In this document: positions 1-64,000 of the stretch, piece by piece | How the letters are laid out: every line of letters starts with the position of its first letter | How positions within the stretch are numbered: the stretch's first letter is position 1 | Sequence record: OL656110.1 | Source of the DNA: Escherichia phage vB_EcoM-RPN242 | Direction: 5' to 3' (one strand) | DNA length: 64,000 nt | Made by a program: the position numbers and the translations under genes | Notes under the pieces: generated by a model | Told to the model about the DNA's origin: nothing | What the model saw: the letters and a program-made list of their open reading frames with translations, nothing else | Database searches by the model: none

Positions 1-2757
1 ATGAAAATGCGCAAGTCCGAGCACTTTATCCGCTCGTCGTCTTCCATTCAGGGGCAGGCGTTCAACGTGAAGATGAACGATAAGATGTTTGAGACTCTGT
101 TCTCATCATTGTATCGTTACAAAGAGGCTGCAGCCCTGCGCGAAACCGTCTGTAACGCCATCGACTCCCATGGCATGCGTGATCGTATGCACCGTATGAT
201 AGCATCCCACTACGCGCCTCTCACTCCGCCTCCTGCCCGCCATAGCAAATACCTTGCACCGAAGGGTAAGCAGGTTGTTGTGCATCTACCTGATGACTTT
301 GAACCATGGCTGGAAATCCGTGATTACGGCATCGGTCTGCCACTCGAGAAGATCATTGGCGAGCCTATCCCAGCGCAGGAAGATGAGGTGCTGCTGGAAG
401 GCAACATGGTGGTCAAGGAAGACGAGATCCCTGACTCAGCTGAGGTCATCGGTGTGCCTGCGTTCTATAATGGTGGTCTAGTGTTCCGTCGCGAAGATGG
501 TGAAATCATTCGTACGCCTGGGTTGTATACCACTCTCTTCCACAGTACGAAGGAAGAAGATGATGATCAGATTGGGGCATTCGGTCTTGGCTCCAAATCA
601 CCATTTGCGGTATCGGATTCGTTCACAGTGGAAAGCCGCATGGACGGTAAACTCCATCGCTTCCTGATGTACCTGAATGCCAAGCGCATCCCGACTGTTG
701 ATCTGATCACCAAAGATCTTGAAACCCGTGATCCTAAGCCGGAAGACACCGATGAGTTCAACGGCATGACGGTGAAGATCCCGGTGAAGAACGCTCGCTT
801 CTCCGCATTCTCTGATGAGCTGGTTCGCCTTGGTCGCGTTATGCGCCCTGAACAACGTCCAATTGTTGAGAACGCTTCATACCGCTTCAGCTGGGAAGAT
901 ATCAGTTATGATTTCAAGGTCAACAACACGTACATCCAACCGAAAGGCCAGGGGAACACCCATTACGCTGTAATGGGTGGTGTGTCGTACCCGATTGACC
1001 TGGACCAGCTGGACCCGGACACTGCTTCCATCATGAGCAAGTTTCCATCGTCCTATACGTTCTTCGAACTTGGCTCGCTGAACGTACCACCGTCGCGTGA
1101 AGACCTGTCGTATGACGAATTCACGCGTGAGACGCTCTCTGAGGAGTTTAAGGGCACCGCCAATGCAATCTTGACAGAAAAGATGCGTGACCTGGAGCTG
1201 GCGTGTAAGCGCGGTCCTCTTGCCCTGTATATGGAGAAGGTAAAACTGAGTGAAATGTTCGGCAGTGGGTTCCGCAAGATGGTTGAAAAGGAATACCCGG
1301 CTGACAAGCGCTTTCATGATTCATATTACCGTTACCCGCTGCCTGTTGAGATTGATCGCGATTATGACCATACCGCGCCGTTCAATGAGCTGTCATCGCC
1401 GTTCTCTATGGAGATCTTCTATGACTGGGGTGAGTCCAGTACCCTGACCATTTCAGAAATCCAGAAGTGGATTGATCGCGGCCAGCATGTTACTGTGGTG
1501 ATCGAAGATAGTGTTCGTGCTCGTAACCTGAAGATCAAGCAGCTGAAAGATACAGGGACGATAGTCATCGTGGCCAAGCCGAACACATCCTATGTCACCA
1601 AGCGCAACCAATCTAAGGACAACCCTGCGTTCAAGAATTCTCAGGCTCTCTATGATTTCTTTGAAACTTGGATTGGTAAAGAAGAAACGACGGTTGATTA
1701 TCTGTGCTTCGCTGACAAGTTCGTCGATTGGCTGAGTGCGGTGCTGGAGCCTGCTGAAGTTAAGTTCATGAACGAACTGACGTATGTCACGCCCCCGGTC
1801 ACCAAAGACCCTGGCCTGTTTCCGTTCACGCGCAGCAACTTCGACATATACCAGTCTGAAGAACTGACGGGCGACCAGATCTCAGATATCATCAACAAGG
1901 GCGAGCGCATCGTCTATATTGAGGTGTCTGGTTATGAGTGTATCCATCAGGTGATGGACAGAACGTTGACGACTGCGGCGGCGCGGGGTATTCGTAAATC
2001 TCTGTATGAGCACGCAGTCAGTGTCGACGATGAAGGCAAGCCAGTGTACATCAGCGATATGTTGAACGTTCACAACCGAATCTTCTTGGCTCGTCGTAAA
2101 TCCGTGCCAATGATGAAGAAGTTCCCAGAGGTCTTCATACCGATCGATGAAATCCTGAAGATCATGTTGGAAAACGTGAAACCTATGATGGAGCGCGATA
2201 GCGCCAGGCGCATACTGGAATCATACCGCCGCATGCGCCTTGGGGCGGATCGATTAAAATACGGGAGCCATCTGGTTCATCAGGCGTTTGGTGATGTTGA
2301 AGACGATCGTTATGGCAAATTGGTCAGCCGTTACAACAAGTTAATGAAAGTCGTGGACGATATCTTGGATGAGCAGACTGTACGTCATTACCAAAGCCTG
2401 GCGAAAGCCCCGGTTTCAATCAATGACAAGCGTCGCTTTAGCCATTTCCAGGACACAATACATTCTCTTAACGTGAATTTGTACGCCAACGAGCGTGACG
2501 AAAAGATCTTCCGTTCAGAACATCAGATGCTACAGATCTTTGAATGCGCTTCGGATGTGTTGCGGTCTCATGGATTTACACCGTTTGATATATCGAGGAC
2601 TCCGTCATTGAAAGCAAGGCGGGAAAACCGATTGACCATCGAGCGTCATCGTGTTGTCCGGTTCTTGAAAGAGAATTACAAACCAAGCGCCCTGAACCCG
2701 ATTGAAAATTCTTCGGATTACTTGGACGTTATTTCAAATTCCATTATCAGGGCATAA
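1..2757 (+). CDS. rIIA: rIIA protein (GHKL/HATPase-like ATPase fold); 5' end may lie at or beyond window start
   Basis: 918-aa ORF from ATG at position 1; GHKL motifs RETVCNAIDS (N box), IRDYGIGLP (G1), GAFGLGSKS (G2); followed directly by an rIIB-like gene as in T4-like genomes. Confidence 0.75.
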   Translation: MKMRKSEHFIRSSSSIQGQAFNVKMNDKMFETLFSSLYRYKEAAALRETVCNAIDSHGMRDRMHRMIASHYAPLTPPPARHSKYLAPKGKQVVVHLPDDFEPWLEIRDYGIGLPLEKIIGEPIPAQEDEVLLEGNMVVKEDEIPDSAEVIGVPAFYNGGLVFRREDGEIIRTPGLYTTLFHSTKEEDDDQIGAFGLGSKSPFAVSDSFTVESRMDGKLHRFLMYLNAKRIPTVDLITKDLETRDPKPEDTDEFNGMTVKIPVKNARFSAFSDELVRLGRVMRPEQRPIVENASYRFSWEDISYDFKVNNTYIQPKGQGNTHYAVMGGVSYPIDLDQLDPDTASIMSKFPSSYTFFELGSLNVPPSREDLSYDEFTRETLSEEFKGTANAILTEKMRDLELACKRGPLALYMEKVKLSEMFGSGFRKMVEKEYPADKRFHDSYYRYPLPVEIDRDYDHTAPFNELSSPFSMEIFYDWGESSTLTISEIQKWIDRGQHVTVVIEDSVRARNLKIKQLKDTGTIVIVAKPNTSYVTKRNQSKDNPAFKNSQALYDFFETWIGKEETTVDYLCFADKFVDWLSAVLEPAEVKFMNELTYVTPPVTKDPGLFPFTRSNFDIYQSEELTGDQISDIINKGERIVYIEVSGYECIHQVMDRTLTTAAARGIRKSLYEHAVSVDDEGKPVYISDMLNVHNRIFLARRKSVPMMKKFPEVFIPIDEILKIMLENVKPMMERDSARRILESYRRMRLGADRLKYGSHLVHQAFGDVEDDRYGKLVSRYNKLMKVVDDILDEQTVRHYQSLAKAPVSINDKRRFSHFQDTIHSLNVNLYANERDEKIFRSEHQMLQIFECASDVLRSHGFTPFDISRTPSLKARRENRLTIERHRVVRFLKENYKPSALNPIENSSDYLDVISNSIIRA

Positions 2758-2788
2758 TAGTCCTGTTAACCAACGTGGGAACTACAAG

Positions 2789-4351
2789 ATGAACAAGATT
2801 GACGAAAAGATCCTGAAGTATTTGAAGGAAGGCAAAAGCCAGAGCGCAATTGCTACTCTGTTGGGCATACCCCGCTCGACTGTACAACGTGTTGCAGACA
2901 CGGAACTCGGTGTCAACCCGTTATCGCTGAAATCTCTTACCACTGAAGAGATTCAGCAGATTCAGATGAAGAGCAAGGCTGGTGAAAGCAACCGTGCCCT
3001 GGCTGAGTTCTTTGCTGTAAGCGCCAAGACCATTGCTCGCGCTCTGTTGGTCCGGATTACCGAGGAGAAAAACAAGGTAACTGTGATCTCTCCTATCAAG
3101 CCGGAAGAGCAGGAAGTATTCGAGGTCCAACCGGGCGGCACGGCCAAAGACAAAGATGGCACAGAATGGTATGTTGGGGCATATCTGCCGAACCACAACA
3201 AGTATCTGTGTCTCACTAACGACGGCAATTTCAAAGGGGCTTTCTTTGAAAAGTCTGAATTGACTCCTGTGGAAGGCGATAGTCGCGATTTCGATGTTGA
3301 AGATATCGGCAAGATGGCAGAAATTTCTGTGGCGCTGTCAGAAGGTGCGGACAAAGTCCCGAGCAACGTTGAAATCAGCGTTGTGGTTGACGGGGAAACC
3401 TATCCTATCCGTGGATCCTTGGATGCCCGTCGCCGTGTTGGTTACTTTGATGGCATCCTCGGTCGCACCCTGCGCCTGGCTCTGTCTTCTGTAGAATTCG
3501 CCGTCGCTGTCAAAGACGTTGAAGAAGTGGCTGATGATAAGAAGACCAAGCAGGACTTCGGCGCGAAAGACCTGGACGTGTTCCTGAACGAACACCAGAT
3601 CCTGATTCTTCCTGACAGCGTTGTTATCGCGATTGACGGCAAGCCGGAAACGATCACCACTTCACACCCGGCCTATGACCGCATCGTACAGGCGATCAAA
3701 GACAAAGACGTGAAACTGGCATACTCGCTGATGCGCCCTCGTGAAGCCATCGCGAAGTACGCTGCTGGTCTAGTAGACGTGTCTGACAACCGTGTCCGCT
3801 GGTCTGGCCATGACATCACAGGCACATCCATCGCCAAGCGTGTACTGGCGCTGATGCTGAAGGGTGACTTCCACAACCTGGACCGCATGGCGAAGTTTAT
3901 GGACAAAATGTTCCAGAACCCGTCAGCTTCTCTGGTTCAGTCTGGGCGCATCTATGAGTTCATGGCGTACTCTGACATCGAAATTGACGACGATGGTGAC
4001 ATCATCCTCTACAAATCAGTGCGCGGCAACTACATGGACAAGCACAGCAACACGATCAGCAACGCCCCAGGCACTATCGTGCGGATGGCTCGCTCATTCG
4101 TGAACGACAACAACTCTGAACTGTGTTCATACGGTTTGCACGTTTGCTCCCTGGCCTATCTGAAACAGTGCTTCGGTTCTGTTGGCCAGCGTGTCGTTCG
4201 CTGTAAGCTGAACCCGCGTGACATCGTGTCGGTCACCGATGATTTTGGTTCAAGCAAAATCCGCTGCTGTGAATACCTGGTGTTGGATGACTACACTGCT
4301 GAGTACAATCGCCAGCACAAGTCTATTGACGTGACAGGTCTGTACAAGTAA
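2789..4351 (+). CDS. rIIB: rIIB protein
   Basis: ATG at 2789 (track ORF begins at in-frame TTG 2702); C-terminal block ...GLHVCS...NPRDIVSV... matches my recollection of the T4 rIIB C-terminus; follows rIIA. Confidence 0.75.
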   Translation: MNKIDEKILKYLKEGKSQSAIATLLGIPRSTVQRVADTELGVNPLSLKSLTTEEIQQIQMKSKAGESNRALAEFFAVSAKTIARALLVRITEEKNKVTVISPIKPEEQEVFEVQPGGTAKDKDGTEWYVGAYLPNHNKYLCLTNDGNFKGAFFEKSELTPVEGDSRDFDVEDIGKMAEISVALSEGADKVPSNVEISVVVDGETYPIRGSLDARRRVGYFDGILGRTLRLALSSVEFAVAVKDVEEVADDKKTKQDFGAKDLDVFLNEHQILILPDSVVIAIDGKPETITTSHPAYDRIVQAIKDKDVKLAYSLMRPREAIAKYAAGLVDVSDNRVRWSGHDITGTSIAKRVLALMLKGDFHNLDRMAKFMDKMFQNPSASLVQSGRIYEFMAYSDIEIDDDGDIILYKSVRGNYMDKHSNTISNAPGTIVRMARSFVNDNNSELCSYGLHVCSLAYLKQCFGSVGQRVVRCKLNPRDIVSVTDDFGSSKIRCCEYLVLDDYTAEYNRQHKSIDVTGLYK

Positions 4352-4368
4352 CCAAACCCCATCCACCA

Positions 4369-4389
4369 AGGAGGCTCCGGCCTCCTTTT
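4369..4389 (+). terminator. rho-independent terminator after rIIB
   Basis: stem GGAGGC/GCCTCC with TCCG loop followed by TTTT, 18 nt after the rIIB stop. Confidence 0.6.
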
Positions 4390-4576
4390 CAGTTCGAAGG
4401 CGAGACCAGAGAATACTCCCACAAGAACTTTCCTCCCCGTGAAGTTCATGACCAACAGTTCGTGAAATTGTTCTGTCGCTGTGGTGGTTGCGACTTCACA
4501 GACGAAGGATACGCGATGCACGTATACTGCTGCAATTGCTGTGGTAAATACGTAACAGTCTATAGGAGAACCAAAC

Positions 4577-5002
4577 ATGGCGAAGAAACCTGAAGTCAAG
4601 AAAGTTGAAATTAAAACCGAAGCCCCAGTCGATGACATCCAGGCGAAGGAGGAAGGTGTGTTGCCTACCTACCTACAACGCGCCATCGATAACATCCCTC
4701 CAGGGGGAGACGGAGGCGTCGTCTACGCTGGCGGGTACGGTTGGGTGTGCGAATACCAAGACGGCACGAAGGAACTCCTCCAGGAGCTTCCAGGGCTGGC
4801 TGCGACCCTCAAGCGTTATGGTCGCGACAAGTTCGGCAAGTCGTTTGAAACCGGGGCTGTGATTGAAACCAACATCACAGTCGAGACTCTGAACCTGTTG
4901 GGTGAAGATGATCTCAAGTTGTTGGCTGCGCCGCTGGGTATCACAGAAGAAGATCGCATTCAGCTGATTGCGAAGCTGATCGAAAAATTGCAGATTAAAT
5001 AA
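4577..5002 (+). CDS. hypothetical protein
   Basis: 141-aa ORF with strong SD (TAGGAG, 8-nt spacer) before ATG 4577. Confidence 0.6.
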   Translation: MAKKPEVKKVEIKTEAPVDDIQAKEEGVLPTYLQRAIDNIPPGGDGGVVYAGGYGWVCEYQDGTKELLQELPGLAATLKRYGRDKFGKSFETGAVIETNITVETLNLLGEDDLKLLAAPLGITEEDRIQLIAKLIEKLQIK

Positions 5003-5032
5003 GCCGGTGTACAACAGCTGAACTTATTCAAT

Positions 5033-5425
5033 ATGCCTATCGTTGACGAAAGCAACTTGATGGATTATGCACTGAGGCATTATATTGTAGATTCTGTCTC
5101 GTGGGATGAACTGCTGGTAGACATTCAGCGGATTTCGCTAATTAATCAATCATTGAAGAGATTTGTCCCTGGTAAGAGTCCTCGGTTAATTCTCAATCAA
5201 TTGATTACTGTCTTCAATACGTTCGAAACAGAGGCTGCTTGCCGCATGCTCGTTTTGAAGGTGGATAAGCCCCAGTTGCCACGCCTCAAGGCTGCTTTGT
5301 TGACATTAGGCGTATGGCGCGATGATTTATGTTCCGGTTCATACGAACCAGATAATGAGCTGATGATGGCTCTGAACAACGATTTGGATGAGTGGAGGAA
5401 ACCATGCCAACGATCACTGTATTAG
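5033..5425 (+). CDS. hypothetical protein
   Basis: 130-aa ORF in gene-dense plus-strand block; no clear SD. Confidence 0.5.
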   Translation: MPIVDESNLMDYALRHYIVDSVSWDELLVDIQRISLINQSLKRFVPGKSPRLILNQLITVFNTFETEAACRMLVLKVDKPQLPRLKAALLTLGVWRDDLCSGSYEPDNELMMALNNDLDEWRKPCQRSLY

Positions 5426-6213
5426 TAGCACCGGAAGTTGTTCGCAACAAACCGGAAACTGAGCGTCTTCACACTGTAACAGGTACTGCTCGTGGTTGGG
5501 AAAAGACCAGTCTTAACCAAGACCCAGACGAGATCCTGACTGAGTGTAAAGGTCTGGATGCACTGCTGACCAAGAGCAATTTGCAGGCCGATGGCGTCAC
5601 CAAAGTGGATCCAACCAAGCCCGTTGGCTTCCAGCTGTCTTATGAAATCCACGACCCAAGCGCTGTGCTGACCACTGGCCTGACCATCACCCCTGAAACT
5701 GCTAATGGTGAAGTCGGTCAGGTTGTTGAACTGAAGGCGGTCGTCGCTCCGGAGAACGCGACCTACCAGGGTGTCAACTGGTACTCTGGCGATCTGACCA
5801 AAGCTGTGCACATCGGTGGTGGTAAATTCAAGCTGCTGTCGCCGGGTTCAGTGACTGTTTACGGTGTAACCATCGAAGGTGACCACACCGACTCTACCGT
5901 CATCACAGTGGCTGGCGCTCTGTCTCTGTCTACCGATCTGGCCGCTTCTCAGGATGTAACAACAGGTGAATCCGCAACCTTCACCATCGCTGCTACAGGC
6001 GGCACTACCCCATACACACATACTTGGTACTTCTCTGATGTCCCTGGTGGTGAAGGTGAGGTGATCGATGCTGGCACTAACCCCACTGCTGCAACTGCGA
6101 GCCTGGTTATCACTGCAGTTGCTGCCGAAAACGAGGGTGAGTACTGGTGTGTTGTTGAAGACGCTGACGGCCACTCTGTGACCTCTACTCGTTGCGAAAT
6201 GGCTGCGGTCTAA
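5404..6213 (+). CDS. Ig-like domain protein (Big_2-like plus second Ig-like domain), possible capsid decoration/adhesin
   Basis: ATG 5404 preceded by GGAGGA; Big_2-like segment ATYQGVNWYSGD...SVTVYGVTIEGDHTDSTVITV and Ig-like EGEYWCVVEDADG; track ORF starts at in-frame GTG 5392. Confidence 0.6.
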   Translation: MPTITVLVAPEVVRNKPETERLHTVTGTARGWEKTSLNQDPDEILTECKGLDALLTKSNLQADGVTKVDPTKPVGFQLSYEIHDPSAVLTTGLTITPETANGEVGQVVELKAVVAPENATYQGVNWYSGDLTKAVHIGGGKFKLLSPGSVTVYGVTIEGDHTDSTVITVAGALSLSTDLAASQDVTTGESATFTIAATGGTTPYTHTWYFSDVPGGEGEVIDAGTNPTAATASLVITAVAAENEGEYWCVVEDADGHSVTSTRCEMAAV

Positions 6214-6215
6214 TC

Positions 6216-6449
6216 ATGAAAGGCTTCCAGGACTTCCTTGAAGACTCAGCAGCCCCTGGAACCACGACCGCCGATGTGGGGAAACCCGAAGGCGGTATGG
6301 TGAAAGAGCCTGTCAAGAAGCCCAAGGATCTTGAGGAAGAACAAGAGCAGACCTCCTTCCAAAAGATCTTTGGAAACATCTTCAAAGACCTCGACCTGAA
6401 GAATGCGCGAAAGTGGAACTTCAGGACAGGCAAATATGAAGAGGAATGA
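6216..6449 (+). CDS. hypothetical small acidic/lysine-rich protein
   Basis: 77 codons from ATG 6216, directly followed by a terminator; no obvious SD. Confidence 0.35.
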   Translation: MKGFQDFLEDSAAPGTTTADVGKPEGGMVKEPVKKPKDLEEEQEQTSFQKIFGNIFKDLDLKNARKWNFRTGKYEEE

Positions 6450-6477
6450 GCCATGAACGCGATGATCATGGGTTAAC

Positions 6478-6500
6478 AAAAGAGGCTCCGGCCTCTTTTT
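6478..6500 (+). terminator. rho-independent terminator
   Basis: stem AGAGGC/GCCTCT with TCCG loop plus TTTTT; core GAGGCTCCGGCCTC identical to the terminator at 4369-4389. Confidence 0.6.
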
Positions 6501-6518
6501 CATTTCCGGTATTCGGTG

Positions 6519-6524
6519 TATAAT
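6519..6524 (+). promoter_or_regulatory. candidate -10 element (TGTATAAT) downstream of terminator
   Basis: TATAAT at 6519-6524 preceded by TG; no convincing -35; ~40 nt upstream of SD/ATG 6568. Confidence 0.25.
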
Positions 6525-6567
6525 GGAACCGTTCCCCATGAGCGGAACCTATCTGAGGATACACCAA

Positions 6568-7068
6568 ATGAAATCCATGGTCAAACGTAAAGTCGAAATC
6601 TCCCTGACTGCCCATATTGAAATGGTCCAACAACTTATCCTGGATGCGTATGAAATCCAGAAAGATCGCCAATCGAGGGGAGGTGTGACGGACCCCACCT
6701 GTCCTGGAAACATACTGTACTATCGCATGCTGCGCCAGACTGGGCACACCGCCGCGCTGAAGAAGATTCTGTCCTATGATTTCCAGACAGAGAACAACCT
6801 CAACATCATGGGAGTCTTCCATAGCGTTAATGAACGCGATTCTTTCTTCCGCTCCCGAGCAGGCGCGGATGTATCATTGCCCGATGTAGACAAGAAACAG
6901 CACACGACAACCATCTCCCATTACATGGGCACGGGCATCGATAAAGCAAACATCATCGTGTTCTCTGATACATTGCATGACCCCAAGCGCCTTGCATCTG
7001 CGCATGAAATGCTGCGGGAAGGCCGCAGCGCCCTCACTAATTTGACTTTAGTAGTGTTTCTGGGCTAG
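6568..7068 (+). CDS. hypothetical protein
   Basis: ATG 6568 with SD GAGGA (8-nt spacer); upstream in-frame ATG 6523 overlaps the -10 element and lacks SD. Confidence 0.5.
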   Translation: MKSMVKRKVEISLTAHIEMVQQLILDAYEIQKDRQSRGGVTDPTCPGNILYYRMLRQTGHTAALKKILSYDFQTENNLNIMGVFHSVNERDSFFRSRAGADVSLPDVDKKQHTTTISHYMGTGIDKANIIVFSDTLHDPKRLASAHEMLREGRSALTNLTLVVFLG

Positions 7069-7076
7069 ATAGTTAC

Positions 7077-7100
7077 AGGGGAGGAAACTCCCCTATTTCC
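7077..7100 (+). terminator. candidate terminator (GAAA tetraloop hairpin)
   Basis: stem AGGGGAG/CTCCCCT with GAAA loop followed by ATTTCC, 9 nt after stop of upstream gene. Confidence 0.45.
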
Positions 7101-7117
7101 CTAACAGGAGGTGCGCA

Positions 7118-7315
7118 ATGTACAAGTTCAGAATTAACAGAGAACGTAATTCGTCCAAATTCGGTGTAATCGCTGGGGTGTGTTTGTTCCTGGCGCTCGA
7201 AAGCGTTATCGGCCTGCTTACAACACCACAAATGCAGGTGACTCGTTACCTTCTTGCCATTATATTTTCTGTTGTCGGTTTACTCTGCTCCTATTTGGGG
7301 TGTGTGAAGAAATAA
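7118..7315 (+). CDS. hypothetical small membrane protein
   Basis: 65-aa ORF with strong SD AGGAGG; two hydrophobic segments. Confidence 0.5.
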   Translation: MYKFRINRERNSSKFGVIAGVCLFLALESVIGLLTTPQMQVTRYLLAIIFSVVGLLCSYLGCVKK

Positions 7316-7357
7316 ACTGGCTACACACAGCAATACTTTGATTTGAGAAACTACATC

Positions 7358-7846
7358 ATGATGCTGTTAATGAGCGTTCCACAGAACAAGATGACCCCTG
7401 CAACAGAGGGTAAGAATCACTTCAACATCTACAGCCGGAGCCAGACGGAACTCGGGCGCTTCCTCTCGCATTTTACCCATCATCCAATGACTACCCATGA
7501 ACATGGTGTGTTTAACTCCATGGAGGGGTACTGGTATTGGCTGAAGTATAGGGATGACAACCTGCGCCTGCTCGACGGTTATGAGGCCAAGCAATATGGA
7601 CAGGGATTGGCGGCTTCCCGCGTCATTGTCCTGGACCCGTCTACCGAAGAATTCAAGCGCGATATCCTATTTGCAACTAGTATGAAACTCCAGACAATGC
7701 CTGAACGTCTGAAGATCAGATTGGCGTACAGTCGCCTACCCCTGATCCATGCATATGTTCAGAACGGGAAATACAGTTTTCAAAACTCTATGGACTATAT
7801 CATTGCCCACATTAATCGTCTCCGCATACAAGGAACTTTGAAATGA
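7358..7846 (+). CDS. NADAR-like (YbiA/DUF1768-like) domain protein, candidate ADP-ribosyl-nucleobase hydrolase
   Basis: motif series IYSRS, LGRFLSHF, FNSMEGYWYWLKY, YEAKQYGQG, SMKLQTMPERLKIRL matches my recollection of NADAR signature blocks (FYS.S / DFSNF / SEHYFQA.K); ATG 7358. Confidence 0.5.
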   Translation: MMLLMSVPQNKMTPATEGKNHFNIYSRSQTELGRFLSHFTHHPMTTHEHGVFNSMEGYWYWLKYRDDNLRLLDGYEAKQYGQGLAASRVIVLDPSTEEFKRDILFATSMKLQTMPERLKIRLAYSRLPLIHAYVQNGKYSFQNSMDYIIAHINRLRIQGTLK

Positions 7847-8424
7847 AATTTCTACACACTATCGTCGACACTTCTTATGACTGCACTGCTCATACCCCAG
7901 ACCGTTCGCCTGTGTTTGTTCTGAACAAACTAGGTGAAGAGATCTGTGAACTGTCTGATGTGTTTCATGGCATAGTATCTTCCGAGCCGTTGAATGGCGA
8001 AGTTGCTGATGTCATTATCTCTGCTATTGACCTTCTGTACGTCATGGATTATGACGACGTCCAAATGCGCGGCTCTCTGAACAAGGCCGAAATGATCGAC
8101 TCTGTCATCAACCACATGGCGACAGTGAACGATATTTCTTCTAATCTGTTGGAAGAAGACTGGTTCCGTCTGATTGATCGTGATCCTCAAAAGCATCTGA
8201 ATCTTATCCATCATTATCATGGCCGGATTATCCGATTGTGCAACCAACCTTATCGCAGTCAAGACAGATTGGATCATCTTGTCAATGACCTAATCAAGCA
8301 TGTTGCGCGCATGGGGTGTGGGGAAGGGGCGATCCGTGGATCCTCTTTGATGGCCACTCGCATTAAAGTGGAGCACGCTATTGAACACAAGGTTGAAAAG
8401 TGGCGTAGCAAATTTGGCTTATGA
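7843..8424 (+). CDS. MazG-like all-alpha NTP pyrophosphohydrolase (putative)
   Basis: LNKLGEEICELSDV resembles the MazG E-E-x-x-E metal-binding helix; ATG overlaps upstream stop (ATGA). Confidence 0.4.
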   Translation: MKFLHTIVDTSYDCTAHTPDRSPVFVLNKLGEEICELSDVFHGIVSSEPLNGEVADVIISAIDLLYVMDYDDVQMRGSLNKAEMIDSVINHMATVNDISSNLLEEDWFRLIDRDPQKHLNLIHHYHGRIIRLCNQPYRSQDRLDHLVNDLIKHVARMGCGEGAIRGSSLMATRIKVEHAIEHKVEKWRSKFGL

Positions 8425-9251
8425 AATACGAAATCATCTTAGACGCTCTCATACAGAGAGCAATACAGAGAGGTAAAATGGATGGCGTTTATCAAGAACG
8501 CCACCATATAATCCCTGTGTGCTTGGGTGGCACTAACCACTTCTCTAATCTTGTATGGTTGACACCAGAAGAACATTATGTCGTACATCACCTACTTTGG
8601 AGAACAAAACCACTCAACCCCGGTATCAGGAAGGCATGGACTGGGATGAACAACATGTCTAGGAACAACAAAGAGTTTGGGGAATTGAGGAGAAATAATT
8701 CCGCCAGAATGAAAGAAGTGATGTCATCTGATGAACAAAAGGAACGTTGTCGTAAGCAATCCAAGAAAAACTCATTGAACCCAGAAGTACAGAAGAAACG
8801 TGCGGATAGCTTGAGAGGTTACACTTGGAATGACGAATCAAGGCGCAGGTTGTCAAAATCCAGGAAAGGGATACCACACTCCGAAGCACACAAAGCCAAT
8901 CTTACCAAATCAGTCACCGAACGGATGAGGCGACCAGAAGAAAGGGAGAGGTATTCTGCTATGTGGCGCCAGAACAATCCCATGAATAACATACAACCTT
9001 GGGAACACCCGACTGTCGTAAAGACGGGTAAATCCCGACAATGGCTCTTGGCTGGTGAATTCTTTGAATGGTGGTATAGTAACGGTGAAGACAAAGTGAA
9101 GAACCGTTATTGTTTAATGTTGAAAGAAACCGGGTTAAGCTCTGTTTGTTCTAAGGCCACAGCTCAAACTTGTATATCTAAATTTCAGAAAGGTTGGATA
9201 CCAAAAGAAGATCCCGCCTGGTTGAAATTTTACGGAGATAATAATGGTTGA
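8421..9251 (+). CDS. HNH homing endonuclease with NUMOD-like motifs
   Basis: HNH core HHIIPVCLGGTNHFSNLVWLTPEEHYVVH; repeated SRKG.PHSE-type motifs; paralogous to ORF 24783-25382; sits immediately upstream of topoisomerase gene. Confidence 0.75.
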   Translation: MKYEIILDALIQRAIQRGKMDGVYQERHHIIPVCLGGTNHFSNLVWLTPEEHYVVHHLLWRTKPLNPGIRKAWTGMNNMSRNNKEFGELRRNNSARMKEVMSSDEQKERCRKQSKKNSLNPEVQKKRADSLRGYTWNDESRRRLSKSRKGIPHSEAHKANLTKSVTERMRRPEERERYSAMWRQNNPMNNIQPWEHPTVVKTGKSRQWLLAGEFFEWWYSNGEDKVKNRYCLMLKETGLSSVCSKATAQTCISKFQKGWIPKEDPAWLKFYGDNNG

Positions 9252-11142
9252 TGTAAACAGAAAATACAAAAAGCTCTCACACATCGAGCATATACTCCTT
9301 CGCCCAGAGCGCCATCTAGGGAGTATCCGTTCTTCTGTCGGGATGGCTTGGGTATATGATCTCAGCAAAGACAAAGTTGTGTTTAAAGACAATTTTGAAT
9401 ATAACCCCGCTCTTATCAAACAGTTTGATGAAATCATCACCAACTGTGTTGACCACAGCAAGACCCCTGAGGGTAAATCCCTGACGGAAATCACCGTCAC
9501 AGTTTCCCCGATGAACGGTCAAATCATCGTTGCTGACAACGGGGGTATCCCTGTGGTCAAACATGAATCTGGTATGTGGTTGCCAGAAATGTTATTTTCA
9601 GAATTGTTTGCGGGATCGAACTTCAACGACGAAGACGAAGAGTACAACAACCAGAAGTCCGGTGGTCAGAATGGCGAAGGGGCGTCCCTCGTCAACGTGT
9701 TCTCCAAATGGTTCCGCATCACGACTAATGACGGCAAGAAGTCTTATACTCAGACGTTTGAAGACAACATGAGCAAGAAATCTAACCCAGTCATCAGCAA
9801 CGTGAACAGTCCCGGCACATCCATCGCCTGGATCCCTGACTATGCTCGCCTGGGCGTCAAAGGACTTGACCAGAACAACCTGCTGATGATCTATCGCCGC
9901 GCGTTTGAAGTGGCTGCGTGTAACCCGCGCCTGAAGATTGTTCTCAACGGGAAGCAAATCCGGATTGACCGCTTTGGCCACTTCGTTGATTACTTCCATG
10001 CTGGTTCGGCTGTTGACGAAACCGGGGATTGGTCTGTTGCTGTAGCCCCTTCATCCGGTACGTTCATGCACGCATCATACGTGAACTCTATTGCCACCCA
10101 CATCGGTGGTCCTCACGTTGATTATGTTGCCGACCAGATCGTGGCAGCGATTCGTCCCCAGCTGGTGAAGAAGTTCAAGACCGAGCTGAAACCTGCCATG
10201 ATCAAGAACCACATGTCCTTGTTCATCGCTGCCGACATCAACAACCCGCGCTTTGACAGCCAGACCAAGGAGCGCATGACCACTCCTGTCAGCCAGTTCG
10301 GTACGTCGTACAAGCCCAGTGATAAACTGATCCGCAAGGCGCTTGAGTTCGTTACGGCTGGTCTGAGCAAAGAACTGGCTTCCCTGCGCAATGAGCAGGA
10401 CGATGCTGAGTTTGAAAAGGCCAAGAAGGACATCAGCAAGCGGGATTATCGTGAGATTGAGAAGTATTACCCGGCGACCGCCCGTGGTGACCGCAGCGGA
10501 TGCTCCCTGTTGCTGACAGAGGGTGATAGTGCCTCCAATCCTATCCTGAATGCCCGCGACACCAAGAAGATCGGGTTGTTCCCGCTTCGTGGTAAGTTCA
10601 TCAACTGCCTGAACGCCCCGCGCTCAAAGGTGATGAACAATGAAGAGTTCAAGAACCTGTGTACGATCCACGGCGGCGCAGTGCCAGGCCAGCCCCTTGA
10701 TATCACCCGTTACCCACAGACTGTTGTGGCTACCGATGCGGACGATGATGGCATCCACATCCGTGGGTTGTTGATCACCCTGTATTGCACCTACTGGCCG
10801 GAGTACGTCCGTCAGGGCAGGCTGAAGCTCCTGCGCACCCCTTACATGCGTGTGTGGTGTGGTAAGGTGATGCATGAGTTCATGAACAACGCAGAGTATG
10901 AGGAGTTCCTGAAGACGCCTGATGCCAAGAAGATCACGAAGAAGAAATATCTGAAAGGTCTGGGTGGTAACAGCACTGAAGACTTCAAACGTATTCTAAA
11001 CAACCTGGATGCGTATACTACGACGGTCACGCTGGACGATGGCTATCAACAGTCACTGAAGAATGGCTTCGGTGATGAGGCCGCCGATTACCGCAAAACC
11101 TGGTTTAGCGATGTTTGCCTGTTTGAAACTGAGGATGAATAA
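9244..11142 (+). CDS. 39: DNA topoisomerase II large subunit (GyrB-like, fused gp39+gp60 equivalent)
   Basis: 632 aa; GHKL ATPase and TOPRIM-region motifs LLLTEGDSA, PRFDSQTKER; SD GGAGA. Confidence 0.9.
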   Translation: MVDVNRKYKKLSHIEHILLRPERHLGSIRSSVGMAWVYDLSKDKVVFKDNFEYNPALIKQFDEIITNCVDHSKTPEGKSLTEITVTVSPMNGQIIVADNGGIPVVKHESGMWLPEMLFSELFAGSNFNDEDEEYNNQKSGGQNGEGASLVNVFSKWFRITTNDGKKSYTQTFEDNMSKKSNPVISNVNSPGTSIAWIPDYARLGVKGLDQNNLLMIYRRAFEVAACNPRLKIVLNGKQIRIDRFGHFVDYFHAGSAVDETGDWSVAVAPSSGTFMHASYVNSIATHIGGPHVDYVADQIVAAIRPQLVKKFKTELKPAMIKNHMSLFIAADINNPRFDSQTKERMTTPVSQFGTSYKPSDKLIRKALEFVTAGLSKELASLRNEQDDAEFEKAKKDISKRDYREIEKYYPATARGDRSGCSLLLTEGDSASNPILNARDTKKIGLFPLRGKFINCLNAPRSKVMNNEEFKNLCTIHGGAVPGQPLDITRYPQTVVATDADDDGIHIRGLLITLYCTYWPEYVRQGRLKLLRTPYMRVWCGKVMHEFMNNAEYEEFLKTPDAKKITKKKYLKGLGGNSTEDFKRILNNLDAYTTTVTLDDGYQQSLKNGFGDEAADYRKTWFSDVCLFETEDE

Positions 11143-11143
11143 G

Positions 11144-12475
11144 ATGGTTGCTAAGAGCATTACTGTAACGGACTTTGTCAACACTGACCATAAGCAGTTT
11201 TCTGTGGTCAACAGCATCCGCCAAATCCCTCAGCTGATTGACAGCCTCAAGCCAAGCCAGCGCAAGATCCTTTTCGCTGCACTTGAGTACAATAAGGAGG
11301 AGATTGTTGACCGCCTTGGTATGTTCGCCGCCGCTCGCACCAACTACAAGTCTGGTGGTGAGAACATGAGCGGCACTATCGTGAACATGGCTCAGGGGTT
11401 CCCAGGCACGAACAACATCCCGTACTTTGACCGCGATGGCCAGTTTGGTTCTATCATGGGGCGTGACGCGTCGTCGGCACGTTACATTTCGGTGGCTGTA
11501 TCTGATGTTATCCGCAAGATCTTCCGCAAGGAGGATGAGGGTATCTTGGAATACAACTACCTTGGTGAAGAAAGGCTGGAGCCGAAGTTCTTTCTGCCCA
11601 TCCTACCCATGTTCCTGGTGAATGGGATCAATGGTATCGGCACCGGATATTCCACCGACACCCCGTGTCATTGCGTTAAGTCCGTGCTGAATGCCCTGAG
11701 AGCGCTTCTCCGTGGCGAAGACCCGAAAGACTTAAAACCGTACTGGAACGGCTTCAAAGGAGAGACAGGCTATACTGAGGAAGGAAGAGCATACAGTCGT
11801 GGTATCTTCCGTCGGGTCAATGCCACGACCCTGCATATCACCGAAGTCCCAGTGGGTTGGTTCGCCAAAACCTATGAGACCAAGGTGTTGCTGCCTCTGT
11901 ACAAGGCAGGTATCCTCACCGAGTACGCCAACGACACGACGGAAGATGGCTGGGATATCACGGTTGTGTTTAAGCGCGGCGAACTCTCTAAGCTGAGTGA
12001 CGAGCAGGTTGAGCAGATGTTCAAGCTGTATTCAGCCACCAAGCCTGTTTGGACGGCCTGGGATGAAGACGGTGTTATTCATCGTTATTCTGGTTGGCGG
12101 GACATGTTGCTGCCGTTCTTCAACTATCGCCTGTCCCGGTATGAAGACCGTCGCCAGTATCTGTTGAAGGACATGGCAGACAGGATCCGCAAGCTGGGTG
12201 ACCGGGCGGTGTTCATTGAATGGGCGACGCGTGTTGATCTCCGCCAAAAGATTGACGTGCTGAAGTCTCTGTTCATGCAGGACTACCCGGACTTTGGTGG
12301 TGATCTTGACGAGTTGTTCAAGATGCCTCTGTCGTCTATTACTCTGGACGCCCGTGAGCGCCTACTCAAGCAGATAGAGAACCTTGAAGCACAGCACAAG
12401 GAATTAAGTAAGAAAGAGGACATCGATCTTTACACTGATGACCTTGATGACCTTGAAAAGGCTCTTGGTCTTTAA
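11144..12475 (+). CDS. 52: DNA topoisomerase II medium subunit (GyrA-like, gp52)
   Basis: ATG 11144 after SD GAGGA, 1 nt after gp39 stop; GyrA-like motifs GQFGS, ARYI, GIGTGYSTD. Confidence 0.85.
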   Translation: MVAKSITVTDFVNTDHKQFSVVNSIRQIPQLIDSLKPSQRKILFAALEYNKEEIVDRLGMFAAARTNYKSGGENMSGTIVNMAQGFPGTNNIPYFDRDGQFGSIMGRDASSARYISVAVSDVIRKIFRKEDEGILEYNYLGEERLEPKFFLPILPMFLVNGINGIGTGYSTDTPCHCVKSVLNALRALLRGEDPKDLKPYWNGFKGETGYTEEGRAYSRGIFRRVNATTLHITEVPVGWFAKTYETKVLLPLYKAGILTEYANDTTEDGWDITVVFKRGELSKLSDEQVEQMFKLYSATKPVWTAWDEDGVIHRYSGWRDMLLPFFNYRLSRYEDRRQYLLKDMADRIRKLGDRAVFIEWATRVDLRQKIDVLKSLFMQDYPDFGGDLDELFKMPLSSITLDARERLLKQIENLEAQHKELSKKEDIDLYTDDLDDLEKALGL

Positions 12476-12479
12476 CATA

Positions 12480-12495
12480 GGAGGGTTCGCCCTCC
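12480..12495 (+). promoter_or_regulatory. UUCG-tetraloop hairpin whose 3' arm is complementary to the downstream SD
   Basis: GGAGGG-TTCG-CCCTCC right after gp52 stop; downstream SD GGAGGG (12502-12507) can alternatively pair with CCCTCC. Confidence 0.4.
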
Positions 12496-12514
12496 TCACC
12501 TGGAGGGTTGTGCT

Positions 12515-12802
12515 ATGTTCTATCTCCGTTCTGCAGCACCTGTGGTATTCATCATTTTCCTATTTGATTTCCTGGTTCCTCGCTTTATCAAAGAGGAGGT
12601 GGCGTTTGGTCTCTATGGTGAGACGGAAGACCCAGAGGTCGATGAATATTACCCAATGTGCGCCCTGAAAGATATCGAGGAAGGGGAAGATGTTGCAATG
12701 GTCGGCACTATGCGTTCTTTCAACCTGTTCGGGATTGCACTCTTTCCGAAACTGGTTGGTGAACTGCGCCCCTACGTTCCTGAAGCCACTGTAGATGGTT
12801 GA
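12515..12802 (+). CDS. hypothetical protein with N-terminal hydrophobic segment
   Basis: 95-aa ORF, SD GGAGGG. Confidence 0.5.
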   Translation: MFYLRSAAPVVFIIFLFDFLVPRFIKEEVAFGLYGETEDPEVDEYYPMCALKDIEEGEDVAMVGTMRSFNLFGIALFPKLVGELRPYVPEATVDG

Positions 12803-12841
12803 TCATAACATAGCTTCTGAGTCCTAAACTTCTGTCTATGG

Positions 12842-13117
12842 ATGTTTCCTTGTATTTTCATTGTCCTGGGTGTGATATACTTCATCTGTATCGCATTAAG
12901 GGCGAAATCCAAGGTCTTGATGTGGATGTGGAACAACAATATTATTGAGCCTACGTTCACACCGAGCCTGCTGGTGAATACAACTGATCCAGCATCATTT
13001 TGCCATCTATTCCTGACCGACGGCAAAATACAATTCCTCGGCGACTGTTTCCATGATCTGAAGAACCAGACAGTGGATATGGTCGACATCTCTGAACCTG
13101 AAATTTGGATTGAATAG
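12842..13117 (+). CDS. hypothetical membrane-anchored protein (start uncertain)
   Basis: 91-aa ORF; N-terminal TM-like FPCIFIVLGVIYFICIAL; no SD. Confidence 0.35.
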   Translation: MFPCIFIVLGVIYFICIALRAKSKVLMWMWNNNIIEPTFTPSLLVNTTDPASFCHLFLTDGKIQFLGDCFHDLKNQTVDMVDISEPEIWIE

Positions 13118-13120
13118 ATT

Positions 13121-13531
13121 ATGAAATTACTGGGATATTTTCGTGAACTCCCAACGGGTACTGAAGGCAAGTTGTTCTCACAGGTGAAGGAGGATGACAT
13201 CGGTGATACGATGATTCCATTGTACACTCGTGAACTTCCTGTCGAAGGTGCCTGGGAGCGCCGTGTGGTCGCTGCCGCCAACAAATATGGTGATGTAATC
13301 GTCGTTGCCGACCGTCACCACAGCCGATTCATGAACAGCCAGCTCAAGATCCTGAAAGAAGCAGGCGTCATTAAATCCACCCATACCCGCGAACAGGGCT
13401 TCATCGACAACCAGGGAAACTTCCTCACTCGTGAAGAGGCGTGCATCGTAGCCCGTGAAGCTGGACAGATTAATCAGGTGCGCCTGAAGACAACCCCTTT
13501 CCGAGAACTCTTTTCCGAAGACCTCTATTGA
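13121..13531 (+). CDS. hypothetical protein
   Basis: 136-aa ORF in plus-strand early block. Confidence 0.5.
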   Translation: MKLLGYFRELPTGTEGKLFSQVKEDDIGDTMIPLYTRELPVEGAWERRVVAAANKYGDVIVVADRHHSRFMNSQLKILKEAGVIKSTHTREQGFIDNQGNFLTREEACIVAREAGQINQVRLKTTPFRELFSEDLY

Positions 13532-13581
13532 AGAAAAAGGCGGTATTATTACCGCCTCGACCTCTTGTTTGGTAACATCAA

Positions 13582-13824
13582 ATGAACCCAGAATTTGAAA
13601 ATCTGTTCGAGCGATGCTTCGAACCAGGTTCTGTGTCCGGTTACATGGACCGCCTTTGCACTGCCATTGTAATACGCCTTGCTGCCAAGGGTATCGTTGT
13701 CAACACCATTATCCGCAATGGGAACAACTTTATCATGCAGATGACTGATTATCACCACCGCACAGGCATCATCCAGGTGTCATGTGTTGACAACAGCATT
13801 ATTGAATGGAGACAGTACGCATGA
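13582..13824 (+). CDS. hypothetical protein
   Basis: 80-aa ORF; 3' end overlaps macro-domain gene start. Confidence 0.4.
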   Translation: MNPEFENLFERCFEPGSVSGYMDRLCTAIVIRLAAKGIVVNTIIRNGNNFIMQMTDYHHRTGIIQVSCVDNSIIEWRQYA

Positions 13825-14420
13825 CAACTTATGTAATCAATGGTGGTGATCTACTGAAAGCCGCCTGTAGCTTCAATCTGATCGACATCTTTGCCCACGG
13901 TGCCAACTGTTGGTCTACCATGGGCGCGGGTATTGCCCTGCACATCGGTAACAACTTCCCAGCCCTGCGTGAAGTCGATGCTAACGACCCTCGTGGTCCA
14001 GAGCAACGCCTGGGTGGCATGTCCTATGCATTTGACCACAGCAAGGGCGTTTGGGGCGCGAACCTCTACACTCAGTTTTATCCAGGTCCGAACGCTCGAA
14101 TGCCGTCAGTCATCAGTTCTGTTCAGACCCTGTTTGAGCAGGTGCATGAAATTGTGGAAGCAACTAAAGACGAAACTGTCTATGTCGGCCTGCCTGCTAT
14201 CGGCTGTGGCATTGGTGGCCTGAACCTCTACAGTGTAGTGCGCCATATCAATCGAATCTCTGAAAGCGTGTATGAAGAGACCCGCCGTCGTGTCGTCCCA
14301 GTCTTCTATATCAGGGAAGGAGACGGATTCGATGATGATCTGATGGAACTTTCTCATCTGGACACAGAAGGTATCATGATTGTCGAAGATGAGCAAGAAA
14401 TCATCGACGAGGAGGCGTAA
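13821..14420 (+). CDS. macro domain protein (ADP-ribose binding/processing)
   Basis: ATG 13821 with SD GGAGA; macro-like motifs HGANCWSTMGAGIALHI and GLPAIGCGIGGL; acidic C-terminal tail. Confidence 0.6.
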   Translation: MTTYVINGGDLLKAACSFNLIDIFAHGANCWSTMGAGIALHIGNNFPALREVDANDPRGPEQRLGGMSYAFDHSKGVWGANLYTQFYPGPNARMPSVISSVQTLFEQVHEIVEATKDETVYVGLPAIGCGIGGLNLYSVVRHINRISESVYEETRRRVVPVFYIREGDGFDDDLMELSHLDTEGIMIVEDEQEIIDEEA

Positions 14421-15053
14421 ATGTACAAGTCTAATTTCCTTGCAGTTGCCGACAGCGAAACCCTGGGGCGCTGGGATGATGCAGTCATGTTGTCCTGGGC
14501 GCACACCATCGCTGACCTGACCAAGCGTTATACTCTTCAGCAGCTGGTTGAGGAGCGCACGACGTTCATTAAGCTGAATGTCAAAGAGCAGCTCGAACTT
14601 GGTCGCGTGAAGGACGCTGGGACAGTTGAATGGTGGCTGGGCACGGGCAAGCGCAACCCGTGTGATGCGGCTCGCGCCGTCAGTCTGTACCCGACTGAGC
14701 AGGACATCTCTATCTTCCAGCTGGCCGATGAAATCCGCAAGGGTTGTCATCGTCTTGGGGTAGACCCGCGCTCGGTTGACTGGTGTGACCGTAACTTGTT
14801 CGATCTGCGCAAGGCTCAGCACATCATTGAGGTGACGTGTAAGCAGGATTCCAACGAGCCTTGGGATTACCACCACACCTTCGACATCGTGAGTTGGCTG
14901 AAGGGTGTTGGACAGCAGGATCGGTATGCTGGCATCAAGGCGTGGGAACTGGAAGGTATGGTCTATCATGACCCTCGTTATGATGCGGCGCTTGACTGGC
15001 TGCGTATTCAGAAGACCATGGAAGATCTGATGGGTCTGGAAGTGAAAGAATGA
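14421..15053 (+). CDS. dexA: DEDDh 3'-5' exonuclease (DexA-like)
   Basis: Exo I motif FLAVADSETLG and Exo III H-x4-D motif YHDPRYDAALD; SD GAGGAGG. Confidence 0.6.
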   Translation: MYKSNFLAVADSETLGRWDDAVMLSWAHTIADLTKRYTLQQLVEERTTFIKLNVKEQLELGRVKDAGTVEWWLGTGKRNPCDAARAVSLYPTEQDISIFQLADEIRKGCHRLGVDPRSVDWCDRNLFDLRKAQHIIEVTCKQDSNEPWDYHHTFDIVSWLKGVGQQDRYAGIKAWELEGMVYHDPRYDAALDWLRIQKTMEDLMGLEVKE

Positions 15054-15352
15054 TATTCTTCACAGTTATTGGCGCTATCGTAACAGCTGGGGTGTTCACA
15101 GCCATATTGGGCTACCTGTACTTCATGTTCCTTCATCCGTTATTTCAGGCGTTCAGTCTCACGAATTGGTACTTGGCCTGCCTAAAGGCCGACGGCGGCG
15201 TGAACATGGCCTCTCTTCCTTACTGGCGGCTGGTGGCGCATTACTACTCGGTCGGTGGCTGGCCTGGGGAAAGGACATGGAACTCTATCGGTGAGTGGTA
15301 TGGAATAGGTCGATGGCGTATATTCCCTGATGAAGACGATCAAGCCCCGTGA
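15050..15352 (+). CDS. hypothetical membrane protein
   Basis: 100-aa ORF with N-terminal TM segment; ATGA overlap with upstream gene. Confidence 0.45.
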   Translation: MIFFTVIGAIVTAGVFTAILGYLYFMFLHPLFQAFSLTNWYLACLKADGGVNMASLPYWRLVAHYYSVGGWPGERTWNSIGEWYGIGRWRIFPDEDDQAP

Positions 15353-15416
15353 GGGGCTTTTCTATATCCGGGATAGAGTATCATTGGTTCACCAACTAAT
15401 CCTCGGGAGAGGCGAT

Positions 15417-15758
15417 ATGAAACGTTCGGTTGTTGTAAATGACATCACGAGATTGATAAACCTTGTCAAAGATGTGTTTCCACAACAGGTGGATGTCGAG
15501 TACGTGGGGAAGAACGGGAAGTGTTACCAGGTCGCCCTGTTGTTGAAGCACGTGTATCCCCAAGCAGAGATCCATTACAGTCAGACCGAAGGTCATGTGT
15601 ATACTCTGATTGATGGGCATTACTACGACATCGAAGGCATCCACTTCAGTGTCCCACCGGACACGTGTTTGCTCGAACACAACAGAGGTCACAAACCACA
15701 TCGCTGGCATAAAGGGTTTGTGAACGTACCGATTTTAGAATGGTTGAGGAGACCATAA
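15417..15758 (+). CDS. hypothetical protein
   Basis: ATG 15417 with SD GGGAGAGG; His-rich C-terminal half. Confidence 0.45.
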
Positions 15759-16318
15759 TGGCAGGAATTGTAAAGTATCTGGGCGACACCCACCTCGGAC
15801 ACAAGAAGGTCTTCAAGCCCCGTGGGTTCGATACCCAAGAGGCACATGATGCTGCAGTCATCGACACGATCTTCCAGGGAATGAAGTCTCGAGACGTCCT
15901 TGAACTTGCAGGCGACATCTGCTTCATCGGGGCTGAGGGGTTCATTCGCCTGATGCGCGAGGGTGCCAAGCGGAATATCGATGAGTTCAAACGCCGCCCG
16001 GTTCCCGATGACTGGCGACCGAACTTTATCATCAGGGTGGCGCAAGGCAACCATGACAGATTCAAGATGTTGATGCATCTGTATCAAGAGGGATGGATTA
16101 GCTCCTTTGGTGCGATGTATGAGCGTGATACTCCGGTTGGTCGTGTGTTGACCACTCACGTTCCTTATCAATTGGACCGCTGGGCGTATAATATCCATGG
16201 TCATCTTCACAGTAAAATGCGTGAAGAACGTGAATACCTGAACTGCAGCTGGGAACAATTCAAGCGCCCTGTAACCCTGTCTGAGTTGTTATACACCAAT
16301 CTGGGGATTGAAATATGA
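15758..16318 (+). CDS. calcineurin-like metallophosphoesterase
   Basis: MPP motifs GDTHLGH, AGDICF, GNHD, HGHLH; TAATG overlap with upstream gene. Confidence 0.65.
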
Positions 16319-16632
16319 AAATTTATTTTCCTGGCCAAAAAGTGCCTTATAAAGTGCAGAAGGTCACAATCACAGGCTACCGGAAAGGGGATCCATATCT
16401 GCGCTTCTCCTCTCCATGTATCGTGAAGCAAACTAAAACGGGTTATTATATCAGGCCGATTGTGTTGATGGGCTGTGTAATGACGTTCAGAGCTTCCTGT
16501 GAACACGTTCTTATACAAGGAAGTCCGAACATCGAAGGTGGAGTAACCCACACGAACTGCAAGCCGATTATCCCGACATGGTTGATTATTGGTGTGCTTT
16601 CCGTTTTAGCCCTGAAAGGAGTATTGTCATGA
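16315..16632 (+). CDS. hypothetical protein
   Basis: 105-aa ORF, C-terminal hydrophobic segment. Confidence 0.4.
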
Positions 16633-16967
16633 AAAAGCCGCGCATCACAGGACACCAACTCTCGGTTCTCTACGGGATAGGGAACTTTGAGAAAGGTCAT
16701 TACCGTTATGGTGAATGGTACTTGCATCCCAAATCCTGGACCAATGACAAGGGCAACACCGTCTGGACGTTCCAGGTATGCCCGAACACTGGTGGTTTCA
16801 CCTCCGTCAAAGGCGACCCATGGGACACCCGCACAGGGGCTTCCCTGCTCGCCAAGGGGTTGATCGAACCAGCTGGCTCAATGGTTCATGACGGTTCTTA
16901 CGTGAACTGGCCGAACACTGAGGTGACGTTCTATCGCCTGACCGAACTCGGTAAATCTTATCTCTGA
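16629..16967 (+). CDS. hypothetical protein
   Basis: ATG 16629 after SD AAGGAG; overlaps upstream stop. Confidence 0.45.
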   Translation: MKKPRITGHQLSVLYGIGNFEKGHYRYGEWYLHPKSWTNDKGNTVWTFQVCPNTGGFTSVKGDPWDTRTGASLLAKGLIEPAGSMVHDGSYVNWPNTEVTFYRLTELGKSYL

Positions 16968-16990
16968 ATAAAGATTCAGCGGTTATTGAA

Positions 16991-17022
16991 GAAGGGGGAG
17001 TATATACTTCCCTTCGTTTATT
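16991..17022 (+). terminator. candidate terminator (imperfect GC-rich hairpin plus T-rich tail)
   Basis: GAAGGGGGAGTA...TACTTCCCTTC followed by GTTTATT. Confidence 0.4.
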
Positions 17023-17036
17023 AAGAGGAACCGGAA

Positions 17037-17351
17037 ATGACCCCATTAAAAGAAATGTATGAGCGTCTGGCTGAACTACAGGCGAAGGAAAAGCGCTTCT
17101 CAGAAGAAGAGACAGAGCTGTCCGAGCTGAACACTTTGATCGCCACTCGCGAGAAGTACCTGCAGCGCTACATTAATCACCCGCCGCGCATGGTAGACCG
17201 CGTCAGCACTATCATGGACCTGGATGAAGTTACTCCTGGCAAAGAAATCATTGCCAGGGAAGTCCACCAGATGGTCGCCATGGGTCAGATCTTTGGTCGT
17301 GCAGACCAAGACGACATGATCTTCCTCCTTGAAAAGAAACTGGTGATGTGA
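17037..17351 (+). CDS. hypothetical protein
   Basis: 104-aa ORF with SD AGAGGAA. Confidence 0.5.
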   Translation: MTPLKEMYERLAELQAKEKRFSEEETELSELNTLIATREKYLQRYINHPPRMVDRVSTIMDLDEVTPGKEIIAREVHQMVAMGQIFGRADQDDMIFLLEKKLVM

Positions 17352-17857
17352 TGGCTATCAAACCCCGTATGTTATTTGCGCATATGCGCTCGGCTCATGC
17401 ATACGCTCTGTCCAGCTATGCCCAGCGCCTGAAGGTCGGCTGTGTTATCGTTGACCCGCGTGTTGACCAGCCCCTGTCTATCGGTTGGAACGGGACTGCT
17501 CCTGGCGCTCCTAATGTCTGTGAGAAGGAAGTAGACGGTCAACTGGTATCGGTGGGTGTTATCCACGCCGAGGAGAATGCTCTGAGCAAACTCCCCCAGC
17601 ACACTGAAGACTGTTGTGGCCTGGTGATGTTTGTCACTCATAGTCCATGCCCAGAGTGCACCCGTCGTATTATCGACAGTGGCAAGATCGCTAAAGTGTT
17701 CTATGACCGACCATATCGTATCATAGACGGCATTATTGAAATGCTGGATGCTGGGATTGAAGTATATCGCATGGTCGATCAGATTGTTGTAGTCCAGCAT
17801 TCTGTGAAGAGCGGCGAACTGGTATCCACCCCTGTTTTAGTGAACCCTGACAAATAA
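17351..17857 (+). CDS. cd: dCMP deaminase
   Basis: zinc-binding deaminase motifs HAEENAL and PCPECTRRI; ATG 17351 overlaps upstream stop (TGATG). Confidence 0.85.
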   Translation: MAIKPRMLFAHMRSAHAYALSSYAQRLKVGCVIVDPRVDQPLSIGWNGTAPGAPNVCEKEVDGQLVSVGVIHAEENALSKLPQHTEDCCGLVMFVTHSPCPECTRRIIDSGKIAKVFYDRPYRIIDGIIEMLDAGIEVYRMVDQIVVVQHSVKSGELVSTPVLVNPDK

Positions 17858-17867
17858 GGAATTTATC

Positions 17868-18275
17868 ATGCGTTATGTAGATCGTATGCTCGGCAAAGAC
17901 GAGCACGTTATTGCCTTCACCCGCCCGACTTGGTGGAGTGGTTTTTGGATTTACGTTCTGGTTATTTTAACGTTTATCCCAACATTTGGATTCAGCTTGT
18001 TATTTCTGATACCAACAATTTTAAATGTATTGACAACTGAATTCGCTGTGACTAACAAGCGCGTCATCGTCAAACGTGGTTTCATCCGTCGTGATGCTGA
18101 TGAGTTGCGCATCGGTAAGGTGGAGACAGTGAAGGTTGATCAGTCCATCACAGGCCGCATCTTGGGCTTCTCAACAATCAGCGTGATCGGTACGGGCGGC
18201 ACCCACCTGCTGGCCAAGGGTTGTGCTGGTGGTAATGCGTTCCGCCAGAAGATCTACGATCACCTAGAAGACTGA
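17868..18275 (+). CDS. bacterial PH-domain (YdbT/DUF304-like) membrane protein
   Basis: two N-terminal TM helices followed by NKRVIVKRGFIRRDADELRIGKVETV-type bPH motif. Confidence 0.45.
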   Translation: MRYVDRMLGKDEHVIAFTRPTWWSGFWIYVLVILTFIPTFGFSLLFLIPTILNVLTTEFAVTNKRVIVKRGFIRRDADELRIGKVETVKVDQSITGRILGFSTISVIGTGGTHLLAKGCAGGNAFRQKIYDHLED

Positions 18276-18277
18276 TC

Positions 18278-18490
18278 ATGATCATTTCAGGTTACACCAT
18301 CGATCTTTATTGTGAATGCTCAGATTGCAAGGCATGCAGTTGGGCTTGGGAAGAGCATCACCCCAAGTGCGGGTTCAAACAATACACTGGTGAGACTTGG
18401 GGTGAGTGTGTCAAACAGGCGCGATCAGACGGCTGGCAAATTGGGCGCGACAGGCATACCTGTTACGCCCCTGGCCACAAGAGAAGTTAA
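18278..18490 (+). CDS. hypothetical Cys-rich small protein
   Basis: 70 aa with CECSDCKAC and further Cys/His. Confidence 0.45.
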   Translation: MIISGYTIDLYCECSDCKACSWAWEEHHPKCGFKQYTGETWGECVKQARSDGWQIGRDRHTCYAPGHKRS

Positions 18491-19101
18491 GGTAAGAGCA
18501 GTCCATCATCCCGCTCCGTTGGGGCGGGTTTAATCTCCTTCCGCATCTGTTCCTTCAGCACCCTGACACGTTCGGCATGTCGGCGATCTTGCATCTCCAT
18601 ATCCCGTTTCTTTTTCGACTTCAGCTCAAACTGTTTACGAACATCCGGATCTTCACCCGGAACAAGATGCTCTTCGGTCCATATAATGAACTTCCAGTTC
18701 TTCTTGGCACACAGTTCGCGGGTGGCCTCCCACTTGGCAGAGTTGACCAACCAGGTTCGCATCGCATTGTTGAATGTCGACTCCTTCATGTTCGGAGTCT
18801 TCTTCGGCTGCTTGATCTGGTCTTTGGGCTTGATCTCAATGAGGGTGACCTGTAGTTCCTCTTGCCCTTCGCGGCGCGTCCAGACCTTGAGGTCCATGAA
18901 GTAACGATGGGTGCGCCCGTCGACTGGGGAAATGTAAGGGATTACGGTCTCCTCACTAGACCACTTCACTATCGCGGAGTTCATATCACAGAACTTGAAA
19001 GCCACCAACTCCAGCGAAGAGCGGAAGATGATGTTATTCACATTCCCCTGATACTTCTTGGGATTAACTGGGGTGTACTTCCCCTGAAGATAGTTGCTCA
19101 T
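18487..19101 (-). CDS. head completion protein (T4 gp4-like), putative
   Basis: N-terminal pattern YQGNVNNIIFRSSLEL...VKWSSEETVIPY...DGRTHRYFMD...IEIKP resembles my recollection of the gp4 family; SD AGGA; diverges from the baseplate block as in T4. Confidence 0.55.
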   Translation of the reverse strand: MSNYLQGKYTPVNPKKYQGNVNNIIFRSSLELVAFKFCDMNSAIVKWSSEETVIPYISPVDGRTHRYFMDLKVWTRREGQEELQVTLIEIKPKDQIKQPKKTPNMKESTFNNAMRTWLVNSAKWEATRELCAKKNWKFIIWTEEHLVPGEDPDVRKQFELKSKKKRDMEMQDRRHAERVRVLKEQMRKEIKPAPTERDDGLLLP

Positions 19102-19151
19102 AATCTAGTCCTAAATAGCCATAACACTCTATCTATTTAAGGGCTGAGACC

Positions 19152-20120
19152 ATGGCCGACTTCAAGAAGACAATCGATAAGATCAAGGTTCTGAACACGA
19201 AGGGATTGTCCCAGGCTCAGAAGCAATTGTCTTATCCCCTGGACGTCACTGGGGGTAAGACTTTAGGACACTATGTCCTATTCAACATCAACCGTATCTC
19301 CGGTTCATCTTATGGCAACACGGCTACTCAGACTATCGAGAACCCAATACAGAACCCTCTGGGGAATACTCCTGTGGTCTATGGGTCCAAGTCTGGTTCC
19401 ATCACCAAATATGCATGGGCGCGTCACGTTCGTTCAAACGAGTCTATCGTACTTTGTATGCCCGAGTACATTACAACCAACTATGGTGTTGGCTGGAACG
19501 GTAGCGAGCTGGGGTTGGCTGGTATGGGAGCACAGTTCCTTTCCCGCGCCGCCCAAGACATGACTCAGTTTAAACTGGGTGATGCGCTCAACGTCGGGAA
19601 GGAGATGGGGCGATTCGCTGCCACCAAGGCTATCCAATCTGCGTCGGAGGCTATTCCATTCCTGCCGAGCATTAACGCCCATGACACCCTTGAGTTGTTC
19701 ACAGGCACCATGACCAACCCATATGTGGAGATGATCTTCCAGGGTGTTCGCAACCGTGAGATTCCATTTACATTCAAATTCACGCCGCGATCTCAGAAGG
19801 AAGCCAAGATGGTCCGTGAGATCATCCGCATGTTCAAGATGCACATGTACCCAGAGTACAAGTACAACAAGAATTCCAGCGCGTTTTACTTGCATCCTTC
19901 AACATTCGACATTACGTTCATGGTCAATGGGGGGCGTAACCAGTGGCTGCACCGCATCTCCACTTGTGTACTTTCCAACATGTTCGTCAACGAGACGCCG
20001 GACAGTTCATACGCGGTTCACAAAGATGATGGTATCGTGTCCACGCAGGTTGACATGACCTTCATCGAACTGGAGCCTCTACACAAAGGGCGCTTTGAAA
20101 CCGAAGGCGATAGCTTCTAA
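19152..20120 (+). CDS. baseplate structural protein (position of gp53-like wedge component), putative
   Basis: 322-aa ORF opening a plus-strand block that ends with a tape-measure-like gene; no recognisable motif. Confidence 0.4.
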   Translation: MADFKKTIDKIKVLNTKGLSQAQKQLSYPLDVTGGKTLGHYVLFNINRISGSSYGNTATQTIENPIQNPLGNTPVVYGSKSGSITKYAWARHVRSNESIVLCMPEYITTNYGVGWNGSELGLAGMGAQFLSRAAQDMTQFKLGDALNVGKEMGRFAATKAIQSASEAIPFLPSINAHDTLELFTGTMTNPYVEMIFQGVRNREIPFTFKFTPRSQKEAKMVREIIRMFKMHMYPEYKYNKNSSAFYLHPSTFDITFMVNGGRNQWLHRISTCVLSNMFVNETPDSSYAVHKDDGIVSTQVDMTFIELEPLHKGRFETEGDSF

Positions 20121-20131
20121 GAGAGGATGCC

Positions 20132-20686
20132 ATGAAATATTTTGAGAAGTTTCCACTTGTTTGGCATCAATTGCAAGATGTCCAAGAGAATGATCAGGTG
20201 CTGTTACAGAACTTAACGCGCCGGGTGATGATCTTACAGAAAATTAAGGACATCGAAGGGCTTCTCCTGCCGTATACGATCCAAGATGGGGAAACCCCAA
20301 GGTCTTTCGCAGAACGCGTTTACGGATCCTTCGAGTTGTTTTGGATACCTTGTCTGATAAACGGCATCATGGACATCAATAAGGACTGGCCGAAACCGGA
20401 ACGCCGTATTGTTGAAGAACTGACTGCAGATTACGGCATCGATGGTATGTGGGATACAGCCTATTATGTCGACCAGTTCAACAATGTGACCGACGCCCGT
20501 GCTATCAAATTTGCATATAACCTAGACCTGGATGAGCCGTCCATAATTGCTAACTATGGCCTGACGGCAGTTTCATACCATGATGATGCAATCAGTAAGA
20601 ATGAAGCCAAACGGAACATCCAAGTACTCGACCCGGATTATGTGTCTTCGTTTGTCAATCAGCTGGAGCAGGAGTTGGCGAAATGA
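20132..20686 (+). CDS. hypothetical baseplate-associated protein
   Basis: 184-aa ORF with SD GAGAGGA; in baseplate block. Confidence 0.4.
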   Translation: MKYFEKFPLVWHQLQDVQENDQVLLQNLTRRVMILQKIKDIEGLLLPYTIQDGETPRSFAERVYGSFELFWIPCLINGIMDINKDWPKPERRIVEELTADYGIDGMWDTAYYVDQFNNVTDARAIKFAYNLDLDEPSIIANYGLTAVSYHDDAISKNEAKRNIQVLDPDYVSSFVNQLEQELAK

Positions 20687-22071
20687 TCGAAAACAGAGAG
20701 ACCCAAGACGGTATTGTAACACCGTCAACAACATTTGACCTGAAGTATATGGCGATCCTCCCTCATACACCCCAGGGTGGATCACCAACGCCATATGACC
20801 TGACGGCGTTGTTTGAGGAGTTCAACGTCTTCCAGGATCTGGGTCTTGAAGGGAAGTCATCTCCATCACTTACAGCCAATGTCTTGATAAAAGAAGGGTG
20901 GGACATTCTTGACACAATGCCTATCTTGGGTGGTGAAGAAGTTGTGGTGTCATTCAAGAGTCCGGCGGCCTCGGATTACACCACTCTCTCCCTGCGCGTA
21001 GCGCGTGTTGGGCGCGTAGCTGATGAGTCCAACAGCTCGTCCAAGAAAGCATTCTGGTTGCACATGGTGACCACCGATGCCTACAAGGACAGCATGATCC
21101 GATGCTCCCTCGGTCTTGACGGTTCGTATTCTGACATGGCGAAGACAATCTTCAATCAGCTGGAGTCGCACACCAAGTTCGAAGACATCGACCCGTCGTA
21201 TGGAATTCAAGAGCGGTTCGCCACCCCGCTCTGGCCTGTGCTGCGATCTATTGATTATATGGCGAGCCGTTCTTATGACGAATTGTTCATGCCATTCGTG
21301 TTCTATGAAGACTTCAATGGCTATCACTTCAAGAGCCTGACGACGTTGTTCAACCAGGGTAGCCAGTCATTGACAGCAGAAGAGAAGCAGGAACTAGCTC
21401 AGCAGAACAAGTTGTTCCGTGATCCTCAGGACGCGCCGCTCATGCAGGATAACAACTTCAACTCTGAACGCTTTATGCGCACGATCATCAAGGCAGAGAA
21501 GAAGCTGGCGCGTGACCAGTTCATGGCAAACTACCGCGATGTCCTGGCGGTGAACGAGCGCGTCTACGACTTTGAGACCAAGACAGTCACCCCAACACAG
21601 CGCATCTATACTGAGTGGTTTGCAGAGACGGCTCACCTTGATCCGTTCCCGATGTTCTCAGATGAATTCAATCGTCAGAACGTCCGTTACATTGAAGCCC
21701 AGCCGGATGGAGCGGAGCAGATTGATTATGCTCGTCGTGTTATCAACTTCAGTCTTGCCAGCACTGTGATGCGCGTGTTGCTCGTTGGTGATAACCGCCT
21801 GAACGTCGGTCAGGTGTTCTACGTCGAAGACCAGTCCAACCGTCCTAAGAAGAACGAAAACCTGGCAGAGTTAAGTAAGCTATCGACAGGCCACTATATC
21901 GTGACCAAAGTGCGTCACAAGATTTCCCGCCTGACCAAAGATTATCAGTGCATCGCTGAGATTGCCAAGGACAGTTTGCTGGAGCAGGTGCTTCCACCTC
22001 AGACCAATCAGACAACTGCTTCCACCACTACTCATCAGGCGATTGAGAAAGGCCAAGCACAGAAGGTTTAA
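20683..22071 (+). CDS. baseplate hub-like structural protein, putative
   Basis: 462-aa ORF immediately upstream of the tape-measure-like gene; SD GGAG. Confidence 0.4.
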   Translation: MIENRETQDGIVTPSTTFDLKYMAILPHTPQGGSPTPYDLTALFEEFNVFQDLGLEGKSSPSLTANVLIKEGWDILDTMPILGGEEVVVSFKSPAASDYTTLSLRVARVGRVADESNSSSKKAFWLHMVTTDAYKDSMIRCSLGLDGSYSDMAKTIFNQLESHTKFEDIDPSYGIQERFATPLWPVLRSIDYMASRSYDELFMPFVFYEDFNGYHFKSLTTLFNQGSQSLTAEEKQELAQQNKLFRDPQDAPLMQDNNFNSERFMRTIIKAEKKLARDQFMANYRDVLAVNERVYDFETKTVTPTQRIYTEWFAETAHLDPFPMFSDEFNRQNVRYIEAQPDGAEQIDYARRVINFSLASTVMRVLLVGDNRLNVGQVFYVEDQSNRPKKNENLAELSKLSTGHYIVTKVRHKISRLTKDYQCIAEIAKDSLLEQVLPPQTNQTTASTTTHQAIEKGQAQKV

Positions 22072-22082
22072 CGAGGTGACCC

Positions 22083-24029
22083 ATGGCACAGGAAGCAACG
22101 AACAATGATGTTGTCAAAGTTCTAGACAAGATCAAGGCGGAGATGATGCAGCGCAAACAACTCCGTGCTCAGAATGAAACCAACAAACAGCTTGACCGGA
22201 TGAACAAGAATCTGGCCAAGCTGGAATCTGCCACCAAACAGGGCACCAAGGCCGAGTCCAAGCCATTTGAAATCCGTATCCCGACAGTCAATGAGATCGT
22301 CATGGGATTCGCTCGCATGTCTCCGATCTTCACCCGCGACTTCAGCGTATGGATGAAGGATACTGTCGATGTGGGTAACGAAGGCAATCGGGAACTGGAG
22401 AATATCGCAGGCAAGATTGACCGCCTCGGTGAGATCACCCGCATGCCAACAGATGACACGTCCCTGGAGTATCTTAACCTGATCTCAGACCAGCTGAAGT
22501 CTGCCAATGATGACACCCTCAAGCGCATGGACGAGCAGAGTGTGTCTCTGATCCGCGTGGGATCATTCTTGAACATGATCGACGGAGTGATAATCGAGGT
22601 TCGTGACGATGTTGCTGAACTGAAAAAGAACTCCGATGACACCCTTACTCGCTTGTCTAGCATTGAAAACAAGATTGGGCGCACGGGCGGTCATATCGTT
22701 GGAGTGCTGACACGCATCTTTGATGAAGACCAGAAGTGGCGTGAGAAGGACGAGATGCGCCGTGGGGAAACCGACAAAGAAACGGGTGGTCATCCTCAGG
22801 CGGGTTCTGTTATACCCAAAGACGATGACCAGAAAGACGATTCCTCCGGTATCGGGGCTGCTGTGGCGGCCATGCTTGGCCTGAATGCACTGAAGGGCTT
22901 CTTGCTCAAGCCGTTCAAGATCATCGGTGGTGTTGTCGGGACTTTCCTCGGCATGTTTTCCAAGCTGGGAGAAGGTATCACCAAACTTCTGGGTCCATTT
23001 GGGAAGGTGTTCAAGTTCCTGAAAGTCGGCCCACTGGCTCTCCTGTCTATGATCTGGGACTTCGGTAAAGGCTTCATTGATGCGAAGGAGATCCTGGGTA
23101 AAGGTGCTGTCACGATAGTTGACCGAGTACGGGCGGGGATATCAGAACTGGTTGGTGGATTTGGTGATCTATTTGACTGGGTGTCCAAGATCTTTGGCTT
23201 TGATACCAAGGCGGGAGAAACCCTGCGCAAATACACCCTCATGATCACTGAGGCTCCCGCTCGTTGGCTGAATGGTATTATCGACTGGATTAGCAACGAC
23301 TTGTTTGCAGGGATCGGGAGAGACACGTCTCTTACTGATATCCCTGGCAAGTTAGCAGACAACCTACAGTCCGAGTTGACAAAGCTGGTAGACTGGATCA
23401 CAGGGGGTATCAGTAGTGTGATCGACGATGGCATGGGTGTGGCCAACAAGGTCATTGACGATATCAAGAAGGGATTTGCCGAAAATGTGAAGAAACCTTT
23501 CTTCAACATGCTGAACACAATCACCAATGCGATGTTCGATATCGTTGACAAGTTCGTCAGCATCATCCCTGACGCTCTGGGTGGACAGGCTGCGAAGCAG
23601 AAGATGGATGAGGCTCGCCAGTCTATGCTGATTGACACTGATGAGAATCCGTCTCCTAATGTGACAGAGACCCAGCAGCCACAGACGCCAGCACAACCGA
23701 ACATCGATCCACAAACGCTGACTCCAATACCTTCTGGTGCGTCTTCGGATGACAAGAATATGACTAATGACCGCACCTCTCAGCTGAAAGCTGCGTATGG
23801 TTCTATCGGGGGCGGTACTCTGGGCGGGGCCATGCCATCACAAGGTAGGGCGCTGTCTAATATTGAGCAAGTACAAGGCGGCTATTCACCGCCTCCAGCC
23901 AGCGTCGTGATGCCAGTACAGCAGAATGTGGATGCTTCTAAGAGGATCAACACGACCAATAACTTCAACAGCTCATATCTTGAGCCTGAGAACAAAACAG
24001 ATAATTCCCGCATCCTGTGGGAATGGTAA
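22083..24029 (+). CDS. tail length tape-measure/baseplate hub protein (gp29-like), putative
   Basis: 648 aa; N-terminal coiled-coil-like region, central Gly-rich hydrophobic stretch (GIGAAVAAMLGLNALKGFLL...), Pro/Gln-rich C-terminal region. Confidence 0.5.
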   Translation: MAQEATNNDVVKVLDKIKAEMMQRKQLRAQNETNKQLDRMNKNLAKLESATKQGTKAESKPFEIRIPTVNEIVMGFARMSPIFTRDFSVWMKDTVDVGNEGNRELENIAGKIDRLGEITRMPTDDTSLEYLNLISDQLKSANDDTLKRMDEQSVSLIRVGSFLNMIDGVIIEVRDDVAELKKNSDDTLTRLSSIENKIGRTGGHIVGVLTRIFDEDQKWREKDEMRRGETDKETGGHPQAGSVIPKDDDQKDDSSGIGAAVAAMLGLNALKGFLLKPFKIIGGVVGTFLGMFSKLGEGITKLLGPFGKVFKFLKVGPLALLSMIWDFGKGFIDAKEILGKGAVTIVDRVRAGISELVGGFGDLFDWVSKIFGFDTKAGETLRKYTLMITEAPARWLNGIIDWISNDLFAGIGRDTSLTDIPGKLADNLQSELTKLVDWITGGISSVIDDGMGVANKVIDDIKKGFAENVKKPFFNMLNTITNAMFDIVDKFVSIIPDALGGQAAKQKMDEARQSMLIDTDENPSPNVTETQQPQTPAQPNIDPQTLTPIPSGASSDDKNMTNDRTSQLKAAYGSIGGGTLGGAMPSQGRALSNIEQVQGGYSPPPASVVMPVQQNVDASKRINTTNNFNSSYLEPENKTDNSRILWEW

Positions 24030-24695
24030 TCAGATTCCGTGGGCTTGTATTAGCTCACGGAGTCTCTGTTTTGAATATGTGGTATCCTCATCCGGAACCA
24101 CAGCATTCGTCTTCCTGAGCAAGAACGCCTCTGAGTTCCAGTAGATGTCATCACGCAGAATCGTATCGTATAGATGAATGAAACCAACGATCTTGTTCAG
24201 ACCGACAAGGAACCAAATCGGGAACTTCTTGACGATGATGTCTGTCAGCAACGGTGGATGACCTGTACCCGTCCCCTTGATGTACTCAATGAAGGTGCAG
24301 TTGCGCTCCCTTATGGCAGGGATCATTTCCCGTTCGAACTCCTCAAGGAAGTTATATGTGAAGTTCTCGTACAACTTACGGTATTCATCATAATTGGCCT
24401 GAGCCTGGCGTGTAAGCAATGTCGTCACCCAGGTCTTGGGTGATTTGATGAAGTTGGCAATGATGTAGTTCTCTACCACTTCACCCTGTGATGACTCGAA
24501 TCGACGGGCAAGGCGAGCAAACTGTTTGCACACGGCCTCCTTCGCCAAGAACGTCTCGAACTTGTAATTCATCGGTCCATACAAGCTGTAATCGAAGTCC
24601 TTAGTGGTGAAGTGCAGCTTGATCGCCATGAAGACACAGTAAACGTTGAACGCCCGCTCGAACTGCATTTTTTCCCAATCGGTATACTCACGCAT
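24030..24695 (-). CDS. helicase loader (gp59-like), putative
   Basis: 221 aa (T4 gp59 is ~217 aa); N-terminal VYCVFMAIKLHF...FARLARRF pattern resembles recalled gp59; strong SD GAGGAA. Confidence 0.4.
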   Translation of the reverse strand: MREYTDWEKMQFERAFNVYCVFMAIKLHFTTKDFDYSLYGPMNYKFETFLAKEAVCKQFARLARRFESSQGEVVENYIIANFIKSPKTWVTTLLTRQAQANYDEYRKLYENFTYNFLEEFEREMIPAIRERNCTFIEYIKGTGTGHPPLLTDIIVKKFPIWFLVGLNKIVGFIHLYDTILRDDIYWNSEAFLLRKTNAVVPDEDTTYSKQRLRELIQAHGI

Positions 24696-24782
24696 TTTTC
24701 ATTTCCTCGAAAAACTTAACCCAATTCTCATCATTGTACGGCACCCATCCTTTTTGAAATCTTTGTATGCAACTTTTGGCGG

Positions 24783-25382
24783 TCATTTCGGCGCGATCCA
24801 CCCCAATTCCTTGACCATCGTTACATTTCGACATATGCCTAACCTGGCACCATCGGCTACCCACCAATCATAGAATATTCCTGCCAAAGCCCAATATTTG
24901 CGGGTATGCGTCGCATTTGGACTTTCCCAAGGCTTTGAATGGATTTGTTTTAATTTGGAACGTTGTGAATCTGATTTGGGTCTGCCCATCAGCGAATCGG
25001 AAATTTTCGATCTGTGTTCACGGGATAACGCCACCCCCTTGAATCTTTCACTGCATTTTTGTTTAAACTCTGGAGTGCTGTTAGCTGTCTTCACCCTTTC
25101 CCATTTTCTGAGAGCGAACTCTTCGTATTGGCGTGAAGTTTGTGATTTTGATATATTTCTCATCAAAGAAAAGATTTTCACGTATGCAGGAGACATACTG
25201 AATATCTTGGCCAAAAGTTTGTGAACTATGAAATGTTCCCGAGCAGTTAGAACAGCAATATTCTCCGCAGTATCAGCCCCTCCCAAGCTCCTGGGTTCTT
25301 TATGGTGTCTTTCTGAATACCCAATCAGATTGCGAGAATAAGACCTTTCAAGGATAGAAACCAACGCTCGGGTATAGTTCAT
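24783..25382 (-). CDS. HNH homing endonuclease with NUMOD-like motifs
   Basis: HNH core ERHHKEPRSLGGADTAENIAVLTAREHFIVH; C-terminal PWESP...YWALAGIFYDWW parallels ORF 8421-9251. Confidence 0.75.
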   Translation of the reverse strand: MNYTRALVSILERSYSRNLIGYSERHHKEPRSLGGADTAENIAVLTAREHFIVHKLLAKIFSMSPAYVKIFSLMRNISKSQTSRQYEEFALRKWERVKTANSTPEFKQKCSERFKGVALSREHRSKISDSLMGRPKSDSQRSKLKQIHSKPWESPNATHTRKYWALAGIFYDWWVADGARLGICRNVTMVKELGWIAPK

Positions 25383-25397
25383 TTGCGTTCCTCTTCT

Positions 25398-25631
25398 TTA
25401 ATAAATTGCAATAACTCTTCCATCAGCCCTTTCTTCTTGATGAACTGTAACACCAGGATGAAGCGACGGAAGGAGCGGGGGGACAACACGATAACCCTTC
25501 GCCCAGTAGTTCACAACATTAGAACAATCCAATAAACGAGCCAGCCCAGATTGTGACACCCCGAGGCTCAGCAGAACCTTGTACATGTACTTCTTGTCAT
25601 TTACCGGAAGCTCTTTCATTCTTAAACTCAT
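25398..25631 (-). CDS. small HTH (XRE-like) DNA-binding protein, possibly degenerate
   Basis: HTH-like LSLGVSQSGLARLLDCSNVVNYWAKG; low-complexity C-terminal tail; 15 nt upstream of HNH gene. Confidence 0.35.
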   Translation of the reverse strand: MSLRMKELPVNDKKYMYKVLLSLGVSQSGLARLLDCSNVVNYWAKGYRVVPPLLPSLHPGVTVHQEERADGRVIAIY

Positions 25632-25854
25632 GATACTTGTCCGCTAATGTCTTGTAATATTTGTTAGGATTATACTCCTGTTTGGAATAGTGAAGAGTAA
25701 GGGAAGCACTCAGACCTAAGATGATCACGACAACGAGCGCCTTGTGGTTATTGATCTCGGGAATAGCTATCCACACCAGCAACAACACAAGCGAGCTGAT
25801 AATCAAGGACAGTAAGAACGTTAATGCAATCACCAATGCGAATAGCTCGTCCAT
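25597..25854 (-). CDS. hypothetical two-TM membrane protein
   Basis: 85-aa ORF with two hydrophobic helices; SD AAGGGG; overlaps HTH ORF by 35 nt in another frame. Confidence 0.35.
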   Translation of the reverse strand: MDELFALVIALTFLLSLIISSLVLLLVWIAIPEINNHKALVVVIILGLSASLTLHYSKQEYNPNKYYKTLADKYHEFKNERASGK

Positions 25855-25858
25855 CAGA

Positions 25859-26074
25859 TCACCCCTTCAGTTCGATTTTCAGGTCATCAACATAACAACC
25901 CGTCTCTGTGTCCCAGATCTCAATACTGAAATGCTGGGTCGCCACTTTTGGGGTAAATCCCCAGGCCTCTGCTTTCTCAAGAAAGGAGTTTTGGGCGTCC
26001 TCTGGCGTCCCGGACACGGATTGAACCTGTAGACCGTCACACCCATCATGATACTGCAGCAAATACACTTTCAT
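25859..26074 (-). CDS. hypothetical protein
   Basis: 71-aa ORF; ATG overlaps ligase stop (TAATG). Confidence 0.45.
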   Translation of the reverse strand: MKVYLLQYHDGCDGLQVQSVSGTPEDAQNSFLEKAEAWGFTPKVATQHFSIEIWDTETGCYVDDLKIELKG

Positions 26075-27498
26075 TATGCAGACTCCAGCAGGAATACAAT
26101 GTTTTCGATGTATGCTTTCTGAATCGCATAGACTTCATCCAGTGTGTTGGCCACTTTCTTGTCAATGCGGACTTCTACAAGGCGAGGTAGGAACAAAGAC
26201 TTCATCGCATCATCTGTCTTATCCTGTACGCCATTGGAGAGCACTGCGGCGATCTTGCCAATGTAGTCGCCCTGGTTCTCCCACATATGGCGTCTCAGCT
26301 CATCTGAGATCCCTGATACACCAACAACAAGCAAGCCATCGGAAGTTTTACAAATCAGTGAGCCAAAAGTCTTGGCGTGTTTACCCTTCTTGTCGGCCTC
26401 GTTGAAGCCCACGATTTCAAGGTCACACTCAACCTCCATCTTCAGCTTCAGACCTTCAGAAGAAGTCCCATCTTCCCAAGGCATGTCGGCGGCCTTACAT
26501 ATCGTGCCTTCTTCTTTGCGAGCCAGCGCGTCTTTGAAGTGGTCGACGGCTTCGGCAAATGAGTGAACAACGCGGGTTTCTTGAACCTGAACCAGACCGT
26601 CGTCTTCATCAAACAGTTGCTGGATAATATCGAAGCGGCGCTCATACGGGGTGTCCACGCGCTGGGCGTTGAACCAGTTGTCGTACGGGATAACATCCCA
26701 CACCCGGTAGATCACCCGATAACGATCTTCCAGGGGTTCTCCTGTCTGAATCACGCTGTTGAGTTTACCGTTACCGACAGCACGAGGCAGGATGGTATTC
26801 GACTTGAGGTCAACAACGAGAAGTTCACCATGGAACACACTCTCACCAATCCCCGCATCGTAGATCAGGTCTTTGAACACCAGTGAAAGGTTATCAACCG
26901 AACCACCTGCGATAAGGGAACCGGAGCGAGAGCGAATCTCAGGCTCTTTATTGTACCGACATATGATGTTGGCGAACATACCGTCTGACTTCAGCTGGCT
27001 GTAGACGCCGCGCTTGAAGTCCATCTTCTTCAGCAGGTCAATCGTCATGTTGTCATAACGATGATACGGAAGAATGTTGATCAGGCGTCCAGTGCCTCCG
27101 GCGGCGTTGAATGCAGCGTTGATGCCCTTCTCTGCGATACCCGCCTTGATATCACGGTCTAGGATCATCTGAATGAGTTCGTGGTATTGGGGATCCATCT
27201 TCAGGGCGACAGAGGCCAACAGGGCATCAGCCTTTTGGCCACCGACAAGGCGCTGTGCCATCTGGTCGAGGACGTCATAGACTTCGCTGATGTCATCAGT
27301 CTTCTCACGGACGAGCATGCGAGGGTACGCGCTGAGCTTCAACTCAGTCCGATAGAACGACGTCATTGGGTCATAGACATATTGCAGGAAGTCTGCCAAG
27401 TCTGGGTTGTTCTTGAATGCTTCGGTCAGCACAGCTTTCTTCGCATTGCTGCCTTTGGTTTCGCGAAGTCGGTGGACTATTTCAAGGATAGGGATCAT
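26074..27498 (-). CDS. 30: ATP-dependent DNA ligase (gp30-like)
   Basis: 474 aa; adenylation motif I LKSDGMFANI (KxDG); N-terminus resembles T4 ligase; SD GGAGG. Confidence 0.85.
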   Translation of the reverse strand: MIPILEIVHRLRETKGSNAKKAVLTEAFKNNPDLADFLQYVYDPMTSFYRTELKLSAYPRMLVREKTDDISEVYDVLDQMAQRLVGGQKADALLASVALKMDPQYHELIQMILDRDIKAGIAEKGINAAFNAAGGTGRLINILPYHRYDNMTIDLLKKMDFKRGVYSQLKSDGMFANIICRYNKEPEIRSRSGSLIAGGSVDNLSLVFKDLIYDAGIGESVFHGELLVVDLKSNTILPRAVGNGKLNSVIQTGEPLEDRYRVIYRVWDVIPYDNWFNAQRVDTPYERRFDIIQQLFDEDDGLVQVQETRVVHSFAEAVDHFKDALARKEEGTICKAADMPWEDGTSSEGLKLKMEVECDLEIVGFNEADKKGKHAKTFGSLICKTSDGLLVVGVSGISDELRRHMWENQGDYIGKIAAVLSNGVQDKTDDAMKSLFLPRLVEVRIDKKVANTLDEVYAIQKAYIENIVFLLESA

Positions 27499-27505
27499 GT
27501 GGTGC

Positions 27506-27542
27506 CTCCAGGGTTATATGTGCTGCTATTATAACCCTGGAG
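27506..27542 (-). promoter_or_regulatory. 13-bp perfect hairpin sequestering the ligase SD
   Basis: CTCCAGGGTTATA / TATAACCCTGGAG arms with 11-nt loop; CTCC arm is the complement of the ligase SD GGAG on the mRNA. Confidence 0.45.
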
Positions 27543-27621
27543 ACTTCAATATATTATCAGGGAACGGATCCCAGCACTCAGCGACGGTATACAGAACAAC
27601 CAGTTGATAAACTTTATCATG

Positions 27622-27834
27622 TCACTTCCTCATCAGTGAGAGCAGATTGACCGTAGCCGGACGCGCATCAGGGGCGTAGAAGACGTCCTGAGAGTGCCTC
27701 TTACAGCACGGGCAATCCTTCGTGGCGATTACACAGGGAGCCTTGTCCACGGCAAATCCAGCGGCTTCGGCTTCCTTCACAGTGGTGAATGGCAGGTAAG
27801 CACTTGTGCCCTGCCCTCCGCATGAACATTCCAT
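27622..27834 (-). CDS. hypothetical Cys-rich small protein
   Basis: ATG 27834 (track start is in-frame TTG 27837); SD AGAGGA; CSCGG...CPCCKRH. Confidence 0.45.
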   Translation of the reverse strand: MECSCGGQGTSAYLPFTTVKEAEAAGFAVDKAPCVIATKDCPCCKRHSQDVFYAPDARPATVNLLSLMRK

Positions 27835-27950
27835 CAACGTTTCCTCTTAAAGGGGATGACCAGGGCTATGATGAGAAGCATAGCTGTAATCATCCCACAT
27901 GCTATCAGACCAAAGGCGAACGACTTCAGAACAAACTCAATCAAATTCAT
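27834..27950 (-). CDS. small hydrophobic peptide (38 aa), not in ORF track
   Basis: own translation MNLIEFVLKSFAFGLIACGMITAMLLIIALVIPFKRKR; SD GAGGA; ATGA overlap upstream and TGATG overlap downstream. Confidence 0.35.
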   Translation of the reverse strand: MNLIEFVLKSFAFGLIACGMITAMLLIIALVIPFKRKR

Positions 27951-29140
27951 AATTTCCTCAATTTGGCTCTGGTGACCTGAGTTTGTTTAACGCCGTTGTA
28001 CTCAGTCAGTTCTTTGACACGACCACGGATGATCATATCGCCCTGCAAGAACTCTGTATCCATATAAGAGGTCTTCCAGGTAATTGTATTGCCTTCTGCT
28101 GTTTTGAAAGTAAACAGGTAGCTATCACCATATTCATTGGAGAAGAGGAAGGTGCGCTTGTCGAACCTGACTTGCACTTCCAGCATTTCACCGACTTCTC
28201 CCACCCATTTGTTCTCCGCCTTGCGGTCAGTACGAGGACGATGGATGTAATCGTAATACTTCTTGGCACCCCAGCGGACTGTGTTGTTATCCTTGATGAG
28301 GTGATAGCCGGGTTCACACATGCGTTTCAGGCGAACATTGAACTCATTAGATTCAGACAGTGCACTGATGAAGAGCTTCATATGGTACATTTCCGACTCG
28401 GCGTCTTCACGGTATTCGTGTGCCTTGTTTACGAAATACTCTTCATCGGAACCTGCTTTTGGTTTCTGGTGAGACCGGACATAGCCCAGTACTTTGTCAA
28501 ACAGTTCAGACTTGATATCCACGCCTGCCAGCATCACCTGGAAGCATGCGCGCAGGAAACTGTGGGTGTCGACGAAGCGCTCATTTTGGACGCGATATAT
28601 ACCCTCTGGGTCGTCCTCGTCTGGCATGAAGAACTCTTGGATTTCCAGATAGTAAGACATAATCGCATCAAGCGATTTCTGATGAGGCACATAATGATGC
28701 ATACAGGTGCTACCAATCAGCATCTGGGTATGCGTTTCCTCATTTTCAATCACATACGTGTTCTTGCGACGGATGGCTAGATTGCAATGCTGACACCAAG
28801 AGACGTTCTCTGTCTCGAAGCGACGGATGAAGTCAGGATTGATGTTGTCGGACAGGCGGTTAAGAATAACCTTTGGATATTCGTGATTGAACTGACCGAT
28901 GATCTTCCAGCCACCATAAGAGATGGGGCGGTCAATGCCTTCGCCTTCGAGAGTAACAGGTTTCCACCAGTGAGTAAGGATCTCACCAGTGAAGTCGCGG
29001 GTGTGGGTTTTGAAGGGTTCACCATAAGTCACAGTCGGAAACGGAACACCCAACCTTTCGGCAGTGCGCTCGAGCTTCTTCAGTCGCTCAACTACCAACC
29101 CTTCATTGTCGATCGGAATATTGAATGTTTTGACGTTCAT
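27947..29140 (-). CDS. hypothetical protein (397 aa)
   Basis: ATG 29140 with SD GAGG (track start 29173 is TTG); lies downstream of gp41 where T4 has primase, but no primase motifs seen. Confidence 0.5.
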   Translation of the reverse strand: MNVKTFNIPIDNEGLVVERLKKLERTAERLGVPFPTVTYGEPFKTHTRDFTGEILTHWWKPVTLEGEGIDRPISYGGWKIIGQFNHEYPKVILNRLSDNINPDFIRRFETENVSWCQHCNLAIRRKNTYVIENEETHTQMLIGSTCMHHYVPHQKSLDAIMSYYLEIQEFFMPDEDDPEGIYRVQNERFVDTHSFLRACFQVMLAGVDIKSELFDKVLGYVRSHQKPKAGSDEEYFVNKAHEYREDAESEMYHMKLFISALSESNEFNVRLKRMCEPGYHLIKDNNTVRWGAKKYYDYIHRPRTDRKAENKWVGEVGEMLEVQVRFDKRTFLFSNEYGDSYLFTFKTAEGNTITWKTSYMDTEFLQGDMIIRGRVKELTEYNGVKQTQVTRAKLRKL

Positions 29141-29221
29141 TTCCAGCCTCATGATGTAGTTGTAACTCTTCAATACAGATTAAATATTAGGCGATTATTT
29201 CTTGAAAGTAAAGTTATTGAA

Positions 29222-29248
29222 GTAAAAGCCCAGTACTTGACTGGGCTT
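29222..29248 (-). terminator. rho-independent terminator
   Basis: 9-bp stem AAGCCCAGT/ACTGGGCTT, 5-nt loop, U-rich on minus strand; 18 nt after stop of ORF 29266-29580. Confidence 0.45.
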
Positions 29249-29265
29249 CTTGGTGTTCGATTGAC

Positions 29266-29580
29266 TTATTCGCCACTGGCATTCGGATCTCGATCGGGCT
29301 TGGCGTTCGGGAATAGAGACTCGTATAAGTCTTGATATTTCTCGCTCGTTTCGATCGTCTTATGGTAAGTTCCATTGGCGCGGTCGGATACAACCTTGCG
29401 CAAGTCGCTGGCCTTGATACCCGTGTCTTTCGCCAGCTCGGCCAGAGTCTCAGTAATGAAAGTCTGTTCCGACTTGATGCGGACCTGGGCGGCACGACAG
29501 TTTTCAATTGCACCTATCAGCTTGCGACGGGATTCAGGATCAGATGGTAGTACATAAAAGCCGATTTGTTCTACAGACAT
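29266..29580 (-). CDS. hypothetical protein
   Basis: 104-aa ORF, SD AGAGGAA. Confidence 0.5.
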   Translation of the reverse strand: MSVEQIGFYVLPSDPESRRKLIGAIENCRAAQVRIKSEQTFITETLAELAKDTGIKASDLRKVVSDRANGTYHKTIETSEKYQDLYESLFPNAKPDRDPNASGE

Positions 29581-29595
29581 TTGGTGTTCCTCTTG

Positions 29596-29931
29596 TTAAG
29601 ATCTCATACCTTGTGGGATCAGATTAGTCCCGCAACGGCGTAAAAAGAAGTTTACGATTGAGTGATACTGGAACTTCGGGATGATCTCTACACCATCTTC
29701 CGTCGTATACCATTCCACTGTGTTGGTGCGCACTGGAAGGGGGAATGACGGCAGATCTAGCTGTACGAGTTCACCCTCTTGGCATATCATACCAATTCCA
29801 TATTCCTCCCAGATTTTACGATTGTTGAAGAACTCCAGAGTCTGCTCCGGACTCAGCTCAATCGCTTGTTTGGTGTGGCACACCTGTTTGGCGGCCTGCA
29901 CCAGGCCAGCCATAAAATCATTGTGTGACAT
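29596..29931 (-). CDS. hypothetical protein
   Basis: 111-aa ORF, SD AGGAG. Confidence 0.5.
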   Translation of the reverse strand: MSHNDFMAGLVQAAKQVCHTKQAIELSPEQTLEFFNNRKIWEEYGIGMICQEGELVQLDLPSFPLPVRTNTVEWYTTEDGVEIIPKFQYHSIVNFFLRRCGTNLIPQGMRS

Positions 29932-29995
29932 GATGTGCTCCTGGTTTACATTCAGATCATAGAATTATACCCTATGACCCGCCTTATTGAATTGC

Positions 29996-31420
29996 CTAGA
30001 ATTTCCAATTATTGACCGTTTGGGCTTTCTGCTCATCGCTGGCAGCAGCCCCGGACTTGTTGAGGTCATGTTTGATGTGTACGTTTTCGACATATTTGGC
30101 CTCAGCCTCAGTCAGGTCCTTCTTAACTTCATTCCAGTCCAGGTCAAACAGGATCTGTTTGTCTTGGTCCATACCAAACAGGAATGATTTCAGCTTCTGC
30201 TTGTTGGCATAACGGTTCTTGAGTATTGAGGCTCGGGCTTTCTTGACCGCCGCCAGTTCGTCAGGAGCATAGAATGCCATGATGAAGTCGGCCACCTTCG
30301 GAATACCGATAGCATCTGCCAAATCACTGATTCCACCATCAGTGCTATTCTGATTCTCACGATTGAACTGCATACCAGTCCATACAGGGACATCAAACTC
30401 AAATCCCAGCGCACGAAACTCACGAGCCACAGACGTGTAATAGACGTTCGTGTTCTGCATCAGGTGGGCAGGCAGGCGCGAGGAAGCAGCTTCGCCAAGA
30501 TAGTCAATAACGATAACATCAGGAGCACGACCAGTTGCCTGGATGTACTCAAGGATATCGCGGCGGAATAAACCTGTGTGTCCAGTACCGGAAGGATATT
30601 CCTTGATGACGATATCACCCTTGGGCGCACCATCTTGGCGACTGCGGAGCTTCTCTATCGTTGCAATATACTCGTGCCTTGTGAGTTTCTCTAAAGACTC
30701 AAAGTCGCGACGCATGATACGGGCATCAAGACGGTGTCGCCAGACGTTCTCAGCCACTTCAAGGGTGAAGACAAAGACGTTCAGCCCCTGCTCAGAGTAC
30801 CCTGCGGTCAGGTCAATCAGCGTTGTGGTCTTACCTGCGTTGATCGCACCTGTTACGATGTTCAGTGTCTTCTTACCAACGCCACCACGTGTCGCCTTAT
30901 TGAATATCTCAACTGCGAACGGGATCTTGGCCTCGTTGGAGTTCATGTGGTCATACTGCTCTGCCGCCATCTCCCAATAGATGTGACCGAGGTATGAATC
31001 AAACCGGATCGCCAGGGCTTCCTGCAACATGGTCGGGATGTTGTTCATCTCGTCCTTGCGCTTCTCGTCACCGTAGATGTTAACGGCGGTCTTGATTGCG
31101 TTGTGTACGGCCTTTTGCCGCGCCCAAGCCTCGGTTTCCTTCGCCAGCCACTCTTCATTGAAGGTGTTGTCGTTGATGTTCTCTAGGGCAGATACCGCCT
31201 GGTCAAACACATATTCGTTCAGCTTTGTCCGTTCAAGAATTATAGATAGTGCTTCGACAGACGGGCGGGCATTGTACTCTGAGGTATAACTGTCAATCAG
31301 ACCAAAGATGACCTTTTCGCCTTCGTTGTCAAAATAATCGGCTTTCAGGTACGGCAGGATCTTTCTTTGGTAATCTTCATTGTAAATCAACTGTGAAAGC
31401 ACGACAGATTCGAGTAACAT
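29996..31420 (-). CDS. 41: replicative DNA helicase (gp41, DnaB-like)
   Basis: ATG 31420 gives 475 aa (T4 gp41 is 475 aa); N-terminus LLESVVLSQLIYNEDYQRKILPYLKADYF parallels T4 gp41; Walker A GAINAGKTT. Confidence 0.9.
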   Translation of the reverse strand: MLLESVVLSQLIYNEDYQRKILPYLKADYFDNEGEKVIFGLIDSYTSEYNARPSVEALSIILERTKLNEYVFDQAVSALENINDNTFNEEWLAKETEAWARQKAVHNAIKTAVNIYGDEKRKDEMNNIPTMLQEALAIRFDSYLGHIYWEMAAEQYDHMNSNEAKIPFAVEIFNKATRGGVGKKTLNIVTGAINAGKTTTLIDLTAGYSEQGLNVFVFTLEVAENVWRHRLDARIMRRDFESLEKLTRHEYIATIEKLRSRQDGAPKGDIVIKEYPSGTGHTGLFRRDILEYIQATGRAPDVIVIDYLGEAASSRLPAHLMQNTNVYYTSVAREFRALGFEFDVPVWTGMQFNRENQNSTDGGISDLADAIGIPKVADFIMAFYAPDELAAVKKARASILKNRYANKQKLKSFLFGMDQDKQILFDLDWNEVKKDLTEAEAKYVENVHIKHDLNKSGAAASDEQKAQTVNNWKF

Positions 31421-31427
31421 TGGCCAC

Positions 31428-31757
31428 TTACCCCACCAAAAATTTATTATATTCCTGAGCATTACGCTGCATGAGGTCTACAAGGATATCCCCTGACACC
31501 TCAGTGAACAAGTCATTTTCTTTCAAATTCACAAACATCAGACGCAATGGTTTATTCAATATATCAGTCACGAAAGACAGGCGGGGTTCGCCGTCCACTT
31601 CGTTGATGGCCACCTTGCCGAACCGGAATTGAACACCACGGAATTTGCCAGAAGTGATCTTGATGATCGCCAGCTGATCAGCACCAGGGTCGATGATTGT
31701 GTAGTTATTGGGGGAGTCTCCTCCCCCTCCACTGTTATTCGCTTGTGTTAATAACAT
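31428..31757 (-). CDS. hypothetical protein at the T4 gp40 position
   Basis: ATG 31757 (aa 18 of track ORF); Gly-rich N-terminus; between uvsX and gp41. Confidence 0.4.
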   Translation of the reverse strand: MLLTQANNSGGGGDSPNNYTIIDPGADQLAIIKITSGKFRGVQFRFGKVAINEVDGEPRLSFVTDILNKPLRLMFVNLKENDLFTEVSGDILVDLMQRNAQEYNKFLVG

Positions 31758-32820
31758 GGTCCATTTGCTCCAGCATGTTACCAGGCATAACAGTACCGTT
31801 AGAAACACCGAACATTTTCTTCACGTCATCGGCGAAGTTGACATTCTCCAGCAGCGGATACCAGAAATCATCATCCATCTGACGCTTCTGATATTTCTTT
31901 TCCTTCTCAGGATCGAAACCACCCTTGGCTGTACGCACATACCAACCGGAAGACGGCATATCAACATAACCCAGAGCACGAGCGATCTCAAGCAGGCCGC
32001 TCCAGCGATCAATACCACCGTTGTACAGTACCGTCACAGGGAGCTTGGCTTTCTCTTTGACATGGCGACCTTTCATGATGCTTATGTTGAAGTTCCAACC
32101 CAGCAGATCTTTGTCTTCCTTCACCTGAGAACGGGTGATAAACCAGATCAAGTTGGAGGATAAGAAGCCCTGTTTGCCGCCTTTGATGTTAGGCTCGGCA
32201 TATTGGTTGCCGATCTCATCGTAATAGGAGTTGATCCAAACACACACGAGATTTTTGCTGTTGATTTCGGGAGTCATGACACGCCAGAAGCTGTTAAGGG
32301 CACGGGCGCGGGTCATGTCCTGAGTGTCGTTCCCTTTGATCGCATCTTCAACTTCCTTGGTGGAGGGAAGTTGGCTGATAGAGTCGATGAAGATTATAAC
32401 ATGGTCGCCTTTCTTGACTTCCTGTAGGATCTGCAGCAAGCGGATCTTGGTCTGTTCAACGTTGTCGATCGGTACGTACAGGACGCGGTCCATGTCAATG
32501 CCCATAGAGGTCCAGTAATCGGCGTTGGCACCCTTTTCTGAGTCAGCAAATACACAGATAGCGTCAGGGAACTTGTCCATGTACGCCTTGACGTCCACCA
32601 GACCGAACATCGTTTTGAAGGTACGGGAATCACCCACCATCATCTTGATACCGGAGATCAGACCGCCGTCAATACGCCCAGACCATGCGATATCGATCAG
32701 GGGAATACCAGTAGAACAGATGATAGACGGTTCCAGAGCGTCGGATTTGGACAGCACTGAAGCCTGGTCATCGTGTTTCTTAGCAACCTTCAGCATGCGG
32801 TCCATTAATGAACTGGCCAT
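31735..32820 (-). CDS. uvsX: RecA-like recombinase UvsX
   Basis: 361 aa; clear similarity pattern to T4 UvsX (DSRTFKTMFGL, VIIFIDSISQL, KGRHVKEKAKL); SD GAGGAA. Confidence 0.9.
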   Translation of the reverse strand: MASSLMDRMLKVAKKHDDQASVLSKSDALEPSIICSTGIPLIDIAWSGRIDGGLISGIKMMVGDSRTFKTMFGLVDVKAYMDKFPDAICVFADSEKGANADYWTSMGIDMDRVLYVPIDNVEQTKIRLLQILQEVKKGDHVIIFIDSISQLPSTKEVEDAIKGNDTQDMTRARALNSFWRVMTPEINSKNLVCVWINSYYDEIGNQYAEPNIKGGKQGFLSSNLIWFITRSQVKEDKDLLGWNFNISIMKGRHVKEKAKLPVTVLYNGGIDRWSGLLEIARALGYVDMPSSGWYVRTAKGGFDPEKEKKYQKRQMDDDFWYPLLENVNFADDVKKMFGVSNGTVMPGNMLEQMDHVINTSE

Positions 32821-33347
32821 TTCACTTCCTCTTTATTGTTGATCGTCGTTAATAATTCTACACCCATAACCTTCTGGGACAAAATGTTAACCGCCTCTTG
32901 GATGCTCTTCAGGGACATTGTCTCAACAAGTGACGATGCGTCATTATGCCGGTCGGTTAGGTACATATTGCGCAGATTGTTGTAGTTCGTGCGGTTGATG
33001 CACGCAGTGTTCAGTGCTATATTCAGGATATACATCATCTGTTCAATGGTTACATCCTTTGGCATAGCGTGGATGTAATAGATCGAGCCTTCAAAATAGA
33101 CGTCTACCAGTTCATCTGGTATCTTGATGCCACCACCGGCATACTCTTCGATCATCCTGAACAGAGACTCTGGTTGCTCGCTGGCGATCTTATGCGTAAC
33201 AGTCGCCGAAAGACCGTCGCCTGGTTTAACAGGCCTGTTGTATTCAGTAAGGAATACATTATGTCCGCCGCCGATGATGTGCTCGGCGAATTTGGAGGAT
33301 GCCTGAGCAGCGTTCTCCGCATGGTATGAAACGACGACTGTAAACAT
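32805..33347 (-). CDS. hypothetical protein at the T4 beta-glucosyltransferase position
   Basis: 180-aa ORF; TAATG-coupled to the downstream nucleotide-modification operon. Confidence 0.5.
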   Translation of the reverse strand: MFTVVVSYHAENAAQASSKFAEHIIGGGHNVFLTEYNRPVKPGDGLSATVTHKIASEQPESLFRMIEEYAGGGIKIPDELVDVYFEGSIYYIHAMPKDVTIEQMMYILNIALNTACINRTNYNNLRNMYLTDRHNDASSLVETMSLKSIQEAVNILSQKVMGVELLTTINNKEEVKWPVH

Positions 33348-33901
33348 TAGAACTCCAGGGTCAGAGGGGTTTCTGCGGACTTATCGTAATCCGCGCCACC
33401 AGCAGCACGCAGGCGATTGCGATCGTTCTTGCGTTTGTGTGCCAATATGTAAGTCTCAATGTCGATCTCCATATAAGAACACGCAGACGACAGGAAGAAC
33501 ATGAGAGTCTCAACGCAAGGATCGTTCATGAATTGCCCAAGGCGGTACGTAACATTGCGATGCCCTACAACACCCAAAGCAGATGGGGTGAATTCGCGAT
33601 TACTAAGGACTTCAAATTCTTCTTCGATCTCACCTTTGGTGCGGTCCACAAGGATGAAGCACAACATGAAGTGTACCACGTCCACCAGTTCATAAACTGC
33701 GTTCGTATGGTCAAACCCGATGTCGTTGCCATAGACCTTCCAGTCACGGGTGGTTTCATCAAGGAACTCTGCCCACTCACGATAGATGGAGTTGATGACT
33801 GCGTTCTGACTCCATACATTCTTCCACTCTTCCCCAAAGTAGGCCACGTTGGTGGCCTTTTGGAGTTCGAGCAGGCTTTTGATATGTCCTGCTGTGATCA
33901 T
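33347..33901 (-). CDS. all-alpha dimeric dUTPase/dCTPase-family NTP pyrophosphatase (gp56-like), putative
   Basis: 184 aa; conserved acidic/aromatic helix segments typical of dimeric dUTPase family as recalled; ATGA-coupled upstream of dNMP kinase. Confidence 0.5.
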   Translation of the reverse strand: MITAGHIKSLLELQKATNVAYFGEEWKNVWSQNAVINSIYREWAEFLDETTRDWKVYGNDIGFDHTNAVYELVDVVHFMLCFILVDRTKGEIEEEFEVLSNREFTPSALGVVGHRNVTYRLGQFMNDPCVETLMFFLSSACSYMEIDIETYILAHKRKNDRNRLRAAGGADYDKSAETPLTLEF

Positions 33902-34467
33902 TTACGTTCTCCGTAGAATTTAACGAACGGTTCCCAACCATCAAATGGATTGAGGAATTCGTAGTCCACTTTCATTTGGTCAATGAAAGCCTCTATATCG
34001 TCCTCTATGATACCAGCACGGTCGGCCTTTGAAATACGGGTGATAGGACATTTCGTACTCAGCGCCCATTCATATTCCTGAGGGGTACGCAGATCGCTCA
34101 CGATATAATGGACGTGGGGGTTCTGCTCTACCAGAGGAAGCTGGAAGCGCTTGAAGAATGCCAGGAACAGATCGGGTTGTACGTAACGCAAGCCCGTATC
34201 GCTGCCTAGATGAAGCCAGATCTGCCGTGGAGTTAAGCCCTTGGGGTTATCAGGGTGGGTGTAAGGAACGTCCTTCACGGCATCCTCTACCTCCGCTGGG
34301 AGCCATGGGTAGATGTAGTTGGCTACACGGCGCAGTTCATCAGAGAAAGAAAGGCGCTGTATGTCCATATCACCCTGTAAGTGGTGATAACTGATCAGGG
34401 ACTCCAAACAGAAGTCCTTACCGGAGCGTTTGCGCCCCGTAAAGAATTCAAGATTTGGGTACATCAT
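33898..34467 (-). CDS. 1: deoxynucleoside monophosphate kinase (T4 gp1-like)
   Basis: P-loop FTGRKRSGKD matches T4 gp1 LSGVKRSGKD. Confidence 0.8.
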   Translation of the reverse strand: MMYPNLEFFTGRKRSGKDFCLESLISYHHLQGDMDIQRLSFSDELRRVANYIYPWLPAEVEDAVKDVPYTHPDNPKGLTPRQIWLHLGSDTGLRYVQPDLFLAFFKRFQLPLVEQNPHVHYIVSDLRTPQEYEWALSTKCPITRISKADRAGIIEDDIEAFIDQMKVDYEFLNPFDGWEPFVKFYGERK

Positions 34468-35510
34468 ACTACACCTTCCAGGAACTTAGGATCAACGATC
34501 TTGCGGTCAACCGGAGAATGGGTGAGCGCGGTGTTCAAGCCATGATCCTGAATCAGGTCCAGGTTAATGAGCTTTTCGTTCAGTTTGCAGTGCAGACAGT
34601 ACGCCATCTGTACAATCAGGCCGCGATCCGCATCGTATTCCTTCAGGTGGGCGACCACAGTTTCCCAAGGGCTGCCGATATCACAGTGATGAAGCACGCC
34701 AGTGAACAGATTGCGGATATGGTTCTGGTTGGTCACGTTCTTGAAGTGAATCATGGAGTTGATGAACCCAGCTTCTACTTTGGTGTCCTTCGTGATCTTT
34801 CCCAGCTGCTTCTGGCTGACTTCATTGTTGTAGTAATGAAGATTGTTAGAGAATAGCTTGTACTGACCGACATCAACATCCAGCACCCGAGCAATCACTT
34901 CCTGAAGAATAGAGAACTCAATGAAGTTGATTGAACTCATCCCCCACAGAACATCCTGTGAGCGATTGATGACCGTCAGGTTCAGACGACCTTCAACGAT
35001 GGCGAACAACAGAGCCAGGTTACACACCATGTCCTTAGTCTTCGCTTCGCCGCTCTCGCTGAACTTCGCCAGACCAGCATCCGAATCTAGAGCCGGGTCA
35101 TAGATGGTGAGGTACGCCTGGCGAGTGTTTGGGTTCTTGCGCAGGCGGTTAATAACGCTATCCAGCTGGCCATGGGCGTACAGACGCGGACCATAAGCAG
35201 CTCGCCATGTTACCCCATCATCCGAAAAGTTAGCAGCGCGAGGCAATACGCGTGACAGGAACTTTATGTCGTTGCGGCCTGACAACACCCAGAAGGTCTC
35301 GCCGATGGCAGCGATAGCCGATGAGTTGCGACCTTCAATAGAGAGCCAGCGGTCACGGATGTCGGCGACGGTTATGGTCACGCCATCAAGGAAGCGGGTG
35401 CTATCAGTATTGATTTCAGCATTACCAGGATCAGATTCGATCCCGAATTCACGGATAGCCAAGACAGCCTGCTTCAGCATGTCATTGTTGTTAATTGCTT
35501 TGATTTCCAT
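34464..35510 (-). CDS. thymidylate synthase-family enzyme, uracil-type (TS or dUMP hydroxymethylase)
   Basis: TS motifs GETFWVLSGRND, NPNTRQAYLTIYDP, catalytic Cys in KDMVCNLALLF, RSQDVLWGMSSINFIEFSIL, LHYYNNE (Asn as in dUMP-specific enzymes); ~80-aa C-terminal extension. Confidence 0.8.
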   Translation of the reverse strand: MEIKAINNNDMLKQAVLAIREFGIESDPGNAEINTDSTRFLDGVTITVADIRDRWLSIEGRNSSAIAAIGETFWVLSGRNDIKFLSRVLPRAANFSDDGVTWRAAYGPRLYAHGQLDSVINRLRKNPNTRQAYLTIYDPALDSDAGLAKFSESGEAKTKDMVCNLALLFAIVEGRLNLTVINRSQDVLWGMSSINFIEFSILQEVIARVLDVDVGQYKLFSNNLHYYNNEVSQKQLGKITKDTKVEAGFINSMIHFKNVTNQNHIRNLFTGVLHHCDIGSPWETVVAHLKEYDADRGLIVQMAYCLHCKLNEKLINLDLIQDHGLNTALTHSPVDRKIVDPKFLEGVV

Positions 35511-36169
35511 CAGATACTCCCAAAATCACGACAGAGGAATGCCATCACAGCCTGGTCTACTGTTAGGCCGTGAGACTTCATCATACCCGCAGCCACCGTA
35601 GGGAACAAGTCTTTATGTCGTTGACGATGGTCATGAACTCTCTCCCACTTCTCGACCACCAGACTTTCATTGAAGTCCACACCACCGTTACGTGATTTAA
35701 CGCGGGAGATACACGTTTCAAGGGGAGTGTCCATAAAGAGCACAACCAATTCACGTGGTGGGCGTGTCAGGCGGGGGATCCAAGAACTCAATAATGTTGA
35801 TGGAATGATACCTTCGAAAATCACATCATATTTCAAGTATTCTGGTTGGTCAGCAATAGACAACGCGAACAACATCTGCTCAGTGTCCTTCAGGGAATCA
35901 ACCCCCTTGGACTTCGACTTGTCATATTTACCGATACAGACCACGTTGAACGAAGGACAGACAGTCAGCATGACCTTGCCGTTATGGGTCACGACATACG
36001 CCTGAGGATCCCTCTCCGCCAGCTGAGAAGGCACAGTGGATTTACCGCTACCATTGGAGCCTTTGACGTAGTAGATTTGCCCTCGTGCTGGGTAGATCCC
36101 CTTTACGACGGGTGGTTTAAAGAATGTGTGGACGGGGCGCTTCATCAGCCCCTTCAGGGAGTAGGACAT
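35510..36169 (-). CDS. P-loop kinase, candidate 5-hydroxymethyl-dU DNA kinase
   Basis: ATG 36169 with SD GGAG (track start is TTG); Walker A GSNGSGKST; stop overlaps TS-family start (TGATG). Confidence 0.55.
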   Translation of the reverse strand: MSYSLKGLMKRPVHTFFKPPVVKGIYPARGQIYYVKGSNGSGKSTVPSQLAERDPQAYVVTHNGKVMLTVCPSFNVVCIGKYDKSKSKGVDSLKDTEQMLFALSIADQPEYLKYDVIFEGIIPSTLLSSWIPRLTRPPRELVVLFMDTPLETCISRVKSRNGGVDFNESLVVEKWERVHDHRQRHKDLFPTVAAGMMKSHGLTVDQAVMAFLCRDFGSI

Positions 36170-36244
36170 AAACTGCTCCAATAAACAAAAGGAGCTGCTA
36201 TTATAGCAGCCCCTTCATCTATTGAACAGTTTCTGAACTTAAAT

Positions 36245-37081
36245 CTACACAGCTTTCGCTTCAGCCAGAGCCTGTGGAAGCCATTCATTGATCGCCTTAA
36301 CCAGAGACTCAGCATCAGACTCTTTGATCTTCTGACGTTTGGTGAAGGACTTACCGTTCACGTACAGACTGAAGCCCCAGCCACCGGAAACGATAGGCGC
36401 AACGTCGACATACGTATTGGTGCGGGCGTGAAGGTTTTCAGGGTTAGCCAGTTCGGTGACCGGGAACTGGAACCAACGCATGTCTGGGTTCACGTAGCTC
36501 AGGAACACGCCGGGAACAACACCAGCTTCAATCGCCGCCAAGACCGGACCGTGATTAGAAGCGCGAGCCAAGTCAACCATTTCCTCACGTTTGGTGTGAC
36601 GGCGTTTACGCTCTACCAGCGCCGCCTGCGGGGTCAGGGTCTTACCCTTCGATGCTTCTTTCAACATAGAAGACGCCAAGGAACCGATTTTCGCGTCGGA
36701 CGGCTGATTGCCTTCTTCCAGCGCCGCGTTGACTGCATCTTCAACCGCGTCTACCGGGGCGTCGGACACTGGGGCTTCACATGCATCGGCAGAGATCGGT
36801 GCTTCAGCATCAATGGTTTCAGCGACTTTCAGCGATACTTCAGCTTGGGCTTGCTCTTGGGCTTGCGCCAGAGCCTGCTGAGTTTCTTCCTTCTCTTCGG
36901 CGCTCAGACCTTCAATCAGTTCGAAGCCGTTGGCAGCCTGAAGAACACCTTCAACCATACGGCGCAGGGTAACGTTTCCGATGATCAGACCTGCTTCTTT
37001 GATTTCAGCCTGAATAGCAGCAACGTCTTTGCCTTCAATTTCAATTTTGGTTCCAGAATCCACATGAAGAATATATGACAT
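36245..37081 (-). CDS. hypothetical protein with acidic Ala/Glu-rich linker
   Basis: 278-aa ORF; low-complexity central region; conserved-looking C-terminal domain. Confidence 0.5.
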   Translation of the reverse strand: MSYILHVDSGTKIEIEGKDVAAIQAEIKEAGLIIGNVTLRRMVEGVLQAANGFELIEGLSAEEKEETQQALAQAQEQAQAEVSLKVAETIDAEAPISADACEAPVSDAPVDAVEDAVNAALEEGNQPSDAKIGSLASSMLKEASKGKTLTPQAALVERKRRHTKREEMVDLARASNHGPVLAAIEAGVVPGVFLSYVNPDMRWFQFPVTELANPENLHARTNTYVDVAPIVSGGWGFSLYVNGKSFTKRQKIKESDAESLVKAINEWLPQALAEAKAV

Positions 37082-37151
37082 AATAAAAACCCTTTCGTTA
37101 TTAAGACCGTATCCGCGGCATATTGTTGTTCTGACTGTGTAGTGAGAACAT

Positions 37152-37179
37152 AATATACTGCATTTTCATAGATGTAAAC
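37152..37179 (-). promoter_or_regulatory. candidate sigma70-like promoter (GTTTAC, 16-nt spacer, TATATT)
   Basis: minus-strand -35 at 37174-37179 and -10 at 37152-37157 in a 176-bp intergenic region. Confidence 0.2.
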
Positions 37180-37257
37180 TACTTTTTATTGAAAAGAAAG
37201 TTAACACCTAAGTGTTATAAGGTGCGCGACCAAGCGGAGCGCGAACTTGCGTGAATA

Positions 37258-45260: not shown

Positions 45261-46871
45261 ATGTTAGACAATATGAGATGGTTTTACGGCACCGTTGAAG
45301 ATGTCAACGATCCAGACCAAAATGGGCGAGTTGCTGTTCGCATATATGGCGTACACACCGACGATCCCGTCCTCCTGCCTACGGACAAACTCCCATGGGC
45401 GAAGGTACTGATGCCTGCTTCAAATGCCTCCTCTGCTGGTTTAGGTTGGTCTCCAACGGGTATCATTCCTGGTACTGAGGTTATGGGGTTCGCCCTTGAC
45501 GAAGCATACCAGAATTTACGCATCACCTGGACTTGGACTGGTTCAAGCCCTACTGATGGTGCCGACACAAACCCACTGGCTCTCGGGCAGGTCGTTCAAT
45601 CTGTAGAACGTCAGGCGTACAACGCTGTCACTGACGTTCCTGTGAAACAAGAAGACGAACCACAACCAGATCCACAACCACCTGTTGGTGGGTATGATCC
45701 AGAGAAGTGGATGACAATCGCTCGTGGCGAATTGGGTATCAAGGAGTACGCCGGAAAGTTCAACAACAACCCGCGCATTATAGAATATCACAAGACAACC
45801 TCCCTTGGTGCTTCTGAAGATGAAGTGTCGTGGTGTGCGGCGTTCGTGGGTTGGGTTATGATACAGGCTGGATACACGTCTACACGCTCCGCTCTTGCCC
45901 GATCTTACCTTACATGGGGCACTCCACTGTCAGCACCACAATATGGCGCTATCGTAGTCTTCCGGCGTGGTAACAACCCTACATTTGGACACGTAGCGTT
46001 TGTGCAGAAGTTCGATGCAAACTATGTCTGGTGTATTGGTGGCAACCAATCCGATTCAGTGAAGGTCAGTCGTTTCAGACGTTCTTCGGTCTTGGGATAT
46101 CGTTGGCCTGGTCCTGCTAACACAGCCACAGCCGCGCCTGCGCAGCAGAATGGTAAATGGTCAGAACCTATCCCAGATCGTACTCCAAAGGAACAACCGA
46201 CTCCGGCTCCTACTGGGCGAGTACAGGATATTGACAACACTGGAGAGACCATGGTTCCGGCTGCGGGTGGCTCCAAATACCCGTACAATAACGTCATGGT
46301 GTCCCGAGCTGGGCATATTATGGAAGTGGATGACACCCCTGGTGGTGAACGTCTTCACTGGATGCATAAGTCTGGGTCTTACAAGCAAATGTTGCCGGAT
46401 GGTGATGTGGTCAACAAGTCCGTCAAAGACCACTATGACCTGACGATGTTCAACAAGCGTTATTATGTCGGCGGGGACCACAACCTGACGGTCAAAGGAA
46501 CTGAAGTTCAGCGCAAGACAGGTGAGGTCTATCATTTGCATTCCAACAACTACTCAAATGTGGTTGCGGGCACAGCGCTGATGAAATTCAGTGACCTAGC
46601 GGAAATGCAAGCGCAGAATATTCTGCGCATTATCTGCGAGACTCTGGAGGTCGGTGGGACATTGAAGGTTCCTAAGATTCTAACGACTGAGATAATCGCT
46701 GACAAACTGACTGTCGCTCAGACGATCAATGGTAACATCATATATGCCGAAGGTGCTGGTCGCGCTTCTTCTCTGTCAGGTGCAACCCCTGCATCCCCTA
46801 CGGGTCCGGGTGAGATTGACATCAAGGCAGAATTAAAAGACAATGGTGGTAATTTCGGCACCAAAGAGTAA
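45261..46871 (+). CDS. baseplate central spike protein (gp5-like) with CHAP-type cell-wall hydrolase domain
   Basis: N-terminal RWFYGTVEDVNDPDQNGRVAVRIYGVHTDD (gp5/VgrG-like OB domain); central SWCAAFVGWV ... GHVAFV (CHAP-like Cys/His); C-terminal repetitive region. Confidence 0.65.
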   Translation: MLDNMRWFYGTVEDVNDPDQNGRVAVRIYGVHTDDPVLLPTDKLPWAKVLMPASNASSAGLGWSPTGIIPGTEVMGFALDEAYQNLRITWTWTGSSPTDGADTNPLALGQVVQSVERQAYNAVTDVPVKQEDEPQPDPQPPVGGYDPEKWMTIARGELGIKEYAGKFNNNPRIIEYHKTTSLGASEDEVSWCAAFVGWVMIQAGYTSTRSALARSYLTWGTPLSAPQYGAIVVFRRGNNPTFGHVAFVQKFDANYVWCIGGNQSDSVKVSRFRRSSVLGYRWPGPANTATAAPAQQNGKWSEPIPDRTPKEQPTPAPTGRVQDIDNTGETMVPAAGGSKYPYNNVMVSRAGHIMEVDDTPGGERLHWMHKSGSYKQMLPDGDVVNKSVKDHYDLTMFNKRYYVGGDHNLTVKGTEVQRKTGEVYHLHSNNYSNVVAGTALMKFSDLAEMQAQNILRIICETLEVGGTLKVPKILTTEIIADKLTVAQTINGNIIYAEGAGRASSLSGATPASPTGPGEIDIKAELKDNGGNFGTKE

Positions 46872-46944
46872 GTTGGTATAAGTTTAGTGGCAGAGGGACA
46901 GCACGTCTCTCTGCTCCTTATAGGCATCCTGAGAGGATCGCGAA

Positions 46945-47325
46945 ATGAAAGAGTATAAAGATGTCGATCTGAAGTTCGGCATGCATCCAGTGACCAAAGA
47001 TGTCACCATGAAATCAGGCGTATACGCTGTCTTGCAATCTGTGCGGAATATCGTCATGTCTTCAGTCGGGGACTGGCCCACTTATCCTGGGATCGGCGCG
47101 GGGCTTTATGGGTTGCTGGGTGAAAACACGACACCGACTATCCAGGTAGATGTGAAGAACAAAGTAGAGGACGCCATCGCCCTGTATGAACCCAGAGCAG
47201 AGGTAGAAGAAGTCACGGTGAGTCTGTCAGAGGATTACCATTCTCTGGGCGTGACCATCACATTCTATGTGGTCAACAATCCAGATCCAATAACAGACAC
47301 CGTGTGGTTGAAAAGGACGAATTAG
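46945..47325 (+). CDS. 25: baseplate wedge protein (gp25/GPW-like)
   Basis: AVLQSVRNIVMSSVGDWPTYPGIGAGLYGLLGEN matches gp25/GPW family signature. Confidence 0.7.
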   Translation: MKEYKDVDLKFGMHPVTKDVTMKSGVYAVLQSVRNIVMSSVGDWPTYPGIGAGLYGLLGENTTPTIQVDVKNKVEDAIALYEPRAEVEEVTVSLSEDYHSLGVTITFYVVNNPDPITDTVWLKRTN

Positions 47326-47672
47326 AATTTCGTCCTGAATGCCGGAGCCACGACTAACATGAAGTGGCTCAATAACCTGAACATCTCTTTACCGTTGAAT
47401 TGGTAGAGGATAATCATCGGCCTGACGTCAACCACTGATCCCTCCAGCTTCTTGTTCAACACAAATCTGGAACCCACACTGACCTGTCCGCGCTCTTCGT
47501 CTCCTGGTTTGTCGTAGACCACGCAACTGGTGGCATAACCGATCTGAGATCCATCCTCAGACCGCAAGGGCAGCATATGCCCTTCAGACATCAGATGATG
47601 CAGGTTTTGGTATAAACCTTTGTCTGGTATGGGGACTGCCAGCTGCATTCTCAACTCTTTGTAATCTTGCAT
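47322..47672 (-). CDS. hypothetical protein
   Basis: 116-aa ORF; stop codon overlaps gp25 stop on opposite strand. Confidence 0.45.
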   Translation of the reverse strand: MQDYKELRMQLAVPIPDKGLYQNLHHLMSEGHMLPLRSEDGSQIGYATSCVVYDKPGDEERGQVSVGSRFVLNKKLEGSVVDVRPMIILYQFNGKEMFRLLSHFMLVVAPAFRTKF

Positions 47673-47677
47673 GAGGA

Positions 47678-48139
47678 CTACTCCGCCAGGGTGATCACAA
47701 CCATATTTAAGACTGTGTCGATAGCTCGGCCTGTTTCCTCTTCATGGAGGGTTTCGGCGCGGAGGTGCACGTCGGTGATGAAATTGTCGATGTGCATTGA
47801 AGTCAGATACGGGCGGTGTTGACTGACCGGGCGGTTGACCAGAACATAATTGCGCAATGTGTTGAAGTCCTGATGAGAGCACCCCGTTGTATCGATACGA
47901 AGGAAGCGTTCGTTGTGGCTTGTCTTCAGTTCAGTTACCTTGCCGAGGTAGACCAGAGGTCCATTGCGACCGATACGGAACATAACATCAACAACAGACT
48001 TGAAGATTTCGCGTTCAATTAGTGCGGTGGGTGACCAGCAGATCTCTTCTTTGTCATCGGCGTACAGGGTGTCGATCACCAGAGGGAGTTGAATGTAACC
48101 GAAGTTGTGCATTGGGTTGGTGAGTACTTTGTTTGTCAT
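47678..48139 (-). CDS. hypothetical protein
   Basis: 153-aa ORF; 16-nt leader GGAACTATATCATGAC shared with ORF 60916-61251. Confidence 0.45.
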   Translation of the reverse strand: MTNKVLTNPMHNFGYIQLPLVIDTLYADDKEEICWSPTALIEREIFKSVVDVMFRIGRNGPLVYLGKVTELKTSHNERFLRIDTTGCSHQDFNTLRNYVLVNRPVSQHRPYLTSMHIDNFITDVHLRAETLHEEETGRAIDTVLNMVVITLAE

Positions 48140-48150
48140 GATATAGTTCC
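48135..48150 (-). repeat. 16-nt start-region motif GGAACTATATCATGAC (copy 1)
   Basis: identical 16-mer at 61247-61262; related leaders at 55194 and 7358. Confidence 0.5.
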
Positions 48151-48210
48151 CGCTTTCAATTTGTGGCGAATGCCAATGAATTACTGGGAAGTATAAGCGC
48201 AGGGATTATA

Positions 48211-48237
48211 GAAGTAAAGCCCCTCAATGAGGGGCTT
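48211..48237 (-). terminator. rho-independent terminator after nrdH
   Basis: 9-bp stem AAGCCCCTC/GAGGGGCTT with AAT loop, 8 nt after nrdH stop. Confidence 0.55.
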
Positions 48238-48244
48238 TGGCTTG

Positions 48245-48469
48245 TCAGCGTTTAAGGCTGGCGGCGAGTCCATTAACGTCGGTCACGGTCTGGTCAGCGA
48301 GGACGATTACAGGCATCGACACGCGCGGCTTACCCGTCAACTGCTGAAGTTCTTCCAGCCGGTAATCTTTGTCCAGCTTGAGGATCTTGTGTTCCAGCCC
48401 TTTCATTTTGCACAGATTTTCGGCTGTTACACACTGAGCGCAACCTTGTTTGGAATAGATCGTAATCAT
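48245..48469 (-). CDS. nrdH: NrdH-like glutaredoxin
   Basis: 74 aa; N-terminal redox motif CAQC after beta strand ITIYSK. Confidence 0.7.
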   Translation of the reverse strand: MITIYSKQGCAQCVTAENLCKMKGLEHKILKLDKDYRLEELQQLTGKPRVSMPVIVLADQTVTDVNGLAASLKR

Positions 48470-48478
48470 TTCTCACCT

Positions 48479-49582
48479 TTAAGCGAATTTGAGGCCATCG
48501 GATACCGAACCAGTCAGTACACCCATCAGATAATCAGGAGCTTCCGCTTCCTGCAACGCGTACTGCATTGCCTTATTATCTAGCCAGTCATTAATCCATG
48601 GGACTGGGTTCTCCTTGCGAGGTTCACCGGGATATGGATGCCCGATAGCGCCCATTCGGTGGGTTGCCAGCCAGTCTACCATCTGATGAAGGATCTTGGC
48701 GTTCAGCCCCAGGATGGAACCGTCTTTGAATAGGTAGTTCGCCCACTCCTTCTCCTGATGGACCACGTCCAGGAACATCTGGGTCATCTCACCACGCAGT
48801 TCCTCACGGATGATTGCAAAGTCGGGGTCCATACCAGGCAGGCGGTTTAGCAGCGTCTGGGTCAGGATCAGGTGATCCTGCTCATCACGGGCGATCTGTC
48901 GAATGATTTTGGCATTGCCTTCCATCTTCTTCTGGAACTGTGTGAATGCCCAAGAGCATGCAAAGGACACGTAGAAGCGAATGCCTTCCAGTGTGTTGGC
49001 AGCAAACAGAGCACGCCAGAATGCGCGTTTGGCATTCATCAGATCTTCTCGGGTGAAGATGCGTCCGGCCATACGCATGCCACTGTACTGTACCATGTCA
49101 TCGTAGTACACACTGATCTGGTGAGCGCAGTCCACGATCTCTACAACATCCAGTACGTGGTCAAACACGATACCTGGATCGTTCACAGTATTGCGCAAAA
49201 TGTGGGTGTACGATAAAGAGTGAATGGCTTCCTGACGCGTCCATTCAAGGACAGCAAACTGCATTTCAGGGGTAGACGCCCACGGACCAAACGCCTCGAA
49301 CGGAGCCGCACCCTGGATAGAGTCCAGCATGGTCTGGCGCTTCAGGTTGCTGAAGTAGACATGTTTCTCTGCTTCGTTCAGAGTAGCGAAGTCTGCCTTG
49401 TCCTTGGTGATGTCCACCTCTTCAGGACGCCAGAACTGACTGAGACCTTTCTCATACCACTTCTGTACGAATGGCCAGGCCACGACATCGTAACGCTGGA
49501 TGCTCACTGGGTCGCCGAAGAACGGTAGACCAGTGTTGTCCGAGCTTGGGTCGAATACGGAGAATTGTTTCTGTTCGCTCAT
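48479..49582 (-). CDS. nrdB: ribonucleotide reductase small subunit
   Basis: di-iron/tyrosyl radical protein features; ATG 49582; downstream of nrdA. Confidence 0.9.
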   Translation of the reverse strand: MSEQKQFSVFDPSSDNTGLPFFGDPVSIQRYDVVAWPFVQKWYEKGLSQFWRPEEVDITKDKADFATLNEAEKHVYFSNLKRQTMLDSIQGAAPFEAFGPWASTPEMQFAVLEWTRQEAIHSLSYTHILRNTVNDPGIVFDHVLDVVEIVDCAHQISVYYDDMVQYSGMRMAGRIFTREDLMNAKRAFWRALFAANTLEGIRFYVSFACSWAFTQFQKKMEGNAKIIRQIARDEQDHLILTQTLLNRLPGMDPDFAIIREELRGEMTQMFLDVVHQEKEWANYLFKDGSILGLNAKILHQMVDWLATHRMGAIGHPYPGEPRKENPVPWINDWLDNKAMQYALQEAEAPDYLMGVLTGSVSDGLKFA

Positions 49583-49583
49583 G

Positions 49584-49877
49584 TTATGCCTTGCCTTCGT
49601 GGAGTTTGATCTGTTCAGTGGTGATGTAATTCTTGATGTTAACAACAAAATCCTGGCGTTTGTCTGCAGGTAATTTGCTGAGGTCTAGAAGGATGTGAGT
49701 ACGGTTCACAGTATCCATTGGATCCGTGTAATTCAACGGGATAGCCGTGACTTCGCCGCCGTTGTGCCAAGCAGTGGCCACCTTCACGTTGCGGAGAACA
49801 TTCTCCGCTTCCATTTTGCTGTTGTGTTCGAGCAAGATACCTGGTTGGCCAGGGACTAACAATAACGTTTGGAACAT
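49584..49877 (-). CDS. hypothetical protein between nrdA and nrdB
   Basis: 97-aa ORF; ATG 49877 with SD AGGAG. Confidence 0.4.
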   Translation of the reverse strand: MFQTLLLVPGQPGILLEHNSKMEAENVLRNVKVATAWHNGGEVTAIPLNYTDPMDTVNRTHILLDLSKLPADKRQDFVVNIKNYITTEQIKLHEGKA

Positions 49878-49946
49878 ATAGAACTCCTGATGAATAGGGG
49901 TGATCTCTCACCCCTGATGATATAACGGTAGTAGGTTTAGACCAAT

Positions 49947-52229
49947 TTATACAACACAGCTGTCGCACTGAGTTTCCTCAGCCTGTTTCAGCTCTTCGTC
50001 TTCCTTGGCGTCCTTGTTTGTGTTGTAATACAGAGTCTTGCCACCCCACATATAGAACGACAGGATATCCTGCATCATCTTGGCGCGAGGGATCTTGCTG
50101 TCAGGGTACTTCTCTGGGTCATACCACGTGTTGGTACTGATGGACTGGTCAACCCAGCGCTGGATGACAGCAGCGGTCTTCAGGTACTCAATACAGTCCA
50201 GGTCCCACTTGAGGTCATACATCGGTCCAAGGGTCTCAACGTCCGGGACGACCTGCTTATAAGTGCCGTCCTTGCTACCCTTGATGCTCACCAAGCCCTT
50301 CGGTGGCTCAATGCCGTTCGTTGCGTTGAGGACCTGTGAGGAGCTTTCGGTAGGGGCTACTGCCAGCAGGGTGGCGTTTCGGATACCATAGGTCTTCAGA
50401 TTATCCTTCAACCCATCCCAATCCAGCCCGTATGCCATCCCTTCTGGCTTCTTGCCATTTGGTAGGATATCAAGTGGAAGCGGCTGAAGGTCGGCGGTGA
50501 CCTGCCCATTATTGTGGATGGTTCCGCGTTTACACGCCCCGAACTTCATAGCCAGACGGTTGGACGCCTTGACCAGATAGAAGTGCAGGTGTGCCATCCA
50601 CGCATCCAGCATTTCAAGACCAGCTGGTGAGCCATAGCCCGTGAAGTTCTTGGCCAAGAAGTGAGCCACATTCACGATACCAACACCCAGAGGACGATAG
50701 TCTTCAACAGCTTTACGAGCCTGAATCGCTGGATAGTCCTGATATTCCAACAGCATGTCCAGCGCAGACACCAACACGAACGCCACGTCTTCCATTTCCG
50801 TAGGATCTTCGAACGCTGTCAGGTTGAAGGAAGCCAGGGTGCACAGAGCCACGCGCCCGTTTTCATCGTTGTACTGCTCAAACTCACGGGTCGGCAGGGC
50901 GATTTCTAAACAAAGATTTGAAGAATAAATCGTGTCTAGGTTGAATGGACTGTACTCATTCATGTGATCGACAAACGCGATGTAGATGCGGCCTGTGTCT
51001 GAACGCTGGTCTAACAGCATCTGGAACACCTCTTCTGCCTGCAACTTTTTAGCACGAACCAAACCAGCATCGGCGGCCTTGATCATGTTCTCATACAGAG
51101 TACGGAACTTGTCAACGTCAGCGAAGTATGCTTCATACATTTCGCGGTTGTCTTTCGGGTCGAACAGATACAGAGGCTGCTTGGCAACCAGGCGCTCAAA
51201 CATCACGCGGTTGATCTGAATGCCATAGTCGATACGGCGTTCGCGGTTTTCTTCAGTACCACGGTTGTTCTTCAGAACAACAACGTCATCGAACTGGTAA
51301 TGCCACAGAGGGATGTACGCTGTTGCTGCACCACCACGAATGCCGCCCTGAGAGCAAGATTTGAGTGCCCCAGTGAGATACTTGATGAATGGGATCAGGC
51401 CTGTGTGAACCATCTCTCCGCCGCGAATAGGACTACCAATCCCACGGATTGCCCCGACATCGAAGCCGATACCCGCACGTTTGGACACATAGTCAACGAT
51501 GGTCTTGGCTGTTGCGTTGATAGAGTTCAGGGTGTCATCAGTCTTGATTAACACACAGGAACTGAACTGACGGGTAGGAGTACGAACACCTGCCATAATC
51601 GGGGTGGGAAGACTGAACTTGCCTGTGCTGGCATATTCATAGAACTTTTTCACCATCTCCAGGCGGCTGGCTTTGTCCCAGTTAGAGAACAACGCCATGG
51701 CGATGCCCATGTACATGACCTGAGGGGTTTCGTAGAAGATCTTGCTGTCTTTCTTGGAACGGTCGCGCAACAGGTACTTCTCAGTCAGCTGACCCATGGC
51801 CGCCCACGTGAAGTTCTTATCGCGTTTGTGATTGATGACATCGTTCAGCTCGTTGAACTCTTCGGTCGTGTAGAGATCAAGGAACTCACGATCATACACG
51901 CGCTGTTTGATGTTCTTGACGAAGATGTCCAGCAGGTGAGGCGGCTTGTACTGACCGTAGACAGCCTTGCGCAGATCATACGACTTCAGACGAGCAGCCA
52001 CATACTGGTAATTGGGTTTGTCTACAGAGATCAGTGAAGCCGCAGCCTGGATGAGGATATCCTGAATGCGATCTGTTCTCATGTTGTCGGTGAACTGAAT
52101 CTTCGATGCAGCGATCACCTCTGACATTGACACACCAGACAGGCCATCACAGGCGCGGTCTACGACTGCGTGTAGTTTCTCAATATCAAATGGGACAGAA
52201 GATCCGTCACGTTTTATAACGTTAATCAT
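49947..52229 (-). CDS. nrdA: ribonucleotide reductase large subunit (class Ia)
   Basis: 760 aa; N-terminal ATP-cone (VIKRDGSSVPFDIEKL), catalytic-domain Cys motifs; SD GAGGA. Confidence 0.9.
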   Translation of the reverse strand: MINVIKRDGSSVPFDIEKLHAVVDRACDGLSGVSMSEVIAASKIQFTDNMRTDRIQDILIQAAASLISVDKPNYQYVAARLKSYDLRKAVYGQYKPPHLLDIFVKNIKQRVYDREFLDLYTTEEFNELNDVINHKRDKNFTWAAMGQLTEKYLLRDRSKKDSKIFYETPQVMYMGIAMALFSNWDKASRLEMVKKFYEYASTGKFSLPTPIMAGVRTPTRQFSSCVLIKTDDTLNSINATAKTIVDYVSKRAGIGFDVGAIRGIGSPIRGGEMVHTGLIPFIKYLTGALKSCSQGGIRGGAATAYIPLWHYQFDDVVVLKNNRGTEENRERRIDYGIQINRVMFERLVAKQPLYLFDPKDNREMYEAYFADVDKFRTLYENMIKAADAGLVRAKKLQAEEVFQMLLDQRSDTGRIYIAFVDHMNEYSPFNLDTIYSSNLCLEIALPTREFEQYNDENGRVALCTLASFNLTAFEDPTEMEDVAFVLVSALDMLLEYQDYPAIQARKAVEDYRPLGVGIVNVAHFLAKNFTGYGSPAGLEMLDAWMAHLHFYLVKASNRLAMKFGACKRGTIHNNGQVTADLQPLPLDILPNGKKPEGMAYGLDWDGLKDNLKTYGIRNATLLAVAPTESSSQVLNATNGIEPPKGLVSIKGSKDGTYKQVVPDVETLGPMYDLKWDLDCIEYLKTAAVIQRWVDQSISTNTWYDPEKYPDSKIPRAKMMQDILSFYMWGGKTLYYNTNKDAKEDEELKQAEETQCDSCVV

Positions 52230-52312
52230 GGTGTTCCTCGGGTTTGTTTACGCAGGTTTTATTATACGCCGCCATCGTAGATTGAAGGCGGCAGGGAGGG
52301 TTGGCGAGTTAC

Positions 52313-53155
52313 TTAAATGTCATACAGATCGTTGACTTCCAGCATCAGGCGGGTGAAGTCGCCGCGCCCGTTGCGGTCAGACTTGTCGAACTCGATGATA
52401 CTGAACGGCTGAACCCATTCAGGGTACTCATCACCGACGCCAACACCATCGATCTTCAGGGTTCCGGCCTCCAACTTGGCGTTGAAGTCGCGGAAGGAAC
52501 TGACGTACTTTTCAAGGGCGCTGTCGCGCAGGCGCTTGTTGGACTGTTTGATGTCACCGTTGACGAAGATGTAAGTCGAGTCGGATGCGCGGGTCAGTAG
52601 GTTCTTCAGCTGCTCCATATCACATTCCTGCGCTTCTTCAATGATCAGGAAGGTGTCGTCGAAGGTCATCCCCTTGATGGTCTCCAGATCCTGGATCTCA
52701 ATAATCCGCTTCTCCCACAGATAGTTGAAGAAACCGTCGCTACCTGTGTCGGTCTTCAGCACCTTCTTCAGCGTCTGAATCAGGGGCATCAGATATGGCA
52801 TCAGCTTTTCGTATGTGTCGCCAGGACGGAAGCCTGCAGTCTGGCCTGTTGGCAGCGGAGAGCGCGTGATGACGATCTTACTGACCACTTTATCGATCAG
52901 GAGCTTGGCGGCGGCTGAGGCACCACAATACGATTTACCTGTGCCTGCCGGGCCGATTGCGATGGTGAGGTTTTCTTCAAGAGCAGATTGATACGCGAGG
53001 TTCTGATTTTCTGAGAGGCCATTGAACGGAGCGATTCTGAAGTCACCTTTAGAGAACTTCATCCAGTCATCTTCTTTCTGGATTGTCTCTTTCTTACGTG
53101 CTGACTTGGTCTTGCCCGCTGGCTTCTTACTTACAACTTTGGTGGCAGATTGCAT
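52313..53155 (-). CDS. phoH: PhoH-like ATPase
   Basis: Walker A GPAGTGKS and PhoH-family C-terminal region; SD AGGAAGG. Confidence 0.85.
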   Translation of the reverse strand: MQSATKVVSKKPAGKTKSARKKETIQKEDDWMKFSKGDFRIAPFNGLSENQNLAYQSALEENLTIAIGPAGTGKSYCGASAAAKLLIDKVVSKIVITRSPLPTGQTAGFRPGDTYEKLMPYLMPLIQTLKKVLKTDTGSDGFFNYLWEKRIIEIQDLETIKGMTFDDTFLIIEEAQECDMEQLKNLLTRASDSTYIFVNGDIKQSNKRLRDSALEKYVSSFRDFNAKLEAGTLKIDGVGVGDEYPEWVQPFSIIEFDKSDRNGRGDFTRLMLEVNDLYDI

Positions 53156-53228
53156 GGGAACCTTCCTATATCTCAGGGTGTCATCACCTCTAATTAAGGT
53201 GACAACCCCAGCATACCTGAGGATTGGA

Positions 53229-53254
53229 TAAAGAAAAGGCCGTTTCCGGCCTTT
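53229..53254 (-). terminator. rho-independent terminator after endolysin gene
   Basis: 7-bp stem AAGGCCG/CGGCCTT with TTTC loop; U-rich TTTCTTTA on minus strand; 4 nt after endolysin stop. Confidence 0.6.
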
Positions 53255-53257
53255 GAG

Positions 53258-54052
53258 TTAACTGAAACTCTTGTATGCTGCTGCGAGCTTCGTGTCGTAC
53301 TGGTTCTTGGCATACGCCGGACCATTATAGCGCCGCGCAAACTCAGCCCAGTTCTTGTCCTTCAGAGCCTGCCAGAGCTTGGCGTCAGCCTTGATGAACT
53401 TCACGAATGCCATCAAATGAGCACGTTCTCCTGTCAGGAAGTCGTTGAACATCTCCTTGGCGTTGGCATATCCACAGACCTGGCAGTTGAATCCCATGAT
53501 CTGGAAGAGACCGTAAGAGGCGCTCTCGTACGCACAATCCTCATCAATGTTGATGGCCGCATGAAGTCGATCCAACTCCGCGTCGCCGCCCGTGTACCCG
53601 CCTGCAGAAGGGTTGACCAACGTCGGGTACATATGTCCCATGGCATTCGCCCGAGCCTGTCCGAACTTCGCCATCAGCTTTTTATACATGATGTGGCGCT
53701 CAAATAATGTCTTGATCTTACCTGACTTGGTGAAGCCCGTGCCGCGCGACTCAACCTGATTCACCGCCTTGACAGAGGCAAGGTCAACACCCAGATCGTT
53801 AGCAGCATCAATCAGGTCTGACTCAGTTAGATGATCCTGATGGGCGTCTCCGGCGTTGCGAATAGCATAGGAGGTCTTTGGACCCACGATACCATCAATG
53901 ACAAGCCCCGCACCCGCCTGAACAGTCTTGACGGCGTTCTCTGTTGCCTTGCCAAAGATACCATCAGCGACGAGGGTGAAGCCGATTTTGTTGAGGCTAT
54001 CCTGAAGTGCCTTCACTTCAGTACCACGGTTGCCAAATTTTAGAATGGCCAT
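53258..54052 (-). CDS. endolysin (N-terminal peptidoglycan-binding domain plus C-terminal muramidase-like domain)
   Basis: ATG 54052 with SD GGAGG; PG-binding-like LKFGNRGTEVKALQDSLNKIGF...DGIFGKATENAVKTVQ; C-terminal VESRGTGF...YGLFQIMG glycosidase-like motifs. Confidence 0.7.
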   Translation of the reverse strand: MAILKFGNRGTEVKALQDSLNKIGFTLVADGIFGKATENAVKTVQAGAGLVIDGIVGPKTSYAIRNAGDAHQDHLTESDLIDAANDLGVDLASVKAVNQVESRGTGFTKSGKIKTLFERHIMYKKLMAKFGQARANAMGHMYPTLVNPSAGGYTGGDAELDRLHAAINIDEDCAYESASYGLFQIMGFNCQVCGYANAKEMFNDFLTGERAHLMAFVKFIKADAKLWQALKDKNWAEFARRYNGPAYAKNQYDTKLAAAYKSFS

Positions 54053-54121
54053 AAGAAAATACCTCCACAATGAATGCAGAGGTATTTAAAGTGAAAGTGA
54101 ACTACTTGAGGGAGTGGTGTA

Positions 54122-54457
54122 CTACATTTCTTTGAGCAGCGTTGCCATAAATTCCACCTTCTGGCGCAAACTGATATACGCTTCCGGAGCCGATTTGCCA
54201 CGCCCTTCTAATGAATCCCACCCGATGATTTTCGCCGACCAAAGTTTCTCATACTGATGGTAGGTCATCAAAAACGACTTACGACACATTTTGATGTCTG
54301 CGCCTTCTATGTTTCTGAGTATTTCCCAGTCCACCTGGCCCAAAGAAATTTTGAGTTCATACAGAGCCAATCTTGACAATTCCAAGTTATTCTTTGGAGT
54401 GCCTTCTGGTTTACCTGGCTCTGTTATGGCCAAAGCCTCTTGTTTTGTTAGTTTCAT
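54122..54457 (-). CDS. hypothetical protein
   Basis: ATG 54457 (aa 68 of track ORF) overlapping upstream small ORF stop. Confidence 0.4.
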   Translation of the reverse strand: MKLTKQEALAITEPGKPEGTPKNNLELSRLALYELKISLGQVDWEILRNIEGADIKMCRKSFLMTYHQYEKLWSAKIIGWDSLEGRGKSAPEAYISLRQKVEFMATLLKEM

Positions 54458-54642
54458 CTTGCTATCACCACTGGCATAACTTCGCTGAAGGACGTACGAA
54501 CTTCGGCGTCGTACCCGTATTTTTCCAGGACTGCCAACATCGCCTGCTCGAGTTCCTCTTGGAACTGAGGGAAGACTTTGTTCGGAATGCGGTCGGCAAC
54601 CCAGAGAGCGCCTGCTGAGGCTTGGATGACTGCGCGGGGCAT
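54454..54642 (-). CDS. hypothetical small protein
   Basis: 62-aa ORF with SD GGAGA. Confidence 0.4.
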   Translation of the reverse strand: MPRAVIQASAGALWVADRIPNKVFPQFQEELEQAMLAVLEKYGYDAEVRTSFSEVMPVVIAR

Positions 54643-54705
54643 GGTAATCTCCTACCAAAAATCTGAATGGGAGGGGAGGTAACTCCCCTTTGTTACACGT
54701 CGGGA

Positions 54706-55194
54706 TTAGGCCAGTTTGCTCACCAGAGCTTCAACTGCGTCGGCGCTCAGTTTACCCATTTTGACGTACTGAGCTTTTGCTTCACCACCAGCCGCTTTCA
54801 CGATGTCGGTGTTGTCGTACCCCTTCTTAGGGAATACCATCACAGAGAAGGAACCGTTGTTCAGCGGGTTCAGCTGGATGCGACCTTTACCGACTACGAT
54901 GGTGCCGTAAGTTTCGGTGTTTGCTTCGACAATGTGGATGTCGTGACCCAGGTTTTTCAGCATACCAACTTTGTCGGCAGTCTTAGCAACCACAGCTTTG
55001 TCAACCACAACCTGCTCTACCAGGGTGAAGCCGTTAGTCGATTTCACTTTACCGTTCAGCAGGTTCATGAAGGAAGTTTTGCCACCAGTGAAGCCAGCCG
55101 CCTGAGCGATGCGGAACATTTCAACTTTAGCAACTTCGGTGTTCAGTTCGAAAGAGATGGTGCCGTTGGTGATCAGAGTTTTGGTAGTAGCCAT
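54706..55194 (-). CDS. hypothetical protein (K/A/V/T-rich)
   Basis: ATG 55194 with SD GAGGA; leader contains GGCGG/CCGCC hairpin; antisense 220-aa ORF judged spurious. Confidence 0.5.
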   Translation of the reverse strand: MATTKTLITNGTISFELNTEVAKVEMFRIAQAAGFTGGKTSFMNLLNGKVKSTNGFTLVEQVVVDKAVVAKTADKVGMLKNLGHDIHIVEANTETYGTIVVGKGRIQLNPLNNGSFSVMVFPKKGYDNTDIVKAAGGEAKAQYVKMGKLSADAVEALVSKLA

Positions 55195-55333
55195 GATGTA
55201 ATTCCTCATAATGTAGTTGGTTCATTTCACTTTTCATTCGGCGGTGTGTTGCCGCCCTATGTGAACTATAATAGTGCATCATTATTGAAGAGTAAAGTCT
55301 TTTTCAATAATTTTTTAAAATATTTTTGAAGTA

Positions 55334-55361
55334 TTTTAAAAGGCCTCATTCGACGAGGCCT
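55334..55361 (-). terminator. candidate terminator downstream of primase operon
   Basis: 7-bp stem AGGCCTC/GAGGCCT with 7-nt loop, followed on minus strand by TTTAAAA. Confidence 0.4.
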
Positions 55362-55435
55362 GGAGGGAGGTGATGTGAAGTAAAAAGTTTTAGCTCGGGC
55401 GAAATCTTACAAACTCGCGAGCCAATTCGGCCTGT

Positions 55436-55597
55436 TCAGCACTGATTGGTTCCCCATGGAAGTCCACCTGACCATTCTTCCAGCCGTGGATGAAACTCGG
55501 AGACTCTTCCCCAGATAGGACATACCCCTTCACGAGATTTCAAGTACCCCCGCACGACCTCTCCGTCGTCCAGTTTGTTCAGTTCTTCTAACGTCAT
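55436..55597 (-). CDS. small ORF (53 aa) coupled to primase, not in ORF track
   Basis: ATG 55597 overlaps primase stop (ATGA); own translation MTLEELNKLDDGEVVRGYLK... Confidence 0.25.
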   Translation of the reverse strand: MTLEELNKLDDGEVVRGYLKSREGVCPIWGRVSEFHPRLEEWSGGLPWGTNQC

Positions 55598-56652
55598 CGC
55601 ACTTTCCTCAGTTCAGCGAATTGTAATGATGCGGCCATACCTTGGTAAACGTTCTTGGCGATTAGCTTCAGGAGGTCTTGTATGGACATGTTGCCCTTTG
55701 ATGGCATGACCATGTCGTTGATATCCTTCCAAGGAACGTCTGGTGGGAACAGTACAACCTTGACACCTTTATCTATCATCTTCTGAATACCGTCACACAC
55801 CTGTGGGTTCCGGTACTGATTATCAGGGATATAAATGTCTCCCTTCACGCTCAGTAGATCAGCGTCGGCCGATGCAAGACAGTTGGGTAGGAACAGGCTG
55901 TCAATCGGACCTTCCACAACCAGCTTGGTCTTGTGAATGTTTACCCGGTCTTCACCATACACCTTAGTGTCTTCATCCTTGGGCTTGACTGTTGCGTAGC
56001 GCAGTGTCGCATTCTTGTCGAATGCACGCCCCTGAACGATCTTCATCCGCCCATCTTGCGTCCAGAATGGGATTACCAGGCGCTCGTCATCGGGAATTTT
56101 CAGTTGCTTCTCAGGGTTCGTTTCGAACTGGAGTAGATCCTGGCGGAAGTGTTGTGTGTAATACAGGAGGGACAAAGTGCTCTCCGGCAGTCCACGCCAC
56201 TGTACGTACTGTCGAGCCTTATGGTCAGGCGGTAGCAGATCAAGCCGTAGCATATTGCCGAGGAGGCTCTCGTCGCGTTTCGCCGCCACTGAGCCAATAC
56301 GGGCGGTCTGTGTCAGCTTTGGCAGCGGCTTCAGGGAAGGAAGTGGTCTGTCCGACGTATCACCCAGCAGACGGAACTTCTCCATGTTGTACTCTGTTGA
56401 GAGGCGTTCGTCGAACTTCTTCAGCCAGAACTCAAATGACCAGCCATTCATCTGGTTGCAGTTGTGGCATTTGAACCGGAAGCAGTCATGATCCCGATCA
56501 TAGAAGAAGTATCCACGGCGCTTGTTAGCAGACTTCGTGGAGTCACCACACAGGGGACAACGGAAGTTCGCAACAGAACCCACGCGCTCCCACTTGAACT
56601 TGTCAAGGCGGGGCGATACGTTGTTGATAAATTGCTCGTCAAGAAATTTCAT
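55594..56652 (-). CDS. 61: DNA primase (gp61-like)
   Basis: ATG 56652 gives 352 aa; zinc ribbon FRCPLCGDSTKSANKRRGYFFYDRDHDCFRFKCHNC parallels T4 gp61; TOPRIM-like VVEGPIDSLFL and ADADLL. Confidence 0.8.
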   Translation of the reverse strand: MKFLDEQFINNVSPRLDKFKWERVGSVANFRCPLCGDSTKSANKRRGYFFYDRDHDCFRFKCHNCNQMNGWSFEFWLKKFDERLSTEYNMEKFRLLGDTSDRPLPSLKPLPKLTQTARIGSVAAKRDESLLGNMLRLDLLPPDHKARQYVQWRGLPESTLSLLYYTQHFRQDLLQFETNPEKQLKIPDDERLVIPFWTQDGRMKIVQGRAFDKNATLRYATVKPKDEDTKVYGEDRVNIHKTKLVVEGPIDSLFLPNCLASADADLLSVKGDIYIPDNQYRNPQVCDGIQKMIDKGVKVVLFPPDVPWKDINDMVMPSKGNMSIQDLLKLIAKNVYQGMAASLQFAELRKVR

Positions 56653-57263
56653 TAGATCTTCGGCCTCTGGAACACTTCGGTCACAGTATAGTCTACACCA
56701 CGACTTTGAGCTATACACAGTTGACGCCAAGCCCCATACAGGATATTCTGCTCCCCGGCAGTGTTGCGCTCAAAGTGGGCGAAGCCGTCGAGGAGTTCCA
56801 TGTAGCTACGCATATGCCGGGTAACGGTTCTTCCTCTCTTGATCTGTTCATCAAGGTACTTCTGATAATGCTCTGGTGATGACAATGAAGAGTACTGCAT
56901 GTCTGGCACATGAACTGGCATCAGGGACTTGCGGGGTGTGAAGTAGAACAACCCCCACTTTGGTGGCAGGTCTTCAACCCTGATCACGTCCTGAGGGCAG
57001 ACATAAAAGCGGTATGCGCCCATCCCTGTTGTGGGGTCCATCCGATGGGGCTTCTTCTTGTCGGTAAGGAAATCAGAGCGAGACACCTTCACTTCCATCA
57101 GGATAGAGCAACCGCCGGAACGGAACCCGATGGCATCAGGTGATTCTTTGTTGTCAAACGAATTTGGCTCGATGAAGACAGCGCCGCAGTTCATGCGACC
57201 GCGCAGGTAGTTGGCCGCGATTTCACATCCTTCGCGGTGTGACGGGATAAAGATTTTGCTCAT
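56652..57263 (-). CDS. PD-(D/E)xK-family nuclease, putative
   Basis: ATG 57263; motif PDAIGFRSGGCSILMEVKVS (D ... E-x-K) typical of Hjc/RecB-like nucleases; TAATG overlap with primase start. Confidence 0.45.
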   Translation of the reverse strand: MSKIFIPSHREGCEIAANYLRGRMNCGAVFIEPNSFDNKESPDAIGFRSGGCSILMEVKVSRSDFLTDKKKPHRMDPTTGMGAYRFYVCPQDVIRVEDLPPKWGLFYFTPRKSLMPVHVPDMQYSSLSSPEHYQKYLDEQIKRGRTVTRHMRSYMELLDGFAHFERNTAGEQNILYGAWRQLCIAQSRGVDYTVTEVFQRPKI

Positions 57264-57319
57264 TGTCCTTTCCTTTCGGTGAATAATGAGCAAATTATAT
57301 GCCTTTATTTCGTATTGAC

Positions 57320-57673
57320 TTACGACAGCTGCTTCAGTTTGTAGATCGTCTGATAACACAGTGTCTTGATATCGTCAAGAGTGCTCTGAAGGTGGGAGTC
57401 ACACTGCTTGTAGATGCCATCGACGTCTATCACCACACTATTAATATAGGAGATAGGGTCTGGGTTGTACAATTTGATATTCTCGAATGATGGAACATAC
57501 TGACCACCCGCACCGATGTATGCTTCGGTAAACGTGTCCAGCAAGTCCTCTAGACCCCCGTAGAACTCCCCGAGTGCCTTGTGCTTGGCATAGGACGTTG
57601 TAACGAAGTGTAAGGCATGAGAGTGGGCTATAGCAAGCAGTCCACGGTTGATGAAAATACTCGCATTGACCAT
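57320..57673 (-). CDS. hypothetical protein
   Basis: ATG 57673 with SD GAGGAA (track start 57727 is GTG). Confidence 0.45.
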   Translation of the reverse strand: MVNASIFINRGLLAIAHSHALHFVTTSYAKHKALGEFYGGLEDLLDTFTEAYIGAGGQYVPSFENIKLYNPDPISYINSVVIDVDGIYKQCDSHLQSTLDDIKTLCYQTIYKLKQLS

Positions 57674-57685
57674 GATTTGTTTCCT

Positions 57686-57719
57686 CAGAAAAAGAAATCC
57701 CCCTGTATTTAGGGGGATT
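57686..57719 (-). terminator. rho-independent terminator
   Basis: 9-bp stem AATCCCCCT/AGGGGGATT, 6-nt loop, followed on minus strand by TTCTTTTTCTG. Confidence 0.55.
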
Positions 57720-57758
57720 GTAATCACTGTTTGACCAGAGTCATCTTGATAGTTTCAC

Positions 57759-58064
57759 TTAGTCTTTGTCGGCAGACTTGCCAAAGAAGAATTCGAAACC
57801 GTCATGGACAACAACGACTTCCTGACCTTGGGAGATACCGTGAGTCTGGTCTGGGGTCAGTTTCACCTTGATAGTGTTGCCGTTGGTTAACTCCAGGTTG
57901 TAGACATCCGCCTGATTGTCAGGGGTGATCTGGGTCACGGTAGCACCGGAGCACCACTGAGTGCCGTCAGCTTGCTTGGTGATGGATACGGTCTTACCCT
58001 GGACACCAGCATGGGTCTGAGGTTTAGCGGCTTGTTCTTTAAAATATTCGATAAACGGTTTCAT
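57759..58064 (-). CDS. hypothetical protein expressed from a late promoter
   Basis: 101-aa ORF with SD GAGGAG; TATAAATA 24 nt upstream on minus strand. Confidence 0.5.
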   Translation of the reverse strand: MKPFIEYFKEQAAKPQTHAGVQGKTVSITKQADGTQWCSGATVTQITPDNQADVYNLELTNGNTIKVKLTPDQTHGISQGQEVVVVHDGFEFFFGKSADKD

Positions 58065-58087
58065 CTTAATCTCCTCGGGATTTCAGT

Positions 58088-58095
58088 TATTTATA
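58088..58095 (-). promoter_or_regulatory. T4-type late promoter (TATAAATA)
   Basis: plus-strand TATTTATA = minus-strand TATAAATA, 24 nt upstream of ATG 58064. Confidence 0.45.
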
Positions 58096-58119
58096 AGCCC
58101 CCGAAGGGGCTTTCGATGA

Positions 58120-60840
58120 TCAGATCTTAATCTGCATGTTGCCACCCAGGGACTGCTCGTACTCGCTGTATGCGCCTTCCCCGTAGTCTCGTGCCCACTG
58201 GTCAGACTGCTGGGCGCTATCCAGAGTCATCAGGTTTGGTTCAGTCGGGTTGTAACCCTTGGACTTCGCATCCCGGTACAGAGTCTGCAGGTACTGGTTG
58301 GCGCGGTCAATCTGAGATTTGAACTCGCGATATGCCCCTTCAGTTGTGTTGCGGCGGAAGGTGATATCCCAGTCCACGTTCAGAGTCTGACCATCACGGC
58401 TTGCATAGATCTGCCAATCCAGGTCGCGGCCTTTTGGTGCGTTGTCGCGGATGGAGTCGGCGTATGCCGCAAGGTCGGCACCAGTCTTCTTCGCAGTACT
58501 CGACTCTTTCTCCAGTCTCTCGGTTTCTTTGGACAGGATACCCAACATAAATTCATTAGTGCGGCGATCCGCCATGTCGTACCCGCGCCAAAGGACTGAA
58601 CCGTTGTTGTCAACAGAAATGTCGTCCAAAAATACTTGTTTCGGATTATACGACGTGCTTTTCAGAGTTTGTATATTCCGAGATATCATTTCCATTTTAG
58701 AAGAAATTTCATCGATCACGGCCTGAACAATATCTTTCTTCAAAGTAAGTTCATATGTCTTCGGATTGTTCAGGGTACGACCTTTATTGGATACAATAGG
58801 CGTGATCGCCACTTTGCCTTTGTCGTAGTAATAGGTCACATTCGTGGTCAATACAGCACCATCATACTTCCCAGTTTTCGGGAAATTGACGCCAGACCAA
58901 GTGATGGACATACCGTTGACAGTCTCACCAAACACCATGGCGTTGCTTGGTATATTCAGGGTTCCAGAGTTGACCAGATCAGCGCCTTGGGCATTCAGGT
59001 CGATAGAACCATAGATGGCCCCGGTAATACGATCTTTCAGCATCAGGGTCTTGTCGCCCTTCTCTGGGATGATTTCCAGCGGGTGCTTGCCACGCGGAGG
59101 TTCTTTGATGAGTTCCAGTAGAGCAGTTTTCCCTGGCTTCACACGATTCAGGACAGCGTCGGACACTGTCAGAGTCCAGTTTGCGGTTTCCACATAACCC
59201 CAGCCCCGAGAACGGCGAATGGCTTTGATAGGATATGGAGCGCTTGTTGGCACTGCGCTAATTTCCCATTTGCCAGTGTACTGGGTCTTGGCAACCTCAA
59301 AGATGGACGCAATTACCGCATTGGCGACGTCACGGGCGCTACCTTTGGCCACGTTCTCCTCTTCAGCAATTTCGCTGAAAACTGAGTATTGAACGAAACC
59401 AGCGAGGACGTTTGTGAAGTTGACAACGATAACCAACCCGCCTGCTGTCGTGTAACGACCAGCGCCCACACGACGGATGTTTTCACCAGGAAGAATAGAA
59501 GTGTCCAGCCCAACGTTGGTATCAATGATACCCAGAACACGAGCGATGAAACCACTGTTACGTAATTGATCAACACTGGTTGCACCCTCGGTCGAATCCG
59601 ATGCGGATTTAGACACTTTGTTCAACTTGATAGAGACAAGGGTTTCCCCGTTGACACCGATGATATCCCATTCAGTACCCTGCTCGTTCGAGATGCGAGC
59701 AGTCTTGCGCTTTGAATTGATGGCACCTTCGTAACGCCCGTTCTTGACTACAACAGAGGCTGTGGCAGCATCAGTAGCACTTGCTGCATTTGAAAAGTCT
59801 GGGTCAGAAATACTGATGTCGACGTCACCGTTTTGAGAACGCATGCGAACGCCGTTTTTGAATCGTTCCACGTTTACTTCTCGAGCACCAAGTCGTTTGG
59901 CATCAATAACAGCAGTTCCAGAACCGATAATGTTGGCTGGGTTATTTCTGTCTGAACTGTTTTGAGAACCTTTCCAAAATTTTGTGGACGCTGTGGTGAA
60001 ATCATTCAGGATACTGATAGGGACTTGTGGTAATTTCAACTGACGAGCAATGAAATCAGCACTTTGCCCACGCACAGGTTTCTCATTCATGTATGCGCCA
60101 ACATACACACCCGGCTCATTGTAGTGGGGAGCGATATTTGCCGTGTTCATGCGGCCTCTCTCCTTACCAGCCCATAACAACATGGGCTGATCTCCGTTTG
60201 AAGTTAATTTCCATCCGTTGGAATTATCAACAGAAGATGACACACCCACATCCGGAGTATTGTTCTGAACCGGAACGTCACCGACCTTGTCTGGATCATC
60301 CCAGGTGATACCCTGCATCTTCGGACCGTCGAATACCTGAGCCGGATCTTTACCCTTGCGGACCAGCCACACATAACCACGGTCAGGGACAGGCGCGTAG
60401 GTCAGGTCCATGACATTCAGTTTCTGTTTCAGGCCGGACTGGCGGATGATCTTAGGAATCAGGGTCATACCGCGATCCAGCGCTTTCTTCGAGAAGTTGA
60501 CAGCAAAGCCATCGATGGTTTTGCCCAGAGGAGTCGCCATGAATTGTTTGGTCGCTTCGATCATGGAAGCGATAACGCGCATTGGGTTCTTGAAGCGAGC
60601 GATGGCGTCAGGATAGACGGAGCCGCGCTTCTGGCCGATGAAAACCTGACGAACACTCTTACCCAGCCCCTGAGGGGTATAGAACTGAATACGGTATTCC
60701 TTTTCATCTTCGTCGACGAAGGTGAAGAACACATCGCCTGCGTTCTTCTTACCCATGGTCAGCTCATACGGAGCGGAGTTGAACGCTTCGTCCAACTGAT
60801 CTCTTTCCTGCATGAACTGGAGGAAACTTAGCTTTGACAT
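58120..60840 (-). CDS. large hypothetical protein (906 aa)
   Basis: long ORF with SD AGGAGA; no recognisable catalytic motif. Confidence 0.6.
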   Translation of the reverse strand: MSKLSFLQFMQERDQLDEAFNSAPYELTMGKKNAGDVFFTFVDEDEKEYRIQFYTPQGLGKSVRQVFIGQKRGSVYPDAIARFKNPMRVIASMIEATKQFMATPLGKTIDGFAVNFSKKALDRGMTLIPKIIRQSGLKQKLNVMDLTYAPVPDRGYVWLVRKGKDPAQVFDGPKMQGITWDDPDKVGDVPVQNNTPDVGVSSSVDNSNGWKLTSNGDQPMLLWAGKERGRMNTANIAPHYNEPGVYVGAYMNEKPVRGQSADFIARQLKLPQVPISILNDFTTASTKFWKGSQNSSDRNNPANIIGSGTAVIDAKRLGAREVNVERFKNGVRMRSQNGDVDISISDPDFSNAASATDAATASVVVKNGRYEGAINSKRKTARISNEQGTEWDIIGVNGETLVSIKLNKVSKSASDSTEGATSVDQLRNSGFIARVLGIIDTNVGLDTSILPGENIRRVGAGRYTTAGGLVIVVNFTNVLAGFVQYSVFSEIAEEENVAKGSARDVANAVIASIFEVAKTQYTGKWEISAVPTSAPYPIKAIRRSRGWGYVETANWTLTVSDAVLNRVKPGKTALLELIKEPPRGKHPLEIIPEKGDKTLMLKDRITGAIYGSIDLNAQGADLVNSGTLNIPSNAMVFGETVNGMSITWSGVNFPKTGKYDGAVLTTNVTYYYDKGKVAITPIVSNKGRTLNNPKTYELTLKKDIVQAVIDEISSKMEMISRNIQTLKSTSYNPKQVFLDDISVDNNGSVLWRGYDMADRRTNEFMLGILSKETERLEKESSTAKKTGADLAAYADSIRDNAPKGRDLDWQIYASRDGQTLNVDWDITFRRNTTEGAYREFKSQIDRANQYLQTLYRDAKSKGYNPTEPNLMTLDSAQQSDQWARDYGEGAYSEYEQSLGGNMQIKI

Positions 60841-60915
60841 TTTATATCTCCTGACTGAATTAACGGCGGTTTCTTCTAATTAGCGAAACCAAAAGGGAGC
60901 GTCAGCCCCCTTATC

Positions 60916-61251
60916 TTATTTTTGAACTTGGGCTACAGACATCGCCCAGAGCGGGAGGGTGTGGGGGTCCAGGGCTTCCAGTAGATATTCGACGCGCTCT
61001 GACATGATACCTTCAGGGAAGTTTACTTCTTCTGGTTCGTTGTTGGCCGTCCAACCCAAGGTCAGTCCTTCAGCGTGATGGATGATATAAACGAAGTCGC
61101 CCGATTCGTAGTCCTTTTCCATCAGGGAGAAGAAATCTTCCATTTCTTCGTCGGAGAAGTAGTAGATGCGAGGTACGGAGCCGTCAGCAAAGTGCTCAGC
61201 ACCCTGGAAGGCAAACATGTCATCGGCGGTGAAGTTCTTGAGTTGTGTCAT
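60916..61251 (-). CDS. hypothetical acidic protein
   Basis: ATG 61251 preceded by the 16-nt motif GGAACTATATCATGAC. Confidence 0.45.
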   Translation of the reverse strand: MTQLKNFTADDMFAFQGAEHFADGSVPRIYYFSDEEMEDFFSLMEKDYESGDFVYIIHHAEGLTLGWTANNEPEEVNFPEGIMSERVEYLLEALDPHTLPLWAMSVAQVQK

Positions 61252-61262
61252 GATATAGTTCC
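61247..61262 (-). repeat. 16-nt start-region motif GGAACTATATCATGAC (copy 2)
   Basis: identical to 48135-48150. Confidence 0.5.
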
Positions 61263-61326
61263 TGCTATTCAAGTTGGTGTCGTACTGCTTATGGAATGAA
61301 GTATAGGGAAGGATATTGAAGAAGTA

Positions 61327-61349
61327 AAGGGGCGAAAGCCCCTTTTATT
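61327..61349. terminator. GNRA-loop hairpin terminator
   Basis: 7-bp stem AAGGGGC/GCCCCTT with GAAA loop; TTTTATT on plus strand, TTTACTTC on minus. Confidence 0.5.
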
Positions 61350-61357
61350 GAATTATT

Positions 61358-61996
61358 TTACGGCGTCGGATTCACAACCGGAATGTGGGATCGAATACCT
61401 GCGATGATGTCCTTCAGCTGAGGCTTCCATCCATCCACCAAACGGGGTAGAGCGATAGCACCAGGCTGAACTAAAATGATGTCGCTGCCTGTGATATTGT
61501 GCTGAGGGAACTGGGCAAGGTACTGCTCCATGGTGACACCCTCATCAATCAGAACCGCACCGACGTCAGACGATGCGTAGGTTGCACCCAGACCGTCAAC
61601 ACCCCACGCCAAAATACCCCAGTCAGGGATGTTGGCTTCAGATGTGATAGTGAATCCAAACACGGTGTTCAGTGATGTAAAGGAGTAGACATCGTGGGTG
61701 ATGTCATACACCAGATACCCCTTGGTCAGCATATCGGCAAAGATCGCGTCCGTATCGCCAGCAGTCGGAGTCGGTACAGTAAACAACAGCTCGCCATCAG
61801 GAGGAGCAGGGTATGTGCTGAGGGCATAGAGGCACCATGCGTCAATACACTTCTTGATAAATGCCTCCGGTGCGACATAATCAGCAAGGCGAACCGTACC
61901 TGAGTACTCGGATACGATGATGCCTTCCTTCGCACCCTGTAGAGCAATGAAGACCAAGATATGTTCATATCCGGCCTGAGATGGAGTGATGTTCAT
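61358..61996 (-). CDS. hypothetical protein
   Basis: ATG 61996 (aa 33 of track ORF) overlapping upstream stop by 1 nt. Confidence 0.45.
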   Translation of the reverse strand: MNITPSQAGYEHILVFIALQGAKEGIIVSEYSGTVRLADYVAPEAFIKKCIDAWCLYALSTYPAPPDGELLFTVPTPTAGDTDAIFADMLTKGYLVYDITHDVYSFTSLNTVFGFTITSEANIPDWGILAWGVDGLGATYASSDVGAVLIDEGVTMEQYLAQFPQHNITGSDIILVQPGAIALPRLVDGWKPQLKDIIAGIRSHIPVVNPTP

Positions 61997-62610
61997 TATC
62001 TTGTCCTCTTCAGTTTCTCTATTGTGTGCTTGTTCATGGTGATCACCTGAGGATCTACCTCGGAGATGGTCCGGCCTTCGAAGGACACACATTTCTGAAG
62101 ATATTTAGCTTTCTTCACGACGTCGGCAGCATAAGCGTTCGATGCAGGATTACGGGCGAAGCCAGCATTGTAAGAGGAGAGGGATTTGCGGATATTCTGA
62201 TTGTGATAGGTCAGCCAGAACTGCATCTCATCGAGGGCGGCTTGCGCGGCATATTCTTGGTCGGTCAGCAACTTTATAGCGACATTGGCATAGCACTTGC
62301 GATTCTTACAACCTTCGCGATCACCAACTGTCTTCACCTTGTTCTGAAAGGCTCCCATGTTGGCCGCCTTGAGGTCGTATCGCATTGACACTACATCTTC
62401 ACCAGCGCGGCTCTCTCGCCAAGATATGGCGGCCAGAGTGTAGCCAAGATCTTGTGTCTTGCCTACGTGATAGGCGGTTGCCAGCGTATTAAGTTGTTGC
62501 TCGGAGAAATTATAATCGCATTGGGTGGTACTTTGGGAAGCGTGCACATTCCCGCTGGCAATGGTAAAGGTCACGGACAAGGCCATGGCCTTCAACGTTG
62601 TCATCGTCAT
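61996..62610 (-). CDS. secreted lytic transglycosylase-like (SLT) protein with signal peptide
   Basis: signal-peptide-like N-terminus MTMTTLKAMALSVTFTIASGNVHA; SLT-like motifs ISWRESRAG, MGAFQ, SYNAGFA; SD AAGGAA. Confidence 0.55.
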   Translation of the reverse strand: MTMTTLKAMALSVTFTIASGNVHASQSTTQCDYNFSEQQLNTLATAYHVGKTQDLGYTLAAISWRESRAGEDVVSMRYDLKAANMGAFQNKVKTVGDREGCKNRKCYANVAIKLLTDQEYAAQAALDEMQFWLTYHNQNIRKSLSSYNAGFARNPASNAYAADVVKKAKYLQKCVSFEGRTISEVDPQVITMNKHTIEKLKRTR

Positions 62611-62667
62611 GATGGCGTTCCTTATGTTTTGTCGACTTGCAGCTCGCTTGAGCCTCCTGACAGGGGT

Positions 62668-62702
62668 TAAAAGATAAAGGGCACGTGGTATTTAGTGCCC
62701 TT
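62668..62702 (-). terminator. rho-independent terminator
   Basis: 8-bp stem AAGGGCAC/GTGCCCTT with 10-nt loop, followed on minus strand by TTATCTTTT. Confidence 0.55.
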
Positions 62703-62707
62703 CAGCC

Positions 62708-62992
62708 TCATTCGTAGATGAGGTGGTAGGATTCCTCGATACACTCCAGCCAGCCGTAGACGAACTGTAGAGGGTCATCCCATGCCGTCTTGGTCGCGAC
62801 GGTAAAGTTGCCGTCCAGGATCTGCATATCTTGGTACTTGTTGAAAGCGAGTACAGCATCAACCACAATCAGGCCGCCCTGCTCAAGATAACGATTCGGA
62901 GTGACGGTCACTTGGTAATGAGGATTCCTGCGATTCCATATCTCCACAGCAATGTCACAGGATTCCTGAATTTCATCTTTGTTTTCTGACAT
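62708..62992 (-). CDS. hypothetical protein
   Basis: 94-aa ORF. Confidence 0.4.
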   Translation of the reverse strand: MSENKDEIQESCDIAVEIWNRRNPHYQVTVTPNRYLEQGGLIVVDAVLAFNKYQDMQILDGNFTVATKTAWDDPLQFVYGWLECIEESYHLIYE

Positions 62993-63302
62993 ACGTTTGT
63001 CTCAGATGTTCGGTAAAGGATTTACCCAGCTTGCGGAATAGTTTAATACGACCAATGACTTTGACGTAAACATCTCCGTGGCAGGGGCGCGGCTTACACC
63101 AGCACCCCAATACCTTCCCGTCAAGATCAAGGAGTTCATCCTCAGTGATATCCCCTTTAATCAGGCGCACATACAGGTCGTCCTCAAACAGTTCGATACA
63201 GACGCCTCGTCCATGGTCTTTGACCTCAAACGGGTTCCCCCATTTACCAGGCCGACCAATGTAGACGTCATATGGCTCCTTCTTGAAGTGGACGACTTTC
63301 AT
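62973..63302 (-). CDS. hypothetical Cys/His-motif protein (DUF4326-like by recollection)
   Basis: YDVYIGRPGKWGNPF ... LGCWCKPRPCHGDVYV pattern. Confidence 0.4.
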   Translation of the reverse strand: MKVVHFKKEPYDVYIGRPGKWGNPFEVKDHGRGVCIELFEDDLYVRLIKGDITEDELLDLDGKVLGCWCKPRPCHGDVYVKVIGRIKLFRKLGKSFTEHLRQTYVRKQR

Positions 63303-63463
63303 TTCAGGATTTGACCTGCAAGTAGATAACAGAACCAGACAGAGAACCCGAGATACCCCAGTGCTTTCAGGTAGTTTTTCCTTTCGACTTCACGAGAAAA
63401 CGCAACGATGTCAATGATGCATGCAAAGACCAGGATTGCGAGTTTAATTTGTTCGTAGTCCAT
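63299..63463 (-). CDS. small two-TM membrane peptide (54 aa), not in ORF track
   Basis: own translation MDYEQIKLAILVFACIIDIVAF...; SD AAGGA; ATGA overlap with downstream gene. Confidence 0.3.
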   Translation of the reverse strand: MDYEQIKLAILVFACIIDIVAFSREVERKNYLKALGYLGFSVWFCYLLAGQILK

Positions 63464-63465
63464 GA

Positions 63466-64000
63466 TCAATCCTTCTTGATAACTTCAGTCAGGCCGTTTC
63501 GCAGGCCGTAGCGAATGTTGTGTTGGAAGTATTCCTGGAACTCCTGTTCGCGCTGGCTAATAACAAACAGGTTGTTCCCGCCGAACTTATGCTTCAACAT
63601 CTCAACAGATTCCTGCACCCCGCGCTCGCTCATGTTCTCAAGGATCTCGTCCAGCACGAACAGGTTACATTGTACAGACGCCTTGAGGTTAGCCACATCG
63701 CGCAGAGCTAATGTTACAGCCAGGTTCAGACGACTGCGCTGGCCAGTAGACAGGGAGAAGATACTCTGTCCTTTGCGACCTGCTGCGCTCATGGTGATCT
63801 CAAAGGTATCGTCAACAACGATGTCCAAGAACATGTTGAGGGCTTCAAGATACTCGTTGATCTTGCTATTGAGGAATGGCAAGTACAGGGCGATGATACG
63901 CGCCTTGGTCTGGTCATCCTTCAAGAAGAACAGCAGGTGCTGTAAGTCCTGGAGTTCCTCATCTGCATCTTCACGGAGTTCATACAGAGCCTCCAGTTCA
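63466..64000 (-). CDS. SbcC/Rad50-like ABC ATPase (gp46-like), C-terminal part; 5' end beyond window
   Basis: ABC signature LSTGQRSRLNLAVTLAL and Walker B LFVLDE; reading frame appears to stay open to the window edge. Confidence 0.55.
   Translation of the reverse strand, partial: ELEALYELREDADEELQDLQHLLFFLKDDQTKARIIALYLPFLNSKINEYLEALNMFLDIVVDDTFEITMSAAGRKGQSIFSLSTGQRSRLNLAVTLALRDVANLKASVQCNLFVLDEILENMSERGVQESVEMLKHKFGGNNLFVISQREQEFQEYFQHNIRYGLRNGLTEVIKKD

What the first reader, a model, noticed from the sequence alone, without database searches (positions are those of the whole stretch)
35510..36169. Unusual P-loop kinase coupled to the TS-family gene (candidate DNA-base kinase)
This 219-aa protein has Walker A GSNGSGKST but is neither TK1-like (no GPMFSGKS) nor dNMP-kinase-like; gp1 is already present two genes away. 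Its stop overlaps the TS-family start (TGATG), implying stoichiometric co-expression. In hypermodifying phages a kinase phosphorylates 5-hmdU in DNA to activate it for substitution, and this gene fits that role.
Basis: inference. Interest (0 to 1): 0.7.

Follow-up and report, generated by a model that had tools for sequence, protein, structure and literature searches.

The report
Known phage 5-hmdU DNA kinase

Summary
The 219-aa minus-strand ORF (35513..36169, stop at 35510..35512) is real. It carries the Walker A GSNGSGKST, and its stop overlaps the start of the thymidylate-synthase-family gene (TGATG). It matches Pfam PF18748, "5-hmdU DNA kinase", over the full length (E 3.6e-109, 363 bits against a cut-off of 27). 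It is 88% identical over all 219 residues to Salmonella phage ViI gp67. Purified ViI gp67 was among the kinases reported to give the same phosphorylated product, 5-phosphomethyl-dU, as M6 gp54 on hmU-containing DNA (Lee et al., NAR 2021). All 14 columns invariant among the tested kinases are kept. The window is an Agtrevirus-like Ackermannviridae phage, about 98% identical to Escherichia phage LHE287. That genome also encodes the other four ViI 5-NeOmdU pathway proteins at 84-92% identity, all outside the window. The gene order kinase, dUMP hydroxymethylase homolog, dNMP kinase, MazG-like NTPase is identical to ViI. Verdict: already known, low interest. One useful by-product: RefSeq and PHROGs systematically mislabel this family as "terminase small subunit".

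The parts
35510..36169 (-). [quoted passage not shown] Walker A is at aa 37-45, the conserved EG at aa 119-120 and the conserved Arg at R156.
   Evidence: Pfam PF18748 E 3.6e-109; 88% identity to ViI gp67; invariant columns shared with five tested kinases.
34464..35510 (-). Thymidylate-synthase-superfamily protein, the presumed dUMP hydroxymethylase that supplies 5-hmdUMP. Its start overlaps the kinase stop by 1 nt.
   Evidence: Pfam PF00303 at 58 bits. It falls far below every NCBIfam TS equivalog cut-off (58 bits against 327). It is 77% identical to ViI Vi01_060c. Lee 2018 calls this gene dU hmt.
33898..34467 (-). dNMP kinase (T4 gp1-like), expected to convert 5-hmdUMP to the diphosphate. 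It has a 4-nt overlap with the TS-family gene.
   Evidence: PHROG 139 E 2.2e-47; ORF coordinates.
33347..33901 (-). MazG-like / dimeric dUTPase-family NTP pyrophosphohydrolase, probably for dNTP-pool clean-up. It has a 4-nt overlap with the dNMP kinase gene.
   Evidence: Pfam PF08761 E 6e-9; PHROG 173 E 3e-40.
17348..17857 (+). dCMP deaminase, which supplies dUMP for the hydroxymethylase.
   Evidence: Pfam PF00383 at 59 bits; HAE...PCxxC motif visible in the translation.
36188..36216 (-). Terminator-like hairpin (13-bp stem followed by a T-run) 19 nt upstream of the kinase start.
   Evidence: sequence.

Best explanation
The gene encodes a 5-hydroxymethyl-2'-deoxyuridine DNA kinase (5-HMUDK), the ortholog of Salmonella phage ViI gp67, in an Agtrevirus-like Ackermannviridae phage. 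The neighbouring genes are inferred to build a 5-hmdUTP pool: dCMP deaminase makes dUMP, the TS-family dUMP hydroxymethylase makes 5-hmdUMP, and the dNMP kinase plus host NDP kinase make the triphosphate. The phage polymerase then incorporates hmU in place of T. After replication, the P-loop kinase transfers the gamma-phosphate of ATP to the 5-hydroxymethyl oxygen of hmU in the DNA polymer, giving 5-phosphomethyl-dU. This activity was shown for the 88%-identical ortholog and is inferred here. The phosphate is a leaving group. An aGPT-Pplase2 (ViI gp247 homolog) substitutes it with L-serine through the side-chain oxygen, and a PLP decarboxylase (gp226 homolog) converts O-serinyl-T to 5-(2-aminoethoxy)methyl-dU (5-NeOmdU). 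This modification protects phage DNA from many restriction endonucleases. Those downstream genes lie outside the window but are present in the near-identical genome LHE287.
For: A full-length match to Pfam PF18748 HMUDK_HMUD1 (E 3.6e-109, 363 bits, profile positions 1-195 of 196). 193 of 219 residues identical to ViI gp67 (YP_004327432) with no gaps. ViI gp67, gp243, M6 gp54, PhiW-14 gp37 and SP10 gp186 each produce the 418-u 5-PmdU nucleotide from hmU-containing SP8 DNA, and 32P from gamma-ATP is transferred to DNA (PMC8989533). All 14 invariant columns of an alignment of these tested enzymes are kept in the window protein: G37, G40, G42, K43, T45, P55, G80, Y82, G89, E119, G120, P149, R156 and G195. 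The gene order dUTPase-like, dnk, thyA-like, kinase is the same as in ViI, including the 1-nt overlap. The window is collinear with and about 98% identical to phage LHE287, which encodes gp226, gp243, gp247 and gp160 homologs at 92, 84, 89 and 87% identity. 5-NeOmdU has been measured chemically in ViI, CBA120 and another E. coli Ackermannviridae phage, phiHS2.
Against: No experiment exists on this exact protein or phage. The other pathway genes are not in the window, so their presence in the source genome is inferred from a 98%-identical relative. The nucleoside content of Agtrevirus DNA specifically was not found in the papers read. Single-sequence structure prediction failed (pLDDT 39), so there is no structural support beyond sequence.
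Confidence: 0.95

Rival explanations
1. It is a nucleotide or polynucleotide kinase acting on free (d)NMPs or on DNA/RNA 5'-OH ends (thymidylate-kinase-like or T4 PNK-like), not on a base in DNA.
For: Weak P-loop-level similarity only: PHROG 761 thymidylate kinase at 28.7 bits and PHROG 505 PNK at 18.3 bits. A family profile touches the T4 PNK kinase domain 1ly1 (E 0.002) and guanylate kinase 2qor (E 0.005). Some GenBank records call it 'putative thymidylate kinase'.
Against: These scores are tiny beside 363 bits for HMUDK and 232 bits for PHROG 800. The 88%-identical ViI gp67 phosphorylates hmU within DNA. A dedicated dNMP kinase already sits two genes downstream.
Confidence: 0.02
2. It is the small terminase subunit, as RefSeq and PHROG 800 label it.
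For: PHROG 800 is annotated 'terminase small subunit' (E 2.4e-68). RefSeq records of ViI, Ag3, CBA120, M6, PhiW-14 and SP10 carry that product name.
Against: The label sits on exactly the proteins shown biochemically to be 5-hmdU DNA kinases. The genomes have a separate T4 gp16-like small terminase next to the large terminase (ViI Vi01_162c; LHE287 125795..126496). The protein has a Walker A kinase motif and sits in a nucleotide-metabolism operon. The match covers only positions 4-220 of a 511-position PHROG profile.
Confidence: 0.01
3. It is a genuine 5-HMUDK, but sub-functionalised relative to the second paralog (gp243-type). For example, it might feed a different branch such as hmU to T conversion with aGPT-Pplase1, or act on different sequence contexts, which would explain why only part of T is hypermodified.
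For: Ackermannviridae keep two kinases that are only 22% identical and two aGPT-Pplases. Both kinases are active in vitro, but it is not known which are necessary. Modification is partial: about 40% in ViI and about 16% in phiHS2. No role for gp160 was found in the passages searched in the 2021 paper.
Against: There is no direct evidence for this. Both kinases make the same product on the same substrate in vitro.
Confidence: 0.15

Closest known systems
Salmonella phage ViI gp67 (YP_004327432), 5-hmdU DNA kinase
   Same: 88% identical over the full length with no gaps. It has the same Walker A and conserved residues and the same neighbours (TS-homolog, dnk, MazG-like). The 1-nt stop/start overlap is also the same.
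   Different: 26 substitutions, none in the columns invariant across tested kinases. The host phage belongs to Aglimvirinae (Agtrevirus-like) rather than Kuttervirus.
ViI gp243 (second 5-HMUDK paralog), M6 gp54, PhiW-14 gp37, SP10 gp186 N-terminal domain
   Same: Same Pfam family and the same demonstrated reaction, hmU-DNA plus ATP giving 5-PmdU plus ADP. They share the GxxGxGKxT, IGxY, EG and R motifs.
   Different: Only 22-34% identical. gp243 and gp37 have C-terminal extensions, and SP10 gp186 is fused to an aGPT-Pplase. Their genomic neighbours differ, and the downstream chemistry gives other bases: 5-NedU, putrescinyl-T and glutamyl-T.
Generic P-loop kinases (T4 polynucleotide kinase kinase domain, guanylate/gluconate kinases, zeta toxin)
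   Same: Walker A P-loop and the general kinase-fold signature at motif level.
   Different: All scores are marginal, for example Pfam AAA_33 below its cut-off (21.6 bits against 27), or E-values of only 0.002 to 0.014 against solved structures. These enzymes phosphorylate sugar hydroxyls or small molecules, not a nucleobase substituent in duplex DNA.

Membership tests
5-hmdU DNA kinase (Pfam PF18748 HMUDK_HMUD1) | Sequence match above the curated Pfam gathering score, covering the whole domain | tested here: met
   363.2 bits against a cut-off of 27, E 3.6e-109, protein residues 14-208 on profile positions 1-195 of 196.
5-hmdU DNA kinase (Pfam PF18748 HMUDK_HMUD1) | Walker A P-loop and the other residues invariant among the biochemically validated members | tested here: met
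   Alignment with ViI gp67, ViI gp243, M6 gp54, PhiW-14 gp37 and SP10 gp186N. All 14 invariant columns are present in the window protein: G37, G40, G42, K43, T45, P55, G80, Y82, G89, E119, G120, P149, R156 and G195.
5-hmdU DNA kinase (Pfam PF18748 HMUDK_HMUD1) | Co-occurrence with a dUMP hydroxymethylase (TS-superfamily) gene that supplies hmU | tested here: met
   The TS-family gene is directly adjacent and overlapping. It falls below all canonical TS equivalog cut-offs. This association is described in Lee 2018.
5-hmdU DNA kinase (Pfam PF18748 HMUDK_HMUD1) | Co-occurrence in the genome with an aGPT-Pplase (DNA-glycosylase-fold transferase) that uses the phosphorylated base | tested here: inconclusive
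   gp247 was not found in the window; gp160 was not searched against the window. Homologs of gp247 (89%) and gp160 (87%) are present in the 98%-identical, collinear genome LHE287, about 4 kb upstream of where the window begins and about 21 kb beyond its end.
5-hmdU DNA kinase (Pfam PF18748 HMUDK_HMUD1) | ATP-dependent phosphorylation of the 5-hydroxymethyl group of hmU in DNA | not testable with these tools
   Shown for the 88%-identical ViI gp67 in PMC8989533. It is inferred for this protein.
Small terminase subunit (PHROG 800 / RefSeq label) | Being the TerS partner of TerL: located beside the large terminase gene and homologous to T4 gp16 | tested here: not met
   A separate gp16-like TerS lies beside TerL in ViI and LHE287. 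This protein sits in a nucleotide-metabolism operon and is a P-loop kinase.
dNMP / thymidylate / polynucleotide kinases | Significant match to those family models | tested here: not met
   There is no Pfam hit to TK, dNMP kinase or PNK models. The PHROG thymidylate kinase (28.7 bits) and PNK (18.3 bits) hits are far weaker than the HMUDK match, and the NCBIfam hits are far below their cut-offs.

The most novel reading that the evidence does not exclude
The gp67-type kinase, translationally coupled to the dUMP hydroxymethylase, might not be redundant with the gp243-type paralog. It could have a distinct role, such as a different sequence-context preference. Alternatively it could feed the unexplained hmU to T branch together with the uncharacterised aGPT-Pplase1. 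Either role would set the fraction and pattern of thymines that become 5-NeOmdU.
Probability: 0.12. Interest if true: 0.5.

Novelty: already known. Interest (0 to 1): 0.1.

Why it matters
This gene marks the phage as a thymidine-hypermodifying virus, expected to carry 5-NeOmdU. That is relevant to restriction resistance, sequencing and cloning behaviour, and phage-therapy host range. It adds no new biology: the enzyme family, its reaction and its pathway are published, and the ortholog is 88% identical. The practical value is annotation. This gene should be called 5-hmdU DNA kinase, not 'hypothetical protein', 'putative thymidylate kinase' or 'terminase small subunit', as many database records have it.

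Tried and rejected
- **Other ViI pathway genes in the window:** I searched for gp226, gp243 and gp247 by tblastn and found none. They turned up only in the related complete genome LHE287.
- **Solved structure of the family:** there is none. The single sequence and a six-member profile gave only P-loop-motif-level matches: ABC ATPases, the T4 PNK kinase domain, and guanylate and gluconate kinases.
- **Structure prediction:** single-sequence AlphaFold2 gave mean pLDDT 39.4 and pTM 0.32. That is unusable, so no fold search was run.
- **Searches deliberately skipped:** Family assignment was already unambiguous.
- **NCBIfam:** it has no model for this family, only sub-threshold hits.
- **Iyer et al. 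2013:** the prediction paper could not be retrieved from the library. It is cited only through Lee et al.
- **Rejected readings:** small terminase, thymidylate kinase and polynucleotide kinase, for the reasons given under the rival explanations.

Full report
**Observation.** The ORF exists as described. On the minus strand, an ATG at 36169 is preceded by GGAG 8 nt upstream and opens a 219-codon frame ending in TGA at 35512..35510. An in-frame TTG at 36181 would add four residues, but the ViI ortholog is annotated from the same MSYSLKGL start. The Walker A GSNGSGKST is at residues 37-45. The stop and the ATG of the downstream thymidylate-synthase-family gene (34464..35510) share base 35510, reading TGATG. 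Tight packing continues downstream. The TS-family and dNMP kinase genes overlap by 4 nt, as do the dNMP kinase and MazG-like genes. The MazG-like gene and the next ORF overlap by 1 nt. The gp1-type dNMP kinase is confirmed as the second gene downstream (PHROG 139, E 2.2e-47).

**Identity.** The protein matches Pfam PF18748 (HMUDK_HMUD1, "5-hmdU DNA kinase") end to end, with E 3.6e-109 and 363 bits against a gathering score of 27. All other Pfam hits are generic P-loop models below their cut-offs. tblastn finds it in 404 phage records. The closest are Ackermannviridae infecting Escherichia, Shigella, Salmonella, Dickeya and Klebsiella. The weaker hits (about 29-30% identity) include the Pseudomonas M6/YuA-like siphoviruses. 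Direct comparison with Salmonella phage ViI gp67 (YP_004327432, Vi01_061c) gives 193/219 identities with no gaps. The adjacent TS-family protein is 77% identical to its ViI counterpart. The gene order dUTPase-like, dnk, thyA-like, kinase is identical in ViI, including the 1-nt overlap.

**What is known about that family.**
- Lee et al. 2018 (PMC5889632) named the family 5-HMUDK, following a 2013 prediction by Aravind and co-workers.
- They found 5-(2-aminoethoxy)methyl-dU (5-NeOmdU) in ViI DNA and reconstituted its synthesis from lysates expressing ViI gp67, gp160, gp226, gp243 and gp247.
- Lee et al. 2021 (PMC8989533) used purified M6 gp54 to show transfer of a single phosphate from ATP to the hydroxymethyl group of hmU in SP8 DNA.
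- ViI gp67, ViI gp243, PhiW-14 gp37 and SP10 gp186 gave the same 5-phosphomethyl-dU product.
- ViI gp247 (aGPT-Pplase2) then transfers L-serine, and gp226 (a PLP enzyme) decarboxylates it to give 5-NeOmdU.
- A 2024 review states that the modification genes are conserved across Ackermannviridae.
- A 2026 preprint measured 5-NeOmdU by LC-MS in another E. coli Ackermannviridae phage.

**Membership tests done here.** I retrieved all five biochemically tested kinases from their genome records and aligned them with the window protein. Fourteen columns are invariant, and the window protein has all of them:
- the P-loop residues G37, G40, G42, K43 and T45
- P55, then G80 and Y82 of an IGxY motif, and G89
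- E119-G120 at the end of a hydrophobic strand, which I read as the Walker-B-like position (my inference)
- P149, R156 in the R(V/I)KxR segment, and G195

The window protein is closest to gp67, then to the SP10 kinase domain (34%), and only 22% identical to the gp243 paralog. It is therefore the gp67-type ortholog, not the second kinase.

**Genomic context.** The window is collinear with and about 97-99% identical to Escherichia phage LHE287, positions 16.9-79.2 kb. Over the 5-kb region around the kinase it is 98.3% identical to phage vB_EcoM-ZQ1, classified in Ackermannviridae, Aglimvirinae. None of the three other ViI pathway proteins searched (gp226, gp243, gp247) is encoded in the window. 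LHE287 encodes homologs of gp226 (92%), gp243 (84%), gp247 (89%) and gp160 (87%). The gp243 and gp247 homologs lie only about 4-7 kb before the point where the window begins. Inside the window, the pre-replicative part of the pathway is visible:
- dCMP deaminase at 17348..17857 (PF00383)
- the TS-family enzyme, which scores far below every canonical thymidylate synthase equivalog model (58 bits against 327), consistent with a dUMP hydroxymethylase
- the dNMP kinase
- a MazG/dimeric-dUTPase-family NTPase

**Mechanism.** What follows is shown for orthologs and inferred here.
1. The phage builds a 5-hmdUTP pool, and its polymerase incorporates hmU in place of T.
2. The kinase phosphorylates a subset of hmU bases in the DNA polymer.
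3. The phosphate is displaced by serine, which is then decarboxylated to give 5-NeOmdU.

[quoted passage not shown] The TGATG overlap with the hydroxymethylase gene is conserved in ViI and LHE287 and is compatible with translational coupling. It does not by itself demonstrate stoichiometric expression.

**Rivals.**
- **PNK or NMP kinase:** this reading rests only on P-loop-level similarity and is contradicted by the ortholog's biochemistry.
- **Terminase small subunit:** this label is carried by PHROG 800 and by the RefSeq records of ViI, M6, PhiW-14, SP10 and many others. It is an annotation error. It sits on the very proteins shown to be DNA-base kinases, and each myovirus has a separate gp16-like TerS beside TerL.
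- **Sub-functionalisation:** the one open point is why Ackermannviridae keep two kinases only 22% identical and two aGPT-Pplases. The 2018 paper says it is not known which of the five genes are necessary. I found no role for gp160 in the passages searched in the 2021 paper. Sub-functionalisation of the gp67-type kinase is possible but unsupported.

**What failed.** No solved structure of the family exists in the PDB copy searched. Single-sequence AlphaFold2 gave pLDDT 39, so no fold comparison was attempted. I did not use the costly large-database searches because the assignment was already unambiguous.

**Verdict.** However, the gene is a routine ortholog of an experimentally characterised enzyme in a well-described pathway: already known, interest about 0.1.

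Noticed in passing
window 8421..9251 (+): A 276-aa ORF with an HNH-like motif (HHIIPV...NLVWLTPEEH; Pfam HNH_5 at 18 bits, below its cut-off). It is wedged between the ORF at 7843..8424 and the topoisomerase large-subunit gene at 9244..11142, overlapping both. This roughly 0.85-kb stretch is missing from the otherwise 97-99% identical phage LHE287, so it is probably a mobile homing-endonuclease insertion.
   Followed up: partly
window 36188..36216 (-): A strong terminator-like hairpin (13-bp stem, GAAGGGGCTGCTATAATAGCAGCTCCTTT, then TGTTTATT) lies only 19 nt upstream of the kinase start codon, between it and the upstream 278-aa gene of unknown function (36245..37081, PHROG 3905). How the kinase operon is transcribed, by read-through or from a promoter overlapping the hairpin, is not clear.
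   Followed up: no
L001:13204-13866 (ViI gp67), L008:21686-22249 (M6 gp54), L009:21348-22133 (PhiW-14 gp37), L010:17383-19296 (SP10 gp186): All four experimentally validated 5-hmdU DNA kinases are named 'terminase small subunit' in RefSeq, matching the label of PHROG 800. This is a systematic mis-annotation that propagates to many Ackermannviridae records. Other GenBank records call the same protein 'putative thymidylate kinase', 'putative kinase' or 'hypothetical protein'.
   Followed up: yes
L002:8511-9035 (phage vB_EcoM-ZQ1): In ZQ1 the kinase CDS is annotated as only 525 nt (174 aa), against 660 nt here. By my arithmetic from the CDS length, not checked against the ZQ1 sequence, that would start downstream of the Walker A motif, so it is probably a mis-called start.
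   Followed up: no
window 58477..59963: This stretch diverges sharply from LHE287: only a 270-nt piece aligns, at 81%, while the flanks are 97-98% identical. It falls inside the homolog of a 1124-aa hypothetical protein (LHE287 72687..76061). It may be a variable or recombined domain.
   Followed up: no
window 32805..33347 (-): The 180-aa ORF between UvsX and the MazG-like gene, in the same overlapping gene chain as the kinase, matches Pfam PF24021 'Phage ACT-like domain' over its full length (263 bits). An ACT-like, possibly ligand-binding, protein embedded in the hmU nucleotide-metabolism operon has no assigned role.
   Followed up: partly

What the first reader, a model, noticed from the sequence alone, without database searches (positions are those of the whole stretch)
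45261..46871. Central spike with CHAP peptidase domain instead of T4 lysozyme
The gp5-like N-terminal OB domain is followed by a Cys/His CHAP-like domain (SWCAAFVGWV, GHVAFV) rather than a lysozyme domain. This implies an amidase/endopeptidase rather than a glycosidase for cell-wall penetration.
Basis: partly seen in the sequence, partly recalled or inferred. Interest (0 to 1): 0.45.

Follow-up and report, generated by a model that had tools for sequence, protein, structure and literature searches.

The report
Phage tail spike carrying a peptidase

Summary

The window comes from an Agtrevirus-type Ackermannviridae phage; the protein is 100% identical to that of Escherichia phage AV101. Kutter et al. 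2011 (PMC3184105) described the same architecture, with the same domain borders, for CBA120 gp5. Virion proteomics found the orthologue in LIMEstone1 and, as cited by Kutter, in ViI.

Still untested are the enzymatic activity, the bond cleaved, any maturation cleavage and the nature of the family-specific C-terminus. Verdict: already known, low interest. In passing I noticed a family-wide conserved, possibly structured, non-coding leader upstream of the gene.

The parts
45261..46871 (+). gp5-like central spike gene (536 aa plus stop codon)
   Evidence: ORF listed. PHROG 430 at E 1.3e-154. 100% identical to the AV101 protein annotated 'baseplate hub protein (T4-like gp5)'. 85% identical to CBA120 orf092.
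45261..45647 (+). N-terminal OB-fold domain (about residues 1-129)
   Evidence: Pfam Gp5_OB at residues 39-96. Residues 3-93 align with T4 gp5 residues 6-101 (domain E about 9e-15). The C-terminal border is approximate.
45648..45692 (+). Pro/Glu-rich linker 1 (about residues 130-144)
   Evidence: The sequence is QEDEPQPDPQPPVGG. It is variable among orthologues and has low pLDDT in the full-length model.
45693..46109 (+). TIGR02594 / CHAP / NlpC-P60-type cysteine peptidase domain (residues 145-283)
   Evidence: Family hits. Model with pLDDT 91. Fold neighbours.
45834..45836 (+). Codon of the predicted catalytic Cys192
   Evidence: Invariant in 30 domain homologues (A1) and in 22 orthologues (A2). 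It aligns with the Cys position of Tae3 and of the Tn916-type hydrolase in profile alignments.
45990..45992 (+). Codon of the predicted catalytic His244
   Evidence: Invariant in A1 and A2.
46044..46046 (+). Codon of Asn262 in the GGNQ motif, the predicted third catalytic residue
   Evidence: Invariant in A1 and A2. Its catalytic role is inferred from its spacing after the His (+18).
46110..46271 (+). Linker 2 (residues 284-337), which contains the conserved NGKWSEPIPDRTP segment
   Evidence: N297, W300, E302, P303, R307 and P309 are invariant in orthologues. It occupies the same position as the T4 linker, which from my own knowledge carries the gp5*/gp5C maturation cleavage site.
46272..46595 (+). 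Region homologous to the start of the gp5 beta-helix (about residues 338-445)
   Evidence: Residues 338-432 align with T4 gp5 residues 385-477 (domain E about 3e-13). No Pfam Gp5_C hit was found. The trimeric fold was not testable.
46596..46868 (+). Family-specific C-terminal region (about residues 446-536), ending in the conserved L-x-D-x-GGNF motif
   Evidence: Conserved among orthologues. Only 10 representatives out of 1.84 billion match at E<=1e-3. There is no structural information.
43942..44748 (+). gp26-like baseplate hub gene (upstream neighbour)
   Evidence: Pfam T4_baseplate at E 5.9e-46. AV101 annotation. Translation checked.
46945..47325 (+). gp25-like baseplate wedge gene (downstream neighbour)
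   Evidence: Pfam GPW_gp25 and PHROG 261/43.
45219..45226 (+). CATAAATA, a T4-late-promoter-like motif 35 nt upstream of the start codon
   Evidence: Sequence read. Conserved in five genus-level representatives. The LIMEstone1 record annotates a 'putative late promoter' at the equivalent place.

Best explanation
The gene encodes the central spike (the cell-puncturing device) of an Ackermannviridae myophage. It keeps the T4 gp5 scaffold: an N-terminal OB domain that would dock on the hub, and a C-terminal region that begins like the gp5 beta-helix. The lysozyme cassette between the two linkers has been exchanged for a TIGR02594-type cysteine peptidase of the CHAP/NlpC-P60 superfamily. The inferred mechanism is as follows. 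Three copies of the peptidase ride on the trimeric spike. After sheath contraction drives the spike through the outer membrane, the Cys192/His244/Asn262 site cleaves peptide stems or cross-links of the peptidoglycan, or the MurNAc-L-Ala amide bond. This opens a local hole for the tail tube. Lysis at the end of infection is left to a separate muramidase gene at 53258-54070. The domain architecture, the conserved catalytic residues, the fold class, the synteny and the orthology to virion proteins are shown. The catalysis itself, the bond cleaved, trimer formation, any maturation cleavage and the timing of action are inferred.
Against: No enzymatic data exist for this protein, nor, as far as my searches show, for any TIGR02594 member. 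The profile search of PDB sequences finds no solved close relative (best E 0.08). The full-length monomer model is poor (pLDDT 48.7), so the position of the peptidase on the spike, its accessibility and the C-terminal tip are unknown. The region homologous to the beta-helix is much shorter than in T4, and the last ~90 residues have almost no relatives. Spike geometry could therefore differ from T4.
Confidence: 0.85

Rival explanations
1. The domain is specifically an N-acetylmuramoyl-L-alanine amidase, as many CHAP domains are, rather than an endopeptidase.
Confidence: 0.25
2. The peptidase domain is a catalytically inactive remnant that serves only as a structural or peptidoglycan-binding module of the spike.
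For: No activity has been measured. From my own knowledge, the T4 gp5 lysozyme is reported to be dispensable under some laboratory conditions, so selection on catalysis could be weak.
Against: The Cys, His and Asn-Gln residues and the flanking glycines are invariant across orthologues of 59-86% identity and across free-standing bacterial and phage TIGR02594 proteins of 31-57% identity. This is the pattern expected of an active enzyme.
Confidence: 0.05
3. The protein is mainly the phage's lysis enzyme (an endolysin) rather than an entry enzyme.
For: Some records call it 'cell wall-associated hydrolase'. Free-standing TIGR02594 proteins are annotated as endolysins in other phages. Kutter et al. 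2011 had not found an endolysin in CBA120.
Against: The domain is fused in frame inside a gp5 scaffold and sits between baseplate genes. Orthologues are virion proteins. The window holds a separate PG_binding_1 + Muramidase gene (E 2.6e-59), which related genomes label as the endolysin.
Confidence: 0.03
4. The centre is a highly diverged lysozyme that sequence methods mislabel.
For: The gene is widely annotated 'tail lysozyme'.
Against: That name is inherited from T4. There is no lysozyme HMM hit. T4 gp5 does not align with the centre. The confident model matches papain-like peptidases.
Confidence: 0.01

Closest known systems
CBA120 orf092 / ViI gp5 orthologue (Kutter et al. 2011, Virol J 8:430, PMC3184105)
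   Same: 85% identical over 535 residues with no gaps. The neighbouring genes are the same (gp26, then a ~0.5 kb gap, then gp5, then gp25). The published description is the same: no identifiable lysozyme, a CHAP/TIGR02594 domain at residues 150-282, and T4-gp5-like flanks at 3-109 and 334-437.
   Different: It belongs to a different genus (Kuttervirus, against an Agtrevirus-type window). The differences are amino-acid substitutions only.
Phage T4 gp5, the tail-associated lysozyme (PDB 1K28, 1PDL, 5IV5)
   Same: The N-terminal OB domain aligns (query 3-93 with T4 6-101), and so does the start of the C-terminal beta-helix (query 338-432 with T4 385-477). Both have an enzymatic cassette flanked by two linkers, and both are baseplate genes.
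   Different: The central domain is a cysteine peptidase instead of a GH24 lysozyme. The beta-helix-like part is much shorter. The last ~90 residues are unrelated and family-specific. The gene order also differs: here gp5 lies between gp26 and gp25.
TIGR02594 family proteins of the NlpC/P60-CHAP superfamily
   Same: The whole profile is matched (positions 2-132 of 132) at 129.6 bits. The W-C, G-H and GGNQ motifs are shared.
   Different: Most members are free-standing or fused to PG_binding_1, GH108 or PG_binding_3 modules, or are T6SS effectors. Here the domain is inserted into a spike protein. I found no member with a biochemical characterisation.
NlpC/P60 peptidoglycan endopeptidases (C. 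difficile Acd24020, B. subtilis LytE/CwlO, E. coli MepS)
   Different: Sequence identity is only 18-22%. There is no Pfam NLPC_P60 hit at E<=0.1. These are housekeeping autolysins, not virion proteins.
Tail-tip cysteine peptidases of systems that target Gram-positive cells (diffocin Hub-Hydrolase CD1368; Staphylococcus phage 812 hub protein; phage Andhra gp10)
   Different: The carrier is a hub/Tal-type protein rather than a gp5 OB + beta-helix spike. The targets are thick Gram-positive walls.

Membership tests
T4 gp5-type central spike protein | N-terminal gp5 OB-fold domain | tested here: met
   Pfam Gp5_OB at 48.1 bits against a cut-off of 25. Residues 3-93 align with T4 gp5 residues 6-101.
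T4 gp5-type central spike protein | C-terminal region homologous to the gp5 triple-stranded beta-helix | tested here: inconclusive
   Residues 338-432 align with T4 residues 385-477 (domain E about 3e-13). There is no Pfam Gp5_C hit. Residues 446-536 are unrelated to T4. The monomer model is uninformative (pLDDT below 50).
T4 gp5-type central spike protein | Central GH24 (T4-type) lysozyme domain | tested here: not met
   No lysozyme HMM hit. There is no alignment to the T4 gp5 centre. The model matches papain-like peptidases. It is therefore a gp5 homologue, but not a 'tail lysozyme' in the strict sense.
T4 gp5-type central spike protein | Encoded among baseplate hub and wedge genes | tested here: met
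   A gp26-like gene lies upstream and a gp25-like gene downstream.
T4 gp5-type central spike protein | Present in the virion at the baseplate centre as a trimer; maturation cleavage into gp5* and gp5C | not testable with these tools
   Orthologues were detected in LIMEstone1 virions and, as cited by Kutter, in ViI virions. Position, stoichiometry and cleavage are unknown.
CHAP / NlpC-P60 superfamily, TIGR02594 subfamily | HMM score above the curated cut-off | tested here: met
   CHAP scores 43.2 against 26. TIGR02594 scores 129.6 against 70.55 and covers the full profile.
CHAP / NlpC-P60 superfamily, TIGR02594 subfamily | Catalytic Cys at the start of a helix, plus a His and a third polar residue on beta-strands | tested here: met
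   C192, H244 and N262 are invariant. In the model, Cys192 (domain residue 48) starts helix H48-58, and His244 (domain residue 100) lies in strand E99-107. The role of N262 is inferred.
CHAP / NlpC-P60 superfamily, TIGR02594 subfamily | Papain-like alpha+beta fold | tested here: met
CHAP / NlpC-P60 superfamily, TIGR02594 subfamily | Peptidoglycan amidase or endopeptidase activity | not testable with these tools
   This requires digestion of sacculi followed by muropeptide analysis.
Ackermannviridae gp5 orthologous group | Full-length collinear similarity to CBA120/ViI gp5, with the same synteny | tested here: met
   85% identity with no gaps. 279 phage records hold a match covering at least 80% of the query, nearly all of them Ackermannviridae hosts. 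The gene order is the same.

The most novel reading that the evidence does not exclude
The Ackermannviridae spike may differ from T4 gp5 beyond the enzyme swap. The short beta-helix plus the family-specific C-terminal ~90 residues (with the conserved L-x-D-x-GGNF end, and a further ~80-residue domain in Serratia, Erwinia and related phages) could form a new kind of membrane-piercing tip. The invariant NGKWSEPIPDRTP linker could keep the TIGR02594 peptidase latent until it reaches the periplasm. The peptidase could also have a bond specificity not yet described for virion enzymes of Gram-negative phages.
Probability: 0.12. Interest if true: 0.4.

Novelty: already known. Interest (0 to 1): 0.1.

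Why it matters
The finding shows that the gp5 spike is a modular carrier whose wall-degrading cassette can be exchanged. Here it is a peptidase; other gp5-like proteins found carry NLPC_P60 or GH46 domains. It also shows that the inherited annotation 'tail lysozyme' is chemically misleading for a whole phage family that is used in biocontrol and therapy. The practical value is modest. The domain is a candidate Gram-negative-active muralytic module, and the TIGR02594 family still lacks a characterised member or a solved structure. The central point has been in the literature since 2011, so nothing here changes current understanding.

Tried and rejected
1. The full-length AlphaFold2 monomer built on 22 orthologues gave pLDDT 48.7, with only the OB and peptidase domains partly confident. 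It says nothing about the beta-helix, the C-terminal tip or domain packing.

2. Sequence and profile searches of the PDB for the central domain found no significant hit (best E 0.08, to Tae3), so no solved close relative exists.

3. An exhaustive search with the C-terminal 95 residues returned only 10 representatives at E<=1e-3. Several of them are repetitive proteins, so the search gave no functional lead.

4. Literature searches that combined 'CHAP domain' with Ackermannviridae genus names, or with 'baseplate hub', did not surface prior work. The 2011 paper was found only through the terms NlpC + gp5 + T4-like.

5. I guessed that window ORFs 9244-11142 and 11063-12475 were the tape-measure and gp27 genes. 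This was wrong: they are DNA topoisomerase II subunits. ORF 20683-22071 (462 aa, PHROG 350 'tail protein', no Pfam hit) fits the size of the protein that the LIMEstone1 proteome paper calls gp27-like, but I did not verify this.

6. An Rfam scan of the upstream intergenic region found nothing above gathering scores.

7. The lysozyme-fold hypothesis was rejected.

Full report
**Observation.** Both quoted motifs exist. SWCAAFVGWV is at residues 190-199 and GHVAFV at 243-248, which puts the candidate catalytic residues at Cys192 and His244. A GGNQ motif follows at 260-263.

**Domain content.** Pfam finds the Gp5 N-terminal OB domain at residues 39-96 (E 1.9e-12) and a CHAP domain at 187-262 (E 5.7e-11). 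Both score above the curated cut-offs, and no lysozyme family appears at E<=0.1. NCBIfam's TIGR02594 model is matched end to end over residues 150-282 at 129.6 bits. [quoted passage not shown] T4 gp5 chains in the PDB align with residues 3-93 (T4 6-101) and 338-432 (T4 385-477) but not with the centre. The cassette between the two linkers is therefore what differs from T4.

The anatomy is:
- OB domain, about residues 1-129
- Pro-rich linker, 130-144
- peptidase domain, 145-283
- second linker, 284-337, with an invariant NGKWSEPIPDRTP segment
- beta-helix-like region, 338 to about 445
- family-specific C-terminus, 446-536, ending in L-x-D-x-GGNF

**Catalytic residues and fold.** I aligned the domain with 29 homologues of 31-90% identity. 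These included free-standing bacterial and phage TIGR02594 proteins. W191, C192, G243, H244, G260, G261, N262 and Q263 are invariant. The same residues are invariant in 22 full-length orthologues down to 59% identity.

No lysozyme appears in either list. The closest folds are endopeptidases rather than amidases, but fold does not fix bond specificity.

**Genomic and taxonomic context.** The window is an Agtrevirus-type Ackermannviridae genome. The 3.6-kb region is 99% identical to Escherichia phages A221, YX22 and LHE287 and 93% identical to Shigella phage Ag3. The protein is 100% identical to that of Escherichia phage AV101, where it is annotated 'baseplate hub protein (T4-like gp5)'.

Upstream lie a gp26-like hub gene (43942-44748; Pfam T4_baseplate, E 5.9e-46), a 50-codon ORF (44748-44897) and an intrinsic terminator (44896-44915). 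Downstream lies a gp25-like wedge gene (46945-47325). A CATAAATA motif resembling the T4 late promoter sits at 45219-45226, at the place where the LIMEstone1 record annotates a putative late promoter. A separate PG_binding_1 + Muramidase (PF11860) gene at 53258-54070 (-) is the likely endolysin. If so, the phage would enter with a peptidase and exit with a glycosidase.

**Mechanism.** This part is inferred by analogy with T4 gp5; the T4 details come from my own knowledge and from the T4 papers listed. The OB domain docks the trimeric spike under the hub. Sheath contraction drives the spike through the outer membrane. The three peptidase domains then cut peptidoglycan peptide bonds locally so that the tube can reach the inner membrane. 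Supporting evidence comes from orthologues. LIMEstone1 gp5 was recovered from purified virions by mass spectrometry (2 peptides, 7.46% coverage; PMC3296691; the record note says 'confirmed structural protein'). Kutter et al. state that the ViI orthologue was seen in Pickard's virion proteome. Catalysis, the bond cleaved, trimerisation, maturation cleavage and regulation by the linker remain untested.

**Comparison with what is known.** The finding is not new. Kutter et al. [quoted passage not shown] The window protein is 85% identical to that protein, with no gaps. Public protein collections already carry the PF05257 + PF06714 assignment, and some records name the protein 'TIGR02594 family protein' or 'cell wall-associated hydrolase'.

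The architecture is conserved throughout the family: 279 phage records hold a match covering at least 80% of the protein. Related fusions exist elsewhere. Short OB + CHAP proteins lacking the beta-helix occur in metagenomes (P0024, P0025, P0028), and the match in Rhizobium phage RHph_N34 stops at residue 283, under a 255-aa gene. Gp5_OB is also found with NLPC_P60 (P0027). Cysteine peptidases in tail tips are well known for phages and tailocins that target Gram-positive cells.

**What remains open.** No TIGR02594 member with measured activity turned up in the literature search, and none has a solved structure detectable by sequence. The C-terminal ~90 residues are essentially confined to this family and could not be modelled.

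**Side observation.** The 345-nt non-coding stretch between the terminator and the gp5 start (44916-45260) is conserved in 269 Ackermannviridae records and unannotated in almost all of them. It contains:
- a conserved extended -10-like TGCTATAAT motif (44968-44976)
- a nearly invariant core (about 45056-45130)
- hairpins with compensatory changes between genera, for example CTGCCC/GGGCGG becoming CTGTCT/AGACGG, and GGAAGC/GCTTCC becoming GGATGC/GCATCC or GGCGGC/GCCGCC

The + strand folds somewhat better than shuffled controls (z -1.96), and the - strand does not (z -0.90). Rfam has no match above its gathering scores. This could be a structured leader or a small RNA. I did not resolve it.

**Verdict.** The novelty class is 'already known', and interest is about 0.1.

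Noticed in passing
window 44916-45260 (+): The non-coding stretch between the terminator (44896-44915) and the gp5 start is conserved in 269 Ackermannviridae records and almost never annotated. It holds an extended -10-like TGCTATAAT motif (44968-44976), a near-invariant core (about 45056-45130) and hairpins at 45087-45101, 45111-45129 and 45176-45190; the last two show compensatory changes between genera. The + strand folds at z -1.96 and the - strand at z -0.90. There is no Rfam match above gathering scores. It may be a structured leader or a small RNA.
   Followed up: partly
window 53258-54070 (-): A 270-aa protein with PG_binding_1 and N-acetylmuramidase (PF11860, E 2.6e-59) domains, next to phoH. 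It is the likely endolysin and is annotated only as 'putative peptidoglycan binding protein' in AV101. Kutter et al. 2011 had reported no identifiable lysis enzyme in CBA120.
   Followed up: partly
proteins P0014-P0020, P0022, P0023 (alignment A2, columns 546-629): gp5 orthologues from phages of the Serratia, Erwinia and related groups are 605-617 aa long. They carry an extra Ser/Thr/Ala-rich stretch plus a conserved ~30-residue C-terminal module (for example VIILRQAGSKPQMMLSNGSTWEAM) that is absent from the window protein.
   Followed up: no
proteins P0024, P0025, P0027, P0028, P0061; locus L002 4070-4837; locus L003 3752-4468: Other gp5-related proteins carry different cassettes or truncations. 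Some are ~320-aa OB + CHAP proteins with no beta-helix (metagenomes). The match in Rhizobium phage RHph_N34 stops at residue 283, under a 255-aa gene. P0027 combines Gp5_OB with NLPC_P60. P0061 carries Glyco_hydro_46 plus PF21277. In Vibrio phage ICP1, a 238-aa 'gp5' matches only the peptidase part.
   Followed up: partly
record OR844944.1 ('Enterococcus phage Efm 3-10', 38.5 kb), about 14558-16502: A record labelled as an Enterococcus phage holds an Ackermannviridae gp5 gene and its upstream leader. This probably reflects a mislabelled or contaminated entry.
   Followed up: no
window 8421-9251 (+), next to 9244-11142 and 11063-12475: A homing-endonuclease gene (PHROG 655, E 9.5e-66) sits directly upstream of the two DNA topoisomerase II subunit genes.
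   Followed up: no
window 20683-22071 (+): A 462-aa protein matching PHROG 350 'tail protein' with no Pfam hit, lying between gp48-like and gp53-like baseplate genes and a 648-aa protein of unknown family. Its size fits the protein that the LIMEstone1 proteome paper calls gp27-like, so it may be the hub partner of the spike. I did not verify this.
   Followed up: partly

What the first reader, a model, noticed from the sequence alone, without database searches (positions are those of the whole stretch)
48135..48150. Recurrent start-codon leader motif GRAAYTAYATC-ATG on four genes
An identical 16-mer GGAACTATATCATGAC precedes ORFs 47678-48139 and 60916-61251. Closely related leaders precede ORF 54706-55194 (GAGGAATTACATCATGG) and the NADAR-like ORF 7358 (GAGAAACTACATCATGATG). 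An exact 16-mer repeat in 64 kb is unlikely by chance. It may be a binding site for a translational regulator (RegA-like) or a shared initiation context.
Basis: seen in the sequence. Interest (0 to 1): 0.5.

Follow-up and report, generated by a model that had tools for sequence, protein, structure and literature searches.

The report
Shared start-site module of early cassettes
The repeated 16-mer is the core of a ~25-base ribosome-start block that ends a repeated early-promoter cassette in Ackermannviridae phages, much like the "PeSL" cassettes of T4-type phages, and small accessory genes are gained and lost exactly at this block.

Summary
GGAACTATATCATGAC (in fact a 17-mer) sits at the ATG of genes 47678-48139 and 60916-61251, with close variants at 55194 and 7358. 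A better null rejects chance. In the 97%-identical complete genome PQ306799.1, 11 of 193 annotated starts match at least 9 of 11 motif positions, against 1.2 expected from start-context statistics. Three match exactly, against 0.007 expected.

The motif is the core of an extended block, TTGAA-N5-GGAACTAYATC-ATG-AC, held in a fixed register to the ATG. It forms the 3' end of a repeated cassette: A/T tract, GC hairpin, T4-early-type promoter (TTTACT-N16-17-TATACT), and an unstructured leader of about 50 nt. The block is conserved in four Ackermannviridae genera and follows the cassette, not the gene. Orphan genes are inserted or deleted precisely between two copies.

The best reading is the translation-initiation end of PeSL-like early regulatory cassettes, doubling as a recombination junction. 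A genuine RegA homolog exists outside the window, but orthologs of the T4 RegA targets checked lack the motif. No RegB homolog was found. A sequence-specific trans-acting factor is not excluded. Interest is moderate.

The parts
48137..48159 (-). TIR block TTGAAAGCGGGAACTATATCATG of gene 48139 (exact motif copy 1)
   Evidence: Same block in Limestonevirus and Taipeivirus orthologs.
48190..48218 (-). T4-early-type sigma70-like promoter TTTACT-N17-TATACT. The -10 ends about 50 nt before the ATG.
   Evidence: Consensus match only; activity inferred.
48219..48235 (-). GC hairpin GCCCCTCATTGAGGGGC abutting the -35 (terminator/attenuator of the upstream thioredoxin/glutaredoxin-nrd operon)
47678..48139 (-). 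Gene g48139, 153 aa, phrog_3902, unknown function
61249..61272 (-). TIR block TTGAATAGCAGGAACTATATCATG of gene 61251 (exact motif copy 2). Junction of a 335-bp gene indel relative to PQ306799.1.
61300..61328 (-). Promoter TTTACTTCTTCAATATCCTTCCCTATACT
   Evidence: 80-95% conserved cassette in 276 phage records.
61329..61359 (-). A/T-rich tract plus hairpin GGGGCTTTCGCCCC directly upstream of the -35
60916..61251 (-). Gene g61251, 111 aa, phrog_9866, unknown function
55192..55207 (-). GAGGAATTACATCATG: peripheral family member (9/11, no TTGAA). The spacer is not conserved in Taipeivirus orthologs.
55240..55296 (-). Promoter TTTACT-N17-TATTAT (55268-55296) and leader hairpin GGGCGGCAACACACCGCC (55240-55257) of gene 55194
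54706..55194 (-). Gene g55194, 162 aa, phrog_3764, unknown function
7337..7360 (+). TTTGATTTGAGAAACTACATCATG: promoter-less copy of the block in a 42-nt intergenic spacer. Conserved in orthologs down to 66% protein identity.
7358..7846 (+). Gene g7358, 162 aa, phrog_652 (annotated 'virion structural protein' in PQ306799.1). NADAR label not supported.
29150..29212 (-). Fifth cassette: promoter TTTACT-N17-TAATAT (29184-29212) plus TTGAAGAGTTACAACTACATCATG (29150-29173). The spacer part of the motif is present without GGA. This is an alternative start of the RecT-like gene.
37150..37178 (-). Same promoter type (TTTACA-N17-TATTAT) followed by a non-motif TIR. Shows that promoter and block are separable.

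Best explanation
The 16-mer is the core of a translation-initiation block of about 25 nt: TTGAA at -21..-17, G-14, A-12, GGAACTAYATC at -11..-1, ATG, then A+4 and C+5. The block forms the 3' end of a repeated early-gene regulatory cassette in Ackermannviridae phages. The cassette reads: A/T-rich tract, GC hairpin, T4-early-type sigma70 promoter (TTTACT-N16-17-TATACT), an unstructured leader of about 50 nt, then the block. This is the architecture described for PeSL (promoter-early stem-loop) cassettes of T4-type phages, T4/PST subtype.

Likely mechanism:
- Host sigma70 RNA polymerase fires these promoters immediately after infection.
- The block offers a GGA/AAGGA Shine-Dalgarno 8 nt from the ATG, in an A/U-rich, structure-free context with an A-rich second codon. 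The first gene of each early transcript is therefore translated efficiently.
- The same block recurs at many gene starts, so it also supplies short homology at which accessory ORFan genes are deleted, inserted or swapped. This in turn keeps the copies alike.

Shown here: recurrence beyond start-context statistics, fixed register, linkage to the promoter, lack of structure, conservation in four genera, independence from gene identity, and motif-flanked indels.

Inferred: promoter activity and early timing, translation strength, and the recombination mechanism.
For: Enrichment:
- 11 of 193 starts match at least 9/11, against 1.24 expected under a column-shuffle null. There are 3 exact copies, against 0.007 expected.
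- In PQ306799.1, 16 of 22 genome-wide matches at up to 2 mismatches lie at annotated starts, and two more lie at unannotated or alternative starts (29750, 77830) behind TTTACT promoters.

Extended block:
- In 24 TIRs (translation initiation regions) from 4 genera, T-6, A-5 and A-3 are invariant, and TTGAA sits at a fixed offset.
- TGA[AT] occurs at -24..-13 in 9/11 family genes against 21/182 others (Fisher p=7e-7).

Promoter linkage:
- Only 5 TTTACT-N16-18-TAnnnT sites exist in the window, and 4 precede motif-type starts.
- Genome-wide, 6 intergenic promoters are followed by a >=9/11 block about 50 nt after the -10, 2 by partial blocks, and 2 by none.
- The two exact copies align over about 130 nt including hairpin and promoter.

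Structure:
- Leaders fold no better than shuffles.
- Motif TIRs have a mean MFE of -5.7 against -12.6 kcal/mol for other genes (p=7e-6).
- No Rfam family matches.

Conservation and portability:
- The cassette is 80-95% identical in 276 records of Agtre-, Limestone-, Kutter- and Taipeivirus, with 2-3 copies detectable each.
- The Taipeivirus ortholog of g48139 has a different, shorter leader but the identical block.
- Kuttervirus orthologs are operon-internal, with an ordinary TAGGAGCATAAT-ATG and no motif.
- At one hypervariable locus the same hairpin+TTTGAA+block module is fused to four different genes in four genera: an ADP-ribosyltransferase, denV, a 378-nt family and a 288-nt family.

Indel junctions:
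- A 91-aa ORFan lies between two block copies in PQ306799.1 and is absent from the window, with the crossover inside GGAACTA.
- That ORFan is present in 141 records, and in the five records cross-checked lies directly behind this cassette. It is polymorphic within each of three genera.
- A different 77-aa ORFan is flanked by two block copies in front of the g48139 ortholog in another contig.

PeSL definition, including SD and ATG at the 3' end, the TTTACW-N17-TAYWAT subtype, and crossovers between -10 and ATG: PMC2839356 and PMC4122927.
Against: - There are no expression data for this family. Promoter activity, early timing and translation efficiency rest on consensus matches and folding predictions only (one search found no transcriptomics).
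- Nucleotide-for-nucleotide conservation of the spacer ACTAYATC and of TTGAA, in a fixed register, is more than an SD plus open spacer needs. It hints at sequence-specific recognition that this model does not explain.
- About half of the copies have no promoter (7358, H1 61998, 97048, 73254, 76619, 77175). The block is therefore not strictly a cassette component.
- Only 1 of 8 indels between the window and PQ306799.1 is block-bounded. Two other whole-gene insertions sit at ordinary TIRs.
- The homology available for crossover is only 7-17 nt.
- The 91-aa ORFan was always found at the same locus, so translocation between cassettes was not demonstrated.
Confidence: 0.62

Rival explanations
1. 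The block is an RNA operator for a phage-encoded post-transcriptional regulator that switches off a class of early mRNAs. The regulator could be the family's RegA homolog (a translational repressor competing with the ribosome at the AUG), or an unidentified nuclease acting like T4 RegB/S1 on an 11-nt GGA-initiated site. This can coexist with the cassette model.
For: - A genuine RegA homolog is encoded next to the clamp-loader genes (PF01818, E=2e-34).
- T4 RegA sites overlap the AUG and are unstructured (PMC3014915), as is the block.
- T4 RegB strong sites are 11-nt, start with GGA, lie in early-gene TIRs and need to be unpaired. This is the same length, position and class-specificity as GGAACTAYATC.
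- The spacer and TTGAA are conserved beyond what an SD requires, in a fixed register.
- rIIB, a classical T4 RegA target, has 8/11.
Against: - Orthologs of T4 RegA targets gp45, gp44, gp62 and regA itself, plus DNA polymerase, gp32, gp41, gp61, gp59, UvsX/Y, NrdAB, dNMP kinase and thymidylate synthase, score 1-7 of 11.
- The block does not resemble the T4 RegA SELEX sequence, and only 4 of 11 positions fit GGAGRAYARAA (by inspection).
- No RegB homolog is in the genome (tblastn best E=2.4, phmmer best E=0.3).
- The motif-bearing 153-aa ORFan g48139 is not RegB-like by sequence or fold.
- Kuttervirus orthologs of g48139 lack the block.
Confidence: 0.17
2. The copies are passive relics. One promoter-leader-TIR segment was duplicated or spread by recombination, and the copies are alike only because they are young or homogenised by gene conversion. 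There is no selected function in the spacer itself.
For: - The two exact copies share about 130 nt of cassette.
- Leaders of three cassettes share CATAAGCAGTACGACAC.
- Motif-flanked indels show that recombination acts here.
Against: - The block is kept in four genera whose genomes are only about 59-69% identical (PMC3296691), while the N5 linker and leader bodies differ.
- It is kept in promoter-less intergenic spacers of non-homologous genes.
- Relics should decay at the rate of the flanks.
Confidence: 0.12
3. Generic Shine-Dalgarno plus A/T-rich spacer: the similarity is what any set of phage gene starts would give by chance.
For: - Exact 16-mers are not rare in 64 kb (about 2 pairs expected).
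- GGA at -11..-9 occurs in 41 of 193 genes and ATC at -3..-1 in 35 of 193.
Against: - The column-shuffle null is exceeded in 0 of 5000 trials.
- Identical 11-mer pairs number 5 against 0.1 expected.
- There is an additional upstream TTGAA at a fixed offset.
- The motif is linked to a specific promoter.
Confidence: 0.02
4. A DNA-level signal, such as a middle-type promoter (TTGAA as an activator box, TAYATC as the -10) or a target of one of the phage's homing endonucleases.
For: - TTGAA-N10-TAYATC loosely recalls the geometry of MotA box plus -10.
- The family has no known middle-promoter signal (PMC3184105).
- The genome carries several homing endonucleases.
Against: - TAYATC lacks the conserved final T of a -10, and the spacer is shorter than in T4 middle promoters.
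- A transcript would start inside the coding sequence and could not express the gene it precedes.
- The block is always in a fixed register with an ATG and on the coding strand, as expected for an mRNA signal.
- It is not palindromic.
Confidence: 0.04

Closest known systems
PeSL (promoter-early stem-loop) mobile regulatory cassettes of T4-type phages (Arbiol et al. 2010, PMC2839356; Comeau et al. 2014, PMC4122927)
   Same: - Same composite order: A/T-rich tract, stem-loop just upstream of the promoter, sigma70-like promoter, and SD plus ATG at the 3' end.
- The promoter fits the T4/PST subtype TTTACW-N17-TAYWAT (here TTTACT-N16-17-TATACT/TATTAT).
- Several copies per genome, next to ORFans and in hypervariable regions.
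- Indels between close relatives have crossovers between the -10 and the ATG.
   Different: - Found in Ackermannviridae, not Straboviridae. No paper in the searched library links the two.
- Here the most invariant part is the TIR end (about 25 nt, fixed register). It also occurs alone, without promoter or stem-loop.
- Mini-circle formation, promoter activity and terminator activity were shown experimentally for PeSLs but not here.
T4 early promoter regions with consensus promoters and ribosome-binding sites (Liebig & Rueger 1989, cited in PMC3184105; not read here)
   Same: Early transcription units of a T4-related phage share extended promoter consensus (GTTTAC-type -35, A/T-rich upstream) and a class-typical RBS.
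   Different: This is a lead from a title and from general knowledge only. I did not compare the T4 early RBS consensus with this block. The six T4 TIRs around regB that I read show no such block.
T4 RegB/S1 cleavage site GG*AGRAYARAA (Durand et al. 2006, via PMC3014915)
   Same: An 11-nt element starting with GGA, lying in the SD region of early mRNAs, required to be unpaired, and specific to a temporal class.
   Different: - Only 4 of 11 positions agree.
- No RegB homolog is detectable in the genome.
- No cleavage data exist.
T4/RB69 RegA translational operators
   Same: They overlap or abut the AUG and are unstructured. A RegA homolog is present in the family.
   Different: - T4 operators have no clear consensus, and the SELEX sequence aaAAUUGUUAUGUAA is unlike the block.
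- Orthologs of the T4 RegA targets checked lack the block.

Membership tests
PeSL cassette (T4-type phages) | sigma70-like early promoter with -35 and -10 boxes at 16-18 nt spacing | tested here: met
   TTTACT-N17-TATACT at 48190-48218 and 61300-61328, and TTTACT-N17-TATTAT at 55268-55296. Matches the T4/PST subtype TTTACW-N17-TAYWAT. Consensus match only.
PeSL cassette (T4-type phages) | Adjacent stem-loop (terminator/attenuator), placed just upstream of the promoter in the T4/PST type | tested here: met
   GCCCCTCATTGAGGGGC at 48219-48235, and GGGGCTTTCGCCCC within 61329-61359, abutting the -35. Absent upstream of 55296, where a hairpin lies in the leader instead.
PeSL cassette (T4-type phages) | A/T-rich region upstream of the -35 | tested here: met
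   AAAATAATTCAATAAAA (g61251) and AAAAATTATTGAAAAAGAC (g55194).
PeSL cassette (T4-type phages) | Shine-Dalgarno and start codon of the downstream gene at the 3' end | tested here: met
   The finding itself: GGAACTAYATC-ATG about 50 nt after the -10.
PeSL cassette (T4-type phages) | Multiple conserved copies per genome, preferentially next to ORFans or in hyperplastic regions | tested here: met
   About 8 promoter cassettes and 12 blocks in PQ306799.1. Nine of 11 block genes are annotated hypothetical. Copies cluster at 48-63, 73-78 and 95-97 kb.
PeSL cassette (T4-type phages) | Indels or replacements between close relatives bounded by the elements, with crossovers between -10 and ATG | tested here: met
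   The 335-bp ORFan indel has its crossover in GGAACTA. A 77-aa ORFan is flanked by two blocks. Four different genes sit behind one module. However, only 1 of 8 window-versus-H1 indels is block-bounded.
PeSL cassette (T4-type phages) | Formation of excised mini-circles, and demonstrated promoter and terminator activity | not testable with these tools
   Needs inverse PCR on infected cells, reporter assays and TSS mapping.
RegA translational operator | Bound by RegA, with repression of translation of the target | not testable with these tools
   A RegA homolog is present. No binding data exist.
RegA translational operator | Present on the known RegA targets (genes 44, 45, 62, regA, rIIB and others) | tested here: not met
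   Orthologs score 1-7 of 11, and only rIIB reaches 8/11. The regulon could differ in this family.
RegB/S1 cleavage site | A RegB endoribonuclease encoded by the phage | tested here: not met
   T4 RegB against the whole PQ306799.1 genome: tblastn best E=2.4, phmmer best E=0.3. g48139 is not RegB-like.
RegB/S1 cleavage site | Consensus GGAGRAYARAA | tested here: not met
   Only GGA and one further position agree with GGAACTAYATC (by inspection).
Any curated structured RNA family (Rfam 15) | Match at gathering threshold, or a stable conserved fold | tested here: not met
   No Rfam match in the window. Leader z-scores range from -1.3 to +1.3.

The most novel reading that the evidence does not exclude
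The invariant, fixed-register block TTGAA-N5-GGAACTAYATC-AUG is a class-specific operator. A phage factor reads it to shut off, or to time, translation of the immediate-early ORFan class. That factor could be the divergent RegA homolog or an unrecognised nuclease analogous to RegB. The block would then be the first defined post-transcriptional control signal in Ackermannviridae, and it would have a much sharper consensus than any known RegA operator.
Probability: 0.15. Interest if true: 0.6.

Novelty: new member of a known kind. Interest (0 to 1): 0.38.

Why it matters
[quoted passage not shown] For LIMEstone1, five early promoters were listed without a shared leader or TIR (PMC3296691). The cassette described here gives a concrete, testable set of immediate-early transcription and translation units for a family widely used in Salmonella, E. 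coli O157, Klebsiella and Dickeya biocontrol.
- It extends the PeSL idea (regulatory cassettes as the seams of modular gene shuffling) beyond Straboviridae. It also points to the ribosome-start block itself as a seam.
- For annotation, the block corrects or adds gene starts, for example an unannotated ORF in PQ306799.1 and an alternative RecT-like start.
- For engineering, the block marks natural, tolerated insertion points and a portable early expression module.

Tried and rejected
- Paralogy of the four proteins as the cause: rejected. They belong to different PHROG families and have no Pfam hits.
- A structured RNA element: rejected. Leaders fold no better than shuffles and there is no Rfam match.
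- A RegB homolog anywhere in the genome: none found.
- A middle-type promoter reading of TTGAA...TAYATC: rejected on geometry, the missing -10 T, and the fixed register to the ATG.
- Extra complementarity to the 16S rRNA 3' end beyond AAGGA: none seen. This was by eye from the remembered E. coli sequence, not a tool result.
- My first greedy ORF caller mis-picked several genes. I replaced it with the annotated starts of PQ306799.1.
- Transcriptomics for this family: none in the searched library.
- Translocation of the 91-aa ORFan to other cassettes: not seen. In the records cross-checked it sits behind the same cassette.
- Locus L020 did not cover the region I wanted. L038 itself sufficed.

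Full report
**Observation**

The window is the first 64 kb, starting at rIIA, of an Agtrevirus-like Ackermannviridae phage. It is 97% identical to Salmonella phage vB_CECAV_050, PQ306799.1 (here 'H1'), and 92% identical to Shigella phage Ag3.

GGAACTATATCATGAC occurs exactly at 48135-48150 and 61247-61262 on the minus strand. The degenerate GRAAYTAYATCATG also occurs at 7347-7360 (+) and 55192-55205 (-). All four ATGs are the starts annotated for the orthologs in H1.

Random Markov-1 sequences of this length carry about 2 identical 16-mer pairs, and the window holds five other unrelated pairs. The repeat matters because of where it sits and because it has relatives.

I used the 193 usable annotated starts of the complete H1 genome. 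Eleven genes match GGAACTATATC at -11..-1 in at least 9 of 11 positions, and three match exactly. The third exact 16-mer lies outside the window, at H1 96257.

I then permuted each upstream column independently among genes. This preserves the SD and spacer composition exactly. It gives 1.24 genes with at least 9/11 (maximum 6 in 5000 trials) and 0.007 exact copies. Identical 11-mer pairs number 5 against 0.1 expected. Generic SD-plus-spacer statistics therefore do not explain the motif.

Of 22 genome-wide matches at up to 2 mismatches, 16 are at annotated starts. At least two more are at plausible unannotated or alternative starts.

**The motif is longer than reported**

I aligned 24 such starts from four genera at the ATG. 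This gives TTGAA at -21..-17, G at -14, A at -12, GGAACTAYATC at -11..-1 (T-6, A-5 and A-3 invariant), ATG, then A+4 and C+5.

TGA[AT] at -24..-13 is present in 9 of 11 family genes against 21 of 182 others (p=7e-7). The register to the ATG never varies.

**Surroundings**

The two exact copies align over about 130 nt upstream. Each has a GC hairpin that abuts TTTACT-N17-TATACT, and the -10 ends about 50 nt before the ATG.

Only five TTTACT-N16-18-TAnnnT sites exist in the window. Four of them precede motif-type starts: 29152, 48139, 55194 and 61251.

In H1, six intergenic promoters of this type are followed by a >=9/11 block 49-52 nt (74 nt in one case) after the -10. Two are followed by partial blocks and two by other TIRs.

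Upstream of the -35 lies an A/T-rich tract, and the -35 region itself is extended (TTTACTTCTTCAATA). About half of the blocks have no promoter. They sit in short intergenic spacers, often just after a GGGTATGATYACCC-type hairpin.

**RNA properties**

Predicted leaders fold no better than shuffled controls, with z-scores from -1.3 to +1.3. No Rfam family matches the window.

Over -40..+35, motif genes have much weaker predicted structure than other genes: mean MFE -5.7 against -12.6 kcal/mol (p=7e-6). The -14..+6 segment is also more often unpaired, 0.58 against 0.47 (p=0.003).

The SD is GGA to AAGGA, 8 nt from the ATG. By general knowledge of E. coli initiation, this is near-optimal aligned spacing, and A-rich second codons favour expression. 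These last two points are inference.

**Conservation and portability**

The 137-nt cassette of g61251 is found at 80-95% identity in 276 phage records. With one or two oddly named exceptions, these are Ackermannviridae (Agtre-, Limestone-, Kutter- and Taipeivirus), with 2-3 detectable copies each. The 24-nt block pattern hits 26 stretches of IMG/VR, and every one aligns to H1.

Orthologs chosen by protein rather than by motif show that the block belongs to the regulatory context, not to the gene:
- For g48139, Agtre-, Limestone- and Taipeivirus keep promoter and block. The Taipeivirus leader is otherwise different and shorter.
- Nine Kuttervirus orthologs are operon-internal, with an ordinary TAGGAGCATAAT-ATG and no motif.
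- For g7358 the promoter-less block is kept down to 66% protein identity.
- For g55194 the promoter and leader are almost invariant, but the spacer drifts in Taipeivirus. That site is a peripheral member.

**Indel junctions**

Between the window and H1 there are eight indels.
- One is a 335-bp segment holding a complete 91-aa ORFan. In H1 it lies between two block copies (…AGCAGGAACTACACCATGA… and …CGAAGGAACTATATCATGACA…). The window has a single hybrid copy with the crossover inside GGAACTA.
- That ORFan is present in 141 records. In the five records cross-checked it lies directly behind this same cassette (compare the coordinates). It is polymorphic within Agtrevirus (H1 against the window), Kuttervirus (Vi01 against ECML-4) and Taipeivirus (KpS110 against T751). 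This argues for recurrent loss or gain at the repeats.
- Independently, another contig carries a different 77-aa ORFan between the promoter-proximal block and TAA|GGAACTATATC-ATG of the g48139 ortholog.
- In a hypervariable stretch between the acyl-carrier-protein gene and a conserved 450-nt gene, one and the same module precedes four different genes in four genera. The module is the end of the preceding gene, a hairpin, TATTTGAA and the block. The genes are an ADP-ribosyltransferase, denV, a 378-nt family gene and a 288-nt family gene.
- As counter-evidence, two other whole-gene insertions sit at ordinary TIRs without the block.

**Comparison with known systems**

The architecture is the one defined for PeSL cassettes of T4-type phages: an A/T tract, a stem-loop, a sigma70-like promoter, and SD plus ATG at the 3' end. 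Other shared features are multiple copies next to ORFans, crossovers mapped between -10 and ATG, and the T4/PST subtype TTTACW-N17-TAYWAT with the stem-loop just upstream of the promoter (PMC2839356, PMC4122927).

All sequence-level PeSL features are met here. Mini-circle formation and promoter and terminator activity cannot be tested with these tools.

I found no paper linking PeSLs to Ackermannviridae. The CBA120 paper states that early promoters could not be identified informatically. The LIMEstone1 paper lists five T4-like early promoters without further analysis.

**The RegA idea**

A true RegA homolog is encoded beside the clamp-loader genes of H1 (PF01818, E=2e-34), outside the window. 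T4 RegA sites overlap the AUG and are unstructured, as the block is.

Against it:
- Orthologs of T4 RegA targets (gp45, gp44, gp62, regA) and other replication genes match only 1-7 of 11 positions. Only rIIB reaches 8.
- The block is unlike the T4 SELEX consensus.

A trans-acting reader of the block therefore remains possible but unsupported.

**Verdict**

The finding is a real, non-random feature. It is best explained as the translation-initiation end of PeSL-like early regulatory cassettes in an Ackermannviridae phage (confidence about 0.6), and it also serves as a seam for ORFan gain and loss.

One thing remains unexplained. The spacer and the upstream TTGAA are kept nucleotide-for-nucleotide in a fixed register, while linkers and leaders vary. 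This leaves about 0.15-0.2 probability for a sequence-specific regulator.

I class it as a new member of a known kind, of moderate interest.

Noticed in passing
window 49586-49884: A small extra ORF is absent from the 97%-identical PQ306799.1. It is inserted exactly between the SD (AGGA) and AACATG of nrdB. It re-uses the old SD and brings a new one for nrdB.
   Followed up: partly
window 54112-54560 (ORF 54122-54658, minus strand): A 450-bp segment with a 178-aa ORF is absent from PQ306799.1. Function not examined.
   Followed up: no
window 57705-57712 and 62688-62695 (minus strand): CTAAATAC sits in the loop of GC hairpins just upstream of genes starting at 57673 and 62610. It may be a late-promoter-like element. 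There are only two copies in the window, which is not significant alone.
   Followed up: partly
window 29150-29173 (minus strand): The RecT-like gene has a motif-type ATG at 29152 (ACAACTACATC, no GGA). It lies 12 nt upstream of the start annotated in PQ306799.1, which uses the GAGG inside ATGAGGCTG. The true start is uncertain.
   Followed up: partly
L003 (PQ306799.1) around record position 77830, minus strand: There is an unannotated ORF start (GGTACTATATT-ATG) about 50 nt behind a TTTACT-N17-TATTAT promoter, probably a missed small early gene.
   Followed up: partly
L003:36826-37290 (PQ306799.1 86826-87290), outside the window: A genuine RegA-family translational repressor (PF01818, E=2e-34) lies next to the clamp-loader genes. 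The 2011 CBA120 paper reported only RNase H at the translation/RNA level.
   Followed up: partly
[not shown]
   Followed up: partly
window 55240-55296 and loci L067-L086: The g55194 promoter plus leader, with the hairpin GGGCGG…CCGCC at about +5, is almost invariant across genera. It is more conserved than the gene's own TIR spacer.
   Followed up: no
L003 26672-27175 (PQ306799.1 76672-77175): This gene is annotated 'RNA polymerase ADP-ribosylase' and sits in a cassette slot that holds denV or other genes in other genera. The CBA120 paper stated that ViI-like phages lack Alt/ModA homologs. The annotation was not verified.
   Followed up: no
window 51251-51267 / 54016-54032 and 15669-15685 / 49819-49835 (inverted): Other exact 17-mer repeats occur in the window, presumably by chance.
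   Followed up: no
window 58120-60840 vs PQ306799.1 58512-61586: The large 906-aa ORF is about 330 bp shorter than its ortholog. This is an in-frame internal indel with a 9-nt overlap at the junction, suggesting a repeated domain.
   Followed up: no

Follow-up and report, generated by a model that had tools for sequence, protein, structure and literature searches.

Escherichia phage vB_EcoM-RPN242 carries, directly before its DNA primase gene, a small gene that may encode a nuclease. This locus raises two questions: what kind of protein is encoded, and whether the tight junction of the two genes means that their products function together. We analysed a window of 64,000 nucleotides of the phage DNA (OL656110.1), to which all positions refer. 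The gene occupies 56652-57263 of the minus strand, running from an ATG at 57263 to a TAA at 56654-56652, and encodes 203 amino acids. The program listing the open reading frames let the frame begin further upstream, with a GTG (57359). The homologues in our alignment all begin with MSKIF, MAKIF or MGKIF, and a putative Shine-Dalgarno sequence, GGAAAGGA, stands directly before the ATG (AGGAAAGGA at 57266-57274, minus strand). On these two sequence features, 57263 is taken as the start codon in preference to the GTG. The reading frame is real, since 52 close homologues conserve it and, in an exhaustive HMM search, E ≤ 1e-3 was reached by 7,104 clusters (50% identity) and E ≤ 1e-30 by 1,455 of them. 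Nothing supports the short plus-strand ORFs that lie opposite this gene. The region is 93-97% identical to phages of the genus Agtrevirus (Ackermannviridae), such as Salmonella phage vB_CECAV_050, Shigella phage Ag3 and SKML-39, and 270 phage records match it in all.

The protein by itself gave no match to threshold in Pfam or NCBIfam, and none in Pfam even at E ≤ 1. A phmmer search of the PDB with the single sequence returned spurious matches only. Over its full length (residues 1-202) the protein matched PHROG 631, a family of unknown function (E 5.6e-78), and it matched PHROG 5429, called 'DNA repair protein', more weakly (E 2e-10). When an alignment of 40 homologues (A1) served as a profile against the PDB sequences, it found 3dnx, a structure of the MmcB family (DUF1052, PF06319), with an E-value of 1.6e-4. 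In this alignment D43 is opposite an Asp of MmcB, and EVKVSRSDF is opposite ECKSSRADF. Of the 40 relatives scanned singly, three touched PF06319 (best E 5.4e-4) and seven touched the Hjc family PF01870 (best E 0.012), all below threshold; the protein of the window does not reach the gathering threshold of PF06319 and gives no PF01870 match at all. A1 was also compared by hhalign with an alignment (A2) of twelve PF06319-carrying sequences, which had been recovered with a 49-aa fragment of 3dnx and two of which are named MmcB family. The probability was 96% with an E-value of 3.9e-9 over 57 columns, in the N-terminal half only, because the MmcB sequences in A2 are N-terminal fragments and the comparison covers that half alone.

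The AlphaFold2 model built from A1 (pLDDT 92, pTM 0.88) consists, in its core, of a helix (9-22), three strands (28-31, 44-48 and 52-58), a helix (62-68) and a further strand (84-89). This alpha-beta-beta-beta-alpha-beta order is the canonical one of PD-(D/E)xK enzymes. Foldseek against the PDB again placed 3dnx at the top (probability 1.0, TM 0.39/0.53), with a modest E-value of 1.6e-3. Most of the next matches were PD-(D/E)xK proteins, namely NucS/EndoMS (2vld/5gke), Kpn2I, SfsA, Cas4 SSO0001 and BamHI, followed by Card1, McrC and lambda exonuclease; apart from that of 3dnx, their E-values were also modest. Against the predicted viral structures of BFVD there were 17 matches at E ≤ 1e-3, several of them named MmcB-like or MmcB family DNA repair protein. 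As judged from profiles and model, the protein has the PD-(D/E)xK fold and is a distant relative of MmcB/DUF1052. A preliminary description of this DNA was thus exact in its coordinates and in the motif PDAIGFRSGGCSILMEVKVS, and right to propose a PD-(D/E)xK nuclease fold, which the complete and conserved D...ExK site, the model, Foldseek and hhalign all support. The remote homology search that it recommended led to the MmcB family. It had also compared the core to those of the Hjc and RecB types. The likeness to Hjc holds, weakly, in the seven relatives noted above; the RecB type does not, as the only such match in the A1 search of the PDB was Cas4 (4ic1, E 0.18).

The motif PDAIGFRSGGCSILMEVKVS comprises residues 42-61. 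It lies in the predicted catalytic core, ESPDAIGFRSGGCSILMEVKVSRSDF (residues 40-65; 57069-57146, minus strand), which contains E40, D43, E57-x-K59 and an SRxDF segment of MmcB type and aligns with RVDV...ECKSSRADF of MmcB. In the model D43 opens strand 2 and E57-x-K59 closes strand 3. The MmcB signature D...E-C/V-K-S/x-S-R-x-D-F-x-x-D-x-K is present as a whole: the phage protein reads D43...E57-V-K-V-S-R-S-D-F-L-T-D-K-K-K, and MmcB reads D...E-C-K-S-S-R-A-D-F-x-S-D-x-K. We assessed conservation in 104 diverse representatives, which were the query and 103 of the best matches, with 29-42% identity to the query. E40, D43, E57, K59, D64, D68, K71, G82 and R85 were invariant in this set. At least 90% conservation was found for H9, E32, P42, G46, R62, F65, R74 and G80 and, on the C-terminal side, for L99, P100, W103, G104, L105 and E171. 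Helices 130-142 and 149-161 form an insertion restricted to Ackermannviridae-like members. The strict retention of the acidic/lysine constellation favours catalysis, which we predict from the invariant D...ExK site. The active site would be formed by D43 and E57-x-K59, helped by E40 and/or E32, and the SRxDF..D..K..R segment is basic and would probably bind DNA.

At its 3' end the gene meets the primase gene (55594-56652, minus strand), which encodes a gp61-type (T4-like) DNA primase of 352 amino acids, identified by PHROG 47 'DNA primase' (E 5.5e-80) and by tblastn. The TAA of the nuclease and the ATG of the primase (56652-56650) share one base in TAATG (56650-56654, minus strand). The same or an equivalent overlap is seen in CBA120, in Taipeivirus and in relatives of the Serratia/Erwinia type, and across the genera of Ackermannviridae it takes the form TAATG, TGATG or ATGA. 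Such an overlap would allow ribosomes to re-initiate on the primase. By itself it is not unusual, since 23 of 49 same-strand junctions overlap, five of them by one base, in PQ306799, a 97%-identical relative whose junctions were counted by hand from the annotation table. Translational coupling may therefore reflect genome compaction only. The only Shine-Dalgarno-like element of the primase is GAGG at 56663-56666 (minus strand), within the Q-R-P codons of the nuclease and 11 nt before the primase ATG, which is a long spacing; it may act as the primase Shine-Dalgarno sequence. In relatives with an insert between the two genes, the primase gets a new and better-spaced one. No RNA structure sequestering the primase start was found, either in the single sequence (z = +0.46) or as consensus pairs in six genera. 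It is plausible from the sequence that the nuclease and primase genes are co-transcribed and probably translationally coupled. GAGG is kept in Agtrevirus, Kuttervirus and Taipeivirus, and it is replaced by CGACC or CGTCC in two other loci, L039 and L037, which keep the amino acids. We had considered whether the EVFQRP tail of the nuclease is a mere by-product of the primase Shine-Dalgarno sequence, and we discarded this idea because L039 and L037 retain the residues with codons that destroy GAGG.

Two other elements may belong to the same unit. A TATAAT element (57294-57299, minus strand), noticed by eye and by comparing relatives, stands about 30 nt before the nuclease ATG and is a candidate -10 box. 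The window, Ag3, LIMEstone1, CBA120 and Taipeivirus all keep it, and the intergenic sequence flanking it diverges. No good -35 box was found near it, and a sigma-70 scan called no promoter directly upstream of the nuclease. TATAAT may be a promoter element of the nuclease-primase unit, as its conservation suggests. A search of the literature for an Ackermannviridae transcriptome giving the timing of expression yielded nothing usable. At the other end, a small conserved ORF of PHROG 4460 (55391-55597, minus strand; 68 aa in relatives) overlaps the primase stop. In the window this ORF is frameshifted by a one-base insertion relative to three relatives. It is likely to be the last gene of the unit. 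The order of a DUF5856 gene, the nuclease, the primase and the 68-aa ORF is kept in Ag3, in CBA120 (Kuttervirus) and in a Taipeivirus, and the nuclease-primase pair forms a small DNA-metabolism islet amid late and structural genes.

How far this neighbourhood extends was seen in 79 IMG/VR loci encoding relatives of the nuclease, 18 of Ackermannviridae type (≥ 51% identity) and 61 distant. The primase is downstream of the nuclease in 18/18 loci of Ackermannviridae type, with overlapping stop and start codons in 14 and an insert of 150-660 nt in the other four. LIMEstone1 carries the homing endonuclease F-LimV as an insert exactly at TAATG, and vB_CECAV_050 has a 94-aa ORF between the two genes. 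The primase also comes next, after a gap of 5 nt, in Vibrio phage D533, whose nuclease is 36% identical. In Vibrio phage VP-1, a member of Ackermannviridae, the homologue (PHROG 631, E 1.8e-46) is followed by a DprA-like gene in place of the primase. Among the 61 distant loci, none has a gp61-type primase within 5 kb. In the record searches (tblastn for the primase), the numbers at ≥ 60% identity are nearly equal (269 for the nuclease and 281 for the primase), and both genes therefore seem to be part of the Ackermannviridae core. In total 2,388 phage records contain the primase; some 2,100 of these have < 60% identity, and those listed among the latter are from T4-like phages and cyanophages. 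The nuclease is found in 663 records only, from Ackermannviridae and from Vibrio, Stx-converting, P7-like and other mostly temperate phages; none of the T4-like phages and cyanophages listed for the primase appears among its matches, in lists that were not cross-matched record by record. The adjacency of nuclease and primase is lineage-specific.

Outside Ackermannviridae the nuclease has other neighbours. The family has no Pfam model and is mostly carried by phages and prophages; a chromosomal stand-alone homologue exists. Dereplication reduced the 61 distant loci to 34 groups, whose same-strand neighbours were then clustered. The commonest were DnaC-like loaders, DnaB helicases, and O-like and other replication-initiation proteins, together with primases of another type, DNA methyltransferases and RusA resolvases. 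Replication genes occur in 15 of the 34 groups when just the six most frequent neighbour clusters are counted. At least six of the 34 have a same-strand DNA methyltransferase no more than about 3 kb away, and most of these copies stop 15-34 nt before the nuclease homologue. The homologue of Stx2 phage 1717 belongs to the leftward early operon that also contains exo, bet and gam, and adjoins an Ea22-like gene; that of P7 sits in the hea operon. Across the family, the nuclease gene belongs to phage replication and recombination modules, and this is a robust observation. In Ackermannviridae, the annotation of PQ306799 includes a RuvC-like resolvase, SbcCD-like proteins, RNase H and exonucleases.

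The preliminary description had read the overlap with the primase start as a sign of co-function at replication forks. In its strongest form, the nuclease would be a dedicated partner that binds the gp61-type primase or the primosome and acts at forks, for example by trimming primers or by cleaving stalled or branched forks. The gene order and the overlap, kept in at least five genera of Ackermannviridae, with the order recurring in D533, speak for this reading, and so does the position of the pair as an islet among late genes. However, the absence of the primase from all 61 distant loci, the DprA-like gene of VP-1 and the many T4-like phages and cyanophages listed for the primase but not for the nuclease are hard to reconcile with it. 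Homing-endonuclease or other ORFs split the two genes in 4/18 loci, LIMEstone1 and vB_CECAV_050, and such phages are viable. We therefore regard a dedicated partnership as unlikely, and co-function deduced from the overlap goes beyond the evidence. A resolvase or debranching enzyme of Hjc type, acting on Holliday junctions before packaging, would agree with the sub-threshold PF01870 matches of seven relatives and with the link of DUF1052 to archaeal Holliday-junction resolvases drawn by profile analysis (PMC1189080). The protein itself lacks such a match, and the role seems already filled, because a RuvC-like resolvase is annotated in PQ306799 and RusA-like resolvases adjoin distant homologues. 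Holliday-junction resolution was for this reason rejected as the main reading, and an enzyme of this type is very unlikely.

The nuclease might instead degrade the DNA of the host or of competitors, attacking unmodified DNA while base modification spares that of the phage. ViI-like Ackermannviridae contain hypermodified thymidine, which would give self-protection. In temperate phages an adjacent methyltransferase would protect in the same way, and methyltransferase families are among the commonest neighbours of distant homologues, mostly at the short upstream distances given above. The fold, moreover, is common to many restriction enzymes. Methyltransferases are anyway frequent in the replication and nin regions of temperate phages, however, and most distant loci have none adjacent. 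Chromosomal stand-alone homologues exist, the closest relative that has been characterised is a repair protein and not a restriction enzyme, and the PADLOC-DB defence models gave 0 families at E ≤ 1. This last result also bears on the anti-restriction role that had been offered as an alternative to co-function, to which nothing points. Methyltransferase adjacency is the sole hint of a possible modification-sensitive nuclease of host DNA, and we consider such a function improbable. If the modification-sensing reading were true, the methyltransferase-nuclease pairs of temperate phages would be an equivalent arrangement. That the Ackermannviridae branch is not concerned with generic repair, being either a primosome component made in a fixed ratio with gp61 primase and processing forks or primers, or a modification-sensing nuclease of host DNA, has a small chance of being correct. 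Finally, the protein could be a DNA-binding or regulatory protein that retains the fold without activity, as PD-(D/E)xK families that are non-catalytic or fused to HTH regulators are known (PMC3424549). Inactive lineages normally lose their catalytic sites, but here the full acidic/lysine constellation is invariant throughout the family, and an inactive protein is extremely unlikely.

Thus, it is likely that the gene encodes an active MmcB-like nuclease of the phage replication module, a reading that draws on sequence, model and analogy. The protein, which has the PD-(D/E)xK fold, would be a small DNA endonuclease that probably depends on metal, and its phage family and the bacterial DNA-repair protein MmcB are distant sisters. 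In Ackermannviridae, the nuclease, the gp61-type primase and the 68-aa ORF would form a compact unit, probably with its own TATAAT, in which ribosomes ending the nuclease may re-initiate on the primase with its poorly spaced GAGG. The nuclease would act on damaged or branched DNA arising from phage replication and recombination, as has been proposed for MmcB, and would not be an obligate partner of the primase. By this analogy, a structure- or lesion-specific endonuclease serving replication and recombination is the role that we judge most likely. The role of MmcB itself is only partly understood, and the word 'repair' is applied to the phage nuclease by analogy.

A small nuclease within a phage replication module is an expected type of gene, and this one belongs with the MmcB-like PD-(D/E)xK proteins. 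The label 'DNA repair protein' already comes from at least one annotation pipeline. Other records of homologues carry 'hypothetical protein' or, wrongly, 'adenylosuccinate synthase' or 'minor tail protein'; the latter is the mistaken RefSeq name of P7 Upf89.0. 'MmcB-like PD-(D/E)xK nuclease' would be a better annotation for Ackermannviridae, several of which serve as therapeutic or biocontrol phages, and for the homologues of Stx-converting and P1/P7-like phages. One biochemical study would inform thousands of phage genes (about 7,100 clusters) and could clarify the function of MmcB.

Several known systems resemble the nuclease in part. In common with Cas4/RecB-type nucleases (SSO0001, PDB 4ic1), it has the general PD-(D/E)xK fold and, locally, an ExK-SR-like motif. 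Unlike Cas4, its sequence shows no C-terminal cysteine cluster, and membership of the RecB/Cas4 group was rejected because the matches are marginal (E 0.18 by sequence, Foldseek probability 0.08). Like Hjc (PF01870), it is a minimal PD-(D/E)xK nuclease of similar size, to which relatives give weak sequence matches; it differs in that the protein itself has no PF01870 match and in that the phage lineage already has a RuvC-like resolvase. P7 Upf89.0 and gp06 of Stx2 phage 1717 have the same N-terminal core, with about 45% identity over residues 8-107, and lie in early operons with DNA-metabolism genes. These two proteins lack the C-terminal helical insert of Ackermannviridae, and their genes neighbour Ead/Ea22-like genes and exo-bet-gam, not a gp61 primase. 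DUF1052, with the structure 3dnx, is listed as one PD-(D/E)xK group and COG5482 as a phage-associated one (PMC3424549).

The closest of the known systems is MmcB/DUF1052 (PF06319), represented by 3dnx (Silicibacter pomeroyi SPO1766) and by MmcB of Caulobacter crescentus; 3dnx is the best match both by sequence profile and by structure. In a review, MmcB is reported to be a PD-(D/E)XK endonuclease on which resistance to mitomycin C and cisplatin depends, and it is proposed to work with translesion polymerases on crosslinks; SOS regulation and the mitomycin C/crosslink role are known only for the Caulobacter protein (PMC9578287). Both proteins are small (about 150-200 aa), have the same order of core elements and carry D...E-x-K followed at once by S-R-x-D-F..D..K. 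The phage protein stays below the Pfam threshold of PF06319, reads E40-x-P-D where MmcB has R-V-D, and possesses an invariant G-x-G-x-x-R-(F/Y)-Y, an LPxxWGL motif and a C-terminal helical extension bearing E171. MmcB is SOS-regulated, chromosomal and found mostly in alpha-proteobacteria, whereas the nuclease described here is carried by phages, in their replication modules.

The junction between the MmcB-like nuclease gene and the primase gene, at which the stop codon of the former overlaps the start codon of the latter (TAATG), is a recurrent insertion site. In LIMEstone1, the homing endonuclease F-LimV (PHROG 655; locus L003, 4152-4808) is placed precisely at TAATG, and the stop/start context of the nuclease gene is re-used. 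In vB_CECAV_050, the same junction holds a 94-aa ORF (PHROG 22447; locus L001, 7139-7423). In both of these cases, whose sequences were checked, the primase gene acquires a new Shine-Dalgarno sequence with better spacing. Inserts of approximately 150-660 nt between the two genes were also found in four of the 18 IMG/VR loci (L024, L028, L031 and L034).

The stop codon of the primase gene is overlapped by a 68-aa ORF (window 55391-55597, minus strand), which is assigned to PHROG 4460 in relatives. An extra single base is present near position 55530, where the window reads CGTGAAGGGG in place of the CGTGAGGGG or CGTGAAGGA of Ag3, vB_CECAV_050 and CBA120. This 1-base insertion breaks the 68-aa ORF into two ORFs in different frames (55436-55597 and 55390-55533). 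The frameshift reflects either an error of sequencing or assembly or a genuine pseudogene.

Upstream of the nuclease gene lies the DUF5856 gene (Pfam DUF5856, PHROG 858; window 57320-57673, minus strand). Its common annotations, 'starvation-inducible transcriptional regulator' and MobD.6, conflict with the record for its orthologue in LIMEstone1, ORF078, which is listed there as a structural protein confirmed in the virion. Between the DUF5856 gene and the gene upstream of it, a run of T residues follows a GC-rich hairpin (AATCCCCCTAAATACAGGGGGATT TCTTTTT; window 57696-57719, minus strand). Because the loop of this hairpin holds CTAAATAC, which is annotated in LIMEstone1 as the -10 box of a T4-like late promoter, a terminator and a late promoter seem to be overlaid on one another here. 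Farther upstream of the nuclease-primase module is a 906-aa ORF (window 58120-60840, minus strand), whose counterparts in close relatives differ in size or are split: vB_CECAV_050 has one of 3,075 nt, Ag3 has pieces of 1,722, 141 and 492 nt, and LIMEstone1 has pieces of 1,128 and 492 nt, where both products are confirmed structural proteins. This variation suggests that the 906-aa ORF is a mosaic or fast-changing structural gene.

Homologues of the nuclease carry various names. The homologue is labelled 'adenylosuccinate synthase' in Aeromonas phage phiARM81mr and Vibrio phage vB_VneS_J26; in Shigella phages ChubbyThor and Gloob, this name is among the features under a 2.6-kb match and is apparently the label of the homologue. 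P7 upf89.0 has the RefSeq name 'minor tail protein'. The names in the records behind phage matches H9, H14, H58, H72 and H61 look like propagated misannotations.

Distant homologues have other neighbours. In a 326-kb metagenomic contig (L004, 5871-8486), a distant homologue closes a set of three overlapping genes, of which the others encode an AAA ATPase of 549 aa and a protein of 166 aa. This set is located in an island of small ORFs without known function and may represent a different functional association. Several contigs that resemble temperate phages (L074, 4201-4968; L095, 8424-9359; and similar loci) have a gene for a DNA methyltransferase, either of PHROG 954 or of the Dam-like D12 class, whose end lies 15-34 nt upstream of the homologue, a pairing that resembles a restriction-modification system.

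Follow-up and report, generated by a model that had tools for sequence, protein, structure and literature searches.

The closest described counterpart of the protein analysed here is gpAlt of phage T4 (NP_049811; phrog_802), an ADP-ribosyltransferase which is packaged in the head, in roughly 40 copies, and injected. To our knowledge, no function has previously been assigned to the N-terminal region of Alt. The site of its cleavage by the prohead protease gp21 has been mapped to ITE-6 (PMC5694885) and is also given in the annotation of X15811; Alt is trimmed at the C-terminal side as well (LTE-619). [quoted passage not shown] A comparable logic is found in the MuF proteins (SPP1 gp7 / Mu gp30) and the 'polyvalent proteins' (PMC5512222), in which an N-terminal head-incorporation module is combined with interchangeable C-terminal domains, ADP-ribosyltransferases included, the genes lie beside head genes and the products are delivered with the DNA.

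The window, i.e. the whole stretch of 64 kb that was analysed, comes from an Agtrevirus-like phage of the family Ackermannviridae and encodes a protein of 906 amino acids that is 100% identical to gp086 of vB_EcoM-RPN242 and belongs to the PHROG family phrog_3867. Phages of this family are widely used and engineered for the biocontrol and detection of Salmonella, E. coli, Klebsiella and Dickeya. The protein represents a highly abundant Ackermannviridae virion component that annotations have so far called 'hypothetical' or, wrongly, a tail completion protein; its link to Alt provides a testable role (head-packaged, protease-processed and injected) together with a precise predicted cleavage site. 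We consider it probable that it is a large internal virion protein of the T4 Alt type, packaged in the head and devoid of the ADP-ribosyltransferase. The gene and its surroundings are organized as follows.

60893..60912, minus strand, hairpin resembling a terminator, located between the 118-aa gene upstream and the 906-aa gene
60848..60852, minus strand, Shine-Dalgarno sequence AGGAG read from the sequence, 7 nt 5′ of the ATG of the 906-aa gene
58120..60840, minus strand, 906-aa gene, a complete open reading frame (906 amino acids plus stop) with ATG start and TGA stop
58095..58113, minus strand, stem-loop AAAGCCCC-TTCG-GGGGCTT right after the stop codon of the 906-aa gene, with the core GCCCC-TTCG-GGGGC at 58097..58110
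58088..58095, minus strand, TATAAATA, a T4-type late promoter consensus positioned to drive the downstream 101-aa gene
58071..58076, minus strand, GAGGAG, followed by ATG at 58064, the start signals of the 101-aa gene
57759..58064, minus strand, the downstream 101-aa gene, a shortened member of phrog_4048

The first-pass annotation of this DNA had described the open reading frame as possessing a strong Shine-Dalgarno sequence, belonging to a primase-side gene block and being bracketed by a hairpin and a T4-type late promoter for the next gene, and all of this has been borne out. Synteny with the annotated records of AV101, Sajous1 and LIMEstone1 puts the primase gene (55594..56730) downstream. 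The 906-aa gene occupies a slot between Vs.1/RegB-like genes and primase, whereas alt of T4 adjoins gp54 and ligase. Behind the 906-aa gene a stem-loop, terminator-like with a merely short T tail, is followed in order by TATAAATA, GAGGAG and ATG. The octamer occurs twice in the window, a count that is not significant since at least two matches were found in 14 of 100 shuffles; the promoter is credible because of its placement between the terminator-like hairpin and the Shine-Dalgarno sequence and ATG. The LIMEstone1 record has a late promoter annotated at the equivalent position, and a middle promoter annotated for the operon equivalent to that of the 906-aa gene. The late promoter consensus TATAAATA is missing immediately 5′ of the 906-aa gene, which, like the middle promoter in LIMEstone1, speaks against the packaged reading.

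Virion proteomics had been proposed as a check, and published mass spectrometry finds orthologues of the 906-aa protein in purified virions of both Sajous1 and LIMEstone1, hence in two genera. Sajous1 gp214, the syntenic orthologue with the same slot and the same terminal domains, was represented by 196 spectra in CsCl-purified virions and ranked among the top five proteins; the prohead protease and the core scaffold were both detected in the same virions (PMC10892097). In LIMEstone1, ORF081 (23 peptides, 55% coverage) and ORF082 (4 peptides) were confirmed as structural proteins (PMC3296691); they constitute a single orthologous gene, which a frameshift in the record divides in two, with 27 peptides together. 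Orthologues of the 906-aa protein are thus abundant virion components. The 196 spectra of gp214 suggest a copy number well above the roughly 40 per head of Alt, a point against the Alt-type reading. LIMEstone1 ORF081/ORF082 (about 530 aa) and Sajous1 gp214 (795 aa) are shorter than 906 aa because some of the middle modules are absent. They have been described earlier as 'unknown structural proteins' and, with no evidence given, as a 'tail completion protein' (the label of gp214 in PMC10892097; in its GenBank record gp214 is hypothetical). The 906-aa protein shows no homology, in sequence or in fold, with known families of tail completion or tail terminator proteins. The 'ferrojan horse' tail operon proposed in the same publication (PMC10892097) was set aside as unsupported: the Phyre2 matches were of low confidence and its authors saw no dependence on iron uptake.

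The domain layout of the 906-aa protein, as deduced from the comparison of orthologues and from structure prediction, is given below.

60787..60840, minus strand, residues 1-18, predicted propeptide ending L16-D17-E18↓A19-F20, a gp21-type L/I-x-E site
60271..60786, minus strand, residues 19-190, Alt-N-type domain, nearly invariant across Ackermannviridae genera
59581..60270, minus strand, residues 191-420, variable region with predicted small alpha+beta domains
58681..59580, minus strand, residues 421-720, middle region shared by most orthologues; no other part is modelled as well (pLDDT 80-91)
58486..58680, minus strand, residues 721-785, helical linker, modelled with low confidence
58123..58485, minus strand, residues 786-906, mobile C-terminal domain of about 120 aa ending in YSEYEQSLGGNMQIKI

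In the middle of the protein blocks of 80-300 aa have been inserted or deleted among orthologues. Within residues 191-420 blocks of ~100-120 aa are gained or lost at junctions 198, 296 and 307/408, some orthologues carry an 80-aa insertion at 782, and the shortest ones lack about 311-618. This coming and going of entire modules is a typical trait of proteins exposed on a surface, too, and counts against a packaged reading. Residues 421-720 are predicted to form two-layer alpha/beta sandwich domains whose structural neighbours are generic only. The modules are not detectable copies of each other, as neither self-BLAST nor segment-versus-segment hhalign revealed internal repeats. In agreement with the earlier remark that no catalytic motif is evident, the search of the full protein against Pfam gave only noise (no match at E up to 0.1), as did the PDB sequence search. 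The R-S-E domain of ADP-ribosyltransferases, whose motifs had also been suggested as a check, was looked for with a negative answer (no match to PF03496 at E up to 1 and none to phrog_802). The suggestion that the 906-aa protein is an Alt-like effector has fared unevenly: the orthologues are in the virion and the N-terminal domain is of the Alt type, but the protein contains neither the ADP-ribosyltransferase nor any other enzyme domain that could be recognised.

The relationship with Alt resides in the N-domain (about residues 19-190). When a profile of 39 diverse N-domains was compared by hhalign with a profile of 14 Straboviridae Alt N-termini, the diversity of Alt having been collected by tblastn against annotated phages, the local alignment gave a probability of 97.3% (E = 1.9e-11, 169 columns, query 6-178, Alt 1-179) and the global mode 98.3%, while reversed, column-shuffled and other-segment controls all remained at most at 1.5%. 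A scan of viral contigs had brought up close relatives of Alt only, and two of three large homology searches gave few sequences. With a profile built from Ackermannviridae alone the probability was 30.8%, so that intermediate sequences are needed to see the homology; HMMs matched Alt weakly when applied directly (5.8 bits; E = 0.04), and the newer Pfam Alt-N family PF26846 has no record on the family of the 906-aa protein. On these profile comparisons the N-domain is judged homologous to the ~180-residue N-terminal domain of T4 Alt. The two are also alike in being virion proteins of T4-type myoviruses encoding a gp21-type prohead protease, in their multi-domain composition (700-900 aa) and in an L/I-x-E near the N-terminus, ITE-6 aligning with LDE-18, which ends the short propeptide of Alt and a predicted one in the 906-aa protein. 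They differ in that PF03496 and phrog_802, both matched by T4 Alt, are absent from the 906-aa protein, and its middle and C-terminal parts bear no relation to Alt.

The hhalign alignment places E18 of the 906-aa protein on E6 of T4 Alt. The N-terminus MSKLSFLQFMQE RDQLDE contains [LIVM]-x-E twice (residues 10-12 and 16-18) and shows no close match to MKTYQEFIAE. The L-x-E at 16-18 is kept in all 37 orthologues (37/37), and across the superfamily the site takes the form [LIVF]-x-E↓[AS][FL][ND]. From this conservation and the alignment we infer cleavage after E18, for which the predicted mature N-terminus would be AFNSAPYELTMGK..., AFNSAPYEL.... The proposed prohead-core incorporation and cleavage after Glu would be shared with the T4 internal proteins; the 906-aa protein, in contrast, exceeds them tenfold in size and lacks their basic character, its N-terminus MSKLSFLQFMQERDQLDE does not follow the MK-T-[YF]-x-E-F pattern, and targeting is proposed to involve a folded domain of 170 residues instead of a 10-residue peptide.

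The first structure prediction was made with Ackermannviridae orthologues only and returned a pLDDT below 50 for the N-domain because the domain is invariant within the family; the model built from the diverse alignment reached 91. The predicted alpha/beta fold consists of four antiparallel strands, a helix, a strand, a helix and two strands, an order resembling the GNAT series beta2-beta3-beta4-alpha3-beta5-alpha4-beta6-beta7. The top Foldseek matches of the model were all GNAT proteins (NAT9, SpeG, the Gcn5 module and the ICL2 C-domain; probability 0.82-0.96), and the same families were the sole high-probability local matches of the full-length model. These matches could mean that the N-domain is a GNAT-fold acyltransferase and that the 906-aa protein and T4 Alt both possess an unrecognised N-terminal catalysis, which we regard as very improbable. 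The TM-scores were just 0.35-0.39 with E-values of 0.01-0.05, no Pfam acetyltransferase family was matched, and the acetyl-CoA motif Q/R-x-x-G-x-G/A, read for in the sequence, is absent from residues 71-85 (KRGSVYPDAIARFKNP), the loop before the long helix. The nearly invariant residues of the N-domain (E18, Y25, F41, G60, T92, G111, V169 and F170) are of the hydrophobic or glycine kind; apart from E18 of the cleavage site, the domain conserves no Glu, His, Tyr or Cys of a catalytic type, and the invariant positions are structural rather than catalytic. The resemblance of the modelled N-domain to the GNAT fold is only remote.

The course of events that we favour runs parallel to that of Alt. 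The 906-aa protein would be synthesised late enough to join the prohead and, by means of the Alt-type N-domain (about 19-190) behind an 18-residue propeptide, would enter the prohead scaffolding core as T4 Alt does. The gp21-type prohead protease would cut the propeptide off after L-D-E18, and the mature product would remain in many copies in the DNA-filled head. On infection it would be ejected with the DNA, and the variable middle and the mobile C-terminal domain would act in the host, most plausibly in host takeover or counter-defence. The head location, the ejection and the activity in the host are all inferred.

Since whole virions were analysed, the proteomic data do not place the orthologues in head or tail, and the protein might be an external component (tail completion or terminator protein, neck or collar protein, or capsid decoration) in which the Alt-like N-domain is a shared attachment module and does not serve internal packaging; we think this unlikely. 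A similarly low likelihood is given to a non-ejected structural protein of the prohead core or head interior, which would build or size the scaffolding core or fill volume and so tune DNA packing. The abundance in virions, the lack of an enzyme-like domain and the retention of just the two terminal domains in the shortest orthologues all suit such a role, as does the extreme conservation of the N-domain, expected of a protein-protein assembly interface; T4 Alt itself belongs to the core, and more DNA is packaged by alt mutants (PMC3012670). However, the purely assembly core proteins of T4 are fragmented and exit the head (PMC9026906), whereas here peptides cover 55% of ORF081. The N-domain carries ADP-ribosyltransferases in other phages, which fits delivery better than scaffolding, and the rapid change of the modular middle is suggestive of a target in an arms race.

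Packaging and delivery by the N-domain are also suggested by its distant relatives. In about 80 distant phage proteins of 300-1400 aa the domain is always N-terminal, and the regions that follow are varied, Alt-type ADP-ribosyltransferases included: PF03496 is present in three of the about 80, and these three match phrog_802 (Alt) over positions ~361-640. Other C-terminal regions, of the HExxH type and the 'GGGATKKL' type, were not identified by Pfam or PDB sequence search, and their respective labels as peptidase and GNAT are putative; the assignment of P0247 as ParB-like comes from a weak PHROG match. The gene of P0201 (N-domain plus ADP-ribosyltransferase) and a second N-domain gene adjoin genes for gp23, a gp22-type scaffold, Peptidase_S77 (gp21), portal, tube and sheath. 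The constant N-terminal position, the varied C-terminal regions and the head-gene neighbours suggest a packaging determinant.

It may be, and we put this forward tentatively, that T4-type phages generally use the Alt N-domain, folded from ~170 residues behind a short protease-removable propeptide, as a module for delivery via the head with interchangeable injected cargo, and that the 906-aa protein is a new kind of major injected effector, in which the mobile C-terminal domain and the rapidly reshuffled modules of the middle play a part in the phage-host arms race. The cargo might then comprise ADP-ribosyltransferases, HExxH-motif domains, ParB-like domains and the modular region of the 906-aa protein. 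If true, such a module would correspond to the MuF-effector system and operate in parallel with the 10-residue capsid-targeting peptide; the resemblance to MuF is architectural only, as there is no sequence or fold relationship, no Pfam match of the 906-aa protein, and the module is the Alt-N domain from T4-type phages with scaffolding-core proheads. The N-domain could, in that case, be used beside the T4 capsid-targeting peptide as a second, larger tag for loading foreign proteins into phage heads, and its family would amount to a list of injected phage effectors among which anti-defence functions could be sought.

The C-terminal domain (786-906) provides a further connection with the T4 internal proteins. 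It recurs singly or in tandem in many small phage proteins, 35 of 58 of which have a [LIVMF]-x-E ending at residues 6-20 (against a background of 21%), and one of them, P0193, begins with MKTFKEFVKE, like the T4 capsid-targeting sequences. Small genes neighbouring the 906-aa gene also encode virion proteins with targeting-like N-termini. The N-terminus of the 101-aa protein, MKPFIEYFKE↓QAA, resembles the capsid-targeting sequence of T4 IPII/IPIII, MKTYQEFIAE↓A, and matches it much better than does the N-terminus of the 906-aa protein. Its full-length orthologues, Sajous1 gp215 and LIMEstone1 ORF080, have been confirmed in virions by mass spectrometry, and the 101-aa and 906-aa genes form one virion-protein cluster.

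The 906-aa protein is encoded exactly where the first-pass annotation had placed it, with a strong Shine-Dalgarno sequence (AGGAG, 7 nt before the ATG), and the hairpin and T4-type late promoter proposed there for the next gene were also found (arrows in peptides mark predicted or known prohead-protease cuts):

58120..60840, minus strand: 906-aa ORF, ATG start, TGA stop
58097..58110, minus strand: GC-rich stem-loop in the sequence after the TGA of the 906-aa gene
58088..58095, minus strand: TATAAATA, late-promoter consensus, followed by GAGGAG and the ATG of the 101-aa gene
57759..58064, minus strand: 101-aa gene, product starting MKPFIEYFKE↓QAA, near MKTYQEFIAE↓A of T4 IPII/IPIII

The TATAAATA motif occurs twice in the whole window, a count not significant by shuffling, and this copy is credible because of its position; a late promoter is annotated at the equivalent place in the LIMEstone1 record. 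Close upstream of the 906-aa gene there is another hairpin that resembles a terminator. The window sequence contains no late-promoter consensus directly upstream of this gene, and the LIMEstone1 annotation has a middle promoter.

The window comes from the Agtrevirus-like group (Ackermannviridae, Aglimvirinae); at the DNA level, phages A221 and AV101 are 97-99% identical to it. The 906-aa protein is the same, at 100% identity, as gp086 of Escherichia phage vB_EcoM-RPN242, and matches were found in 159 phage records (phages of Salmonella, Klebsiella, Dickeya, Escherichia and Shigella), in all of which it is annotated as hypothetical. It belongs to phrog_3867, of unknown function. A Pfam search revealed no domain, in line with the earlier remark that no catalytic motif is evident, and a sequence search of the PDB no relative.

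The abundant association of its orthologues with the virion is firmly supported. In Salmonella phage Sajous1 the same slot (after a gp46/47-like endonuclease, RegB/Vs.1-like genes and two small ORFs, with four small ORFs and then primase on the other side) is occupied by gp214, of 795 aa; BLASTP shows 74% identity to the 906-aa protein in the first 290 residues and 44% in the last 485. With 196 spectra in CsCl-purified virions gp214 is one of the five best-represented proteins, the major capsid protein (924) and VriC (311) being among those above it (PMC10892097). Its designation as a 'tail completion protein' (PMC10892097) is given without evidence and was not adopted here; the GenBank record has it as hypothetical. 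In Dickeya phage LIMEstone1 this slot is taken by ORF082 and ORF081, which are 'confirmed structural proteins' (4 and 23 unique peptides, respectively), and ORF081, at 55% coverage, is outranked only by the tail sheath (PMC3296691). Since ORF082 fits residues 1-104 and then loses the frame, while the conserved sequence resumes in another one, both ORFs belong to a single gene (about 530 aa) that a frameshift interrupts in the record [HE600015, 11416-13012]. The orthologue in the record of Shigella phage Ag3 is likewise broken, into three ORFs. The adjoining small genes, too, encode virion proteins (Sajous1 gp215, gp216 and gp217; LIMEstone1 ORF080, ORF078 and ORF085).

BLAST of the protein against 120 orthologues showed that nearly all of these have residues 1-198 and approximately 620-906, and that blocks of the middle part have been gained or lost at fixed junctions, giving lengths from about 555 to 1208 aa:

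Residue 198: insertion of 119 aa
Residues 196-296, 307-408 or 311-618: deletions
Residue 782: insertion of 80 aa

Among 37 aligned orthologues, residues 15-190 hardly vary from genus to genus, and identity elsewhere is 45-70%. The modules are not detectably copies of one another, and the whole protein contains no cysteine and two histidines.

When the whole-protein profile was searched against 1.84 billion representative proteins, 145 matches were obtained, which form two independent sets. The first consists of about 80 proteins, 300-1400 aa long, in which the N-domain invariably occupies the extreme N-terminus and unrelated sequences follow; the second consists of about 60 that have only the C-terminal domain (residues 786-906), either by itself (proteins of 110-140 aa), as tandem copies or preceded by a Cys-rich element. 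Three proteins of the first set (P0194, P0201 and P0209) end with an ADP-ribosyltransferase exoenzyme domain, PF03496 (E 1e-9 to 1e-18), and match positions ~361-640 of phrog_802 (Alt), their N-termini matching phrog_3867; the N-domain thus stands where T4 Alt has its N-terminal region. Others end in an HExxH-motif region, a 'GGGATKKL' region or a weak ParB-like match, all of putative identity. Seven (P0142, P0148, P0154, P0159, P0164, P0175 and P0208) share the C-terminal motifs LWHE.GH and ATEV(L/I)SMG(L/F)Q, the former an HExxH and hence metallopeptidase-like; for this region Pfam and PDB gave nothing, and only the tail of phrog_2299 was matched. In the second set seven small proteins (P0192, P0196, P0202, P0210, P0236, P0237 and P0248) combine a start resembling a capsid-targeting sequence, L-x-E-M-A, with a Cys-rich CxxCG...HYWYKGxWxCK of zinc-ribbon appearance. 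The metagenomic P0190 has a DUF7270-like N-terminus fused to the C-terminal domain.

Profile comparison firmly supports homology between the N-domain and that of Alt. A direct HMM comparison aligned equivalent positions weakly (5.8 bits). With a profile of 39 non-redundant N-domains against one built from the N-termini of 14 Alt proteins of Straboviridae genera, whose identity to T4 ranges from 35 to 100%, hhalign gave 97.3% probability and E = 1.9e-11, the alignment spanning 169 columns (residues 6-178 of the query and 1-179 of Alt); in global mode the probability was 98.3%. The controls reached 0.1% (reversed Alt alignment), at most 1.5% (20 column-shuffled Alt alignments) and at most 0.2% (six other segments of the protein), and removal of the four closest sequences from the N-domain profile left 97.5%. 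Ackermannviridae orthologues alone reached no more than 30.8%, which accounts for the link having gone unnoticed so far; the homology depends on intermediate sequences. In a scan of the window with the Alt-family HMM the 906-aa ORF came top among all ORFs, with a weak E of 0.04. The newer Pfam family PF26846 covers Alt N-terminal fragments and is not recorded on Ackermannviridae proteins.

The T4 prohead protease gp21 cleaves after the glutamate of L/I-x-E motifs. Alt is a prohead-core component of about 40 copies that is ejected into the host (PMC5694885, PMC9026906), and gp21 trims six residues from its N-terminus at ITE-6 and 63 from its C-terminus at LTE-619 (PMC5694885, PMC9026906; annotation of X15811). 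In the profile alignment E18 of the 906-aa protein falls on E6 of Alt, L16-x-E18 is kept in 37/37 orthologues and the superfamily motif reads [LIVF]-x-E↓[AS]-[FL]-[ND]. Ackermannviridae have their own prohead protease and core scaffold, both found in Sajous1 virions. Cleavage after E18, leaving AFNSAPYEL as the mature N-terminus, is therefore predicted.

Residues 1-190, refolded with the diverse alignment, gave a model (pLDDT 91.3, pTM 0.84) with a long N-terminal helix, four antiparallel strands, helix, strand, helix and two strands. Its closest PDB folds are GNAT acyltransferases, with TM of 0.35-0.39 and E of 0.01-0.05. That the domain is a GNAT-like enzyme seems very improbable, as such TM values go together with the absence of an acetyl-CoA motif and with conserved residues that are structural rather than catalytic; the likeness of the model is treated as remote topological resemblance only.

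We consider it rather probable that the 906-aa protein is an internal head protein of the Alt type without ADP-ribosyltransferase, loaded into the core, processed, kept and probably ejected. The earlier proposal of a packaged internal virion protein, an Alt-like effector, is partly supported, by virion association and the Alt-type N-domain. The ADP-ribosyltransferase domain was searched for and is absent, so that the protein lies outside the strict Alt enzyme family. Both share the N-terminal module and, we infer, the route into the head, whereas only Alt has the enzyme. The N-terminal domain with its propeptide would direct loading into the prohead core, cleavage would follow after E18, and the protein would stay in the filled head and probably leave with the DNA. 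Head location, cleavage and ejection are deduced rather than observed. The reading is weakened by an apparent copy number much above that of Alt, by the want of a late promoter just upstream together with the middle promoter of the LIMEstone1 annotation, and by the dependence on intermediates. An external structural role is unlikely; a core or volume-filling role without ejection, compatible with the abundance, appears equally unlikely. Speculatively, the fast exchange of modules and the mobility of the C-terminal domain would hint at a role in host-phage conflict.

An architecture parallel to that of the N-domain family is known from MuF-effector fusions and 'polyvalent proteins' (PMC5512222), where Alt is treated as a prototype packaged enzyme and its N-terminal region is not defined as a delivery module (PMC5512222). 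No published link of this Ackermannviridae protein to Alt was seen in titles and abstracts; the family, already detected as an 'unknown structural protein', can now be placed with Alt. More widely, the Alt N-domain may be a general head-delivery module.

On a Logan contig of an uncultured T4-type phage (SRR30568138, 616-3968) the gene of P0201 (580 aa, with ADP-ribosyltransferase) stands in tandem with another that encodes the Alt-N-type domain without ADP-ribosyltransferase (516 aa; E 1e-53). Both directly adjoin the genes for the major capsid protein gp23, a gp22-type scaffold, Peptidase_S77 (gp21), the portal, the tail tube and the sheath. Proteins having only the C-terminal domain often start like a T4 capsid-targeting sequence (MKTFKEFVKE↓S in P0193, MKLTDLMEMA and MKIQELLTEMA in others; compare IPI, MKTFKEF...), with [LIVMF]-x-E ending at residues 6-20 in 35/58 versus 21% of their internal 24-mers. 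A further virion protein of Sajous1 and LIMEstone1 (79 aa), whose gene comes next after the counterpart of the 101-aa gene there and is absent from the window, starts MKGFPDFLKE↓A. Given such N-termini among its neighbours, the 906-aa gene probably lies in a small cluster of internal head proteins.

The 101-aa protein corresponds to the N-terminal half of the 189-aa virion family phrog_4048 (Sajous1 gp215, LIMEstone1 ORF080), so it is shortened in vB_EcoM-RPN242; it has a weak TOBE-domain match. Other genes of the region are:

57320..57727, minus strand (probable true start 57673): DUF5856 protein, homologue of T4 rI.-1/MobD.6, 'starvation-inducible transcriptional regulator' in PHROGs
61358..62092, minus strand: DUF7270 protein; ORF085, its orthologue in LIMEstone1, is confirmed as structural
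61996..62610, minus strand: Vs.1-like protein (phrog_600), hydrophobic N-terminus, weak match to lytic transglycosylase (SLT), slightly under the Pfam cut-off
53258..54070, minus strand: endolysin-type gene, PG_binding_1 and N-acetylmuramidase (PF11860) domains

DUF5856 orthologues occur in virions (Sajous1 gp217, LIMEstone1 ORF078), unexpectedly for a regulator, and one is ferritin-like by Phyre2 (PMC10892097). The Vs.1-like gene overlaps the listed DUF7270 start, the real one probably being an internal Met at residue 33. When 56652..62610 is compared with T4 [NC_000866, 58819-62740], the virion cluster fills the slot between rI.-1/MobD.6 and vs.1/regB, which in T4 contains rI, tk and vs; this is therefore a variable region with flanks conserved in both families. 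Related records name the gene at 53258..54070 'putative peptidoglycan binding protein' or 'endolysin'.
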